Source of the DNA: Escherichia phage ekra
Direction: 5' to 3' (one strand)
Length of the DNA stretch: 64,000 bases
Sequence record: MN850644.1
Part shown: positions 1 to 64,000 of the stretch, piece by piece
How the letters are laid out: every line of letters begins with the position of its first letter
Position numbering within the stretch: position 1 is the stretch's first letter
Program-made: the position numbers and the translations under genes
The notes under the pieces: model-generated
The model's database searches: none
What the model was told of the DNA's origin: nothing
The model's input: the letters and a program-made list of their open reading frames with translations, nothing else

Positions 1-1465
1 CTTCTAACAAGCCTTCTAAACACTCTTCTAACAAGCCTTCTTAATAACCTATACAATCACCTTAACCATCCCTCTACACCCTCTTAGAAGCTCCTATACA
101 CCTCTTAATCTCTAGGTTAGCTATGTGACTCTCTATAGGTGTTCACTAGATATTACTAAGCCTCTATATAGACTGTTTTAACAAACTTAACAGGAATATC
201 TTTACAGACCTTATCTCACAAGGTCTAACACGGCACTAACAAGGTATCTTATAAGCCTGTTTCTACCTGTATTTTAGAAAGACTGTATAGGTAATTATTC
301 AGAATCTTAAAATTTTTATAAAATAGGACTATCAAGTCATTTTTTAGGGTCTTTGAAGGAACTGAAAAATATCTGTAGAAGATGTATATCTGCTTGGTAG
401 CCCTTAACAACTCCCTTACAAGTACTTTGCAAAATTTTAAAATATCCTTAACAATCTCTTAACAGTTCTCACATCTTCTTAACATCTCTTCAAAGGTCTT
501 AACAGATTCTTAACAGAACTAACAAGGGTGTAACAAATCTCTAACAAGTGCTACATAGACTTTACAGAATCTTAACAGATTGCTAACAAGAGCTAACAAG
601 TTAATTTTAAAGGATTATTTTGTAGGGATTGGTAACAATACCAATTAAGATAATTAACAAGTCTCTAACAAGTGTTTAATCTTTTTAACAAGCTGTTAAC
701 ATGGTCACTACTCTTTTCTTATCGTTCCCTTTCCTTTCTTAGTGATTCCTTAAACATACCTCTTAAAAGCTCTCTATAGCTCTTTATAAGCTCTTTTAAG
801 TCTCTTCCTAGTAGTTACACCCCAACTGTACAGATACCTCTTTATAGGGCTTTACAGGAGCTTTTAAGGCTATGTCAAAGACTCTTACAAGGCTTTTACG
901 TGGTCTTAACAAAGATTTAACAAGGGGCTAACAAGTTGCTAACAAGTGCCTTAAAAGCATAACTATGTAGGGATTGTTAAGAAATTGTTAAGAAAATGTT
1001 AAGGGGGCTAGCATTTACGTAACTTTTAAGCTACTTCAAAGTAACTTTAAAGCCCCTATAACATACTTTTCAGTTACTATCAAGGGGGTTGTTTAGTAGT
1101 TCACAAGATAGCTAACGAGATAATAAAGCTTACACCCTTATAAGATTCTTTTAAGGCTCTGTGAAGCTTTATAAAGGGCTTTTAAGGGTGAGGTAATGCA
1201 ATCCCTTAAGTTAGGTTAAAAAGGCCGTTATAGGGCTTTATATGGCGTTTAAATGGGTTGCCCCCTTTCTGGGGTTATTGGCTTATGTTTAAGGGCTTAT
1301 TAATAAGGCCAATTAATTGACTTAGTAAAAGGCTGTAAAGTTATTGCTTTTAAGGTCTGATAAGATTCTAGAAAGGAAAGGGAAAGGGATTGTATAAGGA
1401 TTCGATAGGATGCAAAAAGCCCCATTTAAGGGGCTGTATAAAGGTATCTGGGCTATTTAGCCCCG
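1..1465. repeat. Non-coding field of about 30 dispersed short repeats, consensus (C/T)TAACA(A/G), in both orientations, plus degenerate copies of the CTTTATAAG/AAGCTCTTTATA motif
   Basis: Read directly: cttctaacaagcc twice in first 40 nt, runs such as cttaacagattcttaacagaactaacaagg (about 497-530), ttaacaaggggctaacaagttgctaacaagtg (about 915-950), inverted copies tgttaag x3 near 975-1005; no ORF of 60 aa or more. Confidence 0.7.
1417..1437 (-). terminator. Hairpin (agcccc / aggggct) followed by T-run on minus strand, downstream of early gene cluster
   Basis: Inverted repeat aagccccatttaaggggct; minus-strand reading gives stem-loop then tttttgc. Confidence 0.45.
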
Positions 1466-1474
1466 TTGCGGCGT

Positions 1475-1723
1475 TTAGTTAGTGCCTTCTTTGTCGTAGT
1501 ACAGGGAGACAATTTTTTCGCCCCAATAGTGATAAGTGTAACCATCTTTAAGGGCTTCTTGTTTTGTTTCTTTCCAGAATTCATCAGAGGGGTTGTAGTC
1601 ACTGATGGTCTGGCTGATAAGGCCTTTCACCATTTCAAAGGCGTTATCAGTACCTACAAGGTCAAATTTAACGTCCAGAGAGTAGAAGCCAAATTCGTTA
1701 ACAGTTGCGCGGATAGTAGCCAT
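1475..1723 (-). CDS. hypothetical early protein (82 aa)
   Basis: ORF; start preceded by conserved leader/RBS cassette (type A hairpin at about 1745-1790). Confidence 0.5.
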   Translation of the reverse strand: MATIRATVNEFGFYSLDVKFDLVGTDNAFEMVKGLISQTISDYNPSDEFWKETKQEALKDGYTYHYWGEKIVSLYYDKEGTN

Positions 1724-1943
1724 TTTTGAATCTCCAGTTTAGGATTTTATTTAGTGGGGATGTTATTGCCTCCCCGTTGATTAGTAATTTACTTGTTTTG
1801 ATAGCTGATTGCAAGCAATTTTTTAAGCTTATCTATAAAGAATCTTTTAAGTGAATCCCTTTTAGATAAACCCCCTCGAACAAATTTACCAATGTCAAGG
1901 GGTATTGTCAATACTTTTTAAAAAGTTTTTTGTAAGTTATTGA

Positions 1944-2285
1944 TTAACTGATGAATATTTTTTCAGGTTTTACGTAGCTGATACGTTGGTTTTTTAGCAG
2001 GTCATCCCAGATTAGCGCGGCAATATGAGAATAACCGGATTCACGTAGAAGCTTCATTGTTTTACTTCTCGTTTCGAAGCGGCTCGCATAGTACTCACTG
2101 TTCAGAGTCGTTTTCTTCCCTTCATTGTCTACATGAATAATCTGCATCACTTGAAAGGGGCTGACATCCTCGCCTTTGTTCCACTGCTCAAAGTATTTTA
2201 GGCACTGCATAGGTGACATCTTATCACTTACTTGAGTTGACCAAGATGAATCTTCTTTATCGGTAATTACAGTTACATAAGCCAT
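1944..2285 (-). CDS. hypothetical early protein (113 aa)
   Basis: ORF; conserved cassette immediately upstream (2286-2365). Confidence 0.5.
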   Translation of the reverse strand: MAYVTVITDKEDSSWSTQVSDKMSPMQCLKYFEQWNKGEDVSPFQVMQIIHVDNEGKKTTLNSEYYASRFETRSKTMKLLRESGYSHIAALIWDDLLKNQRISYVKPEKIFIS

Positions 2286-2376
2286 TTTAGAATCTCCTAG
2301 TTTAAGGACTTTATTTAGTGGGGAAGGTCATTCCCTCCCCGTTGATTGACAATTTACAGACTTTTATCAGGCTTGT

Positions 2377-2610
2377 CTAGTCTTTTTCAATGATAATTTC
2401 ATATTGACCATCGACACTGTCAAAATAGACGCCGTCTTCATCTTCTGTCTTAAAGTAGCATTGAATATCATCACTGGCGGGATAGTCTTGTCTTGCTATC
2501 TGGCAAACTTGAATAGCATTTTCTTTACTCCCTGTAAACTCCTCAAGCCCTTTAAAATCACATGAATGACCATTACATATAGAAAGGATAAGATAAACGG
2601 TTGTAAGCAT
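2377..2610 (-). CDS. hypothetical small protein (77 aa), 4 Cys
   Basis: ORF with RBS-like aagagg upstream and GC hairpin at 2628-2645. Confidence 0.45.
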   Translation of the reverse strand: MLTTVYLILSICNGHSCDFKGLEEFTGSKENAIQVCQIARQDYPASDDIQCYFKTEDEDGVYFDSVDGQYEIIIEKD

Positions 2611-2676
2611 GATTTAAGCCTCTTAAAAGCCCCTACAAGGGGCTAATCAGTGTTTATAAGGTGATTGCATAGGTTT

Positions 2677-3219
2677 TTAGAAAAAGCTCTTTAAATCCTC
2701 TTCTGCAATGTTTCCTGTTAGTGTATCCATGATGTCACAAAAAACCTGAATACTGTCTGACTGTTGAACACTTTTAGCAAGAAGCTCCAGAGACTCATCA
2801 AGATAGTTTAAATTTGGGTTATCCAATGAAGGAAGACAAAAAGGTGAATACATAGCGTTAAACTCTGTTGTATAGACCTTTTTAATCCAATTTACATCAA
2901 AGTACTCTGTAAAACTTGCTACACTCGACATATTATCACAAGAATAATCATCATTTAGCTCATCCTCTGGAATATCGAGTTCTAAGATAACAATATTTTG
3001 AGTCTTCATCTGAAAAGCTGCGGTGATAGTGGCATTGCCTAGAGCTTGCTGAATGCCCTCTGATGCTATTTCTTCCTCATCGTCGCCATAGATTTTATTT
3101 TCTGGATACACGTAAAAATTGCCGTCCATATCCGAACAATTCCATGCGCCTGATGGTTTATCACCGTTATTAATCAGGTTGATAAAGTTTTCTTGAGTAG
3201 TACCGTGAAAGCATTTCAT
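2677..3219 (-). CDS. hypothetical highly acidic protein (180 aa)
   Basis: ORF; D/E-rich (DDEEEIASEG, DIPEDELNDDY); conserved type B cassette upstream (3220-3304). Confidence 0.55.
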   Translation of the reverse strand: MKCFHGTTQENFINLINNGDKPSGAWNCSDMDGNFYVYPENKIYGDDEEEIASEGIQQALGNATITAAFQMKTQNIVILELDIPEDELNDDYSCDNMSSVASFTEYFDVNWIKKVYTTEFNAMYSPFCLPSLDNPNLNYLDESLELLAKSVQQSDSIQVFCDIMDTLTGNIAEEDLKSFF

Positions 3220-3304
3220 TTTTGAATCTCCAGTTTAGGATTTAGTGGTAAAGCTCTTTATCTGGGGCTTAAGATATCAACTTTTAAGCCCCCTGTAAAG
3301 TACT

Positions 3305-3508
3305 TTATCCGTTAATTTTGACAACCTTTAAAACCGCGCGATAACCTAAGCAATAGGAATCACCGAAAAGCGTCCGACCCATGAAAGAATCCTCTTTGAT
3401 ATCCTTTGCAGTGACAGTTTTTTCTACGCCGTGGGAGAGGACTACATCACCGACTTTAATATCTTTGATGTGTGCAGTCTCGATAGATACACCGTTAATA
3501 ATAGCCAT
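3305..3508 (-). CDS. hypothetical small protein (67 aa)
   Basis: ORF; type A cassette upstream. Confidence 0.5.
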   Translation of the reverse strand: MAIINGVSIETAHIKDIKVGDVVLSHGVEKTVTAKDIKEDSFMGRTLFGDSYCLGYRAVLKVVKING

Positions 3509-3611
3509 TTTAGAATCTCCTAGTTTAAGGGTTTTATGTAGTGGGGATGGTCATTCCCTCCCCGTTGATGTGTAATTTAATATATATAAAAACCAGTGTC
3601 AACAAAAATTT

Positions 3612-4016
3612 TTAAAGTTCTGCATAAATTGCATCACAGATATTACGGAAGTCGTGATTTGACAAATTACGCTGCAACCAAGTGGCGAAAAAGTCAGCGA
3701 TTGCATAATTAGCATCATACTCGACGGATAGCCATACTTTAACAGCAAAACGAAACATTTTCAAATCAAGCTCCCTATTCATTACCTTAGATTTGCCTAA
3801 CATGTCGGCCATTTCATATTGTGCACCATCTAGCGTGATACCTGCTGCAACGTCAGTTAATGAGTTTTTTACGTTTTCAACGTCTAAGATAACACTTTGA
3901 ATCTTCCCGATAATGTTGTGCAATGTTTCATCGGGTGCTGATGATGTCAGAACATTAATCCGGTTAACGGTCAAACGTGCTTTTAAGATTGATAACTCAC
4001 GGTTATTAATAGCCAT
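3612..4016 (-). CDS. hypothetical protein (134 aa)
   Basis: ORF; type B cassette upstream (4017-4101). Confidence 0.5.
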   Translation of the reverse strand: MAINNRELSILKARLTVNRINVLTSSAPDETLHNIIGKIQSVILDVENVKNSLTDVAAGITLDGAQYEMADMLGKSKVMNRELDLKMFRFAVKVWLSVEYDANYAIADFFATWLQRNLSNHDFRNICDAIYAEL

Positions 4017-4101
4017 TTTAGAATCTCCAATTTAGGATTGAGTGATAAAGCTCTTTATCTGGGGCTTACTTTATCGAACTATAAGCCCCTTGTAAAGTAC
4101 T

Positions 4102-4374
4102 TTATACTAAATGCAGCTTTTTACCTTTTACCATGATGTAACTTGTTGCGCTATTGCTGTGCACATCTTGATAAATTCTGCGCAAACGTCCTTTGTAGTA
4201 TACTTTCCAACTAGTTGGAATCTTTTTACCGTATCCTGTAGCAGTTTTTTGCAGCCCTGCAAGTTGCCAATTCAGAATATGTTGTTCGGCTTGTAAATCC
4301 TCGAAGTGCATTACACCGTTCACATAGTGGCGCAGGGTTACGTTTAAGGTGCGACCGTTGTTAGTAGTATACAT
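4102..4374 (-). CDS. hypothetical protein (90 aa)
   Basis: ORF; type A cassette upstream. Confidence 0.5.
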   Translation of the reverse strand: MYTTNNGRTLNVTLRHYVNGVMHFEDLQAEQHILNWQLAGLQKTATGYGKKIPTSWKVYYKGRLRRIYQDVHSNSATSYIMVKGKKLHLV

Positions 4375-4462
4375 TTTGAATCTCCTAGTTTAAGGGTTTT
4401 ATGTAGTGGGGAGGTCATTTCCTCCCCGTTGATTAGTAATTTACTTGCTTTAAAAACCAAAA

Positions 4463-4795
4463 TCAAGAGGAATTTTTTCGTTTGCTCAATTCTTGAACAA
4501 TTACAGCGTGATAGTCTTTCAAGTCACTGATGTTTAAAGCATTTATCAGAGAATTATAATCATCAACTAACTGAAAATCATCTTTGAAGATGTCACTTAT
4601 CTGATAGGTTTTCGCTTTATATCTGAAGCTCATTTCTAACCGTTTTAATTGTTCATCACTCAAACGCCCTAGAAAGCTCTCTACAAGGCTATTTCTAACC
4701 TGCTGCGTGATTGCCTTACTTGCCAGATTATAGGCTTTATATGCCTTATAAAGTGCTATAATGGCAATGATTGCAGTGATACCAGTCATTAACAT
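4463..4795 (-). CDS. hypothetical protein with N-terminal transmembrane helix (110 aa)
   Basis: ORF; hydrophobic N-terminus ITAIIAIIALY; 7-nt overlap with upstream ORF. Confidence 0.5.
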   Translation of the reverse strand: MLMTGITAIIAIIALYKAYKAYNLASKAITQQVRNSLVESFLGRLSDEQLKRLEMSFRYKAKTYQISDIFKDDFQLVDDYNSLINALNISDLKDYHAVIVQELSKRKNSS

Positions 4796-5085
4796 GGTAT
4801 TTCCTCTTTACGTGATACTTTACCATTTACAGTTATCTCATAGGATTCTAATAAATCGCTTTTAGACTTTACAGGACTTTTAAAAGTATCATCATAAATA
4901 TTAACTTGCAATACAGGTTTTTTATATTCCCTGCAACTATTCCATAAGCAAATCACTACACGACGGCCTTTTATTTTGCCGTGTAACCATTCCATAACAT
5001 CATGACTATTTCTTGATGTCTCGATAAAATCAATTTTGTTGAGTAACTTGCTTAGATTTTCACGAACTTTATTCGATAATTTCAT
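4789..5085 (-). CDS. hypothetical protein (98 aa)
   Basis: ORF; type B cassette upstream (5086-5170). Confidence 0.5.
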   Translation of the reverse strand: MKLSNKVRENLSKLLNKIDFIETSRNSHDVMEWLHGKIKGRRVVICLWNSCREYKKPVLQVNIYDDTFKSPVKSKSDLLESYEITVNGKVSRKEEIPC

Positions 5086-5277
5086 TTTAGAATCTCCAGT
5101 TTAGGATTTAGTGGTAAAGCTCTTTATCTGGGGCTATCTTACCAGCTTGATAACCCCGTGTAAAGAAATCTATTTAGTCCTTAAAGATATTCATCACTGA
5201 GTCTTTTAATGATTCCAAACGTTCTAATACTTCAGATTCTGCGTCTGAGTTGTTCACTTCTTCTTTTAGCCTGTCAT

Positions 5278-5685
5278 CTAAATCATCGCCGTCACTATAG
5301 CACCAATCAAAAGCGTAACCGATATAAAACTGTCTAAAATTGTTTGACCATTTGCATCGACAACTTTCGCGGCAAGGTTGTATTCTGAAGCCTCTAAATC
5401 TCTTTCTAGTTCTTTCTGTAAGCTTGTGTAAGCCTCTTTTGATGGATTTTCCCGGCCTTGTTTTGCATAGTCACTTGAAAGCTGTTTAAGGCTGTAATGC
5501 AAAGGGATTGCATATTTAAAATCATTACGCTGACAGTTGGGATTTTTAACAGTCACACCGCCTTGATGGTCGTTTGTAAACTCCCAATTATCGAGATTAT
5601 GGCTTGCTTCGTAGCAATTTACCGCTTCGTAAATGATGGAAAATTTTTCTTTTACAACTTCAAAGGTAGCGTCTACAGTTTTCAT
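5278..5685 (-). CDS. hypothetical protein (135 aa)
   Basis: ORF; type B cassette upstream (5686-5780). Confidence 0.5.
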   Translation of the reverse strand: MKTVDATFEVVKEKFSIIYEAVNCYEASHNLDNWEFTNDHQGGVTVKNPNCQRNDFKYAIPLHYSLKQLSSDYAKQGRENPSKEAYTSLQKELERDLEASEYNLAAKVVDANGQTILDSFISVTLLIGAIVTAMI

Positions 5686-5780
5686 TTTTGAATCTCCTAG
5701 TTTAAGGACTTGATTTAGTGGTAAAGCTCTTTATCTGGGGCTTAAGATACCAACTTTTAAGCCCCTTGTAAAGTACTTTA

Positions 5781-6038
5781 TCAGATTAAATTGCCAGTTA
5801 ATGATAAGTGCATTTTATAGCCTTTTTTGGTAAACACGTTCACTTTACCGAGTGATTTTACACCTTTAAAAAGGTTGTTTGAATTACGTTTTAAGGTTAA
5901 TTGCTTATCCGACTTCACGTTCCACCTTACAGCGGATTGTTTTCCGTTGTCAACCACTTTCCCGCCTAACTTTTTCGCCATGATGCGAGCGTCATCACGA
6001 GTTTTTGCAGGAATTACAACGTTTTTGATAATAGCCAT
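5781..6038 (-). CDS. hypothetical basic protein (85 aa)
   Basis: ORF; K/R-rich; type B cassette upstream. Confidence 0.5.
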   Translation of the reverse strand: MAIIKNVVIPAKTRDDARIMAKKLGGKVVDNGKQSAVRWNVKSDKQLTLKRNSNNLFKGVKSLGKVNVFTKKGYKMHLSLTGNLI

Positions 6039-6123
6039 TTTTGAATCTCCAATTTAGGATTTAGTGGTAAAGCTCTTTATCTGGGGCTTACTTTATCGAA
6101 CTATAAGCCCCTTGTAAAGTACT

Positions 6124-6507
6124 TTATTTGTTAATTTTGAAGATAGTTACATAACCATCGCTGCCGATGATTTGTGATGCTCCAGCTTTTTCTACTTGAT
6201 AGCCCATATTTTCAAGATGGTAAACAGCATCATCATAACCATATGCGCCGCCCTGATAACGTCTCTTATCACATCTTACTAATACCTTTCCACGTCCTGC
6301 CAGTGCATTTAGTACGGCTTTTTCACTTGAAAGTGTACCATCTAACATGGTTGCCGTGTAATGGTTGATTCTATTCCCGTTTACATCATACTTAAAATTG
6401 AATGCGTGAACAACGATAATGTTACCTTTAAAATTTTCATCAAGTGACTTCTCCAGTGCGTTGCGAAAGTTGTCTTTGTTGATGAATTTAGGTGCACGAT
6501 ATGCCAT
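6124..6507 (-). CDS. hypothetical protein (127 aa)
   Basis: ORF; type B cassette upstream (6508-6597). Confidence 0.5.
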   Translation of the reverse strand: MAYRAPKFINKDNFRNALEKSLDENFKGNIIVVHAFNFKYDVNGNRINHYTATMLDGTLSSEKAVLNALAGRGKVLVRCDKRRYQGGAYGYDDAVYHLENMGYQVEKAGASQIIGSDGYVTIFKINK

Positions 6508-6597
6508 TTTTGAATCTCCTAGTTTAAGGGTTAATTTGGTAAAGCTCTTTATCTGGGGCTTACTTTATCGAACTATAAGCCCCTTGTAAAGTACTTT

Positions 6598-6819
6598 TTA
6601 TTTATCGTAGTAGTAAATTGCTGTCTGTCTCGTAAATTTTTTAGTATTTCTTGTAAGGTAGCAATTAGAGTTTATAGCTGTTTCTACATAGTTGCAATAG
6701 TCAGCTTCTGATATTCTGGACCATACGCCACAGATTTGCATGTAAAAACGTTTTGCCTTTGTGTTAACGTTAGTTGTAACCATCAATTCGCGACTGTAAA
6801 GCATTATTTCGCGCTCCAT
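6598..6819 (-). CDS. hypothetical protein (73 aa)
   Basis: ORF; 16-nt overlap with upstream ORF. Confidence 0.45.
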   Translation of the reverse strand: MEREIMLYSRELMVTTNVNTKAKRFYMQICGVWSRISEADYCNYVETAINSNCYLTRNTKKFTRQTAIYYYDK

Positions 6820-6992
6820 TTCTCAAAGAGTTCAGCAGGGAAACGTTCGCTATACCCTTTTAAGGAAAAAGTATTATCTTTGTGGATAGCTTCCACCTGA
6901 TAAACCTTATAAGAGCGTATAGTTAGCATTTTGTAAGAGTATTCGTGCTTAATGTTAACCTCATCGCCAACTTTAATTTTTCTTGATGCCAT
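6804..6992 (-). CDS. hypothetical protein (62 aa), first gene of the early cluster
   Basis: ORF; type A cassette upstream (6993-7060). Confidence 0.45.
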   Translation of the reverse strand: MASRKIKVGDEVNIKHEYSYKMLTIRSYKVYQVEAIHKDNTFSLKGYSERFPAELFEKWSAK

Positions 6993-7205
6993 TTTTGAAT
7001 CTCCAGTTTAGGATTTTATTTAGTGGGGAAGGTCATTCCCTCCCCGTTGATGTAAATATTAGATAACCACGTTCAAAGAGTCAATAAAAATTTTAAAAAT
7101 ATTTTTGGCAAAACTGTAATGAAACGGGTGCGCAAGACTACCACAAAACAGAACGCAAATCAAGAATTATTTTTCAATCCGCTACAAATTTTTCTCTTGA
7201 CTTTT

Positions 7206-7240
7206 GGGGAGAGGGGGAGTAAGAGGGGGAGAGGGGTTGG
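7206..7240 (+). other. Canonical G-quadruplex-forming purine tract (C-rich on the transcribed minus strand)
   Basis: ggggagagggggagtaagagggggagaggggttggg: five G3-5 runs with short loops, in an otherwise AT-rich genome. Confidence 0.5.
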
Positions 7241-7249
7241 GCTGGCTGT

Positions 7250-7450
7250 CTATAAAAACCTACCTGCACAATTCTAAAATGATTTTTCTTGCCCGACCTG
7301 AGCGGGGTCTGCACGTTTTGAAAATGAAAAAGCTCTTTGGAGATTACCTGCACAGTTTGAAAATGAATTTTCTCTTTGGAGTTCAAAATTCTCTCTACAG
7401 ATTTCTCTACAGAACTCTACCTGCACAATTCTAAAATGAAAAAGCCCTCC
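7250..7450. repeat. Four copies of a roughly 20-bp repeat, acctgcaca(a/g)tt(c/t)t(a/g)aaaatga, in the non-coding region upstream of the early cluster
   Basis: Copies read at about 7261, 7301, 7347 and 7420; associated motif ctctttggag twice. Confidence 0.5.
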
Positions 7451-7512
7451 TTACCTGAAAAATTTACCAGATAAGAAAGGCTTAGGCTATTGTGAATATA
7501 CTACAGAGTTTC

Positions 7513-8298
7513 TTAGTTCTTTGCGTCTAAGAAGGTAACTTCTGGTGAAGAGAAGATTGCCTCGATATCCTCATCAGTTCTTGCATAGATATAAGCTTCT
7601 GCATCACTACCAAATGTTACAGCAATTCTGTGATTGCTCTTTGACAGGTGGGTAACTAGAGCGTTACTTAGAGACATCTTTTCAACCGGAGGGTTACTTT
7701 GATGTATCTTACCTTTTCTTCGTCTGAAGAGGGTAACTGCGTTATCTGTGAACACTGCTACACCTGCAAAGTATTCTGGTTCACAGTAGTTCTTCCAACC
7801 TGAGCGTAACTTGTGGTACATCTCGCCTTCATAGACATACAGATAAACATCTACACTCTTCATCACCTGATTGATGATAACTGTGACAGCTTGAGGGTCA
7901 AGTCCACCGATACCTGCACCAATCATAGGTAAACCAACTTTCTTCAACTGATTAACTTCACAGTATCTGTTAAGCTGTTTCAAAGATGACTCTAAAGCAC
8001 TGTATCGGGCATCTTTACCAGTCTTAAGCTGAGTGTAAAGGTTAGCTATACGACCTTGTTTTAAGCGTGCTACAGAGAAATTACCTAGTAAATTCTCACA
8101 GGGTTTGTGACCTATACCACCTGCATAGAGATAAACTTCTGTATCGGTCTCATATGCTTTTGGGTAAAGTTTAGAAATCTTGTCAGCGATACCTGCGCCC
8201 ATTAGGTTCATGCAGTTACAACCATGACCAATGATGTCAAACTTACCTTTATCAAATGCAGCAAAGATATCACCATTGATGATTTTTACAATACCCAT
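7513..8298 (-). CDS. Macrodomain protein, TARG1/DarG-like ADP-ribose-processing fold, with about 110-aa C-terminal extension
   Basis: N-terminal NGDIF...IIGHGCNCMNLMGAGIA matches the HCxS/N...MGxGIA signature of TARG1-type macrodomains; second glycine-rich stretch MIGAGIGGLD. Confidence 0.6.
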   Translation of the reverse strand: MGIVKIINGDIFAAFDKGKFDIIGHGCNCMNLMGAGIADKISKLYPKAYETDTEVYLYAGGIGHKPCENLLGNFSVARLKQGRIANLYTQLKTGKDARYSALESSLKQLNRYCEVNQLKKVGLPMIGAGIGGLDPQAVTVIINQVMKSVDVYLYVYEGEMYHKLRSGWKNYCEPEYFAGVAVFTDNAVTLFRRRKGKIHQSNPPVEKMSLSNALVTHLSKSNHRIAVTFGSDAEAYIYARTDEDIEAIFSSPEVTFLDAKN

Positions 8299-8499
8299 TT
8301 AGCATCTCTCCCAAGATTCTTTATCTTCTGAAGGTTTTACACGTTGCCCCTCATGGTCTACCCAGATGCACCCACAACCTTCACAGATTACTGGCATTGC
8401 ATAACCAGCTTTAAAATCATCTTCAGTGATAAGACCTTTTAAGTCACCTGTATCACGTCCGAACATTTCGATAGAACAGTCTTTACAGAAGTCAGCCAT
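8299..8499 (-). CDS. hypothetical small Cys-rich (zinc-ribbon-like) protein; likely start at internal Met (MADFCKDCS)
   Basis: CKDC ... CEGCGC pairs; ATGgcTGA start/stop overlap with upstream ORF. Confidence 0.4.
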   Translation of the reverse strand: MADFCKDCSIEMFGRDTGDLKGLITEDDFKAGYAMPVICEGCGCIWVDHEGQRVKPSEDKESWERC

Positions 8500-8719
8500 G
8501 AATAATTGCCTCTTGAATGATGATACCTTTACCACAACGACTTTTAAAGTCTTCCAATGGTTCAGAGATGAAGCCACGTAAGCAGTCAGTGAATACTAAG
8601 TTCTTCCTGTAAGCTATCACATCATTTGCTGTAAATGGGATGACCTCATTTCGTCCAATGAATACTGCTGACCTTATAAGTTTTCGTGTCTTTTTATCTC
8701 TGGCTAGTATTACTTTCAT
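8492..8719 (-). CDS. hypothetical protein (75 aa)
   Basis: ORF in operon context. Confidence 0.4.
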   Translation of the reverse strand: MKVILARDKKTRKLIRSAVFIGRNEVIPFTANDVIAYRKNLVFTDCLRGFISEPLEDFKSRCGKGIIIQEAIIHG

Positions 8720-9020
8720 AGTTTACCTTCTCAGTTAGTTCATATAAATCAACATGCTCAATACTGTCAATGTTGATATCAATCTTTTTGAAACGCTCCA
8801 TCACTTCGTTATCAGTCATCCATATCAGACACCAATGATTCTGGATGGATTCTTCAAGAAGGTCAACACAATCTTTAAAGGTTTTTGTATCACTTCTTGT
8901 TCCTACTACTGCGATTGTTCCATATATCCACTTACCATTGCCATAAGATACTTGTGCTACGCCAACTTCTTTACCTTTCTCATAGTAAACGGCTACAAAA
9001 TCTCTTCCATTAATCTGCAT
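8694..9020 (-). CDS. hypothetical protein (108 aa)
   Basis: ORF. Confidence 0.45.
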   Translation of the reverse strand: MQINGRDFVAVYYEKGKEVGVAQVSYGNGKWIYGTIAVVGTRSDTKTFKDCVDLLEESIQNHWCLIWMTDNEVMERFKKIDINIDSIEHVDLYELTEKVNYESNTSQR

Positions 9021-9022
9021 AG

Positions 9023-9292
9023 TTACTTCCTCGTTTTAAGAACTGCTAAGATTTCTTTAGAATCTGGTAAGAACCATGTGTAGTGATTCTCTTTGATTTC
9101 TGGATGAGTGTCAACCTTTATTTTGCACTCTTTACCAACATGTTTAAGCTGTGCTGTGACACCTTGCATAAAGATATGGCACATCACATTATCCATAATG
9201 GTTGGTGAGAAATCAATTCGCATATAAGTCTCTTTTGGTCGTGGTAACAGTAAGTACCCTTCTACGTAAAAAGTATCTTGATTCTCTGTCAT
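9023..9292 (-). CDS. hypothetical protein (89 aa)
   Basis: ORF. Confidence 0.45.
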   Translation of the reverse strand: MTENQDTFYVEGYLLLPRPKETYMRIDFSPTIMDNVMCHIFMQGVTAQLKHVGKECKIKVDTHPEIKENHYTWFLPDSKEILAVLKTRK

Positions 9293-9558
9293 TGCTGCTT
9301 ATTCCCTAATAAAATCATGTCAATAAGGTTGTTAGCTTTGATTGTGCACTGGTAAAAGCCGTCACGATAGAACTCAAGGGCTGCTGCTACATCGCTGCCT
9401 GTGTTGCCTTTGATGATATACCGTGATTCTTCTTGGGTGTACTTATCACCCTCACTTACTTGGGAGTTTTTGAATGTACTGCTCACTTTGTTCGTTGAAC
9501 ACCCTGACATAGTTATCAGTAACACAAACATTATAAAACTCTGGCTTAGTTTTTTCAT
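9289..9558 (-). CDS. putative o-spanin (outer-membrane lipoprotein), start embedded in the i-spanin gene in another frame
   Basis: MKKLSQSFIMFVLLITMSGC: signal peptide plus lipobox-like SGC; overlaps 9452-9799 by about 107 nt. Confidence 0.45.
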   Translation of the reverse strand: MKKLSQSFIMFVLLITMSGCSTNKVSSTFKNSQVSEGDKYTQEESRYIIKGNTGSDVAAALEFYRDGFYQCTIKANNLIDMILLGNKQQ

Positions 9559-9799
9559 ATGTTAGTACCTCTTTTGTATGCTTATTCTTAGCAAGCACAT
9601 CTTTCAAATCATTTTTGTAATTGGTGCTGAGTGTGGCTAAACCTTCCTGATAAGCATCTTTAGCAACACTTATTAGTTTCTCATTATTTAGCTCAGTTTC
9701 AGCAACTTGATAGTCTCTGTAAGAGTATCCTCCCCAGACACCTGCACCAACTAAGAAAACAATTATGAAAGTAGCTTGACAGAACTCTTTAAATGTCAT
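9452..9799 (-). CDS. putative i-spanin (N-terminal TM helix plus periplasmic domain)
   Basis: ATFIIVFLVGAGVWGGY hydrophobic helix near N-terminus; charged helical remainder; overlapping lipoprotein ORF. Confidence 0.45.
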   Translation of the reverse strand: MTFKEFCQATFIIVFLVGAGVWGGYSYRDYQVAETELNNEKLISVAKDAYQEGLATLSTNYKNDLKDVLAKNKHTKEVLTYEKTKPEFYNVCVTDNYVRVFNEQSEQYIQKLPSK

Positions 9800-9820
9800 T
9801 TAACAATCTCCTAAAATGAA

Positions 9821-9842
9821 AAAGGCTCCCGAAGGAGCCTGT
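9821..9842 (-). terminator. Intrinsic terminator hairpin (aggctcc cgaa ggagcct) with T-run on minus strand
   Basis: Read directly; downstream of 9852-10316. Confidence 0.55.
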
Positions 9843-9851
9843 ATCTTAACC

Positions 9852-10316
9852 TTAACCGAGGACTTTAGCAAGGATATTCGCAGCCATCGAAGAAGCTTTT
9901 GCAGCAGCAACTACGCCAGCTTTGACAGTGCTATCCTTAATAGCAGATACCGTTGCAGCATCAGTAAAGAGATAAGTGATTGTTTTAGAACCACTTGTAA
10001 AGGAAAGCATAAGAGTAGTTTCCAGATTGAAAGAGCGATACGGAGCACCTTCTTTAACGATACCTTCAGCACCTAACTCTGAAGCCTTACCCATATCATA
10101 GATAGTCATCAGGTTTTCTTTGTGTGCAGTCGTTGAACCAGCACCTTTTACGTGTTTTTTAACATTCAATAATGCACGATATTCACGAATGCTGCCATCA
10201 GCTTTTACATTAACAGCACGAAAAATTTTACCTTCAAAGTTACCTTGAATCATTTTACGAACTATTGCAGATTTGTTTACCGTATCGTCCAGTGCTACCG
10301 TAATGATATTGTTCAT
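9852..10316 (-). CDS. hypothetical protein (154 aa)
   Basis: ORF followed by terminator. Confidence 0.5.
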   Translation of the reverse strand: MNNIITVALDDTVNKSAIVRKMIQGNFEGKIFRAVNVKADGSIREYRALLNVKKHVKGAGSTTAHKENLMTIYDMGKASELGAEGIVKEGAPYRSFNLETTLMLSFTSGSKTITYLFTDAATVSAIKDSTVKAGVVAAAKASSMAANILAKVLG

Positions 10317-10326
10317 AAGTTTTCTC

Positions 10327-11022
10327 TCAATGTTTAACTAACATGGTTTTAATGTGTGGAAGGATTCTGTTCACCTTCTGCACATTCTTCTCTGTGTCTT
10401 CTATAAAACATACTATATTAAAGTAAGGCAGGATGCAAGACTGAATCATCCTCACTTTCAAACTTTCTGCACTTATAGAGTTAGTTCCAAAACCACGCAT
10501 AAAAAGCATGTAGTCATGCTCTATGTTGTGCCTTAAAAACATCTCAGTAGGTATTCTCTGAGATTCACCTCTCGCTGTCAAGAGTCCAATGGCAGCATGA
10601 TTAGCAATTGCATCAATAATACTAAAGACATACGTTGGTTTTGCTCTTACAGAGTCAAGAAGATTAGTGTACTGTGAGAATGACCCATCAGTCAATTCCG
10701 TTGAGCAATCTTCGTGATTAAAATTTGTAAGAACACCATCAATATCTGCTAAGATGAGGTTACCTTTTTCTACAAGGTCTTTATTGACTATGACTAAGCT
10801 ATCACGACTTACACCTATAGTTTGTCCAGTCTCTTTATCTACAACATTCACAATTGGCTCTGATGTGTGGAACTCTTCGAGTGAACATACAACTTCTCTT
10901 GCAGTGTCTTCAAAATCCCTACACTGTTCTGGAGTCCATACACAGGAATCAAGACCTAACTCATGAGGATGTAAGTCGTAAGCATGACACAGTACTTCAT
11001 CAGACTTTTTTAATTTTTTCAT
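10327..11022 (-). CDS. HAD-superfamily-like hydrolase/phosphatase candidate
   Basis: Motif ILADIDGVL resembles HAD motif I (DxDGT/V); otherwise unassigned. Confidence 0.35.
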   Translation of the reverse strand: MKKLKKSDEVLCHAYDLHPHELGLDSCVWTPEQCRDFEDTAREVVCSLEEFHTSEPIVNVVDKETGQTIGVSRDSLVIVNKDLVEKGNLILADIDGVLTNFNHEDCSTELTDGSFSQYTNLLDSVRAKPTYVFSIIDAIANHAAIGLLTARGESQRIPTEMFLRHNIEHDYMLFMRGFGTNSISAESLKVRMIQSCILPYFNIVCFIEDTEKNVQKVNRILPHIKTMLVKH

Positions 11023-11548
11023 GGTTTACCTTAGAAATGTTTGTTGCAAATTCACATTGAGCAATGACTTTCATGTTGTTATAGACATCTTGAGAATATT
11101 TCTTAGCTTTAGGGATTTTGTACGAATACCCAGCATTATATGATGCTAAAACTTTTTGTAAAGTCTTCTTTGACTTTGGCTGACCATGCACCTTTGTCCA
11201 AAACTCAAGCTCTTTGTGAGTTTCCTTCGCAGCATAGTTAAAGTCTTTTAAGAGTTTCTTTTTAGCCACATTAGGACTAATTTTGTTACGCTTTACAACA
11301 GTCTTCAAGTGATTCTGGAAAATACCATAATCATGTGTCTTTTTATTCTCTACCTTCAGACCTAACTCTGACTCTTGTAAGGCTATAGCAGCTAGAGTGA
11401 TACCCCAACCTTTACCCATGTTGTTCTCACCATACTGGTAAGCTTTTAACATGTTTACTTTTTGGCTAATTGATAGCTCTGGGCAGTCAACTGCATAAGA
11501 TAAGTGTGCTGTAAACATTAAGCACAAACCTAGAATCAATTTCTTCAT
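11000..11548 (-). CDS. Lytic transglycosylase (SLT domain) with N-terminal signal peptide; endolysin candidate
   Basis: MKKLILGLCLMFTAHLSYA signal; SLT motifs AIALQESELG (catalytic Glu-Ser), GIFQ, SYNAGYSY. Confidence 0.65.
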   Translation of the reverse strand: MKKLILGLCLMFTAHLSYAVDCPELSISQKVNMLKAYQYGENNMGKGWGITLAAIALQESELGLKVENKKTHDYGIFQNHLKTVVKRNKISPNVAKKKLLKDFNYAAKETHKELEFWTKVHGQPKSKKTLQKVLASYNAGYSYKIPKAKKYSQDVYNNMKVIAQCEFATNISKVNHEKIKKV

Positions 11549-11612
11549 TGGTTCTCCTGTTTAGTTTATCGTGACAACAATTATACAGTACTCTGCACAA
11601 AATACAAATAAA

Positions 11613-11638
11613 AAAGGCCGCCGAAGCAGCCTTTTAAG
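11613..11638 (-). terminator. Intrinsic terminator hairpin with T-run on minus strand
   Basis: ggccgccgaagcagcc stem-loop flanked by aaaaaa (plus) = tttttt on minus. Confidence 0.5.
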
Positions 11639-11648
11639 AAATTACTTA

Positions 11649-12758
11649 TTAGATTTCACGTTTACGCTGAGAGATGAGTTCCCCAGCAGTGCCAACGATG
11701 ACATGCAAAGCTTCAGTCTTGCCATCCCATGCTTTCAGTACTTTACGTTGATTATCAACGATTGCTGCAACTTCATAACGTGATGAACGCATCTTCATAT
11801 CGTTGTAATCAGTTGGTACGGACACAACATCTCGTGGATGGACACGAACCTTCAGAATTGTATCACCTGAGAAGCAACGAACATAATCCCAAGCACCAAC
11901 ATGAAGACCTTGAGAGCAAGTCATGTTACGGTTATTATCAACCATCCAACGTGGCATTTCTACAATGTTACCCAAATCATTAGGTACTCTGTAGGTGTGG
12001 TAGTCAACCAGCTTGCCTTCACGAGTAGATACTTTCTTCCAACCAATGATGTAGCCTTCTTCATCAATTTCAACATCAAGGTGAGATACGAAGCCCCAAA
12101 GTTGTTCTACGGAATCTTTAGATGGGTTTTCCATCAGTTTTTCGAAGAACATCACAAGGCGTTCGAAACCTTTATCTCCAGTCTTCATCATGTGAAGAAT
12201 ACGGTCAACCAGAGTAGAACGCATCTCAACAGCACCGTAGAATAACTTGTCACCTTTGATGGTGATAGCACCCTGAGTGAAGTTTTCGATAGACTTACGA
12301 ATGTTCATCAGTTCGAAAGCTTTCTTATACTCACCGGATACAACAGCCATCACGATTTCTTTATAGTTCGGATGGGTAGATTCAACGATTTCAGAATCTG
12401 CACCGAAAGTCATGATAACAGAGTCACCAGTAATCATATACTCAATCTGGTTGCCATTCTGCATAGCTTCATGCAGTTTATTTACTGGAGCTTTCTGTAC
12501 AGCGTCTTTAACAACTTTTTCAACTGGCTTGTCAGCTTTCTTTTTAAAAGTCTTAGCAACTTGTTTCAAAGTCTTCGTAGCTGGTGTAGAAGTCGCCTTC
12601 TTATTCCCTTTTAAGGTTGCTTCATGACGCTCTACAGCACGACCGACTGAACGGGTTGAAGTATTAAATTTCTGTGCAATAGCTGTTTTAGTCAGCTTAC
12701 CTTCTTTAACCAGTTTGTAAATTTCTGCGTCAATCTGTGCTTTAGTTTTAGTAGTCAT
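11649..12758 (-). CDS. rIIB-like protein candidate (369 aa) with N-terminal HTH-like segment
   Basis: Positional partner immediately downstream of the rIIA-like gene; similar size class; N-terminus TAIAQKFNTSTRSVGRAV looks helix-turn-helix; no diagnostic motif. Confidence 0.35.
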   Translation of the reverse strand: MTTKTKAQIDAEIYKLVKEGKLTKTAIAQKFNTSTRSVGRAVERHEATLKGNKKATSTPATKTLKQVAKTFKKKADKPVEKVVKDAVQKAPVNKLHEAMQNGNQIEYMITGDSVIMTFGADSEIVESTHPNYKEIVMAVVSGEYKKAFELMNIRKSIENFTQGAITIKGDKLFYGAVEMRSTLVDRILHMMKTGDKGFERLVMFFEKLMENPSKDSVEQLWGFVSHLDVEIDEEGYIIGWKKVSTREGKLVDYHTYRVPNDLGNIVEMPRWMVDNNRNMTCSQGLHVGAWDYVRCFSGDTILKVRVHPRDVVSVPTDYNDMKMRSSRYEVAAIVDNQRKVLKAWDGKTEALHVIVGTAGELISQRKREI

Positions 12759-12839
12759 CTTATTACTCTCTCTCTTGTTAGTTAATAAATCATTTTGTGA
12801 TGCTATTTTAAGGGGTTTTGAAGCCCCTTGTCAAACACT

Positions 12840-15206
12840 TTAATCGTAAATTGTAGTTCCTTCTGGAACACATTTTACATCAAAACCTAAGAACTTACTC
12901 ACTTCGATGGGTGACACTTTATTCCAATCTAAATGAGAAAGCAAGAAGTTTTCTTGTTTTCTTTTTGAAAGATAGTTTGTCACCTTAATAACCATACGGT
13001 CACCAGCTTTCTTAATTTTCTTGTAAAGCTTTGTATCGTTGTCAAGACAGTCTTTCAAAGTTTTCAATACACTAATAGTATAAGTGTATGCAAATGGTGC
13101 AGCAACGTATTGGATTTTACCGAACATTGCCTCTACAGCCTCTTCATTACCTTCTAGGAAGATAGTTTTGTTTGTATCCCGTGAATAGCAATAACCACGA
13201 GAAATCTTCCTATTATTGAATGTAAAGTTTCTGGCAATAATCCAGCTACTTGTAAGGTCAAGAACACCATTCATGTAGATGCGTGTCATATACCTGTTGT
13301 GATTAATCCAATGAACATCAGTTAAGCTGTCGTTCAAGAGCTTCTCATCTACTTCAATCCAGTCTTCTGGTATCTTTTTCCAATTTGCTTTTCGGAAAAC
13401 ATAGACTGTCTTTCCAATAACATTAGTAACTGACTTAGCTACATCTTCTGGGGATGAGCAAAAACATTCACCATCAACTGTGTCACCAATTGCCTTAATG
13501 TAAAGCTGAGGTTCTTCAATTGTGTCTAAGTCCTCTGACACCTCTTTGTAGGAGGCTACACCTTCTGCTGGAACAGCTTTCCAGAGTTTTACAACACCTC
13601 TTACAGCTTCTTTACGCTGGTAATGGTGTTCCTTATCAGACATTTTCACAATCTTTAACAAGCTTTTATCAAGTTTGTGTAGATTGATTAAATCATCTAA
13701 CTCTTTTTCAGTCGAGAATACAAACACAATACCATTATATCTGTGAAACAGACTGGACTCACTGGCGTAGTCTCGACATGCACCACGCAGAATCTGATTG
13801 CGGCCTACAGTCTTCTCAGTACCGTTTTTATTGCGACGGTCATTAATAACAAACAAAAACTGTTCAATTTGACTTTTACGCATTGCACCAAAGATATTGA
13901 ACATACTTGCCTCTTGAGTGTAGGAAAGTGCTGTTGCACGAATCTTACTCTCTAAAGAGTTGAACTTGACATAAGCAACTGGATTGTATAGGTAGTCAAC
14001 TTTAGGGATATTGTTTCCTTTGCTGTCAACCTTAATATTGCCTTTGCCGTCACGTTCATAGACGACTGAGCCGTCTTCTGCGTAGATAATTCCACGACGA
14101 ATGTTTAACAATTCTTCTTCCAGAGAGTCAAGCTTAACACCTCCCCACTCTAACTTTGGACACACAGCATTAAACATCTCTCGTGAGTTCAAACGTAACT
14201 CAGCATAAGCCTGTGCAGCATCCATGAGTGTAGGTTGACTGTTAACTTTCTTGATAACATCCTTTGTAATTGCTTCAGTTATCTTTTTAGTAGCCTCAAT
14301 GATAACATTTTTTGTCGTGTCATTCATCTGCAATGCTTCACGAGAAGCTGCAATAGCGACTGAACCAATAGGCATGTAGATGTTTACAAGGTCTACGCTC
14401 CTACGGAAAAATTCTGGCAAGACTTTGAAGAAATCATCGCCAAGTAATGCTTCCATATTAACTGGGTAGGCAATATTACCCATTACCACATTAAAATCTG
14501 TCCTGTTGCCACTAGAACGCCAGCTTTGCTTATGAATCATAGCATCATAAACACCTTCTTCACGGGCAATGACGTTCATATCTGCTAACACGTCATCATA
14601 CACAATGTTACTTTCTGGTTTTACAGCAAAGTATGAGTATACGTGACCAGCCTCTTCAAAGAACTTTGAGATGCGGTGGTCAGCAACTGCCACACGTACA
14701 GCTAAACCATTAGGTTCTTTTGTTGGGTTAGTTGTCAGCTTAGTTACTTGAGGGATACCATTCTCAAGGTAAACAGAGTACTTATTAACAACACCATCAA
14801 CATAGCTAGATACTGTGAATGACTGAGCAATTGCAAATGGTGACTTTGAGCCGATACCCATTGCACCAATGTAGTCATTGGAGTCATTCTTTGTAGAAGC
14901 CCCGTAGTTTAGGTACAAGCTCATAACTTTGTCATGAGTTAATCCAGTTCCAAAATCACGAACTTCAAAGTAAGGCTCAAAACGAGTAGGTAAATGCACA
15001 TGGAATGGGATGTTCTCTTTTCCAGCTTCTTTCTGAGCATCTACTGCGTTACATGACAGTTCACGAATAACTGCCCTTTCTTTAAATGTGTATACACCAG
15101 AACTCAAAAGGCTGAACATTTCAGGTGTCATTGTAATCTGTGCTTGAGACGTCTCTAAAGAAGTTGAACTCTTAATCACTTCTGCGTGGTCGTTTACCAT
15201 GCGCAT
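12840..15206 (-). CDS. rIIA: rIIA-like protein with N-terminal GHKL/HATPase-type ATPase fold
   Basis: N-box-like ELSCNAVDA and G1-box-like DFGTGLT near N-terminus; 788 aa; adjacent putative rIIB. Confidence 0.5.
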   Translation of the reverse strand: MRMVNDHAEVIKSSTSLETSQAQITMTPEMFSLLSSGVYTFKERAVIRELSCNAVDAQKEAGKENIPFHVHLPTRFEPYFEVRDFGTGLTHDKVMSLYLNYGASTKNDSNDYIGAMGIGSKSPFAIAQSFTVSSYVDGVVNKYSVYLENGIPQVTKLTTNPTKEPNGLAVRVAVADHRISKFFEEAGHVYSYFAVKPESNIVYDDVLADMNVIAREEGVYDAMIHKQSWRSSGNRTDFNVVMGNIAYPVNMEALLGDDFFKVLPEFFRRSVDLVNIYMPIGSVAIAASREALQMNDTTKNVIIEATKKITEAITKDVIKKVNSQPTLMDAAQAYAELRLNSREMFNAVCPKLEWGGVKLDSLEEELLNIRRGIIYAEDGSVVYERDGKGNIKVDSKGNNIPKVDYLYNPVAYVKFNSLESKIRATALSYTQEASMFNIFGAMRKSQIEQFLFVINDRRNKNGTEKTVGRNQILRGACRDYASESSLFHRYNGIVFVFSTEKELDDLINLHKLDKSLLKIVKMSDKEHHYQRKEAVRGVVKLWKAVPAEGVASYKEVSEDLDTIEEPQLYIKAIGDTVDGECFCSSPEDVAKSVTNVIGKTVYVFRKANWKKIPEDWIEVDEKLLNDSLTDVHWINHNRYMTRIYMNGVLDLTSSWIIARNFTFNNRKISRGYCYSRDTNKTIFLEGNEEAVEAMFGKIQYVAAPFAYTYTISVLKTLKDCLDNDTKLYKKIKKAGDRMVIKVTNYLSKRKQENFLLSHLDWNKVSPIEVSKFLGFDVKCVPEGTTIYD

Positions 15207-15392
15207 AATACTTTCCTCTCAGTTTACTGTTAAATTACTTATTAAACATTTTACCAGAACCACCACACATAGGGCAACATCCTGCCCTTATGTACCCCTC
15301 TCCATTACAGTAGTCACATTTTTTGTGCTCTGCAAAGTACTTGCAAAGGAGGTAGACAAATACTGCTACACTACCAAGTGACAGTAAAATTT

Positions 15393-15728
15393 CTATCCAA
15401 TATGCTTGCATGACTCACCTCTCATATTCTTGTAAAGGATAAAGCTTCTGTCATGGACGATACTTGTAGACACTGCAAAGTTACTTTCAAGCATCTGTTT
15501 GTTTGGATTGTAGAAGCTTCCTTTAAACTCGTCAAGTGCAAATTGGTGATTATCTGGAAGACCTTTTACACAGACCTTTATTGTAATTGCTGCTGCGACC
15601 TTGCCAGTCAGTTCTTCTTTAGCTGCTACTAAAATTTTGTTAAGAAACTTATGGCCATCTTCAGGCTTCTTGATGTTCTCCCAACGTTCTTCTAAGACAA
15701 TGTTGATGTTCATCTCTTTGATTTTCAT
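15393..15728 (-). CDS. hypothetical protein (111 aa)
   Basis: ORF. Confidence 0.5.
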   Translation of the reverse strand: MKIKEMNINIVLEERWENIKKPEDGHKFLNKILVAAKEELTGKVAAAITIKVCVKGLPDNHQFALDEFKGSFYNPNKQMLESNFAVSTSIVHDRSFILYKNMRGESCKHIG

Positions 15729-15750
15729 AGTTTTCTCCAGAAATTAAAAA

Positions 15751-15770
15751 GGCTCCCGTAGGAGCCTCTT
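15751..15770 (-). terminator. Intrinsic terminator hairpin (ggctcc cgta ggagcc) with T-run on minus strand
   Basis: Read directly; downstream of the NAMPT-like gene. Confidence 0.55.
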
Positions 15771-15781
15771 ATCATATACTT

Positions 15782-17467
15782 TTAAAGCTGCTTGTCAATA
15801 TTATTTCGAATATCACCAAGAGTTGTGTAACCAAACTGCTCAGAGTCACTAAAGACTAAACGTAAAGCACAAGCTGGGTGGTCAAGTACATCTGCAAAAC
15901 TCTGGAATCCATAGCCATCTACAGCTTTCAGCTTACCACCATCCCACATAGGTGCTACACCACCAAAGGCAGATTTCTTAACACCACTATCTGTTTTAGG
16001 GTCTTTTGCAAGCATAATCTCTTTACCACCAATGCTTGCAAGAGTTGCTTTGACAGCAAATGCAAAGGTGTCACGAGTCATGTACTGGTAAGTGTAAGAA
16101 CCTACGCCAAACACTACGTTAGAGCTTGCAAAACCCATTTCATACAGACGCTTCAGGATTTCGTTTGCACGTTCCAGCGTGATAGAGTCACCATAGATAA
16201 GTCCGATATGCTCATCCAGTACCTTAAACCCTTTAGAGTTAATAGTTCCCCCAAAGATGTTGTACAGTGTCTTAATAGCTCCATCAATCTCAGCTACAGG
16301 ACGTGTTACAACGTTTGCAGAACCAACCATATAAGCATTTTTCAACATCACTGTATCAGCAACTTCAAAGTCTTCTCTGTCAACAACCATTTCGTAGCCT
16401 TCTGACAGTAGCCATCCAGCAATACCATAGTTGATATTTTCAAGCTTCATGTTCAGAACAGCATTCAACATTGTGTCACTGGCTTCCAGCTTGCTTAGGT
16501 GCTCGTAATAAGCCTTTTTAGCACATTCTAAGTGGATTGCTTTATAACCTGTGACAATATGTACAGGGTCTCCAGAGTCAGGACGAATTACCAGTTTGCC
16601 ATCACGTTCCATAATTTCTTTACGAAGTGCTGGTAAAATTTCTGACACAGTTCTCCAGAAGTTATAAGTGTCTGAAACAACACTTGCAATACCAGTTGGG
16701 TAAGTTTCTGTTAAGAAACGACGGAAGGTTTGTAACTCACCTTTAAAGCGTCTTTCTTCTTCAATCAACTCATTACCACCTTCCCAAGCAATGTTTGCAC
16801 ACATTACAGAGTGCTCAGTGGCTGGTACAGAACCACCAATATCAGAGATTGGGTAAGACTGCCCGTAGATGCGTTTAGCTGTATATACAGCAGGGAAGCT
16901 ATCAGTTCCTTTAAAGCTGGTTAAGTGGCCTACAGCATTAAATGCGTCATCAGTAAAGCCGGACATACCACGCATAGCAAAGTCATGGCACTGATAAGGC
17001 AAATGTAAGTCGTTGTCACAAGTAAGGTCAGCCCACTTCTTACAGATACGTTTGTAGTGTAATGCAATAGTTGCAATGGTACAAGCCTTCCAAATCTCAG
17101 CAGAAAAAGCATCTTCCAGATACCCCGCTACCCAATGGAAACCTGAAACAGTGTTCTGGAAGACAATCATTGGCACACGCATAGGGACAACTGTGCCTTC
17201 TTCTACAGCGTATACTTCAACTGGCAGATAACCCAAGTCGTGAAGTGCTTCCCAATGCTCTCGACCGATAGCATCTTTACCCAGAACACCATTCATGACT
17301 TCTAAGATTTCGTCAATTGCTTCTTTTTTATCACGTTCAAAGAAGGTGGCATTCCAATGGTCTATCAAGTAATCTTTAACAAAACGTTGAATACCAAAAG
17401 CCACTACACCGTCAATTGCCAAAGGGCTGTTAAACCATTTGTCGCTACGTGGTGTCAGGTTCAACAT
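15782..17467 (-). CDS. Nicotinamide phosphoribosyltransferase (NAMPT/NadV) family protein; may be a nicotinamide ADP-ribose transferase of a phage NAD+ reconstitution pathway
   Basis: Matches recalled NAMPT motifs: IRPDSGDP, GDS...GVGSY, KDPKTDSGVKKSAFGG; 561 aa. Confidence 0.8.
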   Translation of the reverse strand: MLNLTPRSDKWFNSPLAIDGVVAFGIQRFVKDYLIDHWNATFFERDKKEAIDEILEVMNGVLGKDAIGREHWEALHDLGYLPVEVYAVEEGTVVPMRVPMIVFQNTVSGFHWVAGYLEDAFSAEIWKACTIATIALHYKRICKKWADLTCDNDLHLPYQCHDFAMRGMSGFTDDAFNAVGHLTSFKGTDSFPAVYTAKRIYGQSYPISDIGGSVPATEHSVMCANIAWEGGNELIEEERRFKGELQTFRRFLTETYPTGIASVVSDTYNFWRTVSEILPALRKEIMERDGKLVIRPDSGDPVHIVTGYKAIHLECAKKAYYEHLSKLEASDTMLNAVLNMKLENINYGIAGWLLSEGYEMVVDREDFEVADTVMLKNAYMVGSANVVTRPVAEIDGAIKTLYNIFGGTINSKGFKVLDEHIGLIYGDSITLERANEILKRLYEMGFASSNVVFGVGSYTYQYMTRDTFAFAVKATLASIGGKEIMLAKDPKTDSGVKKSAFGGVAPMWDGGKLKAVDGYGFQSFADVLDHPACALRLVFSDSEQFGYTTLGDIRNNIDKQL

Positions 17468-17579
17468 AAGATATTGCGTAGCATCTGGATACTGATATAT
17501 ATATGTGATGCCTTGTAAGCATCTGCATTAAGACCTGCTGGTACTGCGTAAAGTGACTTACTCATATTTTATCTCTCTC

Positions 17580-18071
17580 TTAGTTATGTCTTGCAAACTC
17601 ACCATGAAGTTCTATTCGCTTTTTAATTACAGCTTCTTTTGCTTCTTCTACCGTTTTAAATCTTCCACAAAAGTATTCTTTATGGTAAAGCATGACTCTT
17701 GCTTTGTAAAGACCTGTTTGTTTACAAAAACTTACACCCTTCACACCAGTTTTATTATTCTTGTATATACCTCTATTCCTCTGATTTTGTGACTTTGTGC
17801 TAAGTCTTAAATTCTCCAACTTATTATTAGATTTATCAAGGTCTATGTGGTCTATCTCATATCCACTTGGTATCTCACCTCCAGACATAATCCATGCAAT
17901 ATTATGTGCATAGTACCTCTTCTTATTTATCTGGACTTGGATATAACCCTTCTTAGACCTTGTGCCAGCCACATTACCAGCAATAGCGGTACTGCAAAGG
18001 GTTACTCTCCAAATTAATAAACCTGTATCTGGTTCATATATTAGGTATCTTTCAAAATAACCCTTATTCAT
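17580..18071 (-). CDS. Free-standing HNH homing endonuclease with AP2-type DNA-binding domain
   Basis: YAHNIAWIM...EIDHIDLDKSNNKLENLRL (HNH) and NKTGVKGVSF...YKARV (AP2); paralogous to 30369-30869 and 40472-40984. Confidence 0.75.
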   Translation of the reverse strand: MNKGYFERYLIYEPDTGLLIWRVTLCSTAIAGNVAGTRSKKGYIQVQINKKRYYAHNIAWIMSGGEIPSGYEIDHIDLDKSNNKLENLRLSTKSQNQRNRGIYKNNKTGVKGVSFCKQTGLYKARVMLYHKEYFCGRFKTVEEAKEAVIKKRIELHGEFARHN

Positions 18072-18079
18072 ACTGTTAC

Positions 18080-18976
18080 CTAATCAATGTTTGCTACAGT
18101 AACTTGACCATAATGTGTTAAGCCACGGTCTTTAGCTTCTCCTAAAGAGTTTGTAGTGTAGATATGGTCAATACCATTGCCAAGTAAGTTTTCAACCCCT
18201 TTAGAGAAAATGCCATGAGTTACATAGAGTTCCACACGTTTTGCACCTGCTTCACGTAGGTGTTTAGCTGCCTCTACGAAGGTTCGACCACCATCACAGA
18301 TATCATCAAGAATCATGACAGTTTTATCGGTCAAATCAACATCGTCAAGGATTCGCATACCAGTGATTTCTCCAGTCTTAAGATTGCGCACCTTAGACAT
18401 TGTGATATATGGTTTATCCACCTCTTTAGCGGCATCTTCAGTCTTCTTAGCTGCACCTGCATCTGGGGCTACCAAGAAATCAATGCGTGGGTCACTTGCA
18501 AAGTGTACTGCCACATCTTTTTGCTTCATGCTCTGAAAACACTTAAATAAGTTTTCTGCAACATTACTGTGAGGGTCAAGAGCACATACTGCATCAAAAC
18601 CCATTGCATTAACGAGGTTGGCAAAAACTTTCAGTGCTGCTGCATCACCTTTGAACATATGGCGGTCATATCGAGCATTTGGTAAGAACCCGAAAACAAC
18701 GGTTTTCATCGCTGATTTATAGGGAACAAGACTATCAACGGCATCCTTAGCCAAAGCTAATGCAAACAGTGTATCTTTGTCATATCCCTGTACAGTAATT
18801 ATAACATTATCAATCTTACCAGCATTACGCTCAGTAAACTTAACAAAATCTTCAGAGAAGTTTCCACCAATTTCTCCAGATGGGAATTGAATGATATTAA
18901 ATTTTTCTGTGTGGAAGAATTTCTCTTGTGCGGTGACGACGGCTTCAATAACAGTTTTCATAGTTTTCTCTCTCAA
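18080..18976 (-). CDS. Ribose-phosphate pyrophosphokinase (PRPP synthetase, Prs)-like protein; may be an ADP-ribose pyrophosphokinase
   Basis: PRPP-binding-type motif MILDDICDGGRT (DDIxDxGxT); 298 aa; beside NAMPT-like gene. Confidence 0.75.
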   Translation of the reverse strand: MREKTMKTVIEAVVTAQEKFFHTEKFNIIQFPSGEIGGNFSEDFVKFTERNAGKIDNVIITVQGYDKDTLFALALAKDAVDSLVPYKSAMKTVVFGFLPNARYDRHMFKGDAAALKVFANLVNAMGFDAVCALDPHSNVAENLFKCFQSMKQKDVAVHFASDPRIDFLVAPDAGAAKKTEDAAKEVDKPYITMSKVRNLKTGEITGMRILDDVDLTDKTVMILDDICDGGRTFVEAAKHLREAGAKRVELYVTHGIFSKGVENLLGNGIDHIYTTNSLGEAKDRGLTHYGQVTVANID

Positions 18977-19251
18977 TCAAAAGTTACGTTTGTTACTGCC
19001 ATTGCAGATTTGCATTTTGCAGGGTCTACAACGTGATAAAGTACACTACAGTTACCTGTGCTATCTGGTACAGGCTTTACCCATTGCTGCTTTATAGTTG
19101 GCTCCCCTAAGTCTTTGTAAGAGCCATCTGTAAAGTTGTTTACCATCTCAAGTGCAATTGGTTCTGGAACATGACCACGTATCATGTACATTTCACAACC
19201 ATTACCGCCTTCACTGACTAATGGTAAAATCTCCCACTTCTCTTTAGCCAT
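18973..19251 (-). CDS. hypothetical protein (92 aa)
   Basis: ORF. Confidence 0.45.
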   Translation of the reverse strand: MAKEKWEILPLVSEGGNGCEMYMIRGHVPEPIALEMVNNFTDGSYKDLGEPTIKQQWVKPVPDSTGNCSVLYHVVDPAKCKSAMAVTNVTFD

Positions 19252-19759
19252 TGTAAGTTGCCCTATAAACTGTCTCGAACTTCAACAGGAGAGATATTGC
19301 CAAATCTGTATAGTTGTTGTCAAGCACATCTGGCATATTATTTTTGATATATTTCTCTTGCTCTTCATAGGTCATCTTAGGGATGCTTAGGAGTCTATCT
19401 CCTTGCTTCTGGTTATCAGCTTTAGTTTGGATAAACCAGTTCGCACAGTGATGCTCACCACCCTTTGTAACAGGTTTGTGGTGGCCTAATGTGAAGGATT
19501 GACTACCTGTGTATCTGCAAAGTCTATTAAGTACTGTAATGGTGTTCTTCACAACAAAACATTCATACAGGTTATCTATGGTGTAATGCGGGTAGTAACG
19601 GAATAGTGCTCTTTCACGAGTACTGCCACGATTCCAGAGAATCATGTGATTGGAGTTAGAAGGGTCGTATTGGTGGGAGTCAATGAACTCTTGACGTTCC
19701 TCAAAGCTGAGTCTTAGCACTGACATTGCAGCAGAACGTTTTAGGTTTGACAGATACAT
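19244..19759 (-). CDS. hypothetical protein (171 aa)
   Basis: ORF; His-rich segment GHHKPVTKGGEHHCANW of unknown meaning. Confidence 0.45.
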   Translation of the reverse strand: MYLSNLKRSAAMSVLRLSFEERQEFIDSHQYDPSNSNHMILWNRGSTRERALFRYYPHYTIDNLYECFVVKNTITVLNRLCRYTGSQSFTLGHHKPVTKGGEHHCANWFIQTKADNQKQGDRLLSIPKMTYEEQEKYIKNNMPDVLDNNYTDLAISLLLKFETVYRATYNG

Positions 19760-19810
19760 ATCATCTCCAAAATAAAAAGGGAACCTTTACAGTTCCCTTA
19801 TAGTATCTGT

Positions 19811-20131
19811 TTACTGAGCTACTTTCAAGATGCTTGTGAATGAAATCTCACTCTCATCCATAAACTCTTTTGCTTCTCCAGTAACTTTTACAAAGTTATC
19901 TAGGCAGATAATCTTCTTATCTTTCTTACTGTAAGTTAGCTTAACCTTTTCAATATCTTTCTTAGAGCTTTTCTCTTCATTAAAGAGTTTTACAGCTTCT
20001 TTGAATGGTAGGTATGAACCATCATCGTCGCTAATAAAACCTGTGCCGCAATAGTAGAAGTTGTATTCTTTAGCCATAAACTGGCACAGTACGAAAATCT
20101 GTAATTTGCGAGTGTTATAAACTTTGCTCAT
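19811..20131 (-). CDS. hypothetical protein (106 aa)
   Basis: ORF. Confidence 0.45.
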   Translation of the reverse strand: MSKVYNTRKLQIFVLCQFMAKEYNFYYCGTGFISDDDGSYLPFKEAVKLFNEEKSSKKDIEKVKLTYSKKDKKIICLDNFVKVTGEAKEFMDESEISFTSILKVAQ

Positions 20132-20133
20132 GA

Positions 20134-20415
20134 TTATTTAGCCTTCTTATTACGTTTACGGTTACGAGCTTTTTTAGCTGCACGTTTAATTGCTGCTGCA
20201 CCAGTTGGTCGATGTGCTTGTTTTTTACCACCTTTGCCACGGCCTACGTAGATGTAAGGTTGCTGTTCAATTTGGCTTGTAAGAACTTGTGCAACTGCTG
20301 AAGCATCTACACCAACCTGCTTTCCAGTCATAGAAATGATTGCTGCTGCTTTTGCCAGTGCCTTCAAGAAGCCAGCTTTCATATTACCTAAAATTCCCAT
20401 TTTAGTCTCTCTCAT
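20134..20415 (-). CDS. hypothetical protein with strongly basic C-terminal tail (93 aa)
   Basis: C-terminus AAIKRAAKKARNRKRNKKAK. Confidence 0.45.
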   Translation of the reverse strand: MRETKMGILGNMKAGFLKALAKAAAIISMTGKQVGVDASAVAQVLTSQIEQQPYIYVGRGKGGKKQAHRPTGAAAIKRAAKKARNRKRNKKAK

Positions 20416-20771
20416 TAAAGTTTAATACAGAACTTATGAAGTTCTTCTTCAGTGATACCAATTGGAGTCATGCCTTCTCTGATGTTTTGAATCCTGTAGA
20501 AGTCTCCAAACTTATCTGAGTCATGAATGTCAAAGGTAACGTTCTTCACCATCGTTGCAAGAGCACATAATGAACTTGCACCAAATTTTTCTCTCGTATA
20601 AATCATCCAAGCATCTAACTTGTTGATGTCGTAAGTCCATTTGCCAGAATAATCACTCTGCTCGCCATTGACAATCGCCTTGCCATCCATACTCTTTTCT
20701 CCAGAGGTTTTGGTTATCAGAACCACGATATGGTTTAACTGTTGGTTTAGATGAATCATACTTACCATCAA
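20415..20771 (-). CDS. hypothetical protein; likely uses an internal start (about 20690) so that it overlaps nrdG less
   Basis: ORF overlaps 3-prime end of nrdG in another frame. Confidence 0.4.
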   Translation of the reverse strand: MMVSMIHLNQQLNHIVVLITKTSGEKSMDGKAIVNGEQSDYSGKWTYDINKLDAWMIYTREKFGASSLCALATMVKNVTFDIHDSDKFGDFYRIQNIREGMTPIGITEEELHKFCIKL

Positions 20772-21138
20772 TCACCACGTCAACATATTTCATCACATCT
20801 AGGTGAATTTTTTCGTGTAACTGAAAACCTGTCCAGAGCCAGATAGATTTTTCTGGGTAAACGGTTTTAATACGTTTGCATATGTTGGTAACCTCTTGAA
20901 TATTTCTATCATCCAGAGGTTCTCCACCAAGTATTGACAGCCCACTGACAGCATCATCATCCATTAACTTAATGATGCCGTAGAGGTTTGCATAAGTGAA
21001 CACTTTACCAGCATTAAACTTCCAAGACTCCCTGTTAAAGCAGCCTTCACAGTGATGCTTACAACCAGCTACGAAGAGGCTTACACGAACCCCTTCCCCA
21101 TTAGCTGTGTCAAATGGTCTAATCTCCATGTAATTCAT
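20653..21138 (-). CDS. nrdG: Anaerobic ribonucleotide reductase activating protein (radical SAM)
   Basis: VAGCKHHCEGCFN cysteine cluster; overall collinear with remembered T4 NrdG N-terminus. Confidence 0.8.
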   Translation of the reverse strand: MNYMEIRPFDTANGEGVRVSLFVAGCKHHCEGCFNRESWKFNAGKVFTYANLYGIIKLMDDDAVSGLSILGGEPLDDRNIQEVTNICKRIKTVYPEKSIWLWTGFQLHEKIHLDVMKYVDVVIDGKYDSSKPTVKPYRGSDNQNLWRKEYGWQGDCQWRAE

Positions 21139-21197
21139 CTAGTTACCTCACCAATAAATATAAATGTTCTTTAAACCTTTTCTTCGAATTGTTTTAC

Positions 21198-21593
21198 TCA
21201 TTCAAACACTACCTGACAAGGAACCTGTTTAGTAATAAATTCTTCACAGTGTTCTTTAATGAAGTTTTGTAATGGAACACAGTCTTGTGCACAAGTCATT
21301 AGCATAATGTACTCTGGATTCATAATATTTTCAAGACTGTAGAAGACAACATCGTCAGATAATTCATGACCGTCTTCTTCAGACCAAGTTCCAGTGACTA
21401 CAGCTAATTTGTCAAGCAATTCATTAGGCAACGCTACACCATCTTCTACGGAATCACTTAGAACGTTGTCGCCAACATACAATGTGAAGGTTGTATGGAA
21501 TGTTGAGTATCTTACGTGATTCTTCTCACAAGAGCCACACTCTGAGGTATAATCTTTAATCCACTCTAACTGTTTCTGGTTGAGCTTAATCAT
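21198..21593 (-). CDS. hypothetical protein (131 aa)
   Basis: ORF. Confidence 0.45.
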   Translation of the reverse strand: MIKLNQKQLEWIKDYTSECGSCEKNHVRYSTFHTTFTLYVGDNVLSDSVEDGVALPNELLDKLAVVTGTWSEEDGHELSDDVVFYSLENIMNPEYIMLMTCAQDCVPLQNFIKEHCEEFITKQVPCQVVFE

Positions 21594-21790
21594 AATTTCA
21601 CCTTAGTTGGTAATGCACTGAATGCTATAGCTAACCCTAAAAATGGTTTGAAGCATGACCATAAATCCATCTGACCATGATATGAGAAACTCCATTGTGG
21701 GTCTGAAAAACCCCATACCATGACACTAACTCCAAAGAAGAAGATTAGTATGTGGAATATAGGTATCAACGTTTTTGATATTTTAAACAT
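21590..21790 (-). CDS. small membrane protein (66 aa)
   Basis: Two hydrophobic segments. Confidence 0.4.
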   Translation of the reverse strand: MFKISKTLIPIFHILIFFFGVSVMVWGFSDPQWSFSYHGQMDLWSCFKPFLGLAIAFSALPTKVKL

Positions 21791-21943
21791 TTTAACTTGC
21801 CTCTTAATTCACAATAAGAGAGTCCTAAAAAGAACCCCAGTAAGACAGAACCTATGAATAGGCCAATGATGTTCTCTGCCATATCTAACATCCAATAAAA
21901 AAGGTGATGTAAGCCTATCAAGACTCACACCACCTTGTCAAGT

Positions 21944-24088
21944 TTACATAGAAACCCTGTCACGAATCTCAGCAATTTTTGCATCATTCATTCGGGATTC
22001 ACCTTTAATCTTAGTCCATCCCAGATATCCGCACACCCTGTTAATCACAGAGATGTCATGTGAATGGCAAACCTCACATTCTTCAACATCAGCCTTTGGT
22101 CTGTTACCACAATGTTCACAGATTGCTAAGTCAAAGTTAAGTCCCTGATAAAAACCCTTCAACATCCCTCTGGTAATACAACTTTTAAGTGCTGTTAAGT
22201 TTTCTGGGTTAGCTACCCTTACATACTGGATTCTACCACCTCTACAGATATGGAAGAAGGGTTCTTCTAAGTCCTGCTTCTCAAATGGTGTAATGTCTGC
22301 TGCAACATTCATATGGAAACTGTTTGTAAAGTATTCCTTGTCAGAAACGCCTTTGATAACGCCAAACATATCTCTGAACTGTTTTAGCTGAGTTCCACAA
22401 AGTGATTCTGCTGGAGTGCCATAGACTGCATATAAGAAGCCATCTTCATTTTTAAACTCTTCAGTCTTCATGTTGATATATTCCAGAACATCATATGCAA
22501 AACTACAGCTTCCAACTTCATGAAGTCGTTTACCTTCAGCAAGAACAGATAGCTCATCAAGCGCAGTAACCCCAAAAGAAGCTGTGAAGGACTTCACGAT
22601 ATCCCAGCCAACCTTGTCAGTAGGTTTCTTATTCCCTTTGTACAGGCCACCTTGTGTGAATGCAAGAGGGTTAGAACTTGCTGGCATATTAGCAATCATT
22701 TCGTAACGTTTCTTGTGGAAGCTGCGAATCATTTCTAGGTACTTATCAAGCTCTTTCCAGAAATCTAAGTCATTCTCTTTAGAATACTGGTAAATCATTG
22801 GTAAGTTCAAAGATACAGCACCAATGTTAGCACGACCAACGTAGAACTCTTCCCCATTCTCGTTAAAATATGGAGATAAGAAGGCTCTGCAACCCATCGG
22901 TGAAATTACCTTACCAGAACGCTCAAAAGCCTCTGCTACAGCACCATGTCCAGATACACTTAAGAAATCTGGATACATAGCTTTAGAGCAACACTCAATA
23001 GCTTTACTGTACAGGTGGCCTTGACAGATATTCTCATTATGTCTCTTCTGGTCATAAATATAAACCAGTTTAGGGAATACAACAGGCTTCTTGCTCTTAC
23101 CTTGTCCATTCATACGAACATCTAGGAGAGTGCTTGCAATCATGTATTGCAGTCGGTTATCTTCATTAGACATATCTGAGTCAAGTAACCCGAATGTCAA
23201 AGTTGTGAATGCAAAATCACCACGGCTACAAGGCACAGTATTGAGCTTCATTTCAAGAGACTGAAAACCTTGAGTTAATTCAATCTGTAGCTGCTCCATG
23301 ACATAGTTGTGGTAATGTTCTTTAGGAATACCATAAGCTGTTGCTTTTTCAGCATGGTAACGTAGAGACTTCTTAGCATACGGTACAAGTACCTTATCAA
23401 TCTCTGCTAAAGTAAAGCCACCAAATTGCTGTGCAGTTGCTGAAAGAACTACATCACCAATAACCTGTAAGGCTGACAGTACAGACTTCGGTTCACAGTA
23501 TTCAATGCCAGACATTTCAAAGCCACCTTTCAGCACTTTACCAATGTCAAACAAGCAACAGTTGATACCACCAAAAATCAGGTCTCTTAAATCATGGATA
23601 TAGATAAACCCTTTTTCAATGGCTTCAAGTTCCTCTGGTGTTAGGTGGTACTGTTTAAAGATTTCTTTAGTCAGGTAACCACGAATAATTGAGCCTTTTG
23701 TAGAAATTAAACTGCTGTCAAAATTAGCGTTTTCTCGGTCACCTAAGAAGAGTGTATCTTTGGTCTTCTGGTAGAGTTCATCCCAATTTTGAGCAACCTC
23801 TTTACGGTAATTTCTATATGTTGAGTAAGACTCATAAATCTCGTGATTGACTTCTGCCAAAGCACCTTCAACAATACTGTGAATATCATTTACTGAAATG
23901 AGTAAATTATTCTGCTTAGTAGATTTTACCAGAATCCTCATAAATGCTGACTCAAGAGCTTGGGTAACATCTGGTGGAAGTTCTTTATACCCAACCCTAT
24001 TAGCTGACTTTGAGACTGCTGCTAAAACTTTTTTGATATCAGGTTCTTCGAGTGAGCCATTCTTTTTAATAATCTGTACTTTGTTCAT
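21944..24088 (-). CDS. nrdD: Anaerobic ribonucleoside-triphosphate reductase (class III)
   Basis: C-terminal glycyl-radical motif RVCGYLG and zinc ribbon CEHCGN...CEVCHS; 714 aa. Confidence 0.85.
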   Translation of the reverse strand: MNKVQIIKKNGSLEEPDIKKVLAAVSKSANRVGYKELPPDVTQALESAFMRILVKSTKQNNLLISVNDIHSIVEGALAEVNHEIYESYSTYRNYRKEVAQNWDELYQKTKDTLFLGDRENANFDSSLISTKGSIIRGYLTKEIFKQYHLTPEELEAIEKGFIYIHDLRDLIFGGINCCLFDIGKVLKGGFEMSGIEYCEPKSVLSALQVIGDVVLSATAQQFGGFTLAEIDKVLVPYAKKSLRYHAEKATAYGIPKEHYHNYVMEQLQIELTQGFQSLEMKLNTVPCSRGDFAFTTLTFGLLDSDMSNEDNRLQYMIASTLLDVRMNGQGKSKKPVVFPKLVYIYDQKRHNENICQGHLYSKAIECCSKAMYPDFLSVSGHGAVAEAFERSGKVISPMGCRAFLSPYFNENGEEFYVGRANIGAVSLNLPMIYQYSKENDLDFWKELDKYLEMIRSFHKKRYEMIANMPASSNPLAFTQGGLYKGNKKPTDKVGWDIVKSFTASFGVTALDELSVLAEGKRLHEVGSCSFAYDVLEYINMKTEEFKNEDGFLYAVYGTPAESLCGTQLKQFRDMFGVIKGVSDKEYFTNSFHMNVAADITPFEKQDLEEPFFHICRGGRIQYVRVANPENLTALKSCITRGMLKGFYQGLNFDLAICEHCGNRPKADVEECEVCHSHDISVINRVCGYLGWTKIKGESRMNDAKIAEIRDRVSM

Positions 24089-24110
24089 TATTGCCCCTTT
24101 ACATGCTAAA

Positions 24111-24128
24111 AAGGTCTCCGAAGAGACC
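24111..24128 (-). terminator. Hairpin (ggtctc cgaa gagacc) with T-run on minus strand
   Basis: Read directly, between small membrane ORF and nrdD. Confidence 0.5.
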
Positions 24129-24136
24129 CTTTCATT

Positions 24137-24343
24137 TTAAATCTTTTTAGAAAACTTCGCAAAGAGTTCTCTTAGTTTTTCAGTGATACCTAACTGTATC
24201 TCTAATATTTCAAAGATAACCCATAGTAACATGGCTCCAAACAATGAACCTTGTTCAAAGTCAGTAAATAGGTTAACAATAAGCATACCAATCACAATAG
24301 CTGGTGCATCAACAACCAAACCTTCCCAAATGCGTTTAAGCAT
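24137..24343 (-). CDS. small membrane protein (68 aa)
   Basis: Hydrophobic core PAIVIGMLIVNLF, LFGAMLLWVIF. Confidence 0.4.
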   Translation of the reverse strand: MLKRIWEGLVVDAPAIVIGMLIVNLFTDFEQGSLFGAMLLWVIFEILEIQLGITEKLRELFAKFSKKI

Positions 24344-24578
24344 TATTCACCTCTGCCATAAAATTCTGTAGCGTCCCAACAGGTTTTAGGTTTTGTCCAT
24401 CAGTTTTCATGATGAATGGCATCTGACGAACTGGCATCTGTGCAATATCCATCAGGTCTGATAGCTCATAGTCCTGCCCTAACATTCTCACAACATGGTC
24501 AATACCACGAGCTTTTGCAAAATTCTTTGCAGTCTCACACTGAGGGCATCCAGTTTTGGAGTAAATTATATAAGTCAT
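24336..24578 (-). CDS. Glutaredoxin/NrdH-like redoxin
   Basis: CPQC active-site motif near N-terminus, 80 aa, placed between nrdB and nrdD. Confidence 0.6.
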   Translation of the reverse strand: MTYIIYSKTGCPQCETAKNFAKARGIDHVVRMLGQDYELSDLMDIAQMPVRQMPFIMKTDGQNLKPVGTLQNFMAEVNNA

Positions 24579-25711
24579 TAAGGAACCTCTAAAAATCCAC
24601 TATTCAAATCATCTACAACAGTATTCAACAGGTACGCACCGTTCTGTTGCTCCTGATTAGCATTCTGCTCTTTATCAATTTCCATCTTCTTAATCATGTA
24701 CTTCAAAGGTGGTTCTTTGGGAGCTACAAAATCTCTTGGAATGCCAAACATATCATACAGTGGGGCAGCATTATAGTAAACCCACTCATGAAGAAGCTTT
24801 GTATTTAAGCCAACTACAGCACGTCCTTCGGAGAAGATATAATACGACCATTTCTCTTCACTTTCAACTACTTCATCTAAGATTACTTTAATCTCTGGAA
24901 GAATCTGTTGAAAAGCTTTCTGCCACTCATCATCTCTTAAAGTTTCTTTTAAAACTTCAATATCAATTTTAGTGTGAAGGATTTCATCAAGCATAATTTT
25001 CTGGACAGCTTGAGCAATACCCTGAAATTTATCTTGAGCATCAAGTGCAAAAGTACATGCAAAGGATGCCATAAAAGAAATACCTTCCAGTGCAGTCACT
25101 GCAAATAGACCTTTTAGAATCACTTTATGGAAGTGTAAAGGGTCTTTGTCCAGAAGTGAGTCACGGACATAACTCAGTCGATAGTTTATACCCTCATCCA
25201 GCAATTCTTCGAGAACACGATTCACAGTTTTTAATCGGTCTTGCACAGCAACATTCTGGTTAATCTCATCTAAGATTGTTTCAGGGTTTTTAATACATTG
25301 TCTTACAATCTCTGAGTAAGTAAGAGCATGTAGGTTTTCAATCTCAGACTGCTTCATAATTGCAGTTGCATAGATGTCGTCAGAGATAAAGGGTGCAAAG
25401 GCAAATGCCAAGCTCTTAGCAACTTGAGTGTCTGCTTCCCATTGCCACTTAAGAATCTCAAGCATTACACCTGACATTGATGCTGGGACACTCTCAAAAT
25501 CAAGACGTGATTGTTCAAAAGGGAACTCATCTTCTGACCAATCTTGTGCTTTTTGTTGTTTATAAAGTTCAAAGATTTTTGGGTAGTGCTTATTGAGTGA
25601 GTCAAAAGTTTTTCTCTCACCACCTAAAAAGATTGGGTGCTGGTTAATCATAGTGTGATTTCTCCTTTCTTTATCATTTCTGAGGCTTGTTTTCTGTCTA
25701 AAACTTCCCAA
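24578..25711 (-). CDS. nrdB: Ribonucleotide reductase small subunit (class I beta); true start probably internal Met (MINQHPIF, about 25651)
   Basis: Ferritin-like motifs (EILHTKID; ALEGISFMASFACTFAL resembling the R2 EGxxF segment). Confidence 0.75.
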   Translation of the reverse strand: MGSFRQKTSLRNDKERRNHTMINQHPIFLGGERKTFDSLNKHYPKIFELYKQQKAQDWSEDEFPFEQSRLDFESVPASMSGVMLEILKWQWEADTQVAKSLAFAFAPFISDDIYATAIMKQSEIENLHALTYSEIVRQCIKNPETILDEINQNVAVQDRLKTVNRVLEELLDEGINYRLSYVRDSLLDKDPLHFHKVILKGLFAVTALEGISFMASFACTFALDAQDKFQGIAQAVQKIMLDEILHTKIDIEVLKETLRDDEWQKAFQQILPEIKVILDEVVESEEKWSYYIFSEGRAVVGLNTKLLHEWVYYNAAPLYDMFGIPRDFVAPKEPPLKYMIKKMEIDKEQNANQEQQNGAYLLNTVVDDLNSGFLEVP

Positions 25712-25989
25712 TTTTCTTTGTTAAACATCTCATAAGGTCTTGCATAGATTTTACCATCTACTGTGGAGATGTAAGAGATACCAGCAACCCATGAGTCATC
25801 CTTTTGTTTTATCATCATATCTGTGCTACTCACATAGTACATCGTTTTCCGAGGCTTGTGGAGCAAGTATATAGGTCGCTCATGTTTTTCTATTAAATCT
25901 TTCATGGTCTCTCCAAAGTTATTTTTAGAGGGTCTTTTACGACCCTCATAGTTATTAAAACTAAACACCACAACCCTCGCAATAAGCAT
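25648..25989 (-). CDS. hypothetical small protein between nrdA and nrdB; start uncertain
   Basis: ORF overlapping both neighbours; internal Met MKDLIEKHE likely start. Confidence 0.35.
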   Translation of the reverse strand: MLIARVVVFSFNNYEGRKRPSKNNFGETMKDLIEKHERPIYLLHKPRKTMYYVSSTDMMIKQKDDSWVAGISYISTVDGKIYARPYEMFNKENWEVLDRKQASEMIKKGEITL

Positions 25990-28195
25990 CTTGCAGTGCA
26001 GATTTACCTACACCAATGCGACTGTTAAGGTAGTACATGGTTTTCATACCAACTGAGTTGGCATAAATCATGTACTTCAAAGCTTGAGCCAATGATACCT
26101 TCTTAGACTTTGCATAGTCAACATAGAAGTCTGAAGAAATAGCTTGACCAGTGAACTTTTGAACAATTGCATAACAATCAATCATATCAAAGGTGTCAAT
26201 ATCCCAAGCAATTTCATAAACATACTTCAACTCTTCATAATCTGGAACAATAAACAGTACGTTACCAGTTGCAGATTTTTTAGTTAAAATAAAGTCACGA
26301 ATTGGGTACAAGCCATTTGTCGTATTAGTTGCTAGTGAAGAACTCTCATTAGGCATGTAAGCTTCTAATACAGAGTTTCGGATTCCACCATTCTCTTTGA
26401 TACGTTGTGCTAAGTCATCCCAATCATATCTTAGTTTTGCATCATGCTTTTCATCAATCTTCTTGTTAGCTGTCTTTGGAGGAACCCAGCCTTCAGGATA
26501 CTTAGTGAACTTCATGTACTCTGGAACACCACGCTCTTTAGCAAGTCTCAGAGAGGCTTCATGCAGATAGTAAGAGTGCATTTCAGCAAGCTCATGAAGC
26601 TTCGTTTTACCTGCTCGTGAAGAGTAGTTCACGTAGTTCTTCGCAAGGTAATGAGCCACATTTGTAAGGCCAATCCCAACAGAACGACGCTTCTGAACAT
26701 GGTTACGCATCGACGGATACGGATAATCCATAAGGTCAATAACGGAGTCAACCATTGCAAGAGCATAATAAGCAACGTCAGCGTATTCATCTTCTGAAAT
26801 TCTCCCTGCAACCAAACTAGCTAGGAAGCAAAGAGCCACCTCACCATCCTCTTTCACAGCATCATCTCTGTAAAGGTCTGTCTCTTTCTCAAAACCATAC
26901 ACTGGCAACACAATTTCCATACAAAGATTTGACATCTTCAATGACTCTTTAAATGGTGTATGCGTGTTTGCATTGTTAGTGAAGAATGGATACACACGAC
27001 CTGTAGCATAACGCTGTTGAATAAACAGCTTAGCAATTTCACGAGCCTTTACTCGTCTGTGCTTAACTCCTGAATGTACTGCGTGACCAACTGCCATAGC
27101 AAACTCATCAGCAGATGCTGTGTAGAACATGTCATAGAGTTTTGGTGCATCTTTGTAAGAGAATAGCAACCAGTCTGTATCATACTGAACACACTGCCAG
27201 AAATAATCGTTTGTGCCGAATGAGTAGTCCATCTCATTAATACGTTTAGAAGGAACCGTTGTAGGATGCTTCAAACGCAGTAAATCTTCAATCTGCGGGT
27301 CTAGAGCAGTGTAGAAGTTATTAGCTGAACCACCACGACTCTTCTGTTTGTTTGCCTCTACAGATGAACGTACAAGCTTATAATAAGGCAGCTTACCCAT
27401 GTGTTCAATAGTATTTTGACGGATGCCATCACCAATAGTGCGAGTCTCCATCAGCATCCCAATACCAGCTTGCTTTGTGGTCATGTCATAGGCAACCTTT
27501 GCAGCAATACCTAGAGATTCAGCAGTATCATTCGCCTTAATCAAACAGCATGACGCATAACCTGATTTAGTAGCTCTTAAACCGTTTAAATAAGGTGTGG
27601 GAGCATTAATCTTCAGGTCAGATAGATAAGTGTACAGCTTGATAACATCTTGCAGTCTACGGTGCTTTGGTTGCTTCTCAAAAGCTTTCATAGCCATACC
27701 CATAAACATAAATTGTGGTGACTCAAAAAGTCTTCCCGTTTTAATATCACGGATACCATACTTGTCTCTGAACTGTTTCAAGACTGCATAACCGTAAGAG
27801 ATATCTTTTGAGTGTACGATGTAACCTTGCAGGTATTCAAGCTCTTCCTGTGAATAATCCATCTTCTCCCAAAGTCCTGCTCTCTCCATATTTTTAACGA
27901 AGGTAACCAGCGTAGGAACCTTAGTAAAGCCTCCAAAGGCTTCTTTGTAGATAATACCCAAAAGCAGTCGTCCAGCCATATCTGAGTACTCTTGAGTTTG
28001 TTTATCAACACAAACATCAATCATGGCTTGGTGCATCTCTTTTGTAGTGCAACCCTCATAAACACGTTTCATGGCTTCCATAGTGACTTCTGACCAGATA
28101 ATCCCACGTTTATCTGCCCATGATGCCCACTTATTCAGTCTTTCTGGGTCAAAGCTTACTACTGTACCGTTTGATTTTTTAATTGTCTTAATCAT
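25961..28195 (-). CDS. nrdA: Ribonucleotide reductase large subunit (class I alpha)
   Basis: Active-site NLCMEIVLP, C-terminal CEGCGV cysteine pair, 744 aa. Confidence 0.85.
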   Translation of the reverse strand: MIKTIKKSNGTVVSFDPERLNKWASWADKRGIIWSEVTMEAMKRVYEGCTTKEMHQAMIDVCVDKQTQEYSDMAGRLLLGIIYKEAFGGFTKVPTLVTFVKNMERAGLWEKMDYSQEELEYLQGYIVHSKDISYGYAVLKQFRDKYGIRDIKTGRLFESPQFMFMGMAMKAFEKQPKHRRLQDVIKLYTYLSDLKINAPTPYLNGLRATKSGYASCCLIKANDTAESLGIAAKVAYDMTTKQAGIGMLMETRTIGDGIRQNTIEHMGKLPYYKLVRSSVEANKQKSRGGSANNFYTALDPQIEDLLRLKHPTTVPSKRINEMDYSFGTNDYFWQCVQYDTDWLLFSYKDAPKLYDMFYTASADEFAMAVGHAVHSGVKHRRVKAREIAKLFIQQRYATGRVYPFFTNNANTHTPFKESLKMSNLCMEIVLPVYGFEKETDLYRDDAVKEDGEVALCFLASLVAGRISEDEYADVAYYALAMVDSVIDLMDYPYPSMRNHVQKRRSVGIGLTNVAHYLAKNYVNYSSRAGKTKLHELAEMHSYYLHEASLRLAKERGVPEYMKFTKYPEGWVPPKTANKKIDEKHDAKLRYDWDDLAQRIKENGGIRNSVLEAYMPNESSSLATNTTNGLYPIRDFILTKKSATGNVLFIVPDYEELKYVYEIAWDIDTFDMIDCYAIVQKFTGQAISSDFYVDYAKSKKVSLAQALKYMIYANSVGMKTMYYLNSRIGVGKSALQDAYCEGCGV

Positions 28196-28216
28196 TTTTG
28201 AATCCTACAGATGAAA

Positions 28217-28234
28217 AGAGCCTCCGAAGAGGCT
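28217..28234 (-). terminator. Hairpin (gagcctc cgaa gaggctc) with T-run on minus strand
   Basis: Read directly. Confidence 0.5.
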
Positions 28235-28241
28235 CCATAGT

Positions 28242-28577
28242 TTAAATCTTGAAAATTTGCTCATTCTGCCACATATCGTAAAACTTATCACTTACTTTTG
28301 TGACTGACGAGGTGTGCATACAATTTAGGAACCATGATGGTGCGCTAGCATCCATAATTGTTTCAAGTTTTTGTGTAACGTTCACATCCATGTCTGCAAC
28401 AACGTAATTACCTCTCATCTTGCAAACAATTCTTCCAAACAAGATTGCACTTCTACCTCTTCGGTCATCACAGTACATGACTGTGTCTCCGTGCTTAACA
28501 TCTTGTCCGATACTATCAACACCTAACTTAGCACCTGAGATAATGTCATCATAAGATAGCTTTTTTGCTTTAGACAC
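28242..28577 (-). CDS. hypothetical protein (111 aa)
   Basis: ORF. Confidence 0.45.
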   Translation of the reverse strand: MSKAKKLSYDDIISGAKLGVDSIGQDVKHGDTVMYCDDRRGRSAILFGRIVCKMRGNYVVADMDVNVTQKLETIMDASAPSWFLNCMHTSSVTKVSDKFYDMWQNEQIFKI

Positions 28578-28902
28578 GGTATTTCTCCAAGTTTCTTTTC
28601 AGATACAACCAACCATAGTCAGTCCTTTCTACACCCATAAAGAGTGGAGCCATCACAACTTTACCGAAAGTATTTCTGTGTTGGCAGATTTCAAAGGAAT
28701 ACTCTTTCTCAATATCAATCCCATATTTGTACAGGACTGCTTTTAAAACTTGTTCATTGTCCAGAAGTGTATCTGGAGTCTCACCATATTTTTCTAGTAA
28801 CGGGTCATTCATAAACACCGTCATAGAAATATTGTAGTTTGAGAAGTGGCTCTTCTGAGCCACACCCTCTTTATTAATGTTCTGTGAATCCATTATAACC
28901 AA
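28570..28902 (-). CDS. hypothetical protein (110 aa)
   Basis: ORF. Confidence 0.45.
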   Translation of the reverse strand: MVIMDSQNINKEGVAQKSHFSNYNISMTVFMNDPLLEKYGETPDTLLDNEQVLKAVLYKYGIDIEKEYSFEICQHRNTFGKVVMAPLFMGVERTDYGWLYLKRNLEKYRV

Positions 28903-29629
28903 CCCCTTTTAACCAGCACTTCAGGTTATTAGCATCATAATTCAGTTTCGGGTATGAGGTTACATGGAACTGCTCACCATCATAATAGACAATATCTGCA
29001 ATCCATAGTCCATTCTCTTTACAGAAGTCTTTATCTGCTTTAGAGGTAATTGGATTAACTTCTACAAAACCATCTACACCCAAATCCTTTAAGCTACCTA
29101 CAATACCTTTGCAGATAACGCATGTCTCAGATACTACCACAAAAAGTTCTTGGCTTTCAAGTTCTACAATGTATTCACCAAGCTGTACTTTAGGGAGATT
29201 TGATTGCTTCATAATCTTCCCATCGGCTGCACGAACAATAGCATACCACTCTTTACCATCAACTACTGACATTCTGATAATACACTCTTGACCAGTACGC
29301 TTTTCAATGTCTGCAAGACGTTTTAAAGCTTCTTCATAGTCATCTGTGTATTTCAGGTCATTATTATGGCAAACAGCTTTCATAGCACCGTTATGGTCAT
29401 GTTGTGACAGGTAAATCAAACCGTCAAGAACATATTGCAAATCTGCCTGAGCATCCAGTGTCTCAATGGGGTCTTTCTCTTCAATTGCTTTTACAAGCTC
29501 TTTTGCTTCTTCAAGCATACACAGAGATTGAGATTTTAAAGATTCCCAATACTCATCACTGTAAGGTTGCTTTTTAGTGTTTCCACAACGAAGGTTCCAG
29601 TTTTTTACTGATTCTCTTGAGTTAAACAT
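28874..29629 (-). CDS. hypothetical protein (251 aa)
   Basis: ORF. Confidence 0.5.
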   Translation of the reverse strand: MFNSRESVKNWNLRCGNTKKQPYSDEYWESLKSQSLCMLEEAKELVKAIEEKDPIETLDAQADLQYVLDGLIYLSQHDHNGAMKAVCHNNDLKYTDDYEEALKRLADIEKRTGQECIIRMSVVDGKEWYAIVRAADGKIMKQSNLPKVQLGEYIVELESQELFVVVSETCVICKGIVGSLKDLGVDGFVEVNPITSKADKDFCKENGLWIADIVYYDGEQFHVTSYPKLNYDANNLKCWLKGVGYNGFTEH

Positions 29630-29868
29630 TCGGATTCCTTAAAATATTTGTTAACCTTTAGCTCTCGTGTTTCAATATATTCTAGATGTTCACGTAGCTC
29701 TTGACGTTTAAGCATTAGGTGCTGCATTTGAGACTCAACAGCTTCAACTTCTTTAATTATTGACTCTCTAGCATTTGCAAGGATGCGCTCAAGTTCTTCA
29801 ATCTTACTGTCAACTTTTGCTACATGACTCACAGCTTTACTTTTGTTAAACATTTTATTCTCTCTCAA
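29605..29868 (-). CDS. hypothetical coiled-coil protein (87 aa)
   Basis: Heptad-like E/L/K/R-rich sequence. Confidence 0.4.
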   Translation of the reverse strand: MRENKMFNKSKAVSHVAKVDSKIEELERILANARESIIKEVEAVESQMQHLMLKRQELREHLEYIETRELKVNKYFKESECLTQENQ

Positions 29869-29874
29869 TAGTTA

Positions 29875-30372
29875 TCAAGCACAATTTGCTTTCATTACCT
29901 TATGGATTCTTTTTTCAGCATCTTCATAAGTTTCTTTAGTAATAAACTTAATTGCTGCAATATTGGCATTGTAGAAGAGTCTGAGCTTCGAGTCAATCCT
30001 TTTTGTCATTACATCGAATTTATGTTGAAGGTTTGCTTCACCATAGACTAGGCCACCTTTTGTGTAGTAGGTCTGAATAATGTAAAAGTCAAAAAATTCT
30101 TTTCCAAAGCTCTCAATATCTTTTTTAATATACTCAGAAGAAGTCTCGTAAGTCATCCAATCACTCTCCTTAGTGACTACCTTCTTCCGAGTCTTCCCAG
30201 CAACTTTTCTTTTTGTCACACTGTTAAGCTGTTTCTTTCCGATATAATATTGTCCAGTCTTCTTACAGTGCACTAAATAGACAAAGCCAAAATGTTTAGT
30301 GGGGTCAACTTCCCCACATAAAGATACCCAATGACCGTAGGTAGGGCAATTGCCAAATCCTTTAATCTTCAT
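29875..30372 (-). CDS. Possible GIY-YIG-type homing endonuclease
   Basis: FVYLVHCKKTGQYYIGKK resembles the GIY...YIG motif; adjacent to HNH endonuclease. Confidence 0.35.
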   Translation of the reverse strand: MKIKGFGNCPTYGHWVSLCGEVDPTKHFGFVYLVHCKKTGQYYIGKKQLNSVTKRKVAGKTRKKVVTKESDWMTYETSSEYIKKDIESFGKEFFDFYIIQTYYTKGGLVYGEANLQHKFDVMTKRIDSKLRLFYNANIAAIKFITKETYEDAEKRIHKVMKANCA

Positions 30373-30869
30373 TCATAAGCTTCTCCGTGATTTGAAAACT
30401 CTTTATGTAGTTCTTCTCTTTTCTTTGTGACTGCATCTTTGGCATCTTCAATACTGTCAAAATACCCCAGAAAGTGAGATACTCCGTGTGTCATAACTCT
30501 GGCCTTCCATTTTTGGTTAGCCTTATAGAAAGATACACCCTTAACTCCAGATGTGTTGTTGGAGTGTGTTCTTCTATTCCAAGAGTTTTCAGCTTGTGTG
30601 CAAACCCTTAGATTTAATCTCCGATTATCATTAGTAATACCGTTTCGATGGTCTACTCTGTTAGGTAGGAAACCGTCTGTGTACAGGATTGCTAAATCAT
30701 GAGCCATATAGGGTTTTCTTTTAATTTTTATCCTAATATAACCTCGCTTATGTGGTGTACCTGCAATGGAACCTATAACTGTTCTTTTAGCTGATTTCTT
30801 TATCCACGTAAAGACCCCTGTTTCGGGGTCATAGTGTAGATATTCTTTAAGTATCTGCTGAGTCAACAT
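30369..30869 (-). CDS. HNH homing endonuclease with AP2 domain (paralog 2)
   Basis: HYDPETGVFTW, GYIRIKIKRKPYMAHDLAILY, VDHRNGITNDNRRLNLRV, SGVKGVSFYKANQKWKARV; probable start at MLTQQILKEY. Confidence 0.75.
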   Translation of the reverse strand: MLTQQILKEYLHYDPETGVFTWIKKSAKRTVIGSIAGTPHKRGYIRIKIKRKPYMAHDLAILYTDGFLPNRVDHRNGITNDNRRLNLRVCTQAENSWNRRTHSNNTSGVKGVSFYKANQKWKARVMTHGVSHFLGYFDSIEDAKDAVTKKREELHKEFSNHGEAYE

Positions 30870-31893
30870 TTGGAGTCCAACCATACTTTTCAAATGAAAA
30901 AATATCTGATTTATTTCGCTCTTGATAAGCTAGGAAGAAATGCTGTTCCATTAACTCTAACGGCGTCTTTGTAACGGTCTGTCCATCCCATGACACATAG
31001 GTATAAGAGTCTTTTTTAGCATAAAGTTCATAGATAGCGTCAAGACACTCTTTGTAGGTCTCTTTACCCTCTAAAGCATTCATCACAGCTACTTTACCAG
31101 CACCTTTTAGGCCGAAGTAGTTGTCTGCATTATCTCCAGCAACAGCCTGATAACACAAGAATTTAAAACCTACACCAACTGTTTTTGCAGCTTTTGGTTT
31201 TGATTTGATAGGGCAATCCCAGATATTACCAACATTATTATCAGCGATAAAAATTAGTGGTGATTTTTCATAAGTCATATCAATACAATAAGTCCCTTCA
31301 GCTTGTCGAAGGTCTTTGTCAATACTCATAAGAGCAGCTTTCTTACCCATCTTTTCAGCTTTAGCAATTACGATTGAATCGGCTTCGAAGCCCCCCTTTA
31401 AGAGTTTGAACTCTGGTCTTGACAGGAGATACTCACGACAAGCAACTAAGTGTGTTGGTGTGACAGCATCTTTGCGGTTACCTTGATATTGGTGCTCGAG
31501 ACCTTTAATGTCTTTATGTTTATGCACACCTTTCTCTGTTAAATAACCTACCCAAGTTCTCTCTTTACCAACAACCTTAAGCCATTCCTGAAGCACCTGT
31601 TGAGTAGCCATGATAGCTTCTTTTTCACTCTTAGCTTCTTTCCAAGTCTGTCTTTCCCATTCATCTTCATCAAATGTCAGGCCAAGTTCTTCCACAAGGA
31701 TTCTCTGGTCTGCTAACCATCTTGCAGCATCTTTCGCATTATCAAATGGTTCAGATTCTTCTGCTGTGAGTTTATTGACATATTTATATTTTGCTTTCTC
31801 AACTACACAAGCACCTTTATAGGCAATACTGTCAGAGTCAATAAAAACATGTGTAACTGAATCGGGAAGTTTTGTTAATGTGTACTTCTCCAT
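30847..31893 (-). CDS. Putative 5-prime-3-prime exonuclease / flap endonuclease
   Basis: N-terminal VFIDSDSIAYKGA resembles FEN-family N-terminal motif; location in replication module; tentative. Confidence 0.4.
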   Translation of the reverse strand: MEKYTLTKLPDSVTHVFIDSDSIAYKGACVVEKAKYKYVNKLTAEESEPFDNAKDAARWLADQRILVEELGLTFDEDEWERQTWKEAKSEKEAIMATQQVLQEWLKVVGKERTWVGYLTEKGVHKHKDIKGLEHQYQGNRKDAVTPTHLVACREYLLSRPEFKLLKGGFEADSIVIAKAEKMGKKAALMSIDKDLRQAEGTYCIDMTYEKSPLIFIADNNVGNIWDCPIKSKPKAAKTVGVGFKFLCYQAVAGDNADNYFGLKGAGKVAVMNALEGKETYKECLDAIYELYAKKDSYTYVSWDGQTVTKTPLELMEQHFFLAYQERNKSDIFSFEKYGWTPNVDSADT

Positions 31894-31955
31894 TATGGCT
31901 CTCCATATGAAAAAGCCCCATACTAAGTACAGGGCTTTAAAGTAACTTTTAGAGA

Positions 31956-32813
31956 TTAGTCTTCTGTATCGAAGTCTTCATCTTCTTCGTCATCTGGGTC
32001 TGGCAAATCTTCATCATCACCATCATCAGAAGCATTCGAAGGTTTATGGTCTGTTGCGTCTTCTTCAGTGATTTCACCGTTATCTTCAACACCATCAAGA
32101 CCAAGCATAGCCAGTTCATCTTCATCAAGTTCAGGTTCACCATTAGCACCGTTACCACCAGTGTAAGGTACAAGAGTATCAATGATAAACTGTTCCTGAA
32201 TAGGTTTTGTCAGAACATTGTTCTCAAAAGTGTAGAAGTGAGTAGAAAGAATCACACTACCAAAAGAACCGTTACCAACTGCGATATCTGGATGAATTAC
32301 ATCATAGTTCTTGTCATCTTCATGTTTATCAGATGCTTGAGCTTTGATTTTCTTCATCGGCTGCTTAACAGCTACACGCTTACCATTTACTTCTTCAATC
32401 AGCATTACAGGGAATGACTGTTTAGCTGTCCATACAGCACCATCTTTATAAGCTGCTGCACGACTTACTTTCAAGATGTAGTAAGTGTCTGCTTCAAAAG
32501 GTGGCTTACAACCAAACTTCTCTTCAAAGTCATCTGCGTCAACTGCTTCAGTAGTAACTTTATCCCAGCCTTCTGGATTTTTCTTAGACTTAGTAAACTC
32601 TTTAAAGAGCTTGTTACCGTCTTCTGCCAGAATTGATACGCTGTAGTTACAATCTTTTCCTGGGAATTTTTTATCAATAGACTTACCTTTTCCCGGACGT
32701 GGTGAAGTGTTCAGGTAATAAAACCAGACATCTTTCAGCAGGTAACGCAGAGTTTGACGTTCAGTACCGTTGTACTTCTCTACCGGAGCTTTCATTTTAA
32801 CAACTTTAGACAT
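31956..32813 (-). CDS. Single-stranded DNA-binding protein candidate
   Basis: Extremely acidic C-terminal tail DDGDDEDLPDPDDEEDEDFDTED; position next to primase-helicase. Confidence 0.45.
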   Translation of the reverse strand: MSKVVKMKAPVEKYNGTERQTLRYLLKDVWFYYLNTSPRPGKGKSIDKKFPGKDCNYSVSILAEDGNKLFKEFTKSKKNPEGWDKVTTEAVDADDFEEKFGCKPPFEADTYYILKVSRAAAYKDGAVWTAKQSFPVMLIEEVNGKRVAVKQPMKKIKAQASDKHEDDKNYDVIHPDIAVGNGSFGSVILSTHFYTFENNVLTKPIQEQFIIDTLVPYTGGNGANGEPELDEDELAMLGLDGVEDNGEITEEDATDHKPSNASDDGDDEDLPDPDDEEDEDFDTED

Positions 32814-33287
32814 TATTTAAACCTCTATCTCAATTTATGAAGAGTACCAATTCTAATTTGTTGATACTCTATTGTCAAATACTAATTACTGGAAGTTGTG
32901 CTTATCTTTAGAAGCTGCTTTACGTGCAGTTTTTCCAGTTCTTACACGTTTTTCTTCATAGTATTTTGCTGGTTTTCCAGCAGTGGCTTTTAAGGAATCC
33001 CCAAAAACTTTTTCAAATGCTTTAGAGTGTTTCATGATATTCTCCGATATACTTGATATTCAAACACATTTTCTTTAATTATAAACAGCCAACTAATATT
33101 ATGCTGAGGCAGTGCAATGATGACTGTAATCGTGCTTTGGCAGAAATCTTCTTTTATCTCAACTCCCCCATTGCATTTCATGAGGAGCATTCTATAGAAC
33201 CTATCAACCTTTGTCAAACACTCTTCCTGAAATTTATTTAAACTCTTTTCTTCAAAGAAGGGTATGAACCCCTCTCTTTTATAACTA

Positions 33288-35279
33288 TCACTCAGTTTCG
33301 AACGGGCAGTCATCTGCATCCTCACTTAATACAGGTGGAATCGTTGAACTTTGACGCTGTTCTTCAGTATAGACTTCACCAGTCTCACGGTCAAACACTT
33401 CATCCTCATAATGAGGTAAAGAGTCATCATAATGGTCTTCAGCTTCACCAATACCAAACTGCTGGCGAATATTTTCTGCTGCACCATCAATATCAACACC
33501 ACATCCAGAAGCTTTGATAAGACGTCCTGTATCTGGATTGTACCAAGTATGACCAGCAATACCTGTTGACTTACCATGACGACGACACTTAGTTAACTTG
33601 ATTTTTGTCAAGTTTTTCTTAACAGGGTCTGGGTCAACCTTGTTACGCATTAACAGGATGTTATTCATAGAAATCTGGAAATACGCACCAGAACCTTTGA
33701 TATCCTCTTCAGAGATGTCTCCACCTTCAGAGTTGGCTTTCTGACCACCTGCACTCTTACGAACGTGACATACGTTTACCTGTGCATACTGGTAGCGTTT
33801 GCAACGACGCAATAGCTCAGACAAGACTTCCTCTTCATCCGTATCAGAACGTGACAGAGCCAACGTAATAGGGTCAAGAATAATAATCTTACAGTCTAAA
33901 CTGTTAACAAGGTAGTCAACAAACTCTAGCAGGTTATCTTGGTCAATTGCCCCTTGATGGTCAACGATATGGATACGACGACCTTTAGACAGTTCTGCGT
34001 GTGCTCCTTTTAATTCATCCCAATCCCGTTCATCATAAGGAATCTCAGAAATCTGTTTGCTCAGGTGGATTGCACAGAGCATCTCCATCAACTCTTCATA
34101 GGTATCTTCTACAGGAATTACACCGATATTATAGTCAGTTTCTTTCCAAGCGGAATAAATCATCTCACGAGTGTAAGCTGACTTACCTACTGAGGATGGT
34201 GCTGCCAGAGTTGTAATCTCACCTAAACCATAACCACCATAAGTCAGTCTGTTCAAATCTCCGAAAGATTCTGGGAAAGGAATCAATGGAATCTGACCAC
34301 GATTCTTCATTGCCTCAAAACCATCTGCGAAGTTCTTGATACCAGCAGGACAGTAACGAGGTGCATTGTAGATACGCTGCTTAAATCCTTCCAGAACTGT
34401 ATCTTTCTCTTTATAGAACTTTGTCCACCACTCGTTAAGGTCTTTTACACCTTCTGGATACTGGAATAAACGAACCTTCTCAATAGGGAGAATACCAGCA
34501 GCCTCTTTGGTAGCTTTAGCACCTGCTTCATCGTTATCAAAGCACAAGTAAATCTCATTAAATGATGTAATGTACTGATAGTTGTCTTTGATAGACTTGA
34601 TGTTTGCACCTGATGGAACAGATACGTGACAGTAATTCTTACGACGAGACTTGTCCTTAATCGCAAGAGAAGTCATATAGATTGCTGTTGCACATTCCAT
34701 CTCACCTTCCCAGATGAATAGACGGTTACCACCTTCTGGAGCAATCCATGAACCAAACATTGCCAGTTCACCTTTAATGTCTCCAACACCACCTGAAAAG
34801 TCTTTTAGTTTACCTCGTAGGTGTTCTTTTGGATGGTCTTCTGGGTAACGGTGACGAACACGGTAGCCAACATGTTCTAGCTTACCATCTTCATTACGTT
34901 TGTAAGTTGGATAGAAGTGCGCATCAATTTCACCGTCACTGTCAATGTCAATCTTAATACCCAAACGCTCAAGAACTTTTGCAGGAATCTTCCTGTCTTT
35001 CAAGTCCATTGCTTCTAGGTTTTCTTTTACATCGTCTAAATCCATTCCACGGAAAGTACGGTTTTTATTGTCTGAACCAGTAGAATAAGTGCTCACGATT
35101 TGTCCTTTATCAAAATCCCACTCTGGGAAACCTTTGTTACAACTAAAGCAAGTCATCGAATAAGAATCATCGTCATGATGATAGATTGAACCAGCATCTG
35201 ATGAACCACAACGTGGACATGCACAATGACCAATAAACTGACCAGCCTCTTTCAATTTACGACCTTTAGACATTAGCAC
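33288..35279 (-). CDS. Bifunctional DNA primase-helicase (T7 gp4-like)
   Basis: N-terminal zinc finger CACPRCGSSD...CFSCNKGF; Walker A APSSVGKSAY in C-terminal DnaB-like half; 663 aa. Confidence 0.8.
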   Translation of the reverse strand: MLMSKGRKLKEAGQFIGHCACPRCGSSDAGSIYHHDDDSYSMTCFSCNKGFPEWDFDKGQIVSTYSTGSDNKNRTFRGMDLDDVKENLEAMDLKDRKIPAKVLERLGIKIDIDSDGEIDAHFYPTYKRNEDGKLEHVGYRVRHRYPEDHPKEHLRGKLKDFSGGVGDIKGELAMFGSWIAPEGGNRLFIWEGEMECATAIYMTSLAIKDKSRRKNYCHVSVPSGANIKSIKDNYQYITSFNEIYLCFDNDEAGAKATKEAAGILPIEKVRLFQYPEGVKDLNEWWTKFYKEKDTVLEGFKQRIYNAPRYCPAGIKNFADGFEAMKNRGQIPLIPFPESFGDLNRLTYGGYGLGEITTLAAPSSVGKSAYTREMIYSAWKETDYNIGVIPVEDTYEELMEMLCAIHLSKQISEIPYDERDWDELKGAHAELSKGRRIHIVDHQGAIDQDNLLEFVDYLVNSLDCKIIILDPITLALSRSDTDEEEVLSELLRRCKRYQYAQVNVCHVRKSAGGQKANSEGGDISEEDIKGSGAYFQISMNNILLMRNKVDPDPVKKNLTKIKLTKCRRHGKSTGIAGHTWYNPDTGRLIKASGCGVDIDGAAENIRQQFGIGEAEDHYDDSLPHYEDEVFDRETGEVYTEEQRQSSTIPPVLSEDADDCPFETE

Positions 35280-35466
35280 CTCTTCGTTGTAGTTCTGCCT
35301 TCAATCCATTTTCAATCTTGTCCAGTTCATGAATTTCATCTGCAATCTCTTTCCTTCGTGATTCAACTCTCTTAAGACGTTCAATCATTACCTCATTGGA
35401 AAGAGATGAGAGTTCCACTAAACGGTGGTCAATAACTTTAAAATTGTCTTTTACTCTCATCTTCAT
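35266..35466 (-). CDS. hypothetical coiled-coil protein (66 aa)
   Basis: ORF. Confidence 0.4.
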   Translation of the reverse strand: MKMRVKDNFKVIDHRLVELSSLSNEVMIERLKRVESRRKEIADEIHELDKIENGLKAELQRRGANV

Positions 35467-35474
35467 TCTCTCTT

Positions 35475-36218
35475 TTAAATCTTCAGGATAGCTCTTAGTT
35501 TGCTCTCAAGGTCTGCAAGAGTACCATTATTATGAATAATGTCACGCTCATATTTTGTAGAAATGCCATTTTCTGAAACATGTGATGAAACTTTGTCCAC
35601 ATTGTCTCTTTTTACTTCAATAGTTTGGTGTGCAAATCTACTCAGCCACTCAGCTTCAGAGTCAAACCTTAAATCACTGATTAAAACAACGCCTTCTTGA
35701 TTTCTAAGTGAACAAACATCAAAGAAATTTACCATTCGTTTTTCAAGGTCTTTAGCCCAGAACTTGTCACCCATAACTTTTCGGATAACTTCAGTGCCCC
35801 AAATCTGTTGAATTTGTCTTGATGAAAATTTATACTTCTTGCTAAATCCCAGACGTGTTAATAGAGTCGGTTTAGCAACCTTCTTAAGCTCCATGATTAA
35901 TCGTCCGGTTAACTCTGACATAAGCTTAAAATCCATATGGTAACGTTCGCCTTTGAAGGTGAACTCCATAGCTTCGGTAACTTTGAACATTAGTTCAGGA
36001 TATGATAAGTCAAAAACCTGTGGAGTCTCTTTAGTTTCACCATACAGGTCATTCCAAGTCAGGTCAAATATCCTTGATGCAGATAGCTTAAGGTTGTCTG
36101 CATAGGCCATTACTGCAACATTGTAGCCGTACTCATCCTCTAAGATGTTCTTCACAATCGAACATGAGGTGTCTTTTCCAGAACGTGCCTTTCCAGTAAA
36201 TGCAATAATATTACTCAT
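35475..36218 (-). CDS. P-loop kinase, T4 gp1-like deoxynucleoside monophosphate kinase candidate
   Basis: N-terminus MSNIIAFTGKARSGKDT resembles T4 dNMP kinase N-terminus. Confidence 0.55.
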   Translation of the reverse strand: MSNIIAFTGKARSGKDTSCSIVKNILEDEYGYNVAVMAYADNLKLSASRIFDLTWNDLYGETKETPQVFDLSYPELMFKVTEAMEFTFKGERYHMDFKLMSELTGRLIMELKKVAKPTLLTRLGFSKKYKFSSRQIQQIWGTEVIRKVMGDKFWAKDLEKRMVNFFDVCSLRNQEGVVLISDLRFDSEAEWLSRFAHQTIEVKRDNVDKVSSHVSENGISTKYERDIIHNNGTLADLESKLRAILKI

Positions 36219-36279
36219 TTTATCTCCCTTAATTACTAAAAAGCCCCCAACTAAGGAGGCTTGTAAGATTTATAAAGAC

Positions 36280-37080
36280 TTAGTGCAGTTGCTCAGCAGA
36301 CTCTTTTTCAGCCATAGCTGAGATTTGCTTCACAAAATCATCACCGAAGTTAATGCGTAGTTTTTCTTCAATGATTGAAGCACCAATGTTCACCAAAACA
36401 TCATTGATGGCTTGCATACTAACGCCACCAGTCATCTCCTCAATGAACTCAATACTTACACCCATCATCTGTGAAAGTTGGATTAGTGCAACGATATTCA
36501 TCATCGTAGAGATAGCTGGAATCATCAGTGCAACTTTCACCTGAAGTGGTTCTATATCAGCTACAGAGTCATTTTCAACAGCTTCTTCCAAAGAATCTTT
36601 GGTTTGCTGGATAATTTCTTGGATTCGTGGGTTTAGTTCTTCTACCCCCCAATCAAGTTTTTCATATCGTGACAGCTTCTCTTCCATTCGCTTCTCAAGA
36701 GCAGCCATAACAGCACTTGTTGATGAAATTATCATGGAAATTAACTCATTATTACCTAATGACAGTAATAAGTCCTTTTCTTCAGAGTTAAGGGAGATAT
36801 AGTCATTTTTCTGCATCTCCTTAAAAATGAACTCTGCAAGAGCATCAACACCTACGACTATAGATGCTAAAGCAAGTGTAGTGTCTGTCAACATCATGTT
36901 AACCTGTTCTGCAAAAGCACCGTTATCAGACTTGTCTTCAGGCAAGTTATAGCTTGAAGGCATAAACTGTTCTGTGTAGTTGTTCCCACGAAGAATCATA
37001 GCCATGCTTTCTACGGCATTGATTAAAAATGCTTCGTCAATACCTTTTTCTTCAAGCATCTTTTCTACATCGATATTCAT
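36280..37080 (-). CDS. hypothetical acidic protein (266 aa)
   Basis: ORF. Confidence 0.5.
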   Translation of the reverse strand: MNIDVEKMLEEKGIDEAFLINAVESMAMILRGNNYTEQFMPSSYNLPEDKSDNGAFAEQVNMMLTDTTLALASIVVGVDALAEFIFKEMQKNDYISLNSEEKDLLLSLGNNELISMIISSTSAVMAALEKRMEEKLSRYEKLDWGVEELNPRIQEIIQQTKDSLEEAVENDSVADIEPLQVKVALMIPAISTMMNIVALIQLSQMMGVSIEFIEEMTGGVSMQAINDVLVNIGASIIEEKLRINFGDDFVKQISAMAEKESAEQLH

Positions 37081-37081
37081 A

Positions 37082-37504
37082 TTATTTCTCTCTCAGTTGG
37101 TTAAGTTTCTTTCTAGAACATTTTAAGTTTTCGGATGAAGAAAAGTCAAGTGTCTTTTCAGAACGTGGATAATAGTGCCTATCCCAAGAAGTTTCAACAT
37201 CGTTAATCAGTGACGCTAGATTACACAGGTCTGTACCACTTTGCAACCTCTTTTTAAGAGAATCTAGTAAAGCAACTGTGTCTTTAGCTTTACGTCTCGC
37301 TGTAGCAACATCTTTCATATGCTCAAACACAGAGCATTTTAAGTCATCTTCATAGTTTTCAGATAACTCTATTTCGTGTTGTATATCAACCATTCTCCTG
37401 TGATGGTGAGCATATTCCCGTTGAGCAGCAATGTCAAGTTCTTCCAACTTCTGCAAAGCTCTAACAAAGTCAGCTATGTCTGGGTGAACAAACATTTTCT
37501 GCAT
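37082..37504 (-). CDS. hypothetical protein (140 aa)
   Basis: ORF; first gene of the minus-strand block. Confidence 0.5.
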   Translation of the reverse strand: MQKMFVHPDIADFVRALQKLEELDIAAQREYAHHHRRMVDIQHEIELSENYEDDLKCSVFEHMKDVATARRKAKDTVALLDSLKKRLQSGTDLCNLASLINDVETSWDRHYYPRSEKTLDFSSSENLKCSRKKLNQLREK

Positions 37505-37761
37505 GTAAGCCTCTTTTAAGTAACTATTTAGTTTTAATCTTTTATCTTAACGTATTCTATACGTTATACTTTAAAGCTTTTTAAAAGCTATTAAATAATC
37601 TTTTAAGAGTTTTAAAGTATCTGTATAGTTAAACTGTTAAGTAACCTTTTAAGTAAAAACCCACTTCGCAAAGATTAACACCTTGTCAAGTGCATTGTCA
37701 ACTTGCTTTTTATAATTTTTTGCAGTAATGTATGAGGTTAATGATTTTAGAGGGAGTAAAA
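37505..37761. promoter_or_regulatory. Divergent intergenic region at the strand switch; AT-rich, contains duplicated TTGTCAA and TATAAT-like hexamers
   Basis: No ORF; ccttgtcaagtgcattgtcaacttgctttttataatt; genes diverge from here on both strands. Confidence 0.45.
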
Positions 37762-40461
37762 ATGGAAAACGTAGATTTTAAAAACTTACATTTAGTTGGT
37801 GATACAGAAACTGATGGTTTACTCCTTGAGTTCACTAAAGTGCACGTAATGGCTTTCGCAGACTATAAATCTGACGATGAAGAGCCACCTGTATGGGTCT
37901 TTACAGATGAGCCTATCCTCGGTCACAAGTACACTAAGTACATCAAGGGCGGCTTACGTGAAGGTGTTGAATTTGCGTTAAAGGCAAAACGTCTTTGCAT
38001 CCATAATGGTCTCGGCTATGACTGGTGGGTTTTCAATCACATTGCGCCTGATTTATGGAACTTTGATAATCCAAAATGTAAGCCGTGGAGTAATTTCTTT
38101 CAGGATTCTCTTATCCAGTCTCGTGTTCAGTGGATGGATAGGCCAACCCCAAAGGGTTATAAAGGTGCTCATGGTTTGGCTGCATGGGGTGCTCGTGTTG
38201 GTGTCCGTAAACCAGAGATTGAACATTGGGGTGTGTGGAATGCAGAAATCTTCACTCGTGTTGTAGAAGATATCCGTATTAACGCCAAAACTAAACGGGC
38301 ACTTGATAATGAGTATCTCAAGCTTAAGAAGTGTGGCATAGATACTTATGAAACCTATATGCGAGCTAAAGAAACATCTTTCTGGATGAGTCAACAAGCT
38401 ATCAATGGTTGGAAAGCTGATAAGGAGCTTATGGAGTTCCATGTAAAGGAACTTGACAAGTTGACTAATGAGCTTGCTTCAGAGGTTGAACCACATCTTC
38501 CTCCAACTATTAAGACCAAAGGTAAAGTGACTGGAGAAGAGTTTGCAAAAGCTTGGAATGAGTATGTTGAAACATTTGGTCATGCAGATGGACTGAAGAG
38601 GATTACCAAGTACCCTAAGACAAAGTATCGTCAGCAGGTACGTAATGGTGAGATGCAGACATATGAAATCAAGCCATTTGGTAAGCCAACTACAAAGATT
38701 TTTAACATTGAAAAGAGAAATTGCTATACACCAACCAACTCTGTAACTGGTGAAGAGTACAAGGAGGGTTTTGTAGCAATGAAGGATGCTCGTGAAATTT
38801 GCAATGAGTTGAATGCAAAGATTGGTAAGAAATGCAAAGACTGGAAGCCAGTAAAAACAGTCAAAACTGTGAAGTACTATAACAGTCACGTTGTTAACCA
38901 CTTTGAACTTGAGTCAAGTCGCTACACAGGTTTGATTGATGCACCGTATACACCAATTGAGTTTGAAGTTTCTCGTATGACTCAGGTAGCAGTTGTTAAA
39001 GACTACTTGAAATCAGTTGGTTGGATTCCAGATGACTGGAACTACAAGAAAGACTCAGATGGTCGCCCTGTCAAAGTTTGTCGTTTCAAAGACAATAAAA
39101 AGATGATTACAAAACATCCTAAGTGGCAGGAAATGGTTGAGCGGTGTGGTTTGAGCTATGTTGAGCACGAAGGTGTACAGTATATTGAGCATAACTGGTC
39201 TGTGAAGAAGTACACAGATTTGCTTGAGCCTTGCTTAATCCGTACTTCACCAAAACTTACTGAATCATCTTATGATACGATTGAAGGTGAGCTTGGACAG
39301 AAGATTGCGAAATACTACACTTTGATGCACAGACGCAGAACTATTGAGAACTCAAAGGATGATGAAAAAGGTTGGTTGAACCAGATTCGTCCTGATGGTC
39401 GCCTTAGTGCTGGTGCAATGGTGTTTGGTACTTCAACTGGACGTATGACACAATATGGTATTGTAAACGTACCGTCTGGTGCTGCTGTCTATGGGGAACC
39501 AATGAGGGCAGTGTGGATTTGTGAGGAAGGGACTAACGTTGTCTCTGTAGACATGAACTCAGCCCAGCTAGTTCTTCTTTGTAACTTTATGGGTGACAAA
39601 GACTTCACCAAAGCGGTAACGCAAGGTAAAGAAGAGATTGAGTTCATTCGTCAAGAAGATGGACGCTATTACTGCAAACATTTTGATGAGTATCTCAACC
39701 CAGAAATTGATAAGTACCTTCGCTATGACTCTGAGAATGACCTGTACGTTGTCTATTCAGGGACTGATGCACATACACTGAACAGTATTTACTTTAGCTT
39801 GAATGATGAGCAGGATATCTTGACTTGTCGAGCTACTCAGGATGAGAATCTTCTTCATGAGATTAGCAAAGGTCGTAAGAAAGCTAAGAATGGTATCTAT
39901 GCACTGCTGTTCGGTGCAGGTGATGAGAAGTTTGCTAAGACGATTAAAGCTGCAACTACTCAGGAAGGAGCACTGACTAAACAGACTTACTTTATTCGTT
40001 TGCCTAAAATTAAGAAGCTGCTAGATGACTTGGAAGCTGACTACAAAGCAACTAAAAAGGCACTTGAAGAGGTGTTTGGTAAGACTGCTGCAATCTCTAA
40101 AGGGGGTTTTGTAAAGGTTGCTGGAGCTTGGTTGTGGTGTAAATCTCCACATAAGTTATTGAATTATTTGCTCATGGGTTCAGAGGCTCAGATTCAAAAT
40201 GAGGCGATTAACCTTGCTTGTAGAAGAGCATGTGAAGAAGGGTTGACAAAATTAAATGGACGAAAACCAGCAATTGGTGCTAGGCTTTTGCTGGCATACC
40301 ACGATGAAAACAGTTGGGAGTGCCCAGAAAGTATGACTCAAGAAGTTAAAGCCATAACTGACTGGATGTATGGTCAGGCATCTAAGAATTTAGGTTTGAA
40401 GAGTGAGACGCTTGTAACTGGCACAGGTAAGGTTGGTAAGAGCTGGTTGGAAGTGCATTGA
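37762..40461 (+). CDS. DNA polymerase, family A (T7/Pol I-like)
   Basis: Motif A-like SVDMNSAQL, motif B-like KAKNGIYALLFGAG, motif C LLAYHDE; start placed at ATG with GGGAG RBS (MENVDF). Confidence 0.85.
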   Translation: MENVDFKNLHLVGDTETDGLLLEFTKVHVMAFADYKSDDEEPPVWVFTDEPILGHKYTKYIKGGLREGVEFALKAKRLCIHNGLGYDWWVFNHIAPDLWNFDNPKCKPWSNFFQDSLIQSRVQWMDRPTPKGYKGAHGLAAWGARVGVRKPEIEHWGVWNAEIFTRVVEDIRINAKTKRALDNEYLKLKKCGIDTYETYMRAKETSFWMSQQAINGWKADKELMEFHVKELDKLTNELASEVEPHLPPTIKTKGKVTGEEFAKAWNEYVETFGHADGLKRITKYPKTKYRQQVRNGEMQTYEIKPFGKPTTKIFNIEKRNCYTPTNSVTGEEYKEGFVAMKDAREICNELNAKIGKKCKDWKPVKTVKTVKYYNSHVVNHFELESSRYTGLIDAPYTPIEFEVSRMTQVAVVKDYLKSVGWIPDDWNYKKDSDGRPVKVCRFKDNKKMITKHPKWQEMVERCGLSYVEHEGVQYIEHNWSVKKYTDLLEPCLIRTSPKLTESSYDTIEGELGQKIAKYYTLMHRRRTIENSKDDEKGWLNQIRPDGRLSAGAMVFGTSTGRMTQYGIVNVPSGAAVYGEPMRAVWICEEGTNVVSVDMNSAQLVLLCNFMGDKDFTKAVTQGKEEIEFIRQEDGRYYCKHFDEYLNPEIDKYLRYDSENDLYVVYSGTDAHTLNSIYFSLNDEQDILTCRATQDENLLHEISKGRKKAKNGIYALLFGAGDEKFAKTIKAATTQEGALTKQTYFIRLPKIKKLLDDLEADYKATKKALEEVFGKTAAISKGGFVKVAGAWLWCKSPHKLLNYLLMGSEAQIQNEAINLACRRACEEGLTKLNGRKPAIGARLLLAYHDENSWECPESMTQEVKAITDWMYGQASKNLGLKSETLVTGTGKVGKSWLEVH

Positions 40462-40471
40462 TGGTGTTGAA

Positions 40472-40984
40472 ATGATTACAGAAATTCGTCTTAAGGAGCT
40501 ATTGGACTACGACCCCGAAACAGGGGTCTTTACTTGGAAGTTTAGAGAAGGTAATGCAAACTTTAACTCTAGATTTGGAGGTAAGAGGGCTGGAAACTAC
40601 AGAACAAATACTGATGGACACAAGTCAGTTCAGTTGCTGATTGATGGAAGGGGTTACCAAGCAAATCGTTTAGTTATCTTGTATATGGATGGATATCTAC
40701 CTGATAAAACCTTACAGGTTGACCATAAGAATGGGGACGGTTGGGACAATAGGTACTTGAATTTAAGGGTTTGTACAGCTTCACAAAACTCTTGCAATCG
40801 GTCAAGAGAGTCCCCATCTGGGTTGCCAAAAGGTGTACAGAAGATAAGTAAAAGGTTTCGAGCAATGATACGTTTACAAGGTAAAAACTATCATCTTGGT
40901 ATGTTTGACACACCAGAAGAAGCCCATAAAGCTTACTGTGAAGCTGCTATTAAACTCCACGGAGAGTTTGCAAAACTATCTTGA
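40472..40984 (+). CDS. HNH homing endonuclease with AP2 domain (paralog 3), abutting the polymerase gene
   Basis: DYDPETGVFTW, HKSVQLLIDGRGYQANRLV, VDHKNGDGWDNRYLNLRV; probable start at MITEIRLKE. Confidence 0.75.
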   Translation: MITEIRLKELLDYDPETGVFTWKFREGNANFNSRFGGKRAGNYRTNTDGHKSVQLLIDGRGYQANRLVILYMDGYLPDKTLQVDHKNGDGWDNRYLNLRVCTASQNSCNRSRESPSGLPKGVQKISKRFRAMIRLQGKNYHLGMFDTPEEAHKAYCEAAIKLHGEFAKLS

Positions 40985-41035
40985 CAAGGTGCTCAGGGAA
41001 GAGTACCTTATACAATATCTTGTATAGGAGGACTT

Positions 41036-41245
41036 ATGAGCCATCGTGGAAGAACCCATGCAGCGATGATGAAAGGCGCTTCAAAGGAAACTATCAAGAA
41101 CCGTAAGCAGAAGTTGTTTGAGAGAATGAACAGGTTAATTGACAATTCATCTCTTTCAGGTTCTGAGAAGGTTTTCTTGAAAGGTAATCTGAAAAGCATT
41201 GCACAAGAACTTATTGACATTGAGTATTGGAGACATCAAAAATGA
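41036..41245 (+). CDS. hypothetical protein (69 aa)
   Basis: ORF. Confidence 0.4.
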   Translation: MSHRGRTHAAMMKGASKETIKNRKQKLFERMNRLIDNSSLSGSEKVFLKGNLKSIAQELIDIEYWRHQK

Positions 41246-41454
41246 CACTTGCAGACGTTATCCAACAACTTCATGATAACTGCTATACTCCAGAGTTGAT
41301 TCAGGAGATGCTTATTGTAGTGATGCCTAGTAAGTTCGTAAAAGGTTTTAATAATGACTCTTTAAGGTCTGCGCATATCCTTATTGTTGATGGTAAGATT
41401 GCAAGGGACCGTACTGGAGTCCTTAAGGGCGAACGTATTAATATTAACCTCTGA
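41227..41454 (+). CDS. hypothetical protein (75 aa)
   Basis: ORF. Confidence 0.4.
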   Translation: METSKMTLADVIQQLHDNCYTPELIQEMLIVVMPSKFVKGFNNDSLRSAHILIVDGKIARDRTGVLKGERININL

Positions 41455-41641
41455 ATATTGGAGATACCGAAAATGAAACGCAAAGTTAAGTTTTTTAATT
41501 TATATGGAAGAGTTGGTAAAGGTTTTGACTGGCAACTGTTACGCTCAAATGTTAAAAGCAATGAATTAGCACCACTTATCATTCATTATCGACGTACATA
41601 CAGAGAAGTAGAGCATCGTGAACAGTAAACAGGGGTGTATT

Positions 41642-41878
41642 ATGTGGAAATCAGTAATTGCGCTTGGTGTTATTTTTCTATCTGGCTGCAACCCTTCTTA
41701 TGAAGATAAAAATGCTTCTTACAGCCTCCCACCAGAGATGCAAGATTGCAGAGTATACAAGTTACATGGTGATGCTATAAGCAGAGATATTGTTGTTGTC
41801 AGATGTCCAAACTCCCAAACAACAACATCTTATAGCTATGGCAAAAATGGTCAATCACACACTACGGTTATTGAGTGA
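41642..41878 (+). CDS. Small lipoprotein candidate
   Basis: MWKSVIALGVIFLSGC: signal peptide with lipobox LSGC. Confidence 0.45.
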   Translation: MWKSVIALGVIFLSGCNPSYEDKNASYSLPPEMQDCRVYKLHGDAISRDIVVVRCPNSQTTTSYSYGKNGQSHTTVIE

Positions 41879-41888
41879 GGGTTTCACG

Positions 41889-42095
41889 ATGGAAGTCCTA
41901 GTAAACTATATCTATTGTTATGATGTTGTTCACTCTACTACAACGGTAGCTCAACGTAACCCAATCGTCCCACGAGAAGGTGAGTTGGTTCGCATTGATG
42001 GTTGGACTTACACTGTGGAAAGCATCATTCATAAGTTTGATGTTGCTGGTGATGTTCAAGTTATTGACGTAGAAATTGGTGGCAAGAGGAAATGA
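41889..42095 (+). CDS. hypothetical protein (about 69 aa)
   Basis: ORF starting MEVLVNYIY. Confidence 0.35.
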   Translation: MEVLVNYIYCYDVVHSTTTVAQRNPIVPREGELVRIDGWTYTVESIIHKFDVAGDVQVIDVEIGGKRK

Positions 42096-42283
42096 ACAAA
42101 GAAGATAAGCATAAAAATGCTGTACGGACTCCTGATGGAAAGATTCAGTCCTTCGTCCTGACAGTTGGTGGAAAGCCATTTCGTTGCCACTGCGGAGCAA
42201 ACTGTTTTCATAAACCAGATAAAAATGACTTAGAGCTTTACGCATGTAATGCTTGCAATACTTGGTATCACTCAGAGGAATAA
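42092..42283 (+). CDS. Small zinc-ribbon protein
   Basis: CHCGANC ... CNACN cysteine pairs. Confidence 0.4.
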   Translation: MNKEDKHKNAVRTPDGKIQSFVLTVGGKPFRCHCGANCFHKPDKNDLELYACNACNTWYHSEE

Positions 42284-42285
42284 AA

Positions 42286-43389
42286 ATGACAATCCTATAC
42301 AAACAAAATAAAGATGGCTCTTTCAACGTCTGGTCATGCGTTGCTGTAGGTGACAAAGTTATTACAACCTATGGTAAAGAAAATGGCAAGATGATGTTTG
42401 AAGAGTACACAGCAGAACCGAAAAACATCGGTAAAAAGAATGAGCGTAACGCTGAACAGCAAGCTCTCTTTGAAGTTGCTGCTAAGTATAAAAAGCAAGT
42501 TGACCGTAAAGGCTACGCTTACACAAAAGAGTCTGCAAAGAATACTGAGAAAGTAGGTGTACAACTTGCTCATGATGCTGCAAAGGTTAGTCATGCAAAG
42601 TATCTGAAGTTCCCTGCTGATGCTCAACCAAAACTTGATGGTGTACGTTGTAGAATTTCAAGACACTTAAGTATTGGCAGTGTATTTACAGCATATTCTC
42701 GTGAGAATACTGTTTACAAAATCCCTACTGAACTAATACCTGACATTATGGCAATGTTAAGGCTCCACAAAGATGTTGATGAATTTGATGGAGAGATTTA
42801 TGCTCATGGGTGGGACTTAGAAGATATTGTCTCCATGATTAAAAATGAAGACAATCCTGACAGACACTTACTTAAGTTCTACTGGTATGATATCTGTGAC
42901 AGTACTAAAACGTGGCCTGAGCGTAGAGATATTATTGAGACTTCACCATTGAATGACTTTAGAGACGGCTGTAAAGTTGTCCCTGTTAAATCTCGTCGTG
43001 TAAATTCTTGGGAAGAGTTTGATGAAGCTCATGATAAGTGGGTTGAAGCTAAGTTTGAAGGTGCAATGTACCGTTCAATCTCTGAAGAATCTTTCTACGA
43101 GTGTTGTCACCGTTCATACTTCTTGATTAAGCACAAGAAGATGCACACTGAAGAGTTTAAAGTGACTGGTGTAAAGACCGATAAACGTGGTCATGGTAAG
43201 TTCGTTGTAGAGACTCTTCCTAACGTCTTTGTAGATGTTTCATGGAAGACTACTCACGAGAAGAAACAGTATCTTGCTGAACACCCTGAAGAGTTTATCG
43301 GGAAACCTTTAACGGTTCAGTTCCAGAAGATGACTCGTAAGGGGTCTTTACAGTTCCCTGTAGGGCTAGTTATTAGGGATTATGAATAA
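42286..43389 (+). CDS. ATP-dependent DNA ligase
   Basis: Adenylation motif I KLDGVRC; size about 367 aa as in T7-type ligases. Confidence 0.7.
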   Translation: MTILYKQNKDGSFNVWSCVAVGDKVITTYGKENGKMMFEEYTAEPKNIGKKNERNAEQQALFEVAAKYKKQVDRKGYAYTKESAKNTEKVGVQLAHDAAKVSHAKYLKFPADAQPKLDGVRCRISRHLSIGSVFTAYSRENTVYKIPTELIPDIMAMLRLHKDVDEFDGEIYAHGWDLEDIVSMIKNEDNPDRHLLKFYWYDICDSTKTWPERRDIIETSPLNDFRDGCKVVPVKSRRVNSWEEFDEAHDKWVEAKFEGAMYRSISEESFYECCHRSYFLIKHKKMHTEEFKVTGVKTDKRGHGKFVVETLPNVFVDVSWKTTHEKKQYLAEHPEEFIGKPLTVQFQKMTRKGSLQFPVGLVIRDYE

Positions 43390-43642
43390 ACTATGTTCAG
43401 TACAGTCATTCTGTTTATACTGGTTGTCTTTGTATTGTCATACGTTGCAAGTAAGCTTTTGGACACATCTTTTGCAATGGGTGTCTTGTTTACAATCTTT
43501 TGTTTCGTGACACATATAGCTATCAGAACTTTTTTATAAAAAGTTGTTGACATAGAAAATTTGGTGAGTATACTGAGCAGCATAAACCAACGGGTACTCA
43601 CCAACATCACTTAAGAGTCTTTGAAAAGGGTTTTTTAAGTGA

Positions 43643-43704
43643 TGTGGGGCGAGGCTCGGTGAGGTGGGGTAAGGCATAGTGCGGTGCTGTTTGGTATGGG
43701 TAGT
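43643..43704 (+). repeat. Tandem GGTNN pentamer array A1 (about 12 units) ending in GGTATGGGTAG
   Basis: 5-bp periodicity of GG read directly. Confidence 0.7.
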
Positions 43705-43773
43705 TAGTCTCAGCTACATTAAAATGAGACTTACCTTTTTAAAAGGTCTTTAAACAGGGTCTTTTAATAAGGT

Positions 43774-43866
43774 TGTGTGATGTGATGTATGGTGCTGTGG
43801 AGTTTGGTTAGGTCCGGTCAGGTATGGTATGGTGATGTGAGGTATGGGTGGATGGTAGTAGCCACG
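43774..43866 (+). repeat. Tandem GGTNN-type pentamer array A2
   Basis: 5-bp periodicity read directly. Confidence 0.6.
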
Positions 43867-43937
43867 TTAAAAATCTACCAAGTTTCTAAAGAGTCTTCTG
43901 TTGAGGGTTCTTTACAAACAACTTAACAATCAACTAA

Positions 43938-44543
<606 letters not shown>

Positions 44544-44545
44544 TT

Positions 44546-44986
44546 ATGAATACGAAAGCATTAGCAGCAAAGTTTAGTTACGGTGACACTGTATCACATT
44601 CTGAGATGGACACCTTCTTAGGTATTGTGAAGCCAACTTATCAAGGTGACATTGTTAAGTACGAAGATGAAATGAAGGCTTATGCGCTTACACGTCTAAA
44701 CCGACTTGAGAAGTTTATTGAGAAGCTTCTTAAAGAAGAGAAGATTTATCTGGTTGCTTCAATGGGTGTTGGTTATCGTGTGGTTGAACCTAAGCATCAA
44801 GCAACTATTGCAAAACGAAAAATGTCTGGTAAAATTGGTCGTGCTTTAAAGCAAGCCACTCAAGCGATTGAGAATGTGAACACTATGGCACTTAGCCATC
44901 AAGAACGCTCACGACTAATTGAACAGCAAAACCATTTAGCTGCTATGAAAGCTAACATTAACAAGCAACGTAGAAAACCTTTCTAA
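44546..44986 (+). CDS. hypothetical protein (146 aa), second gene of the repeat-flanked cassette
   Basis: ORF followed by terminator. Confidence 0.55.
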   Translation: MNTKALAAKFSYGDTVSHSEMDTFLGIVKPTYQGDIVKYEDEMKAYALTRLNRLEKFIEKLLKEEKIYLVASMGVGYRVVEPKHQATIAKRKMSGKIGRALKQATQAIENVNTMALSHQERSRLIEQQNHLAAMKANINKQRRKPF

Positions 44987-44996
44987 GTTAACTAGG

Positions 44997-45020
44997 TAGC
45001 CTCTTCGGAGGCTCCTTTTT
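44997..45020 (+). terminator. Intrinsic terminator (gcctc ttcg gaggc + TCCTTTTT)
   Basis: Read directly after the stop of 44546-44986. Confidence 0.6.
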
Positions 45021-45049
45021 AAAAGGTCTTTAAGAGGGTCTTTTAACAA

Positions 45050-45120
45050 GGTGCTGCGAGGTGGGGTCGGGTCAGGTACGGTCTTGTAAGGTCAGGTTAG
45101 GTAAAGTGAGGTATGGGTAG
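45050..45120 (+). repeat. Tandem GGTNN pentamer array B1
   Basis: ggtcg ggtca ggtac ggtct ... ggtat gggtag. Confidence 0.65.
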
Positions 45121-45186
45121 TTAATCGGAGCTACATAAAAATTCGATTACATCACTTAAGAGTCTTTTAAAAGGGTTTTTAAGTGA

Positions 45187-45251
45187 AGTATGGTATGGCA
45201 TGGCGCGGTGAGGTCGGGTGCGGTCAGGTCAGGTGAGGTTCGGTATGGGTA
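45187..45251 (+). repeat. Tandem GGTNN pentamer array B2 (12 near-perfect units)
   Basis: ggtat ggtat ggcat ggcgc ggtga ggtcg ggtgc ggtca ggtca ggtga ggttc ggtat gggtag. Confidence 0.75.
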
Positions 45252-45319
45252 GTTAGTCTCAGCTACATTAAAATGAGACTTACCTTTTTAAAAGGTCTTT
45301 AAGAGGGTCTTTTAATAAG

Positions 45320-45390
45320 GTATTGTATGGTGTAGTTTGGTTAGGTATGGTTGGGTGTGGTAAGGTAGGGTATGGAAGGATGGCAGTAGC
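45320..45390 (+). repeat. Tandem GGTNN-type pentamer array B3
   Basis: 5-bp periodicity read directly. Confidence 0.6.
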
Positions 45391-45499
45391 CTTATAAAAA
45401 ATCTGCCAAATAAGCTATAAAATCTGTTGACAAGTCAGGTGTTATAGCTTATTTTTATACTCAATGTAATACAAAATTTAATATAACTTTGAGGTCATT

Positions 45500-45883
45500 A
45501 TGAAAAAGGTTTTATTAGCTGCTGCAATGGTTATGGCAATGAATTTACCAGTTAATGCAACAGAACTTCCAAATGTGGACTTATCAGGTGTTCCAGAAGA
45601 CACTTGCCAGATTGTTAAAGGTGTTGCTCTAGCTAATGGTGAGCTACTTAAACCAATCTCTGAAGAGTCTTTGACAGAGATGACTGATAAAGTAACTGAC
45701 TATCAGTATCGTGTTCTTGCAGAGTATTTCCTGCAATCTGCAAACATTAAAGAGAAGCACCATGAAGATATTGATGTACAGGCTATGCTAAATCATCGTA
45801 TCCAGTTTAAAGAAGATTTGATGCAAAAAGCTATGTATGGTGTTGAATATTTCTTAGAAAACAGAAGCTGCACAGGTATTTGA
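45500..45883 (+). CDS. Secreted/periplasmic protein with signal peptide (127 aa)
   Basis: MKKVLLAAAMVMAMNLPVNATE; TTGACA-containing promoter-like sequence about 60 nt upstream. Confidence 0.5.
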   Translation: MKKVLLAAAMVMAMNLPVNATELPNVDLSGVPEDTCQIVKGVALANGELLKPISEESLTEMTDKVTDYQYRVLAEYFLQSANIKEKHHEDIDVQAMLNHRIQFKEDLMQKAMYGVEYFLENRSCTGI

Positions 45884-45884
45884 T

Positions 45885-46097
45885 ATGGCTCTTAAAAAGT
45901 TACATCCCAGAAGCGGTTATGGTAAGATAATTGACGATACAGACGGCTTTACAGTCTTTACAGTCATCTGTCAAGATGATTCACAGATTGAAAAGGCTCT
46001 TGACGATTATCTTAATGATGAACGTGAAAAGGTTAGGGCTACAAACATAGATTCATTAATTGACACTTCACGTAAACGGAAGAAGAAAGATGAATGA
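45885..46097 (+). CDS. hypothetical protein (70 aa)
   Basis: ORF. Confidence 0.4.
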   Translation: MALKKLHPRSGYGKIIDDTDGFTVFTVICQDDSQIEKALDDYLNDEREKVRATNIDSLIDTSRKRKKKDE

Positions 46098-46389
46098 AGT
46101 TTTTGACCCTTATGCTCCACAAGATGATTGGGAGGCTGACAGAGAGGCTGAAATGGAGAGTTATGTTTGTCCAATGGATGTAGACGAAATGAGAGACTTC
46201 GTTGCACATCGTTTTAAGAGAGAGATTAAATCCAGAGGTCTTTCTCAAGAGCAAGTTGCTAAAATTTGTGGTATCTCTCAGGCTCGTGTATCCAACATAA
46301 TCCACCTCACTGGGAATGTTTCCCTTGAGTATATGTTGGAAGTATGTGAAAAATTTGGTGTTAATTTTAATTTAAGGTTGGCAGATTAA
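46090..46389 (+). CDS. Helix-turn-helix (XRE/Cro-like) DNA-binding protein
   Basis: LSQEQVAKICGISQARVSNI; ATGAATGA start/stop overlap with upstream gene. Confidence 0.5.
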   Translation: MNEVFDPYAPQDDWEADREAEMESYVCPMDVDEMRDFVAHRFKREIKSRGLSQEQVAKICGISQARVSNIIHLTGNVSLEYMLEVCEKFGVNFNLRLAD

Positions 46390-46390
46390 T

Positions 46391-46750
46391 ATGAAACGTG
46401 AAAACATTATCCACTCTGAAAACTTCGCATTAGGCTTTTATGGCGTACCCACTCACCTTGAAAAGTATTATGGTGTGAAGATTCTCTCCAATCTCATTAT
46501 GGCTTACAAAGATGGTAAGATTAAGCATACTGAGAAGAAACGTGTCATGGGCTATATGGCTGTAGGCTCAGCAATCTCGAACATTAAGCTGGAGACAACT
46601 AGCAGTCAGATTGTGAAAGACCACTTCATCAAAGAGCTTTACCAGAATCTTGATGGTGTGGATGTTCAGGCTGTTTGGCTGGATGTTGATGGTCATAACT
46701 ACACGAGTTTTGTTTTCAAAAACGATGACATTAAGTGTCTGTTCCCATAA
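46391..46750 (+). CDS. hypothetical protein (119 aa)
   Basis: ORF. Confidence 0.45.
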   Translation: MKRENIIHSENFALGFYGVPTHLEKYYGVKILSNLIMAYKDGKIKHTEKKRVMGYMAVGSAISNIKLETTSSQIVKDHFIKELYQNLDGVDVQAVWLDVDGHNYTSFVFKNDDIKCLFP

Positions 46751-46763
46751 TAGGTGATTAACT

Positions 46764-47279
46764 ATGATTGATGTCTACTTACAAGATGCTCATGCAGATT
46801 TCCTTAAAGAGATGCTTAAAAAGTTTATGGCTTCACAGTATGAGAATGAAGCATCTTTTAAAATAGTTACATGTGGCGACGAAGCTGGTTTTGTTGAGAT
46901 TGAACATGAAGGTACTGGAAAGATTGTTTGTAAGCTACCTGATAGTATGTTCTCTAAAACGTTCTTAACAAAGACTAGTATAAATGTTAAACTTGTACCA
47001 CAGATTGAAACATACTCTGGTACAGATTACCCTAAAGGTTTCAAGTCACTGATGAAACACTTCTTAGATGACTTTGTGAGTAATCTTCTAAGTGAGGTAA
47101 CAGAAAGCCGTACAATATTAACTGTAGAGAATCTAGGGAACACTATCAGGGTTACTTCTGACCGATATTCTATGAGTCTCTTCGACTTTGTACCTAAGAA
47201 CTTTGATGGTATTCTGGATGAAGAAGATGACTGTGTAGACTTTATATTGGTTCTTGAACCAGTTTTTGAGGTTAAATAG
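46764..47279 (+). CDS. hypothetical protein (171 aa)
   Basis: ORF. Confidence 0.45.
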   Translation: MIDVYLQDAHADFLKEMLKKFMASQYENEASFKIVTCGDEAGFVEIEHEGTGKIVCKLPDSMFSKTFLTKTSINVKLVPQIETYSGTDYPKGFKSLMKHFLDDFVSNLLSEVTESRTILTVENLGNTIRVTSDRYSMSLFDFVPKNFDGILDEEDDCVDFILVLEPVFEVK

Positions 47280-47540
47280 ATGAAAATTGAACACTGCTAT
47301 GAGTCTGATGGAACACCTATCCGTTGTCCACATTGTGGGTGTACAGACTTACAAGGTGAGGTAAGTGAAATAGTCAACGGTCATATTGCTGAAGAAAGTA
47401 CCCGATGCACAGTGTGTAATGAAATTATCGCTTTCTGGGCTTATGGTTCATACCAACCCTCTCCACATTTTATCTACCATCGTAGTAAAGTTGTGAAGAG
47501 TGTCATCAACTGGTTCATTAAGAAAGGGTTTACAAAATGA
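47280..47540 (+). CDS. Small zinc-ribbon protein (86 aa)
   Basis: CPHCGC ... CTVCNE. Confidence 0.4.
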   Translation: MKIEHCYESDGTPIRCPHCGCTDLQGEVSEIVNGHIAEESTRCTVCNEIIAFWAYGSYQPSPHFIYHRSKVVKSVINWFIKKGFTK

Positions 47541-48082
47541 TTAAACTAATATTTGCAAGTGGTGAAAACGGTGAATTTGGTACTCCAACTGGTATGCCGT
47601 GGCCTCGACATAAACAGGACATGCAAGAGTTTAAGAGACTCACTAAAAATAACTTAGTAGTTATGGGTAATGAGACTTTTAAGACTCTGGGTAGTAAACC
47701 TTTACCAGAACGTGCAAACCTCGTCTTAACAAATTCTGTACCATACTTAGGCATAGACTTTGGCAAAGATGATGTAATGTATGCTAAAGCCAGTAAAGAG
47801 TCATTTGGAGCATTTTTGAAGTATCTTGATAGCTCTATTGGTGAAGATGTCTTTGTAATTGGTGGTGCAGGTATCCTTGTCAATGCTTTACCGTATGCTA
47901 GTGTGGTGTTCCATACTGTTTTCCATAAAGTAACTGAAGAGGCCACTGTGCATTTACCTTTTGAAAACTTCTTCGATAAGTTGTATGATAGCCGTGTATT
48001 TGCAAAGGTGCAGTCAAGACCCTCAGATGATGGTAAAGCAACCTTTGAAATTTATGTTCCACAAGTAAAAGGACACTTTTGA
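47537..48082 (+). CDS. frd: Dihydrofolate reductase
   Basis: N-terminus MIKLIFASGENGEFGTPTGMPWP typical of DHFR; directly upstream of thymidylate synthase. Confidence 0.8.
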   Translation: MIKLIFASGENGEFGTPTGMPWPRHKQDMQEFKRLTKNNLVVMGNETFKTLGSKPLPERANLVLTNSVPYLGIDFGKDDVMYAKASKESFGAFLKYLDSSIGEDVFVIGGAGILVNALPYASVVFHTVFHKVTEEATVHLPFENFFDKLYDSRVFAKVQSRPSDDGKATFEIYVPQVKGHF

Positions 48083-48083
48083 T

Positions 48084-48983
48084 ATGTCACAAGCAGATTC
48101 AAGTTACAAAAATATCCTGAACCATGTTTTATCCGTTGGTGAACTGCGTACTACACGAACTGGAGATGTTATCTCTGCTTTTGCTCCACCTAAGTTTCGT
48201 TTTGATATGCGTACTGGTTTCCCACTCTTAACATCTAAACAGGTGTTTACACGGCAAGTTATTGGGGAAGCTTTATGGTTCCTGAATGGTGAGAATAAAC
48301 TTGGTGAACTCCGTTATCGTACTTGGGGTGAAAATGATGGGGAGCGTTGGACTATCTGGTCAGATGATTTTAAACGCTGGTTAAGCTCTAATTATTCTTC
48401 TGAACAAGATTGGTTAGAAGATGCAGGTGGGAGAATCTACGGGGTTCAGTGGAGAAACTTTGAAGGTCATAATGGTTGTGTTGTAGACCAGTTAGAGACC
48501 TTAGTAACAAAGATGAAAGGTGATATCACAGACCGCTACATGCTTGTTAATGCTTGGAATGCAGCAGATATTGCAGCAAACTCGATGGCTTTAGCACCTT
48601 GTCATGTTCTGTTTCAGATTTATATCACCAACGAAGGTGAAGTTGACTTACAATGGTATCAACGTTCTGTAGACACCTTTTTAGGACTTCCATTTAATAT
48701 TGCGTCTTATGGTTTTATTCTGGAAGTTCTTTGTAAGATGACTGGATACACTCCACGATACTTGATAGGTGTCTTTGGAGATACTCAGATTTATCAGAAC
48801 CATATGAAGCAGGTTTATGAACTGATGAACAATGAAGAGTTCCATGCACCTACTTTTGAGATTGGTGTGCAGCTTAACACTCTAAGTGATTTAAAACACC
48901 TTACTGCAAGTGATTTTATTGGTGGCATTAACAACTACCAACATGCAGGGAAGATTGAAGCACCTCTGTCAGTAGGTAAGTAA
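48084..48983 (+). CDS. td: Thymidylate synthase
   Basis: Active-site ALAPCHVLFQ; 299 aa. Confidence 0.85.
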   Translation: MSQADSSYKNILNHVLSVGELRTTRTGDVISAFAPPKFRFDMRTGFPLLTSKQVFTRQVIGEALWFLNGENKLGELRYRTWGENDGERWTIWSDDFKRWLSSNYSSEQDWLEDAGGRIYGVQWRNFEGHNGCVVDQLETLVTKMKGDITDRYMLVNAWNAADIAANSMALAPCHVLFQIYITNEGEVDLQWYQRSVDTFLGLPFNIASYGFILEVLCKMTGYTPRYLIGVFGDTQIYQNHMKQVYELMNNEEFHAPTFEIGVQLNTLSDLKHLTASDFIGGINNYQHAGKIEAPLSVGK

Positions 48984-48990
48984 AACAAAA

Positions 48991-49014
48991 AAGGCTCCCG
49001 TAAAAAGGAGCCTT
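48991..49014. terminator. Bidirectional terminator hairpin between convergent gene blocks
   Basis: aaaaaaggctcc cgtaaaa aggagcctt flanked by A-run and T-containing run. Confidence 0.55.
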
Positions 49015-49019
49015 AAACT

Positions 49020-49391
49020 TTATTTTTCAGTATTCTTTGTGTTCTTTTCAGTAATAGCTTGGAGGGCTGATACTGATTGAGCCAGATTGTTCACACTGTC
49101 AGAGAATTTATCAAGAGTTTTGGTAAGTTTTGCGTTTTCACCCTTAACATTCTCTAACTGAACTTTCTGGTTCTCCATCCCTAGCTGAACCAATCTCATG
49201 TCAGACTGTAAATCACGAATAGCTGAATAGTTACTTTTGGAATAATTATCTAGCTGCTGTAACTTTGTTGTGACAGACACTTCTTGTTTACCACTTGAAA
49301 CTTGCATCGTGGTATACATCCCAATAACACTAAAAATACCAACTACAATTGCACCAATATTATTTTTAAAAGCTTCCTCTAGCCACTTCAT
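49020..49391 (-). CDS. Membrane-anchored coiled-coil protein (123 aa)
   Basis: N-terminal TM helix IGAIVVGIFSVIGMY, remainder heptad-like. Confidence 0.45.
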   Translation of the reverse strand: MKWLEEAFKNNIGAIVVGIFSVIGMYTTMQVSSGKQEVSVTTKLQQLDNYSKSNYSAIRDLQSDMRLVQLGMENQKVQLENVKGENAKLTKTLDKFSDSVNNLAQSVSALQAITEKNTKNTEK

Positions 49392-49586
49392 TTATTTCTC
49401 CCCCTTAAAAGCTTTTTCTAAGTTATCTACGAACTCATCATCAATAGGTGTGTCTGTTTTACTCGCAAGGTATCTTGCAAGCTTAAAGAACACTTTCTCA
49501 ATCATGTATTCACTTAGAAGGGATAAAATGAGTTTCCAGAAGAAGCTACCTAGATTTTTTAGAAGAATTGCTAGGATTGTAGGCAT
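49392..49586 (-). CDS. small membrane protein (64 aa)
   Basis: Hydrophobic N-terminus. Confidence 0.4.
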   Translation of the reverse strand: MPTILAILLKNLGSFFWKLILSLLSEYMIEKVFFKLARYLASKTDTPIDDEFVDNLEKAFKGEK

Positions 49587-49665
49587 TTAATCACCTCATC
49601 AGCCAAGATGGTGAGAATACCCATAAAGAATATTAACACCATCTTAACAATCAGTCAACAAGGGA

Positions 49666-52017
49666 TTAAGCAGTTCTCACCCAAGCCATTAACTTGTAGA
49701 ACTGGTTAGTAACACTAAATGCTGAACCAGAACCTGTACCACCAGTGTTACCACTTACTGTATGTCTGTGAGCACCAATACCAACACTGTGAGCATGGTT
49801 ACCAGCAGAAGCGGCAGTACCACTTACGGAGTGGGTGTGAGCACCGTTAGCATCGGTGTAACCCGGTCCTACACCAATACTACCACCACCACCACCAGAG
49901 TAGTGTGTAGAGTTCTGACCAATCCACGAAATGGAATGGTTGTGGTTACCAGCAGATGAAGTAGAGCCACTTACAGAGTGAGTGTGAGCACCAGTCGTGT
50001 TAGTGTTTTTTGTTCCGTAGTCAAACGATGAGGTAGTCGCAGAAAAACTGTGCGTGTGCGAAGGTAAGTTACCAACAGCTAACGTTACAGAATCTGAACC
50101 ACCAGTTGTAGCAACATCTGAACCATTTGCTGCTGCAATTCTAATAGTCCTACCAACACCATTCTTCAGATACGTCCAAGTTAGGCCAGGCAGTGCTGTA
50201 TTAGGGTTAACATTACTGTTAAACCACGTCACAATACCCACTGGATAGATTTTGTTAAGGTCTGTAGAGTCACTTACTGCCTGTGCAATCTTCTGGTCAG
50301 TTTCAGCTTTAGTGTATGCACCAAGCTCTGAAGGGGTTGGTTTCTGAGCCTCTGTGTAAACCTTAGACCACTTAGCCTCAAAACCTTTACTGTCTACAGA
50401 TGTTCTGTACCACATCCCACCATTTTTATACTGGAACTTTAGTTGCGCACAGGCAGTAGAAGAGGACACTCCCTGATACATTTGAAATACAAGTGATGTG
50501 TAATCACCATTTGGTGATGTTACATTATATAAGCCTGTTTTAGCGTTCCATGCCACACCATCTGCATTCTGCTCTGTAGCTTCTCCTGTAGAACCTGCAA
50601 CCATGAATCTCTGATTAGCTGCTGACTGAGTGAAGTATCTAGCATCTAAGTTAGACCAATCAGAAGGTTTTACCTGTCCAGTAATCTGTAGAGATTTAGA
50701 CAGAAGAATTTCGTCAGCTAAATCGAGTCTTGCACCAGTCAAGTAGTTATGGAAAGATGCAATACCAGAACCATTTGTCCCACAACCGATAAACCACTTA
50801 TTTGTGTTATCAGTATTCTTACCAACAATGTAAGAAGAATTATTCTGAGCCTTGTTGTAGATTCTTAATGCTTCACCATCAGATTGAATATTCTGCTGTA
50901 AAGTGAATGTGTTAGCTTCATTCTTCTTAGCAAGATTTGCGTATGAACCGATAAGAACATAACGAGAGTCAATGTTAGTCCAGTCAGAAGGTTGAACTTG
51001 ACCAGTTACAGTTAGTGTTTTATTGATATTAACACTTGTCCCTACAGTAATCTTGCCACTAGTTTTGTAGTTTCCTAGAGCTACGTTATCACCTTTGTTA
51101 CTATTACCAATGTACCATCTGTTGACACCTGTGCTATCAATCGCCTTAATGTACAATGGTTGTGCAGCATTGGCATTCTGTAGCCTAATTGCTTCACCAT
51201 CTTTTTTGAAAACACTTAGTTGGTTGAATGTGTTTAAACCACTGAATGTGTTATTACCAACTAGCTGCGCAAATCTCTGATTAGCAACTGTCTGAGTAAA
51301 ATATCTAGCATCTAAGTTAGAGAAGTCAGAAGGTTGTACTTGACCAGTGATTTGAATTGATTTATTCACAGAGATTAGGTTAGCTAAAATCGCTACGTAT
51401 GCACCAGATTTAACGTTTTTTAAAACAAGGTTGTCTGTGCCTTTATTATCATTGCCTAGATACCATCTGTTAGTGCCATCTGCATCTTGACCACGAATAT
51501 AGAGTGGCATCCCTTGTGTCAAATTCTTAAGAATTAACCCTTCATTGTTAGCAACAATAGTCTGAGTGGCTCTAAAGGTGTTATTTACAGCCAGTCTTGC
51601 ATATCTTGCATCATTCTCTTCATTAGTTCTCATCCCAAGTTCATTAGGGCTTGGCTTATTAAGAGTATGATAAACAGTTGCCGACCTTGAAGCATCTGCA
51701 ATAGTTAGTTTAAGGTCATTTGCGTTGATTTTAAAAGTCTTTAAAACATCCCCAATAGTAATCTCAGAAGAGCCTGTTGGGTCAAAGATTGCCTTACCAC
51801 CATAAAGTAACTTAACAATCCCTAAGTCACCCGTCATATTGCTACCAGCAATCTGAACAAATCTTTCGAGTTTGAAAGATGCTAAGAAGTCTTGATAAGT
51901 CATTCGACGGTCTTCATCACCAAGCATTTCAGGTCTCTTTTTAACCCTAACATGAAGAAGGTCATCTGAACGGATTGTATCGATTGAGTTTAATTCACTC
52001 AACTTGTAATCTGCCAT
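49666..52017 (-). CDS. Tail fibre protein with C-terminal His-x-His repeat region
   Basis: Repeated GAHTHSVSG...AGNHNHS units, C-terminal ...AFSVTNQFYKLMAWVRTA shared with paralog; 783 aa. Confidence 0.65.
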   Translation of the reverse strand: MADYKLSELNSIDTIRSDDLLHVRVKKRPEMLGDEDRRMTYQDFLASFKLERFVQIAGSNMTGDLGIVKLLYGGKAIFDPTGSSEITIGDVLKTFKINANDLKLTIADASRSATVYHTLNKPSPNELGMRTNEENDARYARLAVNNTFRATQTIVANNEGLILKNLTQGMPLYIRGQDADGTNRWYLGNDNKGTDNLVLKNVKSGAYVAILANLISVNKSIQITGQVQPSDFSNLDARYFTQTVANQRFAQLVGNNTFSGLNTFNQLSVFKKDGEAIRLQNANAAQPLYIKAIDSTGVNRWYIGNSNKGDNVALGNYKTSGKITVGTSVNINKTLTVTGQVQPSDWTNIDSRYVLIGSYANLAKKNEANTFTLQQNIQSDGEALRIYNKAQNNSSYIVGKNTDNTNKWFIGCGTNGSGIASFHNYLTGARLDLADEILLSKSLQITGQVKPSDWSNLDARYFTQSAANQRFMVAGSTGEATEQNADGVAWNAKTGLYNVTSPNGDYTSLVFQMYQGVSSSTACAQLKFQYKNGGMWYRTSVDSKGFEAKWSKVYTEAQKPTPSELGAYTKAETDQKIAQAVSDSTDLNKIYPVGIVTWFNSNVNPNTALPGLTWTYLKNGVGRTIRIAAANGSDVATTGGSDSVTLAVGNLPSHTHSFSATTSSFDYGTKNTNTTGAHTHSVSGSTSSAGNHNHSISWIGQNSTHYSGGGGGSIGVGPGYTDANGAHTHSVSGTAASAGNHAHSVGIGAHRHTVSGNTGGTGSGSAFSVTNQFYKLMAWVRTA

Positions 52018-52036
52018 TATAAATTTTCCTCTTAAA

Positions 52037-52056
52037 AGGGGCTATACAGCCCCTGT
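52037..52056 (-). terminator. Hairpin (ggggct atac agcccc) between tail-fibre genes
   Basis: Read directly; T-run on minus strand. Confidence 0.45.
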
Positions 52057-52063
52057 AAAGAAA

Positions 52064-53212
52064 TTAAGCTGTTCTCTGCCATACATACAATACGAAGGAT
52101 GGCTGTTCAACACTAAATGCTTGACCAGAACCAGTTGGACCAGTTGTGCCAGAGTGTGAATGCTCACCTGCTCCGGTTACTGTTACTGTTGCTGAGTGGT
52201 TGTGGGAACCAATTGCAACAGAATGGTTGTGAGCACCAATCCCAACTGTGTGATTATGCGCGCCAATTGCTACAGAGTGAGTGTGGTTGTTAGCTGTTGT
52301 CAGCGTAGCTCTTGGGTCATAGCTTGCCCCCTCAACTGATAAACCTCTCCAACCACCATCAGCATAACCACGATTAATGAATGTTGTTTGTGTTAAACCA
52401 GCAGCACTGGTTGTTCTGTTACCATAGTCATAAGTAGATACAGTCTTTGTTCCATAGTCAAACGTTGTAGTCCCTTTAGTACCGTAGTCAAAAGCACTGA
52501 TAGAGGCCGTTGCACCGTGTGTGTGACCACCACCAGTGACGTATACTGAGTGAGTGTGTGCAGGAATATTGTTAACTGTCAGTGCAGTAGTCTGCGAACC
52601 AAACGTTGAACCAACTGGCCTAGAAGCACTATCATAACCTACAAGTGCTCTTCCTTTTGAAACTAACTCCCAAGTACCCCCACAAATTAAATATGTAGAA
52701 GGGTTTGCAGGATTCATAGAGAGATGGATAGTACCTACTGGATAAGAAGCCTGAACAGCCTTGTACAAGTTATTTACTGCTCTTGCTGTAGCATACTTAT
52801 CTGCATCCTCATTATAAAGGTTAGATGTCACCCAGTTCTGAACATTGCTTAACCCAACCTGTGCCTTAGTAGTATTGTGTGGGTTGCTCTTATCATCAAT
52901 ATGTTGTTGAATAAGATTATTAACCTCTTCTGAAGACATAATCTGTAGATTTGCTCTTGCCTCAGCTACATTAACAATGTCTGATAAGTTATTTTCAGCA
53001 ACTAACTGGAGAGCATTAATAACGTTATCTAAACCAATTTGTGTCTTAGTAACACCATGAGGGTTATTTCTTAGGCTTGAGTGTGGAGCAAGTAATTGCT
53101 CAAGAGTACATCTCTTATCCTCGATACCCTGTTTAAGATGGAAGATATCACTAAGGTCAATTGGTAAGGCTGCTTGAGGCAAGGCACTAATTTGAATTTC
53201 ACCTACTGCCAT
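52064..53212 (-). CDS. Tail fibre protein (paralog) with HxH repeats
   Basis: HTHSV, AIGAHNHTVGIGAHNHSVAIGSHNHS; C-terminal SVEQPSFVLYVWQRTA. Confidence 0.65.
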   Translation of the reverse strand: MAVGEIQISALPQAALPIDLSDIFHLKQGIEDKRCTLEQLLAPHSSLRNNPHGVTKTQIGLDNVINALQLVAENNLSDIVNVAEARANLQIMSSEEVNNLIQQHIDDKSNPHNTTKAQVGLSNVQNWVTSNLYNEDADKYATARAVNNLYKAVQASYPVGTIHLSMNPANPSTYLICGGTWELVSKGRALVGYDSASRPVGSTFGSQTTALTVNNIPAHTHSVYVTGGGHTHGATASISAFDYGTKGTTTFDYGTKTVSTYDYGNRTTSAAGLTQTTFINRGYADGGWRGLSVEGASYDPRATLTTANNHTHSVAIGAHNHTVGIGAHNHSVAIGSHNHSATVTVTGAGEHSHSGTTGPTGSGQAFSVEQPSFVLYVWQRTA

Positions 53213-53214
53213 TA

Positions 53215-61212
<7,998 letters not shown>

Positions 61213-61213
<1 letters not shown>

Positions 61214-61452
61214 TACATTTTTCCTGCTCTTCTAAGTTCGTTGTAAGCAATTTCCTCTTTATACGACCTCTGAATTTCAAGAAATTGTCTCAATGATAAT
61301 AAATCAGAGAATGTCATAGCAAAGAGTTGGTCAAGTGTTTCTTTACACCCTTCCATACCATAAATAGCAAGCACAAATTTCATCTCGTCTGCTTCTTCAT
61401 AGGTTGCCTCTACAGCAGCATCAGTTAGTGGTGTCTGTAGAGTGTTACCCAT
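61213..61452 (-). CDS. Tail assembly chaperone (distal ORF of chaperone pair)
   Basis: Position between tube candidate and tape measure; abuts upstream ORF within 2 nt in another frame. Confidence 0.4.
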
Positions 61453-61454
61453 GT

Positions 61455-61853
61455 TTACTGAGAAGTTAGGCTTTTGAAAATGCTTGCTTCGAAAAAACTT
61501 CCGAAGTTTGCCTCCAGCGCAAATGCTAAGTAATCAATAAATTCACCATAGTTTGCTTGGAAGTATGTATCAATATTAAGTGGGAAGTCATCAACAGTTG
61601 CCCCTTGAAATAACAGGGTAGCCATTTCTTCAAGGTTGATTTCTTCAATTCTGTCAAAACAAGCTTCAACAAGTTCTTTAAATGGAACCATTGGAGCTTC
61701 TTTCTTATCTTTATCAGTCAGACTTGATAGCATCTGTGCAAAAGTTGGAACAACAATTTTACCCAACTTCATAGACATCTTAATACCATCTCTTGCCCCA
61801 AGCAGAACGATATTTACTTTCTTACCATTAATTACTCTAGATTCTGTTTTCAT
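61455..61853 (-). CDS. Tail assembly chaperone (proximal ORF)
   Basis: Position; 132 aa. Confidence 0.4.
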   Translation of the reverse strand: MKTESRVINGKKVNIVLLGARDGIKMSMKLGKIVVPTFAQMLSSLTDKDKKEAPMVPFKELVEACFDRIEEINLEEMATLLFQGATVDDFPLNIDTYFQANYGEFIDYLAFALEANFGSFFEASIFKSLTSQ

Positions 61854-61886
61854 TGTGATTCCTTAATACTTTTAAAAGAAACAAAA

Positions 61887-61916
61887 AAGGGGAAGACCTT
61901 TTAAAGTCTCCCCCTT
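61887..61916 (-). terminator. Strong hairpin (gggggagac tttaaaa ggtcttcccc) plus TTTTTT on minus strand after tube gene
   Basis: Read directly. Confidence 0.55.
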
Positions 61917-61926
61917 ATAGGATTTA

Positions 61927-62373
61927 TTAAACACTTGACGCTGGAATTGTTGAAGTGTAGTCTAGCTTCTCACAACCAAAAATCCAAGTTTTAGAGTTCT
62001 GGTCACGACCAAGTTCAATCTGTGGTAATTCCTGCAACCAAGCATTAATACCAGTTGCCAGAACAGAGCCTGATGGGTCGTAGATTACGAAGTTAGAAGA
62101 GATATCTTCTTCAAGTTCCATATTGTCTTGTTTAGCTTGAATTGCAGAAAGCATCTGGTTAGAGAGAGAAGTCTGCATTAGCTCAATCTCAATAGTACCT
62201 GTCTTGTCTGCATTTCGTGTCAGAGCAACCTGACCACCTGCACCAACAACTGGTGTCACAAGTGGTGATGTTCTCTGTAGACGCAAGAATGAGTCTGGAG
62301 CAAAGCCTTCAATAGCAATGCCGTTCCAGCTACATACAACGTCTTTAGGGGAATATTGCTGATACATAGCCAT
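61927..62373 (-). CDS. Tail tube protein candidate
   Basis: 148 aa, placed between sheath candidate and chaperones, followed by terminator. Confidence 0.4.
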   Translation of the reverse strand: MAMYQQYSPKDVVCSWNGIAIEGFAPDSFLRLQRTSPLVTPVVGAGGQVALTRNADKTGTIEIELMQTSLSNQMLSAIQAKQDNMELEEDISSNFVIYDPSGSVLATGINAWLQELPQIELGRDQNSKTWIFGCEKLDYTSTIPASSV

Positions 62374-62388
62374 TCCAATTTACCTCTA

Positions 62389-63741
62389 TTATTCGTAAGC
62401 CACTGTACCTTTCAAGTCAACATCCAAGATAGCCCCTGCTAAGATACCTGCGAAGGTAACATCTTTCAGGATACGTGCTTTCTTGTCTGCTAAAGCAACT
62501 TGAGAGGCTTTAGGAACATTAACTGTGTAAGATGACAGGAAGTTTCTGTTGACTGCTCTTTGCAGAGAGGTTTCAATGACTTGACGAATACGGGTAATAC
62601 CAGTATCATCATAAGTAATCTTACCACCCTTCTGGTTAATTAGCAAGTCTCTCAGAGAAGTTTTCAGGTCTGATTCTAACCAGTCAACACCACGGACGAT
62701 ATCAATCCATTCCCCACCAGAAGTAATCCCTCTACGAACCACTGGAACACCACCATCAAGGTCAATAAAGTTACAGTGACGTACATCTAAAGCAGACTTC
62801 TGAATACTTGTCAGAGGTCTCTGATTAGATGGTTGTAGAGAAGCTGCTACGCCAGTTAGCTGAGCATTACCCCAAGCAATTGAGCCTGCATCATATGGAG
62901 CACCATAAGCAATGTATGCCATCTCTGGATAATCTTCTGCTGCTGCGTGATGCCACAAGCAAACTGTACGAGTGTACATATTCTTAGCAAGCTGTGCTGG
63001 AACATCATTTGCACTGGCTAATTCTGTACCTTGTAGGGCTGTTACATCGGAGTTAGCCGTAAAGAAGATTTTCTTACGAGCCTGAATCTCAGAAGCCATT
63101 GCTAAGACAAACTGTTGAGTTCTGTCTTCTGCTGCAATGAAATACCAGTCAGTAGAGTAAGCTTCGATAGCTGCCAGAGCAGTTGCTGCTGTATCAGCAG
63201 TTGTACTTGCAATATATACAGTCTGTGCTGTGGTTGTTACTTTCACAAAGTCATTATCACCAGCTTTGGTAATAATCATTGTGGCAGAGCCATTGCTACC
63301 AGTTACATTCACAGAAACCTTATCTTTGATTGTTGGGTCAGCTTCAATCTGTGTTTTAAACTGTTGCAACACTACCTCAGCAGTGTCTGAATCTTGTGCT
63401 GTGTACTGGTATGGTTGAGAAATTCCACCGCCAACAGCTACAGTAATTGAGTAGTCTGTACTTTCGGTAACGGCATCAGGAATTGATACAGTGTACTGCA
63501 TAGCGCGTCTACCGATATAAAGCTGAGTTACTTTAGGAGTCTGACTCCAAAGTTGTTTAGCAGCCTTATATGCAGCAGTATTCTCATCGAAATCTTCAGC
63601 AACTTCAGTTAAGGAAGTGTAACCACGCACTCTTTCTTCAAAGTTATCTGTTGAAGCTAAGAATAGTGGCAAACCAAAACCTTCTCTTGTAGTTCCTGCG
63701 GTGTTCAATGTAATATCTACATTAACAATTGGATTCCACAT
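62389..63741 (-). CDS. Tail sheath protein candidate
   Basis: 450 aa, immediately upstream of tube candidate; by synteny only. Confidence 0.4.
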   Translation of the reverse strand: MWNPIVNVDITLNTAGTTREGFGLPLFLASTDNFEERVRGYTSLTEVAEDFDENTAAYKAAKQLWSQTPKVTQLYIGRRAMQYTVSIPDAVTESTDYSITVAVGGGISQPYQYTAQDSDTAEVVLQQFKTQIEADPTIKDKVSVNVTGSNGSATMIITKAGDNDFVKVTTTAQTVYIASTTADTAATALAAIEAYSTDWYFIAAEDRTQQFVLAMASEIQARKKIFFTANSDVTALQGTELASANDVPAQLAKNMYTRTVCLWHHAAAEDYPEMAYIAYGAPYDAGSIAWGNAQLTGVAASLQPSNQRPLTSIQKSALDVRHCNFIDLDGGVPVVRRGITSGGEWIDIVRGVDWLESDLKTSLRDLLINQKGGKITYDDTGITRIRQVIETSLQRAVNRNFLSSYTVNVPKASQVALADKKARILKDVTFAGILAGAILDVDLKGTVAYE

Positions 63742-63744
63742 TTA

Positions 63745-64000
63745 TTTTACCCCTTTGGAGTCTACATCTAGATGGATAGTATATTCTGGTGGCTCTTGTC
63801 CTTCTTCATAAACCAACTCACCATCAACAATGACACGCTCAATAATACTTCCACGTTCATCCTTCAGGACTGAGTTTTTTACAAGAGTTACAACAAGAGG
63901 CGCAGAATTTTCGAAATCTGTATTGAGATAAGTGTAGTCATTCGGGATAGCTCCAGTGTCTAGTACTGTAGCTCCTGTTTCTTCAAGGATTAAATCTCTG
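63745..64000 (-). CDS. 3-prime end of an upstream structural gene that runs off the window
   Basis: Open minus-strand frame from window edge to stop near 63745. Confidence 0.4.

Follow-up and report, generated by a model that had tools for sequence, protein, structure and literature searches.

HNH-AP2 homing endonucleases are reportedly a family dealt with by Magnani et al. in 2004. Their genes are a recognised family of homing endonuclease genes (HEGs), as stated in a more recent study (Barth et al. 2023; PMC10448857). According to that study, genes for the 'IPA-HNH' proteins are free-standing in phage genomes and encode an N-terminal HNH domain followed by a C-terminal AP2 domain, 29% of them adjoin DNA polymerase genes, and a different HEG can take the place of the cognate one at a given position. 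The endonuclease described below is likewise free-standing, with the same order of domains, although the ICP1-type IPA-HNH domains are too divergent for Pfam HNH_3, which the Felixounavirus protein matches directly. The closest solved structure by sequence is that of I-HmuI (PDB 1U3E; E 0.0017 with the single sequence and 3.5e-7 with a profile), the HNH endonuclease of the DNA polymerase intron of Bacillus phage SPO1, so that a link with a polymerase gene is common to both. I-HmuI is a strand-specific nicking enzyme. It is, however, encoded within an intron and has a C-terminal helix-turn-helix, whereas the endonuclease here is free-standing, has an AP2 domain and is not associated with an intron. 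In the general model of intronless homing, the endonuclease-free allele is cleaved within the adjacent gene or close to it. The T4 genes segA–G and mobE resemble the present case in that they lie between conserved genes, are absent from close relatives and have flanking markers that are co-converted. The Seg proteins are nevertheless GIY-YIG enzymes and MobE lacks an AP2 domain and, whereas activity and homing have been demonstrated for SegA–G and MobE, the HNH-AP2 endonuclease here is known from sequence alone.

The window (the whole stretch of DNA that was analysed, 64,000 nt) comes from a Felixounavirus, i.e. a FelixO1-like phage. On its plus strand lies a Family A DNA polymerase gene (37732..40461), identified from the list of open reading frames, a Pfam DNA_pol_A match (1.2e-15) and the annotation of relatives: the CDS is labelled DNA polymerase in the GenBank records of JK55, E9 and SP3, and the JK55 annotation starts it at an internal Met at about 37762. 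The polymerase stop codon, TGA, is read directly at 40459-40461. The endonuclease ORF in its maximal form (40433..40984, same strand, 183 aa) begins with TTG, and the ORF coordinates and the sequence together bear out the preliminary description, in which this ORF overlapped the polymerase stop by 29 nt (40433-40461). That description placed the true start at the Met of MITEIRLKE, at about 40472; the first in-frame ATG does occupy 40472-40474, exactly 10 nt past the polymerase stop, and both the insert-free alleles and the homologues agree with it, the latter starting at the equivalent Met whether they lie at the polymerase locus or elsewhere. The TTG at 40433 is polymerase sequence that is also present in empty alleles, because the junction described below follows a polymerase His codon. 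The gene, a putative free-standing HNH-AP2 homing endonuclease gene of what we call class A, accordingly runs from 40472 to 40984 and encodes 170 aa, an assignment based on the ORFs, Pfam, the match with JK55 and dN/dS. Its own stop codon, TGA (40982-40984), falls within a TTGACA box downstream, and its Shine-Dalgarno sequence is poor. A hairpin occluding the ribosome-binding site was considered and rejected, the start-codon region folding no better than shuffled controls (z = +1.4). The right-hand neighbour, in empty and occupied alleles alike, is a small conserved gene of 69 aa (41036..41245, plus strand), recognised from the ORF list, the comparison of alleles and a match to phrog_5180. The endonuclease gene thus lies between two conserved genes, interrupting neither the polymerase gene nor the next transcription unit.

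The preliminary description proposed a search for insert-free alleles among related phages, and these proved to be common. The joined GenBank matches mix empty, small-gene and endonuclease-bearing alleles, and the count of empty alleles was taken from a comparison set of 36 sequences, 16 of them empty and 20 occupied. In the empty alleles only 3-6 nt separate the polymerase stop from the conserved TTGACA box, the precise junction being ...GTN CAC TAA TTAGTA TTGACAAGG... (16/36 sequences); in E9 or wV8, for example, the sequence is ...GCTGGCTTGAAGTACACTAATTAGTATTGACAAGGTGCTCA.... Alignment with the empty alleles of E9 and SP3, along with the junctions in the 36 sequences, defines the insert as 40458..40980 (plus strand), i.e. 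523 nt in place of the 10 nt 'C TAA TTAGTA', a net gain of 513 nt. Its boundaries are identical across the occupied alleles, where the gap between the polymerase stop and the TTGACA box has been filled. The gene must be dispensable, since 16 of the 36 close relatives do without it, their replication genes being otherwise near-identical. Two paralogs of the endonuclease elsewhere in the window are also insertions relative to JK55. That endonucleases recur at polymerase genes, as had been remarked from the sequence, is documented in the family study (PMC10448857), and there are relatives in which the polymerase gene itself is split by a different HNH ORF.

The 20 occupied sequences carry one of four HNH-AP2 classes, with 40-57% protein identity between classes. 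JK55 has, at the same locus and with the same orientation and boundaries, a protein identical to the class A endonuclease here (QEG06753.1). FelixO1 ORF95 (Felix01p176, NP_944955.1), from a genome with six HNH genes (PMC3185647), shares the locus, the orientation, the boundaries from polymerase stop to TTGACA and the HNH-AP2 architecture, but is a class D allele with about 43% protein identity to class A; the two genes have in common the arms of a palindrome and the last ~70 nt, to which we return below. Endonuclease class and polymerase backbone are not congruent. Between the class A allele of the window and a class B allele (L005), the endonucleases are 47% identical and the polymerase genes 93-100% identical per 100-nt window of the alignment; another allele (L007) combines a class A endonuclease (94% protein identity) with a polymerase gene of roughly 73-94% identity. 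Different classes are therefore found on near-identical polymerases and one class on diverged ones.

At a coverage of at least 80%, the endonuclease gene is shared by 27 phage records in GenBank, and its dN/dS within class A is 0.14-0.18 (about 0.15); for these reasons it is not a chance ORF, and it is under purifying selection. All 20 occupied sequences have an intact ORF, free of frameshifts and stops. The CDS of JK55 to which it is 100% identical is annotated 'HNH homing endonuclease'. The gene is in this sense an ordinary, already annotated selfish nuclease, an element of a known kind, and the HNH-AP2 family and its habit of adjoining polymerase genes have already been published. The finding of a homing endonuclease as such consequently adds little.

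The HNH and AP2 architecture, first suggested by inspection of the sequence, is borne out by Pfam, by a family profile, by the alignment with I-HmuI and by fold matches. The protein matches Pfam HNH_3 (PF13392) with E 5.4e-12 (45.6 bits against a cut-off of 24.8), as do all 11 aligned family members, and phrog_99, 'HNH endonuclease', at 6.7e-60. The HNH_3 (His-Me finger) nuclease domain, defined by Pfam, the alignment with 1U3E and conserved columns, comprises residues 63-107 (40658..40792, plus strand). Within it D84-H85, N97 and N106 align with D74-H75, N87 and N96 of I-HmuI, which are the Asp-His general base pair, the structural Asn and the metal-ligand Asn, respectively. All alleles have D84, H85 and N97, and class A has N106 as well; in the class C alleles at the polymerase locus Ser replaces the Asn that is aligned to the metal ligand. 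The catalytic residues of the class A endonuclease are thus intact, and membership of the HNH_3/I-HmuI-like His-Me finger nucleases is predicted from the model match and the residues. The AP2 DNA-binding domain occupies residues ~116-166 (40817..40969, plus strand), as judged from profile matches, Pfam and a structure model. As a single sequence the endonuclease scores below the Pfam AP2 cut-off (E 6.5e-6; 26.8 bits against 33.3), but AP2 (PF00847) is matched by 11/11 aligned family members (best 2.7e-14), and the family profile matches the AP2 domain of plant WRI1 at 7.9e-10, and those of TEM1 and ERF proteins as well. An AF2 model built from the three paralogs of the window is of low confidence (mean pLDDT 62.6). 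Its AP2 part has strands 122-125, 128-135 and 138-145 and helix 148-164 (block means of pLDDT 70-88), and its nuclease part, where a beta-beta-alpha-metal fold would be expected, strands 81-86 and 97-102 and helix 103-109 (block means 50-60). The best fold matches to this low-confidence model in Foldseek are plant AP2 domains (rmsd 0.7-1.3 A, weak E-values); the AP2 part alone was recovered, with no nuclease match.

The occupied alleles differ from the empty ones not only in the insert. A step in divergence from the empty alleles marks a diverged 3'-terminal polymerase haplotype (40150..40461, plus strand) that is linked to the endonuclease gene. Its left edge is at about 40150-40220, 240-310 nt before the insert; to the left of this change point the polymerase differs from empty alleles by 2-3.6%, to the right by 24-27%, and directly to the right of the insert 97-100% identity is restored. 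Relative to one empty allele (L012), there are 75 nt and 12 aa differences over the final 300 nt of the polymerase. The haplotype of the window is shared by occupied alleles of class A (L004) and class B (L005). In an association test, to be read with the proviso that the genomes are related and non-independent, occupancy goes most closely with positions -15 and -4 from the polymerase stop, i.e. within the last 15 nt; C at -15 occurs in 12/14 empty alleles and 0/17 occupied alleles. The connection with the neighbouring polymerase gene that the preliminary description raised has therefore held up: a sharply diverged 3' haplotype accompanies the insert, and its most strongly associated sites adjoin it. 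The tract looks like a co-conversion tract, and the pattern is consistent with an allele that was cut and repaired at the polymerase 3' end or close to it. It could instead stem from ordinary recombination with a distant phage, requiring no nuclease activity. Whatever the origin of this recombinant tract, the last ~300 nt of the polymerase gene should be masked where it serves as a marker in phage phylogeny and taxonomy.

A precise, site-specific junction and a linked flanking tract are what homing predicts, and we think it probable that 40472-40984 is a free-standing HEG of the HNH-AP2 family that spreads by intronless homing. The gene would be co-transcribed with the polymerase gene and, given its poor Shine-Dalgarno sequence and its start 10 nt past the polymerase stop, would be weakly translated. 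In a co-infected cell the endonuclease may bind an endonuclease-free allele through its AP2 and N-terminal domains and nick or cut it near the junction of polymerase stop and TTGACA box, a sequence that the insertion itself breaks up. The lesion would then be repaired by recombination, with the HEG-carrying genome as template, so that the gene and a variable part of the polymerase 3' end are copied across. Such a target site is deduced solely from the positions at which the alleles differ. The distribution of alleles is observed, and horizontal spread would be the process behind it; the series of four classes could in part reflect old residence at the locus and loss in some lineages instead of repeated invasion. 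In the literature we found no Felixounavirus HNH-AP2 gene for which cleavage, nicking or super-Mendelian inheritance had been reported, and no experimental characterisation of FelixO1 ORF95 or of the JK55 CDS. The locus offers a natural test bed, in that related culturable coliphages and Salmonella phages are either empty or carry one of four classes at a nucleotide-precise site; crosses among them would permit the study of intronless homing, of co-conversion into an essential gene and of competition between endonuclease classes.

A rather unlikely alternative is that the nuclease is a resident kept for the benefit of the phage, perhaps to shut out or degrade relatives that infect the same cell, perhaps for a part in replication or recombination; its variable presence would then mean that ordinary recombination has added it in some lineages and removed it in others. 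The purifying selection suits this view, as do the constant position immediately behind the polymerase gene, within the replication module, and the persistence of several classes at one locus. Barth et al. moreover regard such nucleases as boundary markers of genetic exchange that may benefit cargo genes (PMC10448857). A resident function is, however, hard to reconcile with the absence of the gene from 16 of 36 close relatives whose replication genes are otherwise near-identical, and both the exact junction and the linked tract are as expected of homing. Excluding competitors by cutting is, besides, the same mechanistic act as homing, the difference lying mainly in the beneficiary. Homing endonuclease genes commonly degenerate once fixed, and the gene could accordingly be a decaying or inactive remnant, inherited vertically and by hitch-hiking with the polymerase gene. 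The Ser of class C in place of the Asn aligned to the metal ligand and the weak ribosome-binding site point that way, but class A retains D84, H85, N97 and N106, dN/dS is 0.14-0.18, none of the 20 occupied sequences has a frameshift or stop, and the homing cycle is unfinished, since the site is still polymorphic; we consider a remnant distinctly improbable.

Phage HNH proteins are often terminase cofactors, and the gene for I-HmuI itself resides in an intron of a polymerase gene. It is nevertheless very improbable that the protein here is associated with packaging, like HK97 gp74, or that it is a nuclease encoded by an intron or intein of the polymerase gene. The gene begins past the polymerase stop and is read in a different frame; empty alleles, which lack the endonuclease gene, have a complete polymerase ORF; no group I or II intron model matches 37000-43500; and HNH_3 with AP2 is the architecture of homing endonucleases. 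The intron reading was rejected: Rfam, searched for introns and other RNAs over 37000-43500 with E values up to 1, gave no match, and the polymerase ORF ends, complete, before the endonuclease gene. The terminase-associated HNH proteins are small, lie beside the terminase or portal genes and lack a separate DNA-binding domain, which is contradicted by the AP2 domain and by the location in the replication module; in FelixO1 the terminase gene is ~30 kb off (30.6 kb, against 60.3 kb for ORF95).

Two features of the nucleotide sequence of the endonuclease gene merit attention. One is a perfect palindrome in the 5' coding region, GACCCC-GAAACA-GGGGTC (40511..40528, plus strand; codons D-P-E-T-G-V), 39 nt from the start of the ORF. 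All four classes have the same arms but differ in the loop. GACCCC-N6-GGGGTC is matched twice in the 64,000-nt window (0.02 expected), the second time in paralog 1, and the whole FelixO1 genome likewise has only two matches, both inside HNH-AP2 genes. The four arm codons have an expected frequency of 1.1e-4 on the window's own codon usage, and include rare ones (CCC, 4% of Pro; GGG, 9% of Gly; GTC, 9% of Val). The palindrome does not extend to the HNH-AP2 family at large: of 42 homologous genes from outside Felixounavirus, sampled without codon bias, none has it perfect and four have 5 of the 6 pairs. Nor is a classical intrinsic terminator supported; a scan flagged the palindrome as terminator-like, but the classes do not share its T-tract. 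A function at the nucleic-acid level is possible, for example as an attenuator hairpin, which would terminate polymerase transcripts and limit the amount of nuclease, or as an operator in which two inverted G4/C4 tracts are bound by AP2 for autoregulation, by analogy with I-TevI.

The other feature is the final ~70 nt of the gene (40911..40980, plus strand), which nucleotide and codon comparison found to be near-identical in the four classes. Between classes A and B the codons of shared residues are identical in 20/22 cases within the last 24 codons, as against 25/52 elsewhere in the gene. Protein constraint was rejected as the cause: paralogs at other loci have a similar C-terminal peptide with a different nucleotide sequence in this segment, and synonymous sites are homogenised there alone. 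The segment is probably a right arm homogenised by recombination. It is possible, though we advance this only tentatively, that the polymerase-locus endonuclease genes of Felixounaviruses constitute a multi-allelic, exchangeable cassette whose cis-acting ends are conserved, namely the palindrome and the homogenised last 70 nt, the latter being a right-hand homology arm that may let one class replace another. The accessible parts of the literature on the HNH-AP2 family contain no mention that we could find of the shared 70-nt 3' end or the conserved palindrome.

The element that borders the insert on the right, TTGACA-N17-TACCTT (40981..41009, plus strand), is conserved in empty and occupied alleles. 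It is termed promoter-like only, because a strict sigma-70 scan called no promoter at the TTGACA box. Its spacer contains an 8-bp inverted repeat (AGGTGCTC at 40987-40994 and GAGTACCT at 41001-41008), which folds with z = -2.8 and is kept in distant relatives (L031/L032) through two compensatory pair changes.

Over the 4.6 kb round the endonuclease gene, the window shares 99.4% identity with Felixounavirus NRG857CP1 and 98.4% with Shigella phage JK55, in which an identical ORF is annotated as 'HNH homing endonuclease'. This region matched 262 phage records, nearly all of them FelixO1-like, with Escherichia, Salmonella, Shigella or Citrobacter as hosts. Upstream lies a family A DNA polymerase gene (37732..40461, +; 909 codons, with a domain match) that ends in TGA at 40459-40461. 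The six-frame endonuclease ORF (40433..40984, +; 183 codons) begins before this stop, giving the 29-nt overlap reported in the preliminary description, in which every coordinate proved exact. The start that it proposed, MITEIRLKE, is the first in-frame ATG (40472), 10 nt past the polymerase stop. The TTG at 40433 belongs to polymerase sequence that is also present in alleles with no endonuclease gene, and homologues at this locus and elsewhere start at the methionine equivalent to 40472. In one diverged version of the gene (class B, see below) the start instead overlaps the polymerase stop by one base (ATGA). A GGTG placed 5 nt before the start is the sole Shine-Dalgarno-like sequence, and folding of the start region revealed no start-hiding hairpin. 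We infer from the sequence that the gene would be co-transcribed with the polymerase gene and weakly translated.

The gene is absent in phages E9 and SP3, which read ...GTN CAC TAA TTAGTA TTGACAAGGTGCTCA... and in which 6 nt separate the polymerase stop from a conserved TTGACA box; relative to them, 10 nt are replaced in the window by 523 nt (40458-40980). Comparison of polymerase 3' regions, the route suggested earlier for finding insert-free relatives, set the window beside 32 loci from IMG/VR and three from GenBank, 36 sequences in all. The site is empty in 16 of them, with a stop-to-box gap of 3-6 nt, and occupied in 20. An HNH-AP2 ORF fills the interval between polymerase stop and TTGACA box in 20/20 occupied sites, and its stop codon is in each case the TGA of the box. 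As the ORF fills only this interval, it interrupts neither the polymerase ORF nor the element downstream. The gene probably encodes a free-standing HNH-AP2 homing endonuclease that would spread by intronless homing, with a putative target at or near the polymerase-stop/TTGACA junction, which the insertion disrupts.

Several patterns point to horizontal transfer of the gene. The polymerase genes of the window (class A) and of IMG/VR locus L005 (class B) are 93-100% identical per 100-nt window, and locus L007 has a class A gene (94% protein identity) next to a polymerase gene whose identity per 100-nt window is roughly 73-94%. Compared with empty alleles, the window polymerase gene is 2-3.6% diverged up to a change point at about 40150-40220, and 24-27% diverged from there to its stop codon; the last 300 nt contain 75 nucleotide and 12 amino-acid differences. 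This 3' haplotype is common to L004 (class A) and L005 (class B), and to the right of the endonuclease gene identity returns at once to 97-100%. The polymorphisms most tightly tied to occupancy lie at -15 from the polymerase end (C in 12/14 empty and 0/17 occupied alleles) and at -4 (CAC versus CAT), an association that is not a formal probability because the genomes are related. Endonuclease class also co-varies with the last five polymerase codons. The tract and the occupancy pattern are what one would expect if repair had copied the gene together with part of its flank.

Occupied sites fall into four classes, A (the window), B, C and D (FelixO1 ORF95), with 40-57% protein identity between classes. 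They are mosaics: nucleotide identity to the window gene is 25-60% over most of the gene, up to 78-93% around codons 13-20, and 90-100% in all four classes at the 3' end (40911-40980, ~70 nt). Between A and B, 20 of the 22 shared-residue codons among the last 24 are nucleotide-identical, against 25 of 52 in the rest of the gene; synonymous sites are homogenised in the last ~70 nt. Paralogs at other loci have a similar but different C-terminus, so the shared 3' end reflects locus-specific homogenisation rather than protein constraint. It is most simply explained by recombination, and suggests that 40911-40980 could serve as a recombination arm when one class replaces another. Class C (L006, L014, L020) has serine in place of class A N106, which aligns with a metal-ligand asparagine of I-HmuI; this class may represent altered or inactive nucleases persisting at the site.

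The 170-aa product matches Pfam HNH_3 over the cut-off (E 5.4e-12), and its AP2 score as a single sequence is 26.8 bits, under the cut-off of 33.3. A family profile derived from an alignment of eleven members, both alleles and paralogs, matches the AP2 domain of Arabidopsis WRI1 (7.9e-10), I-HmuI (3.5e-7) and the AP2 domains of TEM1 and ERF, and Pfam AP2 is matched by 11/11 members; the HNH-AP2 architecture assigned at the outset is therefore upheld, its AP2 part through the family. Among solved structures, I-HmuI (1U3E) is closest to the nuclease part: its D74-H75, N87 and N96 are aligned with D84-H85, N97 and N106 here, and D84, H85 and N97 do not vary across the aligned family. An AlphaFold model, with the three window paralogs as input, was poor overall (pLDDT 62.6). 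Its C-terminal domain is confidently predicted as three strands and a helix, and among PDB folds it is matched best by plant AP2 domains (rmsd 0.7-1.3 Å). The family is very common, with tblastn matches in 1604 phage records (E up to 1e-10). Within class A, dN/dS is 0.14-0.18, which shows that selection maintains the protein.

That low ratio, together with the intact catalytic residues and the continuing polymorphism of the site, makes it quite improbable that the gene is an inactive remnant of an endonuclease. A self-serving resident nuclease, which differs from homing mainly in who benefits, is unlikely, though less so than a remnant. Readings as an intron, an intein or a terminase cofactor are contradicted by the alignment of empty alleles, by an Rfam search of 37000-43500 that gave no match and by the gene positions in FelixO1, and have hardly any probability left.

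HNH-AP2 homing endonucleases have been described as a family (Magnani et al. 2004, via PMC10448857). The accessible text of Barth et al. 2023 (PMC10448857) places 29% of such genes near DNA polymerase genes, in line with the recurrence claimed in the preliminary description, and states that cognate positions may be occupied by endonuclease genes that are related, unrelated or of a different class. Since both the family and its polymerase-adjacent habit are published, the polymerase-locus gene is an element of a known kind, already annotated as such. Six HNH homing endonuclease genes have been reported for the FelixO1 genome (PMC3185647). ORF95 occupies the same place as the window's polymerase-locus gene, and further HNH genes lie behind the exonuclease gene and between PRPP synthetase and nadV; these three positions are those of the three HNH-AP2 genes of the window.

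The second window gene (30369-30869, -; ~40-46% protein identity by tblastn and MAFFT) overlaps the 3' end of an exodeoxyribonuclease gene (30847..31893, -). It has a homologue in the same place in FelixO1, ORF106, and JK55 has 54 nt where the window carries the inserted segment 30378-30923. The third (17580-18071, -; ~31% identical) is flanked by genes for ribose-phosphate pyrophosphokinase (18080..18976, -) and nicotinamide phosphoribosyltransferase (15782..17467, -), and is likewise an insertion relative to JK55 (17580-18082 against 32 nt).

A perfect palindrome, GACCCC-N6-GGGGTC (40511-40528; codons D-P-E-T-G-V), lies 39 nt into the polymerase-locus gene, and a copy (30813-30830) lies 39 nt into the second HNH-AP2 gene; the third is without it (GAACCAGATACAGGTTTA). 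Across the four classes the arms, written in rare codons, are invariant and the loop is variable. The window has two copies against 0.02 expected, and the whole FelixO1 genome also has only two, both in HNH-AP2 genes. Given window codon usage (GAC 38%, CCC 4%, GGG 9%, GTC 9%), these codons would be expected together with a chance of ~1e-4 per lineage. The perfect palindrome occurred in 0/42 homologues from other phages, a codon-unbiased sample; a scan directed at the palindrome itself located it in a few further contig types, within HNH-AP2 genes (37/51 matches). Selection as a nucleic-acid element seems the likeliest explanation, and candidate roles include those of an attenuator hairpin and of an operator bound by the AP2 domain. 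The literature examined on these elements contains no description of this conserved palindrome, of the four-class series with its common 3' arm or of the mapped polymerase 3' tract, which are modest additions to the known picture.

Downstream of the gene, the segment 40981-41035 holds a conserved promoter-like element, TTGACA-N17-TACCTT, whose spacer contains an 8-bp inverted repeat. Two pairs of this repeat differ on both sides in the distant relatives L031/L032, with pairing retained, and the element folds better than shuffled controls (z = -2.8). A strict promoter scan made no call at TTGACA-N17-TACCTT. Its possible roles are those of a regulated promoter and of a structured leader. After it, in the same segment, comes a second hairpin, TATACAA-TATC-TTGTATA, directly ahead of the AGGAGG of the next gene.

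The small-ORF block between the polymerase and ligase genes (41036-42250) varies in comparison with L003, L008, L013 and L017: a 69-aa MSHRGRTH gene is present or absent among relatives, and some have an extra MTLSEIEVQLQ ORF. In several GenBank relatives the annotation places a homing endonuclease between two ligase CDSs. In the relatives L021 (3241-4004) and L022, the polymerase gene is interrupted, by an intron or as a true split gene, after KKAKNGIYA, directly before the conserved LFGAG, which we take to be polymerase motif B; the interruption contains an ORF of 160 aa whose HNH motif is of the endonuclease-VII type (VVDHDHKTGKVRGMLCHNCN). At this site the window polymerase gene is continuous.

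What the first reader, a model, noticed from the sequence alone, without database searches (positions are those of the whole stretch)
44990..45490. Repeat cluster B: three more GGTNN arrays with covariant hairpins and a promoter-like sequence
After the terminator at 44997-45020 the same module types recur: array B1 (about 45050-45120), hairpin taatcg gagctacataaaaatt cgatta, the cacttaagagtctt...aagtga inverted repeat, array B2 (12 near-perfect units, 45187-45251), hairpin agtctca...tgagact, the ggtctttaa/gggtcttttaa box, array B3, hairpin ggcag tagccttataaaaaat ctgcc, then a TTGACA-containing promoter-like sequence upstream of the secreted-protein gene at 45500. Across clusters A and B the hairpin stems differ in sequence (agtctca/tgagact, taatcg/cgatta, gtag/ctac, ggcag/ctgcc) while pairing and the A-rich loop are kept, the classic signature of selection on structure.
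Basis: seen in the sequence. Interest (0 to 1): 0.8.

Follow-up and report, generated by a model that had tools for sequence, protein, structure and literature searches.

The report
Phage VIPR guide-RNA array (known)

Summary
Window 45050-45407 holds three modules (B1-B3). Each is a leader hairpin, then 11-13 GGY/NN pentamers, then a covarying 3' pseudoknot. Two more modules (A1, A2) lie at 43606-43879. Such arrays occur nowhere else in the 64 kb.

The window is a Felix-O1-like phage. The two genes between the clusters encode proteins 98% and 99% identical to Vipr and Vap1 of phage SUSP1 (PDB 36pp). That system was characterised in bioRxiv 10.64898/2026.04.26.720920 and .720927.

According to those papers, Vipr, a Cas7-like RAMP protein, polymerises one protomer per pentamer. 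It buries GGY and presents the NN pairs, which read double-stranded DNA with one skipped base per unit and repress transcription.

I decoded all five arrays. Only the 1-nt-skip rule finds targets, at 86-100% NN match and above every shuffled control. The targets lie in a satellite element of E. coli chromosomes. Four guides hit three alleles of its large serine recombinase gene, and one hits an HTH gene.

The verdict is already known. The preprint main text I searched does not mention three things I saw: a covarying leader hairpin before each array, a terminator-like hairpin that encloses the "promoter", and tRNA-like minihelix tails in other VIPR lineages.

The parts
43547..43574 (+). Sigma-70-type promoter TTGACA-16-TATACT upstream of cluster A, vipr and vap1
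   Evidence: 11 of 12 consensus matches. The sequence is identical in SUSP1.
43606..43644 (+). Leader hairpin, type i, before array A1
   Evidence: Covarying 13-pair hairpin.
43643..43697 (+). vrRNA A1 guide array, 11 GGY/NN units
   Evidence: Register. Target match is 19/20 NN under the 1-nt-skip rule, in the satellite recombinase gene.
43698..43731 (+). A1 3' tail pseudoknot (S1 GTAG/CTAC, S2 AGTCTCA/TGAGACT)
43734..43772 (+). Leader hairpin, type ii, before array A2
43771..43845 (+). vrRNA A2 guide array, 15 units
   Evidence: Target match is 24/28 NN in the satellite recombinase gene.
43846..43879 (+). A2 3' tail pseudoknot (S1 GTGG/CCAC, S2 GGTAG/CTACC)
43880..43921 (+). Leader-type hairpin, type iii, preceding the vipr ribosome-binding site
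   Evidence: It occupies the same alignment columns and pairs as types i and ii.
43956..44543 (+). vipr: RAMP (Cas7-like) protein, 195 aa
   Evidence: 98% identical to SUSP1 Vipr. phmmer E = 2.2e-128 to PDB 36pp_D. The AF2 model has pLDDT 94.7, and its best PDB fold matches are Csm3/Cas7.
44546..44986 (+). vap1: VIPR accessory protein, 146 aa
   Evidence: 99% identical to the SUSP1 gene in the vap1 position, with the same synteny.
44998..45022 (+). Intrinsic terminator-like hairpin and T-run after vap1. The T-run is shared with the next leader hairpin.
45014..45051 (+). Leader hairpin, type ii, before array B1 (contains the GGTCTTTAA/GGGTCTTTTAA box)
45050..45114 (+). vrRNA B1 guide array, 13 units
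   Evidence: Target match is 22/24 NN in the satellite recombinase gene.
45115..45149 (+). B1 3' tail pseudoknot (S1 GTAG/CTAC, S2 AATCGG/TCGATT)
45150..45188 (+). Leader hairpin, type i, before array B2 (the CACTTAAG...TTAAGTG inverted repeat)
45187..45246 (+). vrRNA B2 guide array, 12 units
   Evidence: Target match is 22/22 NN in the recombinase of the wrbA-site satellite variant.
45247..45280 (+). B2 3' tail pseudoknot (same type as A1)
45283..45320 (+). Leader hairpin, type ii, before array B3
45319..45373 (+). vrRNA B3 guide array, 11 units
   Evidence: Target match is 18/20 NN in the satellite HTH-domain gene.
45374..45407 (+). B3 3' tail pseudoknot (S1 AAGG/CCTT, S2 GGCAG/CTGCC)
45408..45460 (+). 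AU-rich 19-nt-arm hairpin followed by a U-tract. It encloses TTGACA (45427-45432). It is the probable terminator of the array and possibly also the promoter of the next gene.
   Evidence: repeat I1; free energy -18 kcal/mol, z = -4.4; promoter-like, 10 of 12.

Best explanation
Cluster B (with cluster A) is the guide-RNA array of a type II VIPR (Viral Interference Programmable Repeat) system in a Felix-O1-like myovirus. It is orthologous to the experimentally characterised locus of phage SUSP1.

Shown here by sequence:
- Each module encodes a vrRNA of about 100 nt: 11-15 pentamers of conserved GGY plus hypervariable NN, capped by a covarying 3' H-type pseudoknot.
- The genes between the clusters are vipr (a minimal Cas7-like RAMP protein) and vap1.
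- Read with one skipped base per unit (target xNNxNN...), all five guides of this phage match a satellite element integrated in E. coli chromosomes. Four match its large serine recombinase gene, spread over three integration-site alleles. One matches an HTH-domain gene.
- None of the guides matches the 64-kb window sequence itself.

Taken from the SUSP1 papers and inferred for this phage from 98% protein identity:
- Vipr binds one protomer per pentamer as a helical filament. It flips out and buries GGY and presents the NN pairs.
- The filament invades double-stranded DNA and forms a gapped R-loop/triplex.
- Binding represses transcription.

Inference: this phage uses the array to silence a satellite that parasitises it, mainly by shutting down the satellite's recombinase.
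For: - Vipr is 191/195 identical to SUSP1 Vipr and Vap1 is 145/146 identical. The PDB chain 36pp_D, 'SUSP1 Vipr protein', matches at E = 2.2e-128.
- The residues the structure paper names as RNA contacts (H17, E71, M72, R138, C173, D177, W178, R179) are all present.
- The AF2 model (pLDDT 94.7) finds Csm3/Cas7 RAMPs as its best PDB folds.
- Synteny matches SUSP1: ligase, vrRNA, vipr, vap1, vrRNAs.
- Over 35 unique arrays from relatives, the pentamer positions are G 0.82, G 0.97, Y 1.00, then 1.95 and 1.92 bits of entropy.
- Pseudoknot covariation: 97% of cells paired, 8 of 9 pairs compensatory, 0 of 500 shuffles.
- Target matches under skip 1: A1 19/20, A2 24/28, B1 22/24, B2 22/22, B3 18/20. 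The maxima of 200 shuffled-unit controls were 17, 22, 20, 18 and 17.
- Skips 0, 2 and 3 never beat their controls, and the best self-match in the window was 60-75%.
- The skipped base falls on codon position 3 in four of the five targets (coordinates).
- Independently, a blind GGTNN x6 scan of IMG/VR retrieved dozens of unrelated viral contigs. Their degenerate arrays sit next to homologues of this protein.
- Mechanism and biology come from bioRxiv 10.64898/2026.04.26.720920 and 10.64898/2026.04.26.720927.
Against: - Nothing here measures RNA or activity in this phage. Expression, RNP formation and silencing are inferred from SUSP1.
- My target sample is only about 10 satellite loci, so better or additional targets may exist.
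- The B2 target was found by an exact-pattern search, so its score within that sample is not an independent test. Its location in the same gene family as the other targets is independent.
- The B3 match has its skipped base at codon position 1, and its margin over controls is the smallest (18 against a maximum of 17).
- How cluster B is transcribed past the vap1 terminator, and how individual vrRNAs are cut out, is not established.
Confidence: 0.95

Rival explanations
1. The arrays are protein-sponge or attenuator RNAs of the TRAP type. A ring or filament protein binds a triplet every 5 nt, and the RNA only titrates or regulates that protein. There is no guide function.
For: The 5-nt period, the conserved triplet and the 11-15 units resemble TRAP sites. 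This was my first idea before any search. A protein does bind one protomer per unit.
Against: The NN positions are near maximal entropy between relatives, yet they match satellite genes at 86-100% only under the 1-nt-skip register. A pure sponge would not carry such information. No TRAP domain was found. The triplet is GGY, not GAG/UAG.
Confidence: 0.02
2. This is a DNA-level element. A G-rich non-template strand downstream of a strong promoter forms R-loops or G-quadruplexes and serves as a replication origin or recombination hotspot.
For: The arrays are strand-specific and G-rich. They lie downstream of an 11/12 promoter inside the replication-gene module. GG every 5 nt could form two-tetrad quadruplexes.
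Against: A strict pyrimidine at position 3 and G.U-dependent leader hairpins point to RNA and protein recognition. The pseudoknot covaries. The arrays co-occur with Vipr homologues in unrelated viruses. The orthologous RNAs are seen as ~100-nt transcripts bound to Vipr.
Confidence: 0.01
3. The hairpins are primarily transcription signals (terminators, processing sites or hairpin promoters), and the arrays are spacers between them.
For: Tails of the A1/B2 type are followed by CCTTTTT, the same T-run that follows the vap1 terminator. The leader hairpins sit exactly between vrRNAs. The element after B3 looks like a terminator.
Against: Stem 1 pairs with the loop of stem 2, which makes a pseudoknot and not a simple terminator hairpin. 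Tails of the A2 and B3 types have no T-run. The pseudoknot is retained in the mature RNP, where it caps the filament. This reading may still be partly true for the leader hairpins.
Confidence: 0.02

Closest known systems
SUSP1 type II VIPR system (bioRxiv 10.64898/2026.04.26.720920 and 10.64898/2026.04.26.720927; PDB 36pp)
   Same: - Orthologous locus with the same synteny.
- Vipr is 98% identical and Vap1 99% identical.
- The same promoter, GGY/NN arrays and tail pseudoknot types are present.
- The same target, the E. coli satellite carrying tape-measure and baseplate genes.
   Different: - This phage has two upstream vrRNAs (A1, A2) where SUSP1 has one, and the NN content of its guides differs.
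- SUSP1 is classified in Suspvirus. This window's nearest relatives are Felixounavirus.
Class 1 CRISPR-Cas backbone (Cas7/Csm3 filament on crRNA)
   Same: - The RAMP/RRM fold with a glycine-rich loop and thumb; Csm3 is the best PDB fold match.
- One protomer per fixed number of guide nucleotides.
- A guide capped by a constant structured handle.
   Different: - A 5-nt rather than 6-nt period.
- Three of every five bases are sequence-specific protein contacts, and only two pair with the target.
- The target is read with one skipped base.
- There are no repeat-spacer array, no adaptation genes and no nuclease.
- The system is encoded by a phage.
TRAP-trp leader RNA (11 G/UAG triplets with 2-3 nt spacers)
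   Same: An oligomeric protein reads a conserved triplet at about 5-nt spacing along single-stranded RNA, over 11-13 units.
   Different: - A different fold and a different triplet.
- TRAP spacers carry no information, whereas here the spacers are the guide.
- No TRAP domain is present.

Membership tests
VIPR system, type II (SUSP1 clade) | A Vipr protein (minimal RAMP: RRM core, G-loop, thumb) is encoded next to the arrays. | tested here: met
   The protein is 98% identical to SUSP1 Vipr and matches PDB 36pp_D at E = 2.2e-128. It carries the C-terminal G-loop [12 protein letters not shown]. Its best PDB folds are Csm3/Cas7.
VIPR system, type II (SUSP1 clade) | The residues that contact GGY (H17, E71, M72, R138, C173, D177, W178, R179) are conserved. 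| tested here: met
   All are present at the same positions.
VIPR system, type II (SUSP1 clade) | The vrRNA consists of 9-16 tandem pentamers, with GGY conserved and NN hypervariable. | tested here: met
   The five arrays have 11, 15, 13, 12 and 11 units. Over 35 unique arrays the positions are G 0.82, G 0.97, Y 1.00, and NN carries 1.95 and 1.92 bits. Whole guide cassettes differ between 97%-identical phages.
VIPR system, type II (SUSP1 clade) | A constant 3' tail folds as a pseudoknot. | tested here: met
   For the 9 pairs in two helices, 97% of cells are paired, 8 pairs carry compensatory changes, 0 of 500 shuffles reach the observed value, and slid controls give 28-44%.
VIPR system, type II (SUSP1 clade) | A vap1 accessory gene lies directly downstream of vipr. 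| tested here: met
   The protein is 145/146 identical to the SUSP1 gene in that position. It has no Pfam or PDB relative.
VIPR system, type II (SUSP1 clade) | The guides match natural targets in competing mobile elements under the 1-nt-skip rule, with at least 80% NN match and no self-targeting. | tested here: met
   All five guides score 86-100% under skip 1 only, and all targets lie in the satellite element. The best window self-match is 60-75%.
VIPR system, type II (SUSP1 clade) | vrRNAs are expressed as ~100-nt RNAs, co-purify with Vipr, and repress transcription of targets. | not testable with these tools
   This was shown for SUSP1 by small-RNA sequencing, pull-down, GFP repression and plaque assays. 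It is inferred here from orthology.
CRISPR array | Identical direct repeats of 24-40 nt alternate with unique spacers, next to cas genes including an adaptation module. | tested here: not met
   The repeat unit is 5 nt with 2 variable bases. The constant parts (leader, tail) occur in several sequence types. The only neighbouring genes are vipr and vap1.
TRAP-binding RNA | GAG/UAG triplets are spaced by 2-3 nt, and a TRAP protein is encoded in the genome. | tested here: not met
   The triplet is GGY. No TRAP domain was found in the flanking proteins.
Any Rfam family | A covariance-model match. | tested here: not met
   No match at E <= 1 over window 42000-47000. No match at gathering score in 10 other VIPR loci.

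The most novel reading that the evidence does not exclude
The leader hairpin precedes every array and also vipr. It has a 13-pair G.U-rich stem in three covarying sequence types and a conserved loop GUCUUU..AGGGU. It may be an undescribed functional RNA element of type II VIPR arrays. One possibility is that it sets the 5' boundary of Vipr filament growth from the pseudoknot. Another is that it directs the cleavage that separates neighbouring vrRNAs and the vipr mRNA. That would make it the counterpart of the hammerhead ribozymes, and of the tRNA-like minihelices I saw in L012 and L081, that punctuate arrays in other VIPR types.
Probability: 0.35. Interest if true: 0.4.

Novelty: already known. 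Interest (0 to 1): 0.3.

Why it matters
VIPR is an RNA-guided DNA-recognition system with a non-contiguous code, and it has been proposed as an ancestor of CRISPR RAMP effectors. Finding it from raw sequence alone shows that the first-stage scan can pick up real, high-value biology.

For this locus the kind of element, its mechanism and its target are already published for a 98%-identical orthologue. The added value is therefore confirmatory. It gives this phage's guide repertoire and shows that four guides cover three integrase alleles of the satellite. It also leaves a few loose ends about how vrRNAs are made.

Tried and rejected
- Rfam scan of the region at E <= 1 found nothing.
- A literature search on 'Felix O1 / non-coding RNA / repeat' found nothing useful.
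- Pfam and PHROGs gave only families of unknown function for the flanking proteins.
- I considered TRAP-like binding, T4 gene-32-like autoregulation, R-loop origin, G-quadruplex, T7-type primase sites (GGTC) and Chi-like decoys. I dropped all of them once the Vipr identity and the 1-nt-skip targets were found.
- I tested the GGTCTTTAA/GGGTCTTTTAA box as a general phage promoter motif. Exact copies occur only in this locus. Loose matches elsewhere number 11, against about 6 expected, so this is not supported.
- I tested the leader as a sigma-70 promoter by eye. The best fit is 8 of 12 and lacks A at position 2 of the -10 hexamer, so this is not supported.
- BLAST of the locus against E. coli genomes matched only the 77-nt vrRNA end carried by satellites. 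I located the satellite itself through the phage baseplate gene.
- ARAGORN and Rfam did not call the tRNA-like tails of other VIPR loci.

Full report
**What is in the sequence**

Reading 42600-46200 and scanning the whole window shows five modules. All are on the + strand and lie in two clusters that flank two small genes. The pattern GGTNNGGTNNGGTNNGGT with up to 1 mismatch occurs 30 times against 0.02 expected, and only at these places.

Anchoring on the constant sequence after each array puts the pentamers in register:
- A1: 43643-43697, 11 units.
- A2: 43771-43845, 15 units.
- B1: 45050-45114, 13 units.
- B2: 45187-45246, 12 units.
- B3: 45319-45373, 11 units.

Position 1 is usually G but sometimes T or A. 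Position 2 is G. Position 3 is T or C. Positions 4-5 vary freely. The last unit is always GGTAT.

**The hairpins**

The 34-35 nt after each array is not a plain hairpin.

Across the window, relatives and a chromosomal copy:
- Stem 1 appears as GTAG/CTAC, GTGG/CCAC or AAGG/CCTT.
- Stem 2 appears as AGTCTCA/TGAGACT, AATCGG/YCGATT, GGTAG/CTACC, GGCAG/CTGCC or GTCG/CGAC.

On eight distinct tails, 97% of cells are paired and 8 of 9 pairs show changes on both sides. No shuffle out of 500 reaches the observed values, and sliding the partners drops pairing to 28-44%.

**Where the window comes from, and the first clue**

The region is 90-97% identical to Felix-O1-like phages. Existing annotations show only 'repeat_region' and hypothetical proteins.

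A scan of IMG/VR for six exact GGTNN units returned at least 120 loci. Beyond relatives and simple microsatellites, many unrelated viral contigs carried degenerate arrays of 10-44 units.

Searching the ORFs of those loci with the three proteins next to the window's arrays gave two results:
- The 195-aa protein (43956-44543) has homologues beside the arrays in more than 20 unrelated contigs, with E-values from 1e-38 to 1e-4.
- The 146-aa protein has homologues in six contigs, with E-values from 9e-8 to 1e-2.

This association was found blind to any annotation.

**Identification**

- The 195-aa family is large and carries no Pfam domain and no informative name.
- Its alignment shows an invariant C-terminal G(L/V)[10 protein letters not shown], a RAMP-type glycine-rich loop.
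- A profile search of PDB sequences hit one entry, 36pp, 'SUSP1 Vipr protein' (E = 2.8e-80; single sequence E = 2.2e-128).
- The AF2 model (pLDDT 94.7) finds Csm3/Cas7 subunits of type III and VII CRISPR complexes as its best solved folds.

Two 2026 preprints describe the system. According to them:
- VIPR consists of Vipr plus vrRNAs of 9-16 GGY/NN repeats with a 3' tail pseudoknot.
- Vipr forms a helical filament with one protomer per repeat. It buries GGY and presents NN.
- Targets in double-stranded DNA are read as xNNxNN, the '1-nt skip' rule.
- Binding represses transcription.
- In the SUSP1 clade, 18 of 20 guides with identifiable targets hit a satellite phage in E. coli.

The SUSP1 locus has the same gene order. 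Its Vipr and Vap1 are 98% and 99% identical to the window's proteins. Its promoter, leaders and tails are nearly identical too.

**Testing the defining features here**

Composition. Over 35 unique arrays of this clade, the positions are G 0.82, G 0.97 and Y 1.00, followed by 1.95 and 1.92 bits of entropy. Between this window and phage Andreotti (97% identical overall), the A2 and B3 guides are identical. The B1 and B2 guides are entirely different.

Finding the satellite. I located it through the phage baseplate gene. 474 of 5426 E. coli genomes hold a homologous locus. I fetched nine examples.

Decoding the guides. I dropped the constant last unit and scored all four skip rules against about 252 kb of these loci on both strands. 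Only skip 1 exceeds the shuffled-unit controls:

| Guide | NN match (skip 1) | Max of 200 shuffles |
|---|---|---|
| A1 | 19/20 | 17 |
| A2 | 24/28 | 22 |
| B1 | 22/24 | 20 |
| B2 | 22/22 | 18 |
| B3 | 18/20 | 17 |

The B2 site came from an exact gapped-pattern scan of IMG/VR. That scan returned a single hit, inside a recombinase gene next to wrbA.

The window does not target itself; its best self-match is 60-75%.

Targets by guide:
- A1 matches the recombinase of satellites integrated between yciI and tonB.
- A2 and B1 match the allele integrated in the DUF72 gene next to yecD.
- B2 matches the wrbA-site allele.
- B3 matches an HTH-domain gene.

In four of the five targets the skipped base is codon position 3, as the preprint reports for most targets.

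The last unit's AT was mismatched at one or both bases in all five best hits. GGTAT therefore behaves as part of the constant tail.

**Mechanism for this locus**

Shown here are the parts list, the structural covariation, the orthology and the target code.

Inferred from SUSP1 are transcription from the promoter at 43547-43574 (11 of 12), filament assembly, gapped R-loop/triplex formation and repression.

My reading is that the phage carries a small repertoire aimed mostly at the satellite's large serine recombinase, covering three integration-site variants. The presumed effect is to block the satellite's excision or establishment during infection.

**What the preprints do not cover**

Their main text has no occurrence of leader, biogenesis, terminator, transcription start or tRNA. 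I did not read their figures or supplements.

*1. Leader hairpin.*
- Thirteen pairs occupy the same alignment columns in three types: CATCACTTAAGAG.., CCTTTTTAAAAGG.. and, before vipr, AGTTTCTAAAGAG...
- 93% of cells are paired, 7 pairs have double changes, and 0 of 500 shuffles reach the covariation score.
- Several pairs are G.U, which argues for RNA rather than DNA.
- The 3' arm of the hairpin overlaps the first degenerate units of the array.
- The evidence rests on few independent sequence types, so it is suggestive only.

*2. Hairpin after B3.*
- After B3 there is a hairpin with 19-nt arms and a U-tract at 45408-45460 (free energy -18 kcal/mol, z = -4.4).
- It may terminate the array, act as the promoter of the next gene, or do both.

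*3. tRNA-like tails elsewhere.*
- In other VIPR lineages the array is followed by a tRNA-like minihelix: a 7-bp acceptor stem stacked on a T-arm with a TTCGATT loop.
- This is seen in L012, L028, L045 and L072, and with different covarying sequence in L081.
- ARAGORN and Rfam do not call these elements.
- In L081 the minihelix separates two arrays, which suggests tRNA-style punctuation.

**Verdict**

The element is a VIPR guide array orthologous to a characterised system, so it is already known. Interest is modest and rests on the loose ends about vrRNA biogenesis.

Noticed in passing
window 43606-43644, 43734-43772, 43880-43921, 45014-45051, 45150-45188, 45283-45320: A leader hairpin precedes every vrRNA array and also vipr. 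It has 13 covarying pairs, many of them G.U, in three sequence types, with a conserved loop GUCUUU..AGGGU. It is not mentioned in the main text of the two VIPR preprints. It may set the 5' boundary of the filament or act as a processing signal.
   Followed up: partly
window 45408-45460: A strong AU-rich hairpin is followed by a U-tract (free energy -18 kcal/mol, z = -4.4), and its loop contains the TTGACA of the promoter-like site. It is probably the terminator of the B array and possibly a combined terminator and promoter. The sequence is identical in SUSP1.
   Followed up: partly
window 43693-43697, 43841-43845, 45110-45114, 45242-45246, 45369-45373: The last pentamer of every array is GGTAT (27 of 35 unique arrays in relatives). 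Its AT was mismatched at one or both bases in all five best target sites. It behaves as part of the constant tail and not as guide.
   Followed up: partly
L125 15777-17297, L128 12760-14283, L133 12776-14419, L126 5616-6536: The five guides split across satellite variants. A1 hits the recombinase allele at the yciI-tonB site. A2 and B1 hit the allele at the DUF72/yecD site. B2 hits the wrbA-site allele. B3 hits an HTH gene. The repertoire therefore covers allelic diversity of a single satellite gene.
   Followed up: yes
L123 19985-20075 (E. coli O111 chromosome); also L131: Satellite elements carry their own vrRNA but no vipr gene in the stretches I read. That vrRNA has a sigma-70-like promoter (TTGATG-17-TATAAT) and a fifth tail variant (S2 GTCG/CGAC). 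152 of 5426 E. coli genomes match this 77-nt vrRNA end. The preprint mentions satellite-borne vrRNAs.
   Followed up: partly
L012 819-880 (also L028, L045, L072); L081 6124-6165: In other VIPR lineages the array is followed by a tRNA-like minihelix: a 7-bp acceptor stem plus a T-arm with a TTCGATT loop, without D or anticodon arms. In L081 it lies between two arrays. This suggests RNase P/Z-type punctuation. The preprint main text does not describe it, and ARAGORN and Rfam do not call it.
   Followed up: partly
window 45050-45246 versus L001 4553-4749: Phage Andreotti is 97% identical over the locus and shares the A2 and B3 guides. Its B1 and B2 guides are completely different. Guides are therefore exchanged as whole cassettes between constant leaders and tails.
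   Followed up: partly
window 447-515, 756-806, 918-1003, 43910-43935; L123 18900-19980: Short TTAACA(A/G)-containing repeats recur in intergenic parts of the phage. Similar CTTAACAG / CTGTTAAG motifs are dense in the 1.5-kb non-coding region of the satellite upstream of its vrRNA. They may be shared regulatory sites.
   Followed up: no

What the first reader, a model, noticed from the sequence alone, without database searches (positions are those of the whole stretch)
61213..61853. Abutting ORF pair upstream of the tape measure gene: possible programmed frameshift chaperone
The 132-aa ORF stops 2 nt before the ATG of the 79-aa ORF, which is in a different frame, directly upstream of the tape measure gene and downstream of a strong terminator after the tube candidate. 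This mirrors the G/GT tail-assembly chaperone arrangement, though here the downstream ORF has its own start codon, so independent translation is equally possible.
Basis: inference. Interest (0 to 1): 0.4.

Follow-up and report, generated by a model that had tools for sequence, protein, structure and literature searches.

The report
Phage tail chaperone frameshift site
The two abutting small genes ahead of the tape-measure gene of this Felix O1-like phage are almost certainly one tail-assembly chaperone gene read in two ways through a conserved -1 ribosomal slip on TTTTTTC, an ordinary feature already predicted for this phage family.

Summary
On the minus strand, a 132-aa ORF (61853-61455) ends 2 nt before the ATG of a 79-aa ORF (61452-61213). 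That ORF lies in the -1 frame, between a terminator after the tube gene and the tape-measure gene. The window is a Felixounavirus, 98.8% identical to Escherichia phage garuso.

ORF1 is a tail assembly chaperone (Pfam PF21822). Thirteen codons before its stop sits an in-frame slippery heptamer, T_TTT_TTC (61497-61491). A -1 slip there gives a 213-aa fusion.

The heptamer, its frame and an open -1 frame running to the tape-measure start are kept in all 78 distinct alleles examined. These form 24 lineages below 60% identity, with G+C of 35-65%; the joint chance from codon usage is about 4e-22.

The ORF2 ATG has no Shine-Dalgarno sequence. It is mutated to ATA in one Felixounavirus contig, absent in sister genera, and at a non-homologous position in Mooglevirus. 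No conserved downstream RNA structure was found. A GGAGG lies 13 nt upstream and may stimulate slipping.

The frameshift is annotated in Mooglevirus records and was described for Andersonviridae in 2025. I found no report of an experimental test. Verdict: real, but ordinary and already known.

The parts
61887..61916 (-). Intrinsic terminator between the tube gene and the chaperone gene (stem-loop AAGGGGGAGAC...GGTCTTCCCCTT followed by TTTTTG). It probably lowers expression of the chaperone and tape-measure genes relative to sheath and tube.
   Evidence: 13 pairs, 6 G-C, loop of 4, T tail. The same feature is annotated 'terminator' in the Michonne record and others.
61455..61853 (-). ORF1: the short tail assembly chaperone form (TAC-N, the equivalent of lambda gpG). 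132 aa, 14.8 kDa, with its own Shine-Dalgarno sequence AAGGAA at 61864-61859.
   Evidence: PF21822 Phage_TAC_15, E=1.2e-19, 71.5 bits against a cut-off of 22; phrog_1613, E=8e-49. Shine-Dalgarno -6.1 kcal/mol; molecular mass.
61511..61515 (-). Internal Shine-Dalgarno-like GGAGG (codons Leu-Glu-Ala, CTG GAG GCA), 13 nt 5' of the heptamer. Candidate 5' stimulator of the -1 shift (inferred).
   Evidence: Sequence. The Glu codon is GAG in 18 of 24 diverged lineages against 9.9 expected from local codon usage (Poisson-binomial P=5e-4). Internal Shine-Dalgarno stimulators act 9-14 nt 5' of -1 shift sites (PMC5009743).
61491..61497 (-). Slippery heptamer T_TTT_TTC in the ORF1 frame (AGT TTT TTC = Ser119 Phe120 Phe121): the proposed -1 shift site.
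   Evidence: Conserved in frame in all 78 distinct alleles, 24 lineages. The Michonne record annotates 'ribosomal slippage (47149)' inside the homologous heptamer, record positions 47152-47146. Only 2 TTTTTTC occur on the minus strand of the whole window.
61455..61491 (-). Dual-coding overlap. The zero frame encodes the ORF1 tail EASIFKSLTSQ*; the -1 frame encodes RSKHFQKPNFSV.
   Evidence: The 41 nt around the slip site (about 61508-61468) are the only stretch that blastn still aligns, at 92.7%, to Erwinia phages whose proteins are about 43% identical.
61213..61491 (-). The -1 frame segment translated after the slip: 92 codons plus stop. Joined to ORF1 residues 1-121 it gives a 213-aa, 24.3-kDa fusion (TAC-NC, the equivalent of lambda gpGT).
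   Evidence: for the fusion sequence and mass. The CL1 record, which has T7, encodes this 213-aa fusion in one frame; it is 99.1% identical (211 of 213 residues) to the predicted fusion. T domains are homologous across lineages and end at the tape-measure start.
61213..61452 (-). ORF2 as called from its ATG (79 aa). Best read as the C-terminal (T) domain of the fusion, not as a separate gene.
   Evidence: phrog_4963, E=3e-55; no Shine-Dalgarno sequence (+0.7 kcal/mol). ATG is ATA in L021. ATG absent in other genera.
59006..61213 (-). Tape measure protein gene (735 aa). Its ATG overlaps the stop of the -1 frame (TAATG).
   Evidence: PF20155, E=2e-16; phrog_4036, 1461 bits.
61927..62373 (-). Tail tube gene (148 aa), context.
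   Evidence: PF11681; phrog_280, E=1e-47. It lies directly after the sheath gene.
62389..63741 (-). Tail sheath gene (450 aa), context.
   Evidence: PF11863; phrog_205 tail sheath, E=4e-122.

Best explanation
ORF1 and ORF2 are one recoded tail-assembly-chaperone gene of a Felix O1-like myovirus.

Most ribosomes translate ORF1 to its TAA stop and make the 132-aa short chaperone. A minority slip one base back when Phe codons TTT and TTC of the heptamer T_TTT_TTC (61497-61491) occupy the P and A sites. They re-pair on TTT TTT and continue in the -1 frame (CGA AGC AAG ... = R S K H F Q K P ...) to the stop that overlaps the tape-measure ATG. The result is a 213-aa fusion: ORF1 residues 1-121 plus 92 residues containing all of 'ORF2'.

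By analogy with lambda gpG/gpGT (inferred, not tested), the shared N domain coats the tape-measure protein. The rare T domain recruits tube subunits to start polymerisation, and neither protein ends up in the virion.

The shift appears to rely on the heptamer itself, possibly helped by the GGAGG 13 nt upstream pairing with 16S rRNA. No downstream RNA structure is involved.

Shown: the anatomy, the homology and the conservation. Inferred: that slipping occurs, how efficient it is, and what the two domains do.
For: 1. Anatomy. ORF2 is in the -1 frame, the frame is open from 12 codons before the heptamer to the tape-measure start, and the heptamer is in X_XXY_YYZ register.

2. Identity. ORF1 matches PF21822 Phage_TAC_15 and phrog_1613; ORF2 matches phrog_4963 'tail assembly chaperone'. 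The gene order is sheath, tube, terminator, chaperone, tape measure.

3. Conservation.
- All 78 distinct alleles have NNT TTT TTY in register: window, GenBank Ounavirinae genera, Vequintavirinae CR8 and IMG/VR contigs.
- In 24 lineages below 60% aa identity (G+C 35-65%), the Ser/Cys codon always ends in T (AGT, TCT or TGT) and the first Phe codon is always TTT. About 4 of 24 would be expected from codon usage; the joint probability is about 4e-22.
- The search seed fixed only the amino acids, not the codons.

4. The -1 frame stays open 34-91 codons past the ORF1 stop in every allele, while the +1 frame usually closes before it. Stops in the -1 frame occur 0-1 codon 5' of the heptamer in six alleles from four lineages, but never 3' of it. 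This pins the shift to the T run.

5. T domains are homologous across lineages (motif W/M-S/T-L/F-x-D-L...LD/E). In most lineages they end within a few bases of the next long ORF.

6. The ORF2 ATG is dispensable: it has no Shine-Dalgarno sequence, is ATA in L021, and is absent in phiEa21-4, P778, SarahDanielle and Wc4-1.

7. In E. coli, U_UUC is the second most shift-prone tetramer, and heptamers made entirely of pyrimidines are favoured (PMC4066793).

8. Independent annotators reached the same reading for Michonne and Moogle and for 231 Andersonviridae genomes (PMC12846349).
Against: - No protein evidence for the fusion exists, in this window or in any paper I found.
- No conserved 3' stimulatory structure: RNAalifold predicts 0 pairs, local folding is no better than shuffles (z=0.04), and there is no Rfam match. 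Efficiency may therefore be low. That is what lambda G/GT needs (about 30:1, PMC5009743).
- The S-F-F motif is conserved at the protein level, so part of the T run could reflect protein constraint. Protein constraint does not explain the invariant synonymous choices.
- In Felixounavirus the junction ATG is kept in most alleles, so some stand-alone T domain cannot be excluded.
- The lineages share ancestry, so the joint probability is an upper-bound style argument, not an exact P value.
Confidence: 0.85

Rival explanations
1. Two separate genes. ORF2 is translated on its own from ATG 61452 by termination-reinitiation coupling to ORF1 (TAA-AC-ATG), giving a free 79-aa protein. The heptamer would be incidental.
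For: - The ATG lies 2 nt after the ORF1 stop.
- It is present in nearly all of the Felixounavirus alleles in the set (all but L021).
- Most GenBank Felixounavirus records, and PHROG 4963, treat ORF2 as a separate 79-aa gene.
Against: - No Shine-Dalgarno sequence: +0.7 kcal/mol, weaker than about 97% of genes in the window and weaker than the median random ATG.
- ATG is ATA in the 87-kb Felixounavirus contig L021.
- No in-frame ATG, GTG or TTG at the junction in phiEa21-4, and no ATG in P778, Hafnia or Pectobacterium relatives.
- The Mooglevirus Met aligns with a Leu of Felixounavirus.
- This reading does not explain the invariant T6 run or the stop-free -1 frame between the heptamer and the ORF1 stop in 78 alleles.
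Confidence: 0.05
2. The same fusion is made, but by transcriptional slippage. RNA polymerase adds an extra U while copying the T6 run, giving a U7 mRNA subpopulation that encodes the fusion in one frame.
For: - The site is a homopolymer run.
- A weak hairpin followed by the T run resembles a pause or terminator signal (61517-61501).
- The CL1 GenBank record carries T7 at exactly this place. This shows a +1 T change gives the fusion and that polymerases or sequencers stutter here.
Against: - The run is only 6 T in 73 of 78 alleles and never longer than 7. From my own knowledge, bacterial RNA polymerase slips efficiently on runs of about 9 or more; this was not tested here.
- If run length were selected it would be expected to drift longer. 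Instead the register N_NNT_TTT_TTY is fixed.
- A ribosome-specific element, the Shine-Dalgarno-like GAGG at 13 nt, is enriched (P=5e-4).
Confidence: 0.06
3. Chance arrangement. The heptamer and the frame relation have no function, and the region after ORF1 is a decayed or unrelated small ORF.
For: In a single genome an in-frame X_XXY_YYZ heptamer in a 25-codon overlap is expected about 0.1 times.
Against: The heptamer, the frame, the open -1 frame and a homologous T domain are conserved across 24 lineages with G+C of 35-65%. ORF2 matches a PHROG family at E=3e-55.
Confidence: 0.01

Closest known systems
Phage lambda gpG/gpGT tail assembly chaperones and the conserved frameshift of dsDNA phage tail genes (Levin 1993; Xu, Hendrix and Duda 2004, 2013, 2014; as summarised in PMC5009743)
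   Same: Two overlapping ORFs lie directly upstream of the tape-measure gene. [quoted passage not shown] No downstream structure is needed.
   Different: - The heptamer is T_TTT_TTC, not G_GGA_AAG.
- The host phage has a contractile tail, so the gene upstream is a tube gene behind a sheath gene.
- I did not test for sequence similarity to gpG or gpGT; the Pfam family matched here is PF21822.
- Function is inferred here, whereas it was shown for lambda.
Annotated frameshifted chaperones of Mooglevirus phages Michonne, Moogle and Mijalis (PMC4591319, PMC4319497, PMC5543628; record NC_028247)
   Same: Orthologous genes, about 75% aa identity for ORF1 and 81% at the nucleotide level over the locus. 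The heptamer is identical at the homologous codons, and the annotated slippage coordinate falls inside it.
   Different: ORF1 is 133 aa and ends 3 codons later. The junction Met is at another position. Those records join the CDS, whereas most Felixounavirus records, including the closest relative garuso, list two separate genes.
TAC-N/TAC-NC locus of Vandenendeviridae (phage Adele) and Andersonviridae (PMC12846349, 2025)
   Same: The same claim for the same family. That paper reports a conserved poly-T motif (GTTTTT) near the 3' end of TAC-N and an uninterrupted -1 frame, in 56 Vandenendeviridae alleles and in 231 Andersonviridae genomes.
   Different: That work is also purely comparative. In my wider set the base before the T run is G or C (AGT, TGT or TCT). 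I add the -1 stop positions flanking the site, the Shine-Dalgarno-like GAGG at 13 nt, and the evidence on the ORF2 start codon.
E. coli dnaX and IS-element -1 frameshift signals
   Same: A heptamer plus an internal Shine-Dalgarno-like element within the 9-14 nt 5' window (PMC5009743).
   Different: dnaX also uses a 3' stem-loop, and IS elements often use a 3' stem-loop or pseudoknot. None is detectable here. The heptamer is U-rich rather than A_AAA_AAG.

Membership tests
G/GT-type frameshifted tail assembly chaperone (Xu, Hendrix and Duda 2004 arrangement) | Gene pair located between the major tail/tube gene and the tape-measure gene | tested here: met
   The order on the minus strand is sheath, tube, terminator, ORF1, ORF2, tape measure.
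G/GT-type frameshifted tail assembly chaperone (Xu, Hendrix and Duda 2004 arrangement) | Second ORF in a shifted frame that overlaps the 3' end of the first, with no stop between the shift site and the second ORF | tested here: met
   The -1 frame is open from 12 codons 5' of the heptamer to 61213.
G/GT-type frameshifted tail assembly chaperone (Xu, Hendrix and Duda 2004 arrangement) | Slippery sequence in the zero-frame register within the overlap | tested here: met
   T_TTT_TTC at 61497-61491 is the only in-frame X_XXY_YYZ heptamer in ORF1.
G/GT-type frameshifted tail assembly chaperone (Xu, Hendrix and Duda 2004 arrangement) | Arrangement conserved in diverged homologues | tested here: met
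   78 of 78 alleles, 24 of 24 lineages below 60% identity.
G/GT-type frameshifted tail assembly chaperone (Xu, Hendrix and Duda 2004 arrangement) | Short and fused proteins both made, with the fusion as the minor species | not testable with these tools
   Needs a western blot or mass spectrometry of infected cells. I found no such data in the literature searches.
G/GT-type frameshifted tail assembly chaperone (Xu, Hendrix and Duda 2004 arrangement) | N domain binds the tape-measure protein, T domain binds the tube protein, both are required for tail assembly and absent from virions | not testable with these tools
   Inferred from the lambda model only (PMC5009743).
Pfam PF21822 Phage_TAC_15 | Score above the family's gathering threshold over most of the model | tested here: met
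   71.5 bits against a cut-off of 22; residues 9-124 match model positions 1-124 of 127.
dnaX/IS-type stimulated -1 frameshift signal | Internal Shine-Dalgarno-like sequence 9-14 nt 5' of the heptamer | tested here: met
   GGAGG at 61515-61511, spacer of 13 nt. GAG is enriched at this codon, 18 of 24 lineages, P=5e-4. Its function was not tested.
dnaX/IS-type stimulated -1 frameshift signal | 3' stem-loop or pseudoknot 5-9 nt after the heptamer | tested here: not met
   RNAalifold predicts 0 conserved pairs. Local minimum free energy z=0.04. The only good hairpin starts 44 nt downstream and is not conserved.
Transcriptional slippage site | Long homopolymer run (about 9 or more A/T for bacterial RNA polymerase; from my own knowledge) | tested here: not met
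   T6 in this window. The range is 6-7 across the 78 alleles.

The most novel reading that the evidence does not exclude
The recoding signal may be a two-part cassette with no RNA structure: GAGG, 13 nt, then U6Y. In this reading the internal Shine-Dalgarno-like element is a functional 5' stimulator. It would have been frozen, together with the heptamer, across Andersonviridae, Vequintavirinae and many uncultured phage lineages with G+C of 35-65%.

A weaker variant is that Felixounavirus makes three products from this locus: the short form, the fusion, and a free T domain by reinitiation at the junction ATG.
Probability: 0.35. Interest if true: 0.3.

Novelty: already known. Interest (0 to 1): 0.15.

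Why it matters
Mostly for annotation. Most of the Felixounavirus GenBank records I sampled list two separate 'tail assembly chaperone' genes. Some relatives, such as phiEa21-4 and Wc4-1, leave the T region unannotated. The evidence says the locus should be a joined CDS with ribosomal slippage at T_TTT_TTC.

For phage engineering and therapy work on Felix O1-like phages, synonymous recoding or codon optimisation through this site would be expected to break tail assembly.

The comparison also gives a clean natural example of a slip site held at the nucleotide level across very different G+C contents. It raises a testable candidate 5' Shine-Dalgarno stimulator. None of this changes what is known about how tail chaperones work.

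Tried and rejected
- **Downstream stimulatory RNA structure.** The 108 nt after the heptamer fold to -24.7 kcal/mol (z=-1.9). The good hairpin starts 44 nt downstream and is not kept in Michonne. RNAalifold on 8 Ounavirinae sequences gave 0 pairs. A 91-nt window centred on the site gave z=0.04. Rejected.
- **Rfam.** A scan of 61100-62000 at E<=1 gave only two sub-threshold chance hits.
- **Solved structures.** A profile of ORF1 relatives against PDB sequences gave nothing below E=0.18. I did not go on to structure prediction, because the Pfam and PHROG matches already fix the identity and a model would not change the verdict.
- **T7 or T5 variants of the site.** Exact searches of IMG/VR gave 0 contigs with T7, 0 with T5 and 23 with T6. 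The T7 in the CL1 record is therefore a singleton, most likely a homopolymer sequencing error.
- **Vladimirov, Gautam and Davidson 2022** (T4-like chaperone genes) is not in the held library. I know it only through citing papers.
- **Sharma et al. 2014** (PMC4066793). Its text gives no explicit efficiency for U_UUU_UUC; only general rules could be taken from it.
- **Hairpin before the T run.** I considered the terminator-like hairpin just before the T run as a functional element. It has 6 pairs, 2 of them G-U, and is not conserved in phiEa21-4. Not pursued.

Full report
**What is in the sequence**

All genes in this part of the window run on the minus strand. In order they are:
- a 450-aa tail sheath gene (63741-62389; phrog_205, E=4e-122);
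- a 148-aa tube gene (62373-61927; phrog_280, PF11681);
- an intrinsic terminator (61916-61887; 13 pairs, 6 G-C, T tail);
- ORF1 (61853-61455, 132 aa);
- ORF2 (61452-61213, 79 aa);
- a 735-aa tape-measure gene (61213-59006; PF20155, phrog_4036).

The ORF1 stop TAA (61457-61455) is followed by AC and then the ORF2 ATG. The ORF2 stop overlaps the tape-measure ATG (TAATG). ORF2 is in the -1 frame relative to ORF1, and that frame is open for 25 codons upstream of the ORF1 stop.

**Where the window comes from**

The 4.7-kb sheath-to-tape-measure segment is 98.8% identical to Escherichia phage garuso. It matches 297 phage records, nearly all Felix O1-like. The genus is Felixounavirus, in Ounavirinae, Andersonviridae. 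ORF1 is a tail assembly chaperone: PF21822 Phage_TAC_15 at 71.5 bits against a cut-off of 22, and phrog_1613. ORF2 matches phrog_4963, also labelled tail assembly chaperone, over its full length.

**The slip site**

The ORF1 codons AGT TTT TTC (Ser119 Phe120 Phe121) form T_TTT_TTC in X_XXY_YYZ register at 61497-61491, 13 codons before the stop. It is the only in-frame heptamer of this type in ORF1.

A -1 slip there continues as CGA AGC AAG CAT ... = R S K H F Q K P N F S V N M G N T L Q ..., through all of ORF2. The product is a 213-aa, 24.3-kDa fusion, against 14.8 kDa for ORF1.

In this genome alone the case is only suggestive. In-frame heptamers occur at 0.004 per codon in the window's genes, so about 0.1 is expected in the overlap. 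T6 runs are rare on the coding strand, however: 9 in 64 kb, and only 2 TTTTTTC.

**Comparative test**

I read the locus in GenBank relatives from five Ounavirinae groups:
- Mooglevirus: Michonne
- Suspvirus: mistaenkt
- Kolesnikvirus: phiEa21-4
- Yersinia phage P778
- Hafnia phage SarahDanielle and Pectobacterium phage Wc4-1

I also read Felix O1 itself and the Vequintavirinae phage CR8, whose ORF1 is 27% identical. A further 76 IMG/VR loci were found with a protein-level seed.

After removing duplicates there are 78 distinct alleles. Every one has NNT TTT TTY in register: AGT, TCT or TGT, then TTT, then TTC (73 alleles) or TTT (5 alleles).

Clustered at 60% amino-acid identity, these make 24 lineages with G+C from 35% to 65%. 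Local codon usage predicts that only about 4 of 24 would have both a T-ending Ser/Cys codon and TTT for the first Phe. All 24 do, and the joint probability is about 4e-22. The seed fixed the amino acids [SC]-F-F but not the codons, so this is a test of synonymous sites. Shared ancestry means the number is not an exact P value.

In every allele the -1 frame runs 34-91 codons past the ORF1 stop, while the +1 frame usually closes before it. In six alleles from four lineages a -1-frame stop lies 0 or 1 codon 5' of the heptamer. None has one on the 3' side. This localises the shift to the T run.

The -1-frame domains are homologous across lineages, with the motif W/M-S/T-L/F-x-D-L...L-D/E. In most lineages they end within a few bases of the next long ORF.

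At the DNA level, the 41 nt around the site (about 61508-61468) are the only stretch that blastn still aligns, at 92.7%, to Erwinia phages whose proteins are about 43% identical.

**Is the ORF2 start codon real?**

Four observations argue against it.
[quoted passage not shown] The median for 62 genes in the window is -6.1, ORF1 scores -6.1 and the tape-measure gene -5.1. All ATGs on the strand have a median of -1.5.
- The 87-kb Felixounavirus contig L021 has ATA in place of this ATG, with the heptamer and frame intact.
- phiEa21-4 has no ATG, GTG or TTG in the -1 frame at the junction, by direct reading of the codons. P778, SarahDanielle and Wc4-1 have no ATG there. Annotators left the region blank in phiEa21-4 and Wc4-1.
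- The junction Met of Mooglevirus aligns with a Leu of Felixounavirus.

The ATG is therefore lineage-specific and dispensable. Low-level reinitiation in Felixounavirus cannot be excluded.

**Stimulators**

No conserved RNA structure follows the site. RNAalifold predicts 0 pairs on eight Ounavirinae sequences. Local folding is no better than shuffles (z=0.04). There is no Rfam match. The one decent hairpin starts 44 nt downstream and is not conserved.

Upstream, GGAGG (61515-61511; CTG GAG GCA) lies 13 nt from the heptamer. That is inside the 9-14 nt window in which internal Shine-Dalgarno sequences stimulate -1 shifts (PMC5009743). The Glu codon is GAG in 18 of 24 lineages against 9.9 expected (P=5e-4). 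This is a candidate stimulator, not a shown one.

In E. coli, U_UUC is the second most shift-prone tetramer, and heptamers of uniform base class are favoured (PMC4066793).

**Mechanism and function**

The best reading (confidence 0.85) is a programmed -1 ribosomal frameshift that gives a short abundant chaperone and a rare long fusion. By analogy with lambda gpG/gpGT, the shared N domain would bind the tape-measure protein. The T domain would recruit the tube protein. The ratio between the two forms matters for lambda tail assembly (PMC5009743). That functional part is inference.

Transcriptional slippage on T6 would give the same protein. It is less likely because the run is short, never exceeds 7, and is accompanied by a ribosome-specific element. 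Only cDNA sequencing can exclude it.

**Comparison with what is known**

This is the classic conserved frameshift of tail assembly genes. For this very family it has been annotated in Michonne; the slippage coordinate 47149 lies inside the homologous heptamer at 47152-47146. It is also stated for Michonne, Moogle and Mijalis (PMC4591319, PMC4319497, PMC5543628). A 2025 comparative study reports a conserved GTTTTT motif and an open -1 frame in 231 Andersonviridae and 56 Vandenendeviridae alleles (PMC12846349). I found no experimental demonstration for any Felix O1-like phage.

Most of the Felixounavirus records I sampled still list two separate genes.

**Verdict**

The frameshift reading is much stronger than independent translation. 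The feature is real but ordinary and already described. Its practical value is a corrected annotation and a warning against synonymous recoding of this site. The small additions here are the flanking -1 stops that pin the site, the Shine-Dalgarno-like element, and the evidence that the ORF2 ATG is dispensable.

Noticed in passing
L007 (Escherichia phage CL1, OK040806.1) locus 301-942; homologous to window 61853-61213: This one GenBank record has T7 instead of T6 at the slip site. The chaperone is therefore annotated as a single in-frame 213-aa protein, 99.1% identical (211 of 213 residues) to the predicted frameshift fusion. Exact searches of IMG/VR found 0 contigs with T7, 0 with T5 and 23 with T6. 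It is probably a homopolymer sequencing error; if real, the phage would make only the long form.
   Followed up: partly
L021 (IMGVR_UViG_3300045988_004167, 87 kb); homologous to window 61452-61450: This natural Felixounavirus contig has ATA in place of the ORF2 ATG, while the heptamer and the -1 frame are intact.
   Followed up: yes
window 61515-61511 (minus strand): A Shine-Dalgarno-like GGAGG lies 13 nt 5' of the heptamer. The underlying Glu codon is GAG in 18 of 24 diverged lineages against 9.9 expected (P=5e-4). I did not see it mentioned in the passages I read of the papers on this locus.
   Followed up: partly
window 61517-61501 (minus strand): The terminator scan also flags a weak hairpin (6 pairs, 2 of them G-U) that ends just before the T6 run, so the slip site looks like a feeble intrinsic terminator or pause site. 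It is not conserved in phiEa21-4.
   Followed up: partly
window 61453-61398 (minus strand): A predicted hairpin (part of a -24.7 kcal/mol fold, z=-1.9) includes an 8-bp stem CUCUACAG/CUGUAGAG and buries the ORF2 ATG in its base. The stem has two mismatches in Michonne, so it is probably not functional.
   Followed up: partly
window 61479-61476 (minus strand): A second shift-prone tetramer in register, U_UUC (codons ATT TTC), lies 4 codons after the heptamer inside the overlap. It is conserved in most Ounavirinae examined but not in the more distant lineages. A slip there would give an almost identical fusion.
   Followed up: no
whole window: Strong strand asymmetry of homopolymers: on the plus strand there are 44 T6 runs and 9 A6 runs. 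On the mostly coding minus strand, A6 is therefore about five times commoner than T6.
   Followed up: no
L004 (phiEa21-4) 970-1205; L009 (Wc4-1) 1124-1358: In these GenBank records the whole T-domain region between the chaperone gene and the tape-measure gene is left unannotated, because it has no start codon.
   Followed up: yes
L048, L057, L061, L064, L065, L073, L075 and others (IMG/VR contigs, G+C 60-65%): Uncultured high-G+C phage contigs carry distant relatives of this chaperone (23-30% identity) with the same T6 slip site. Their ORF1 tails after the site are much longer (21-46 codons) and low in complexity, rich in Ser, Thr, Pro and Ala.
   Followed up: partly
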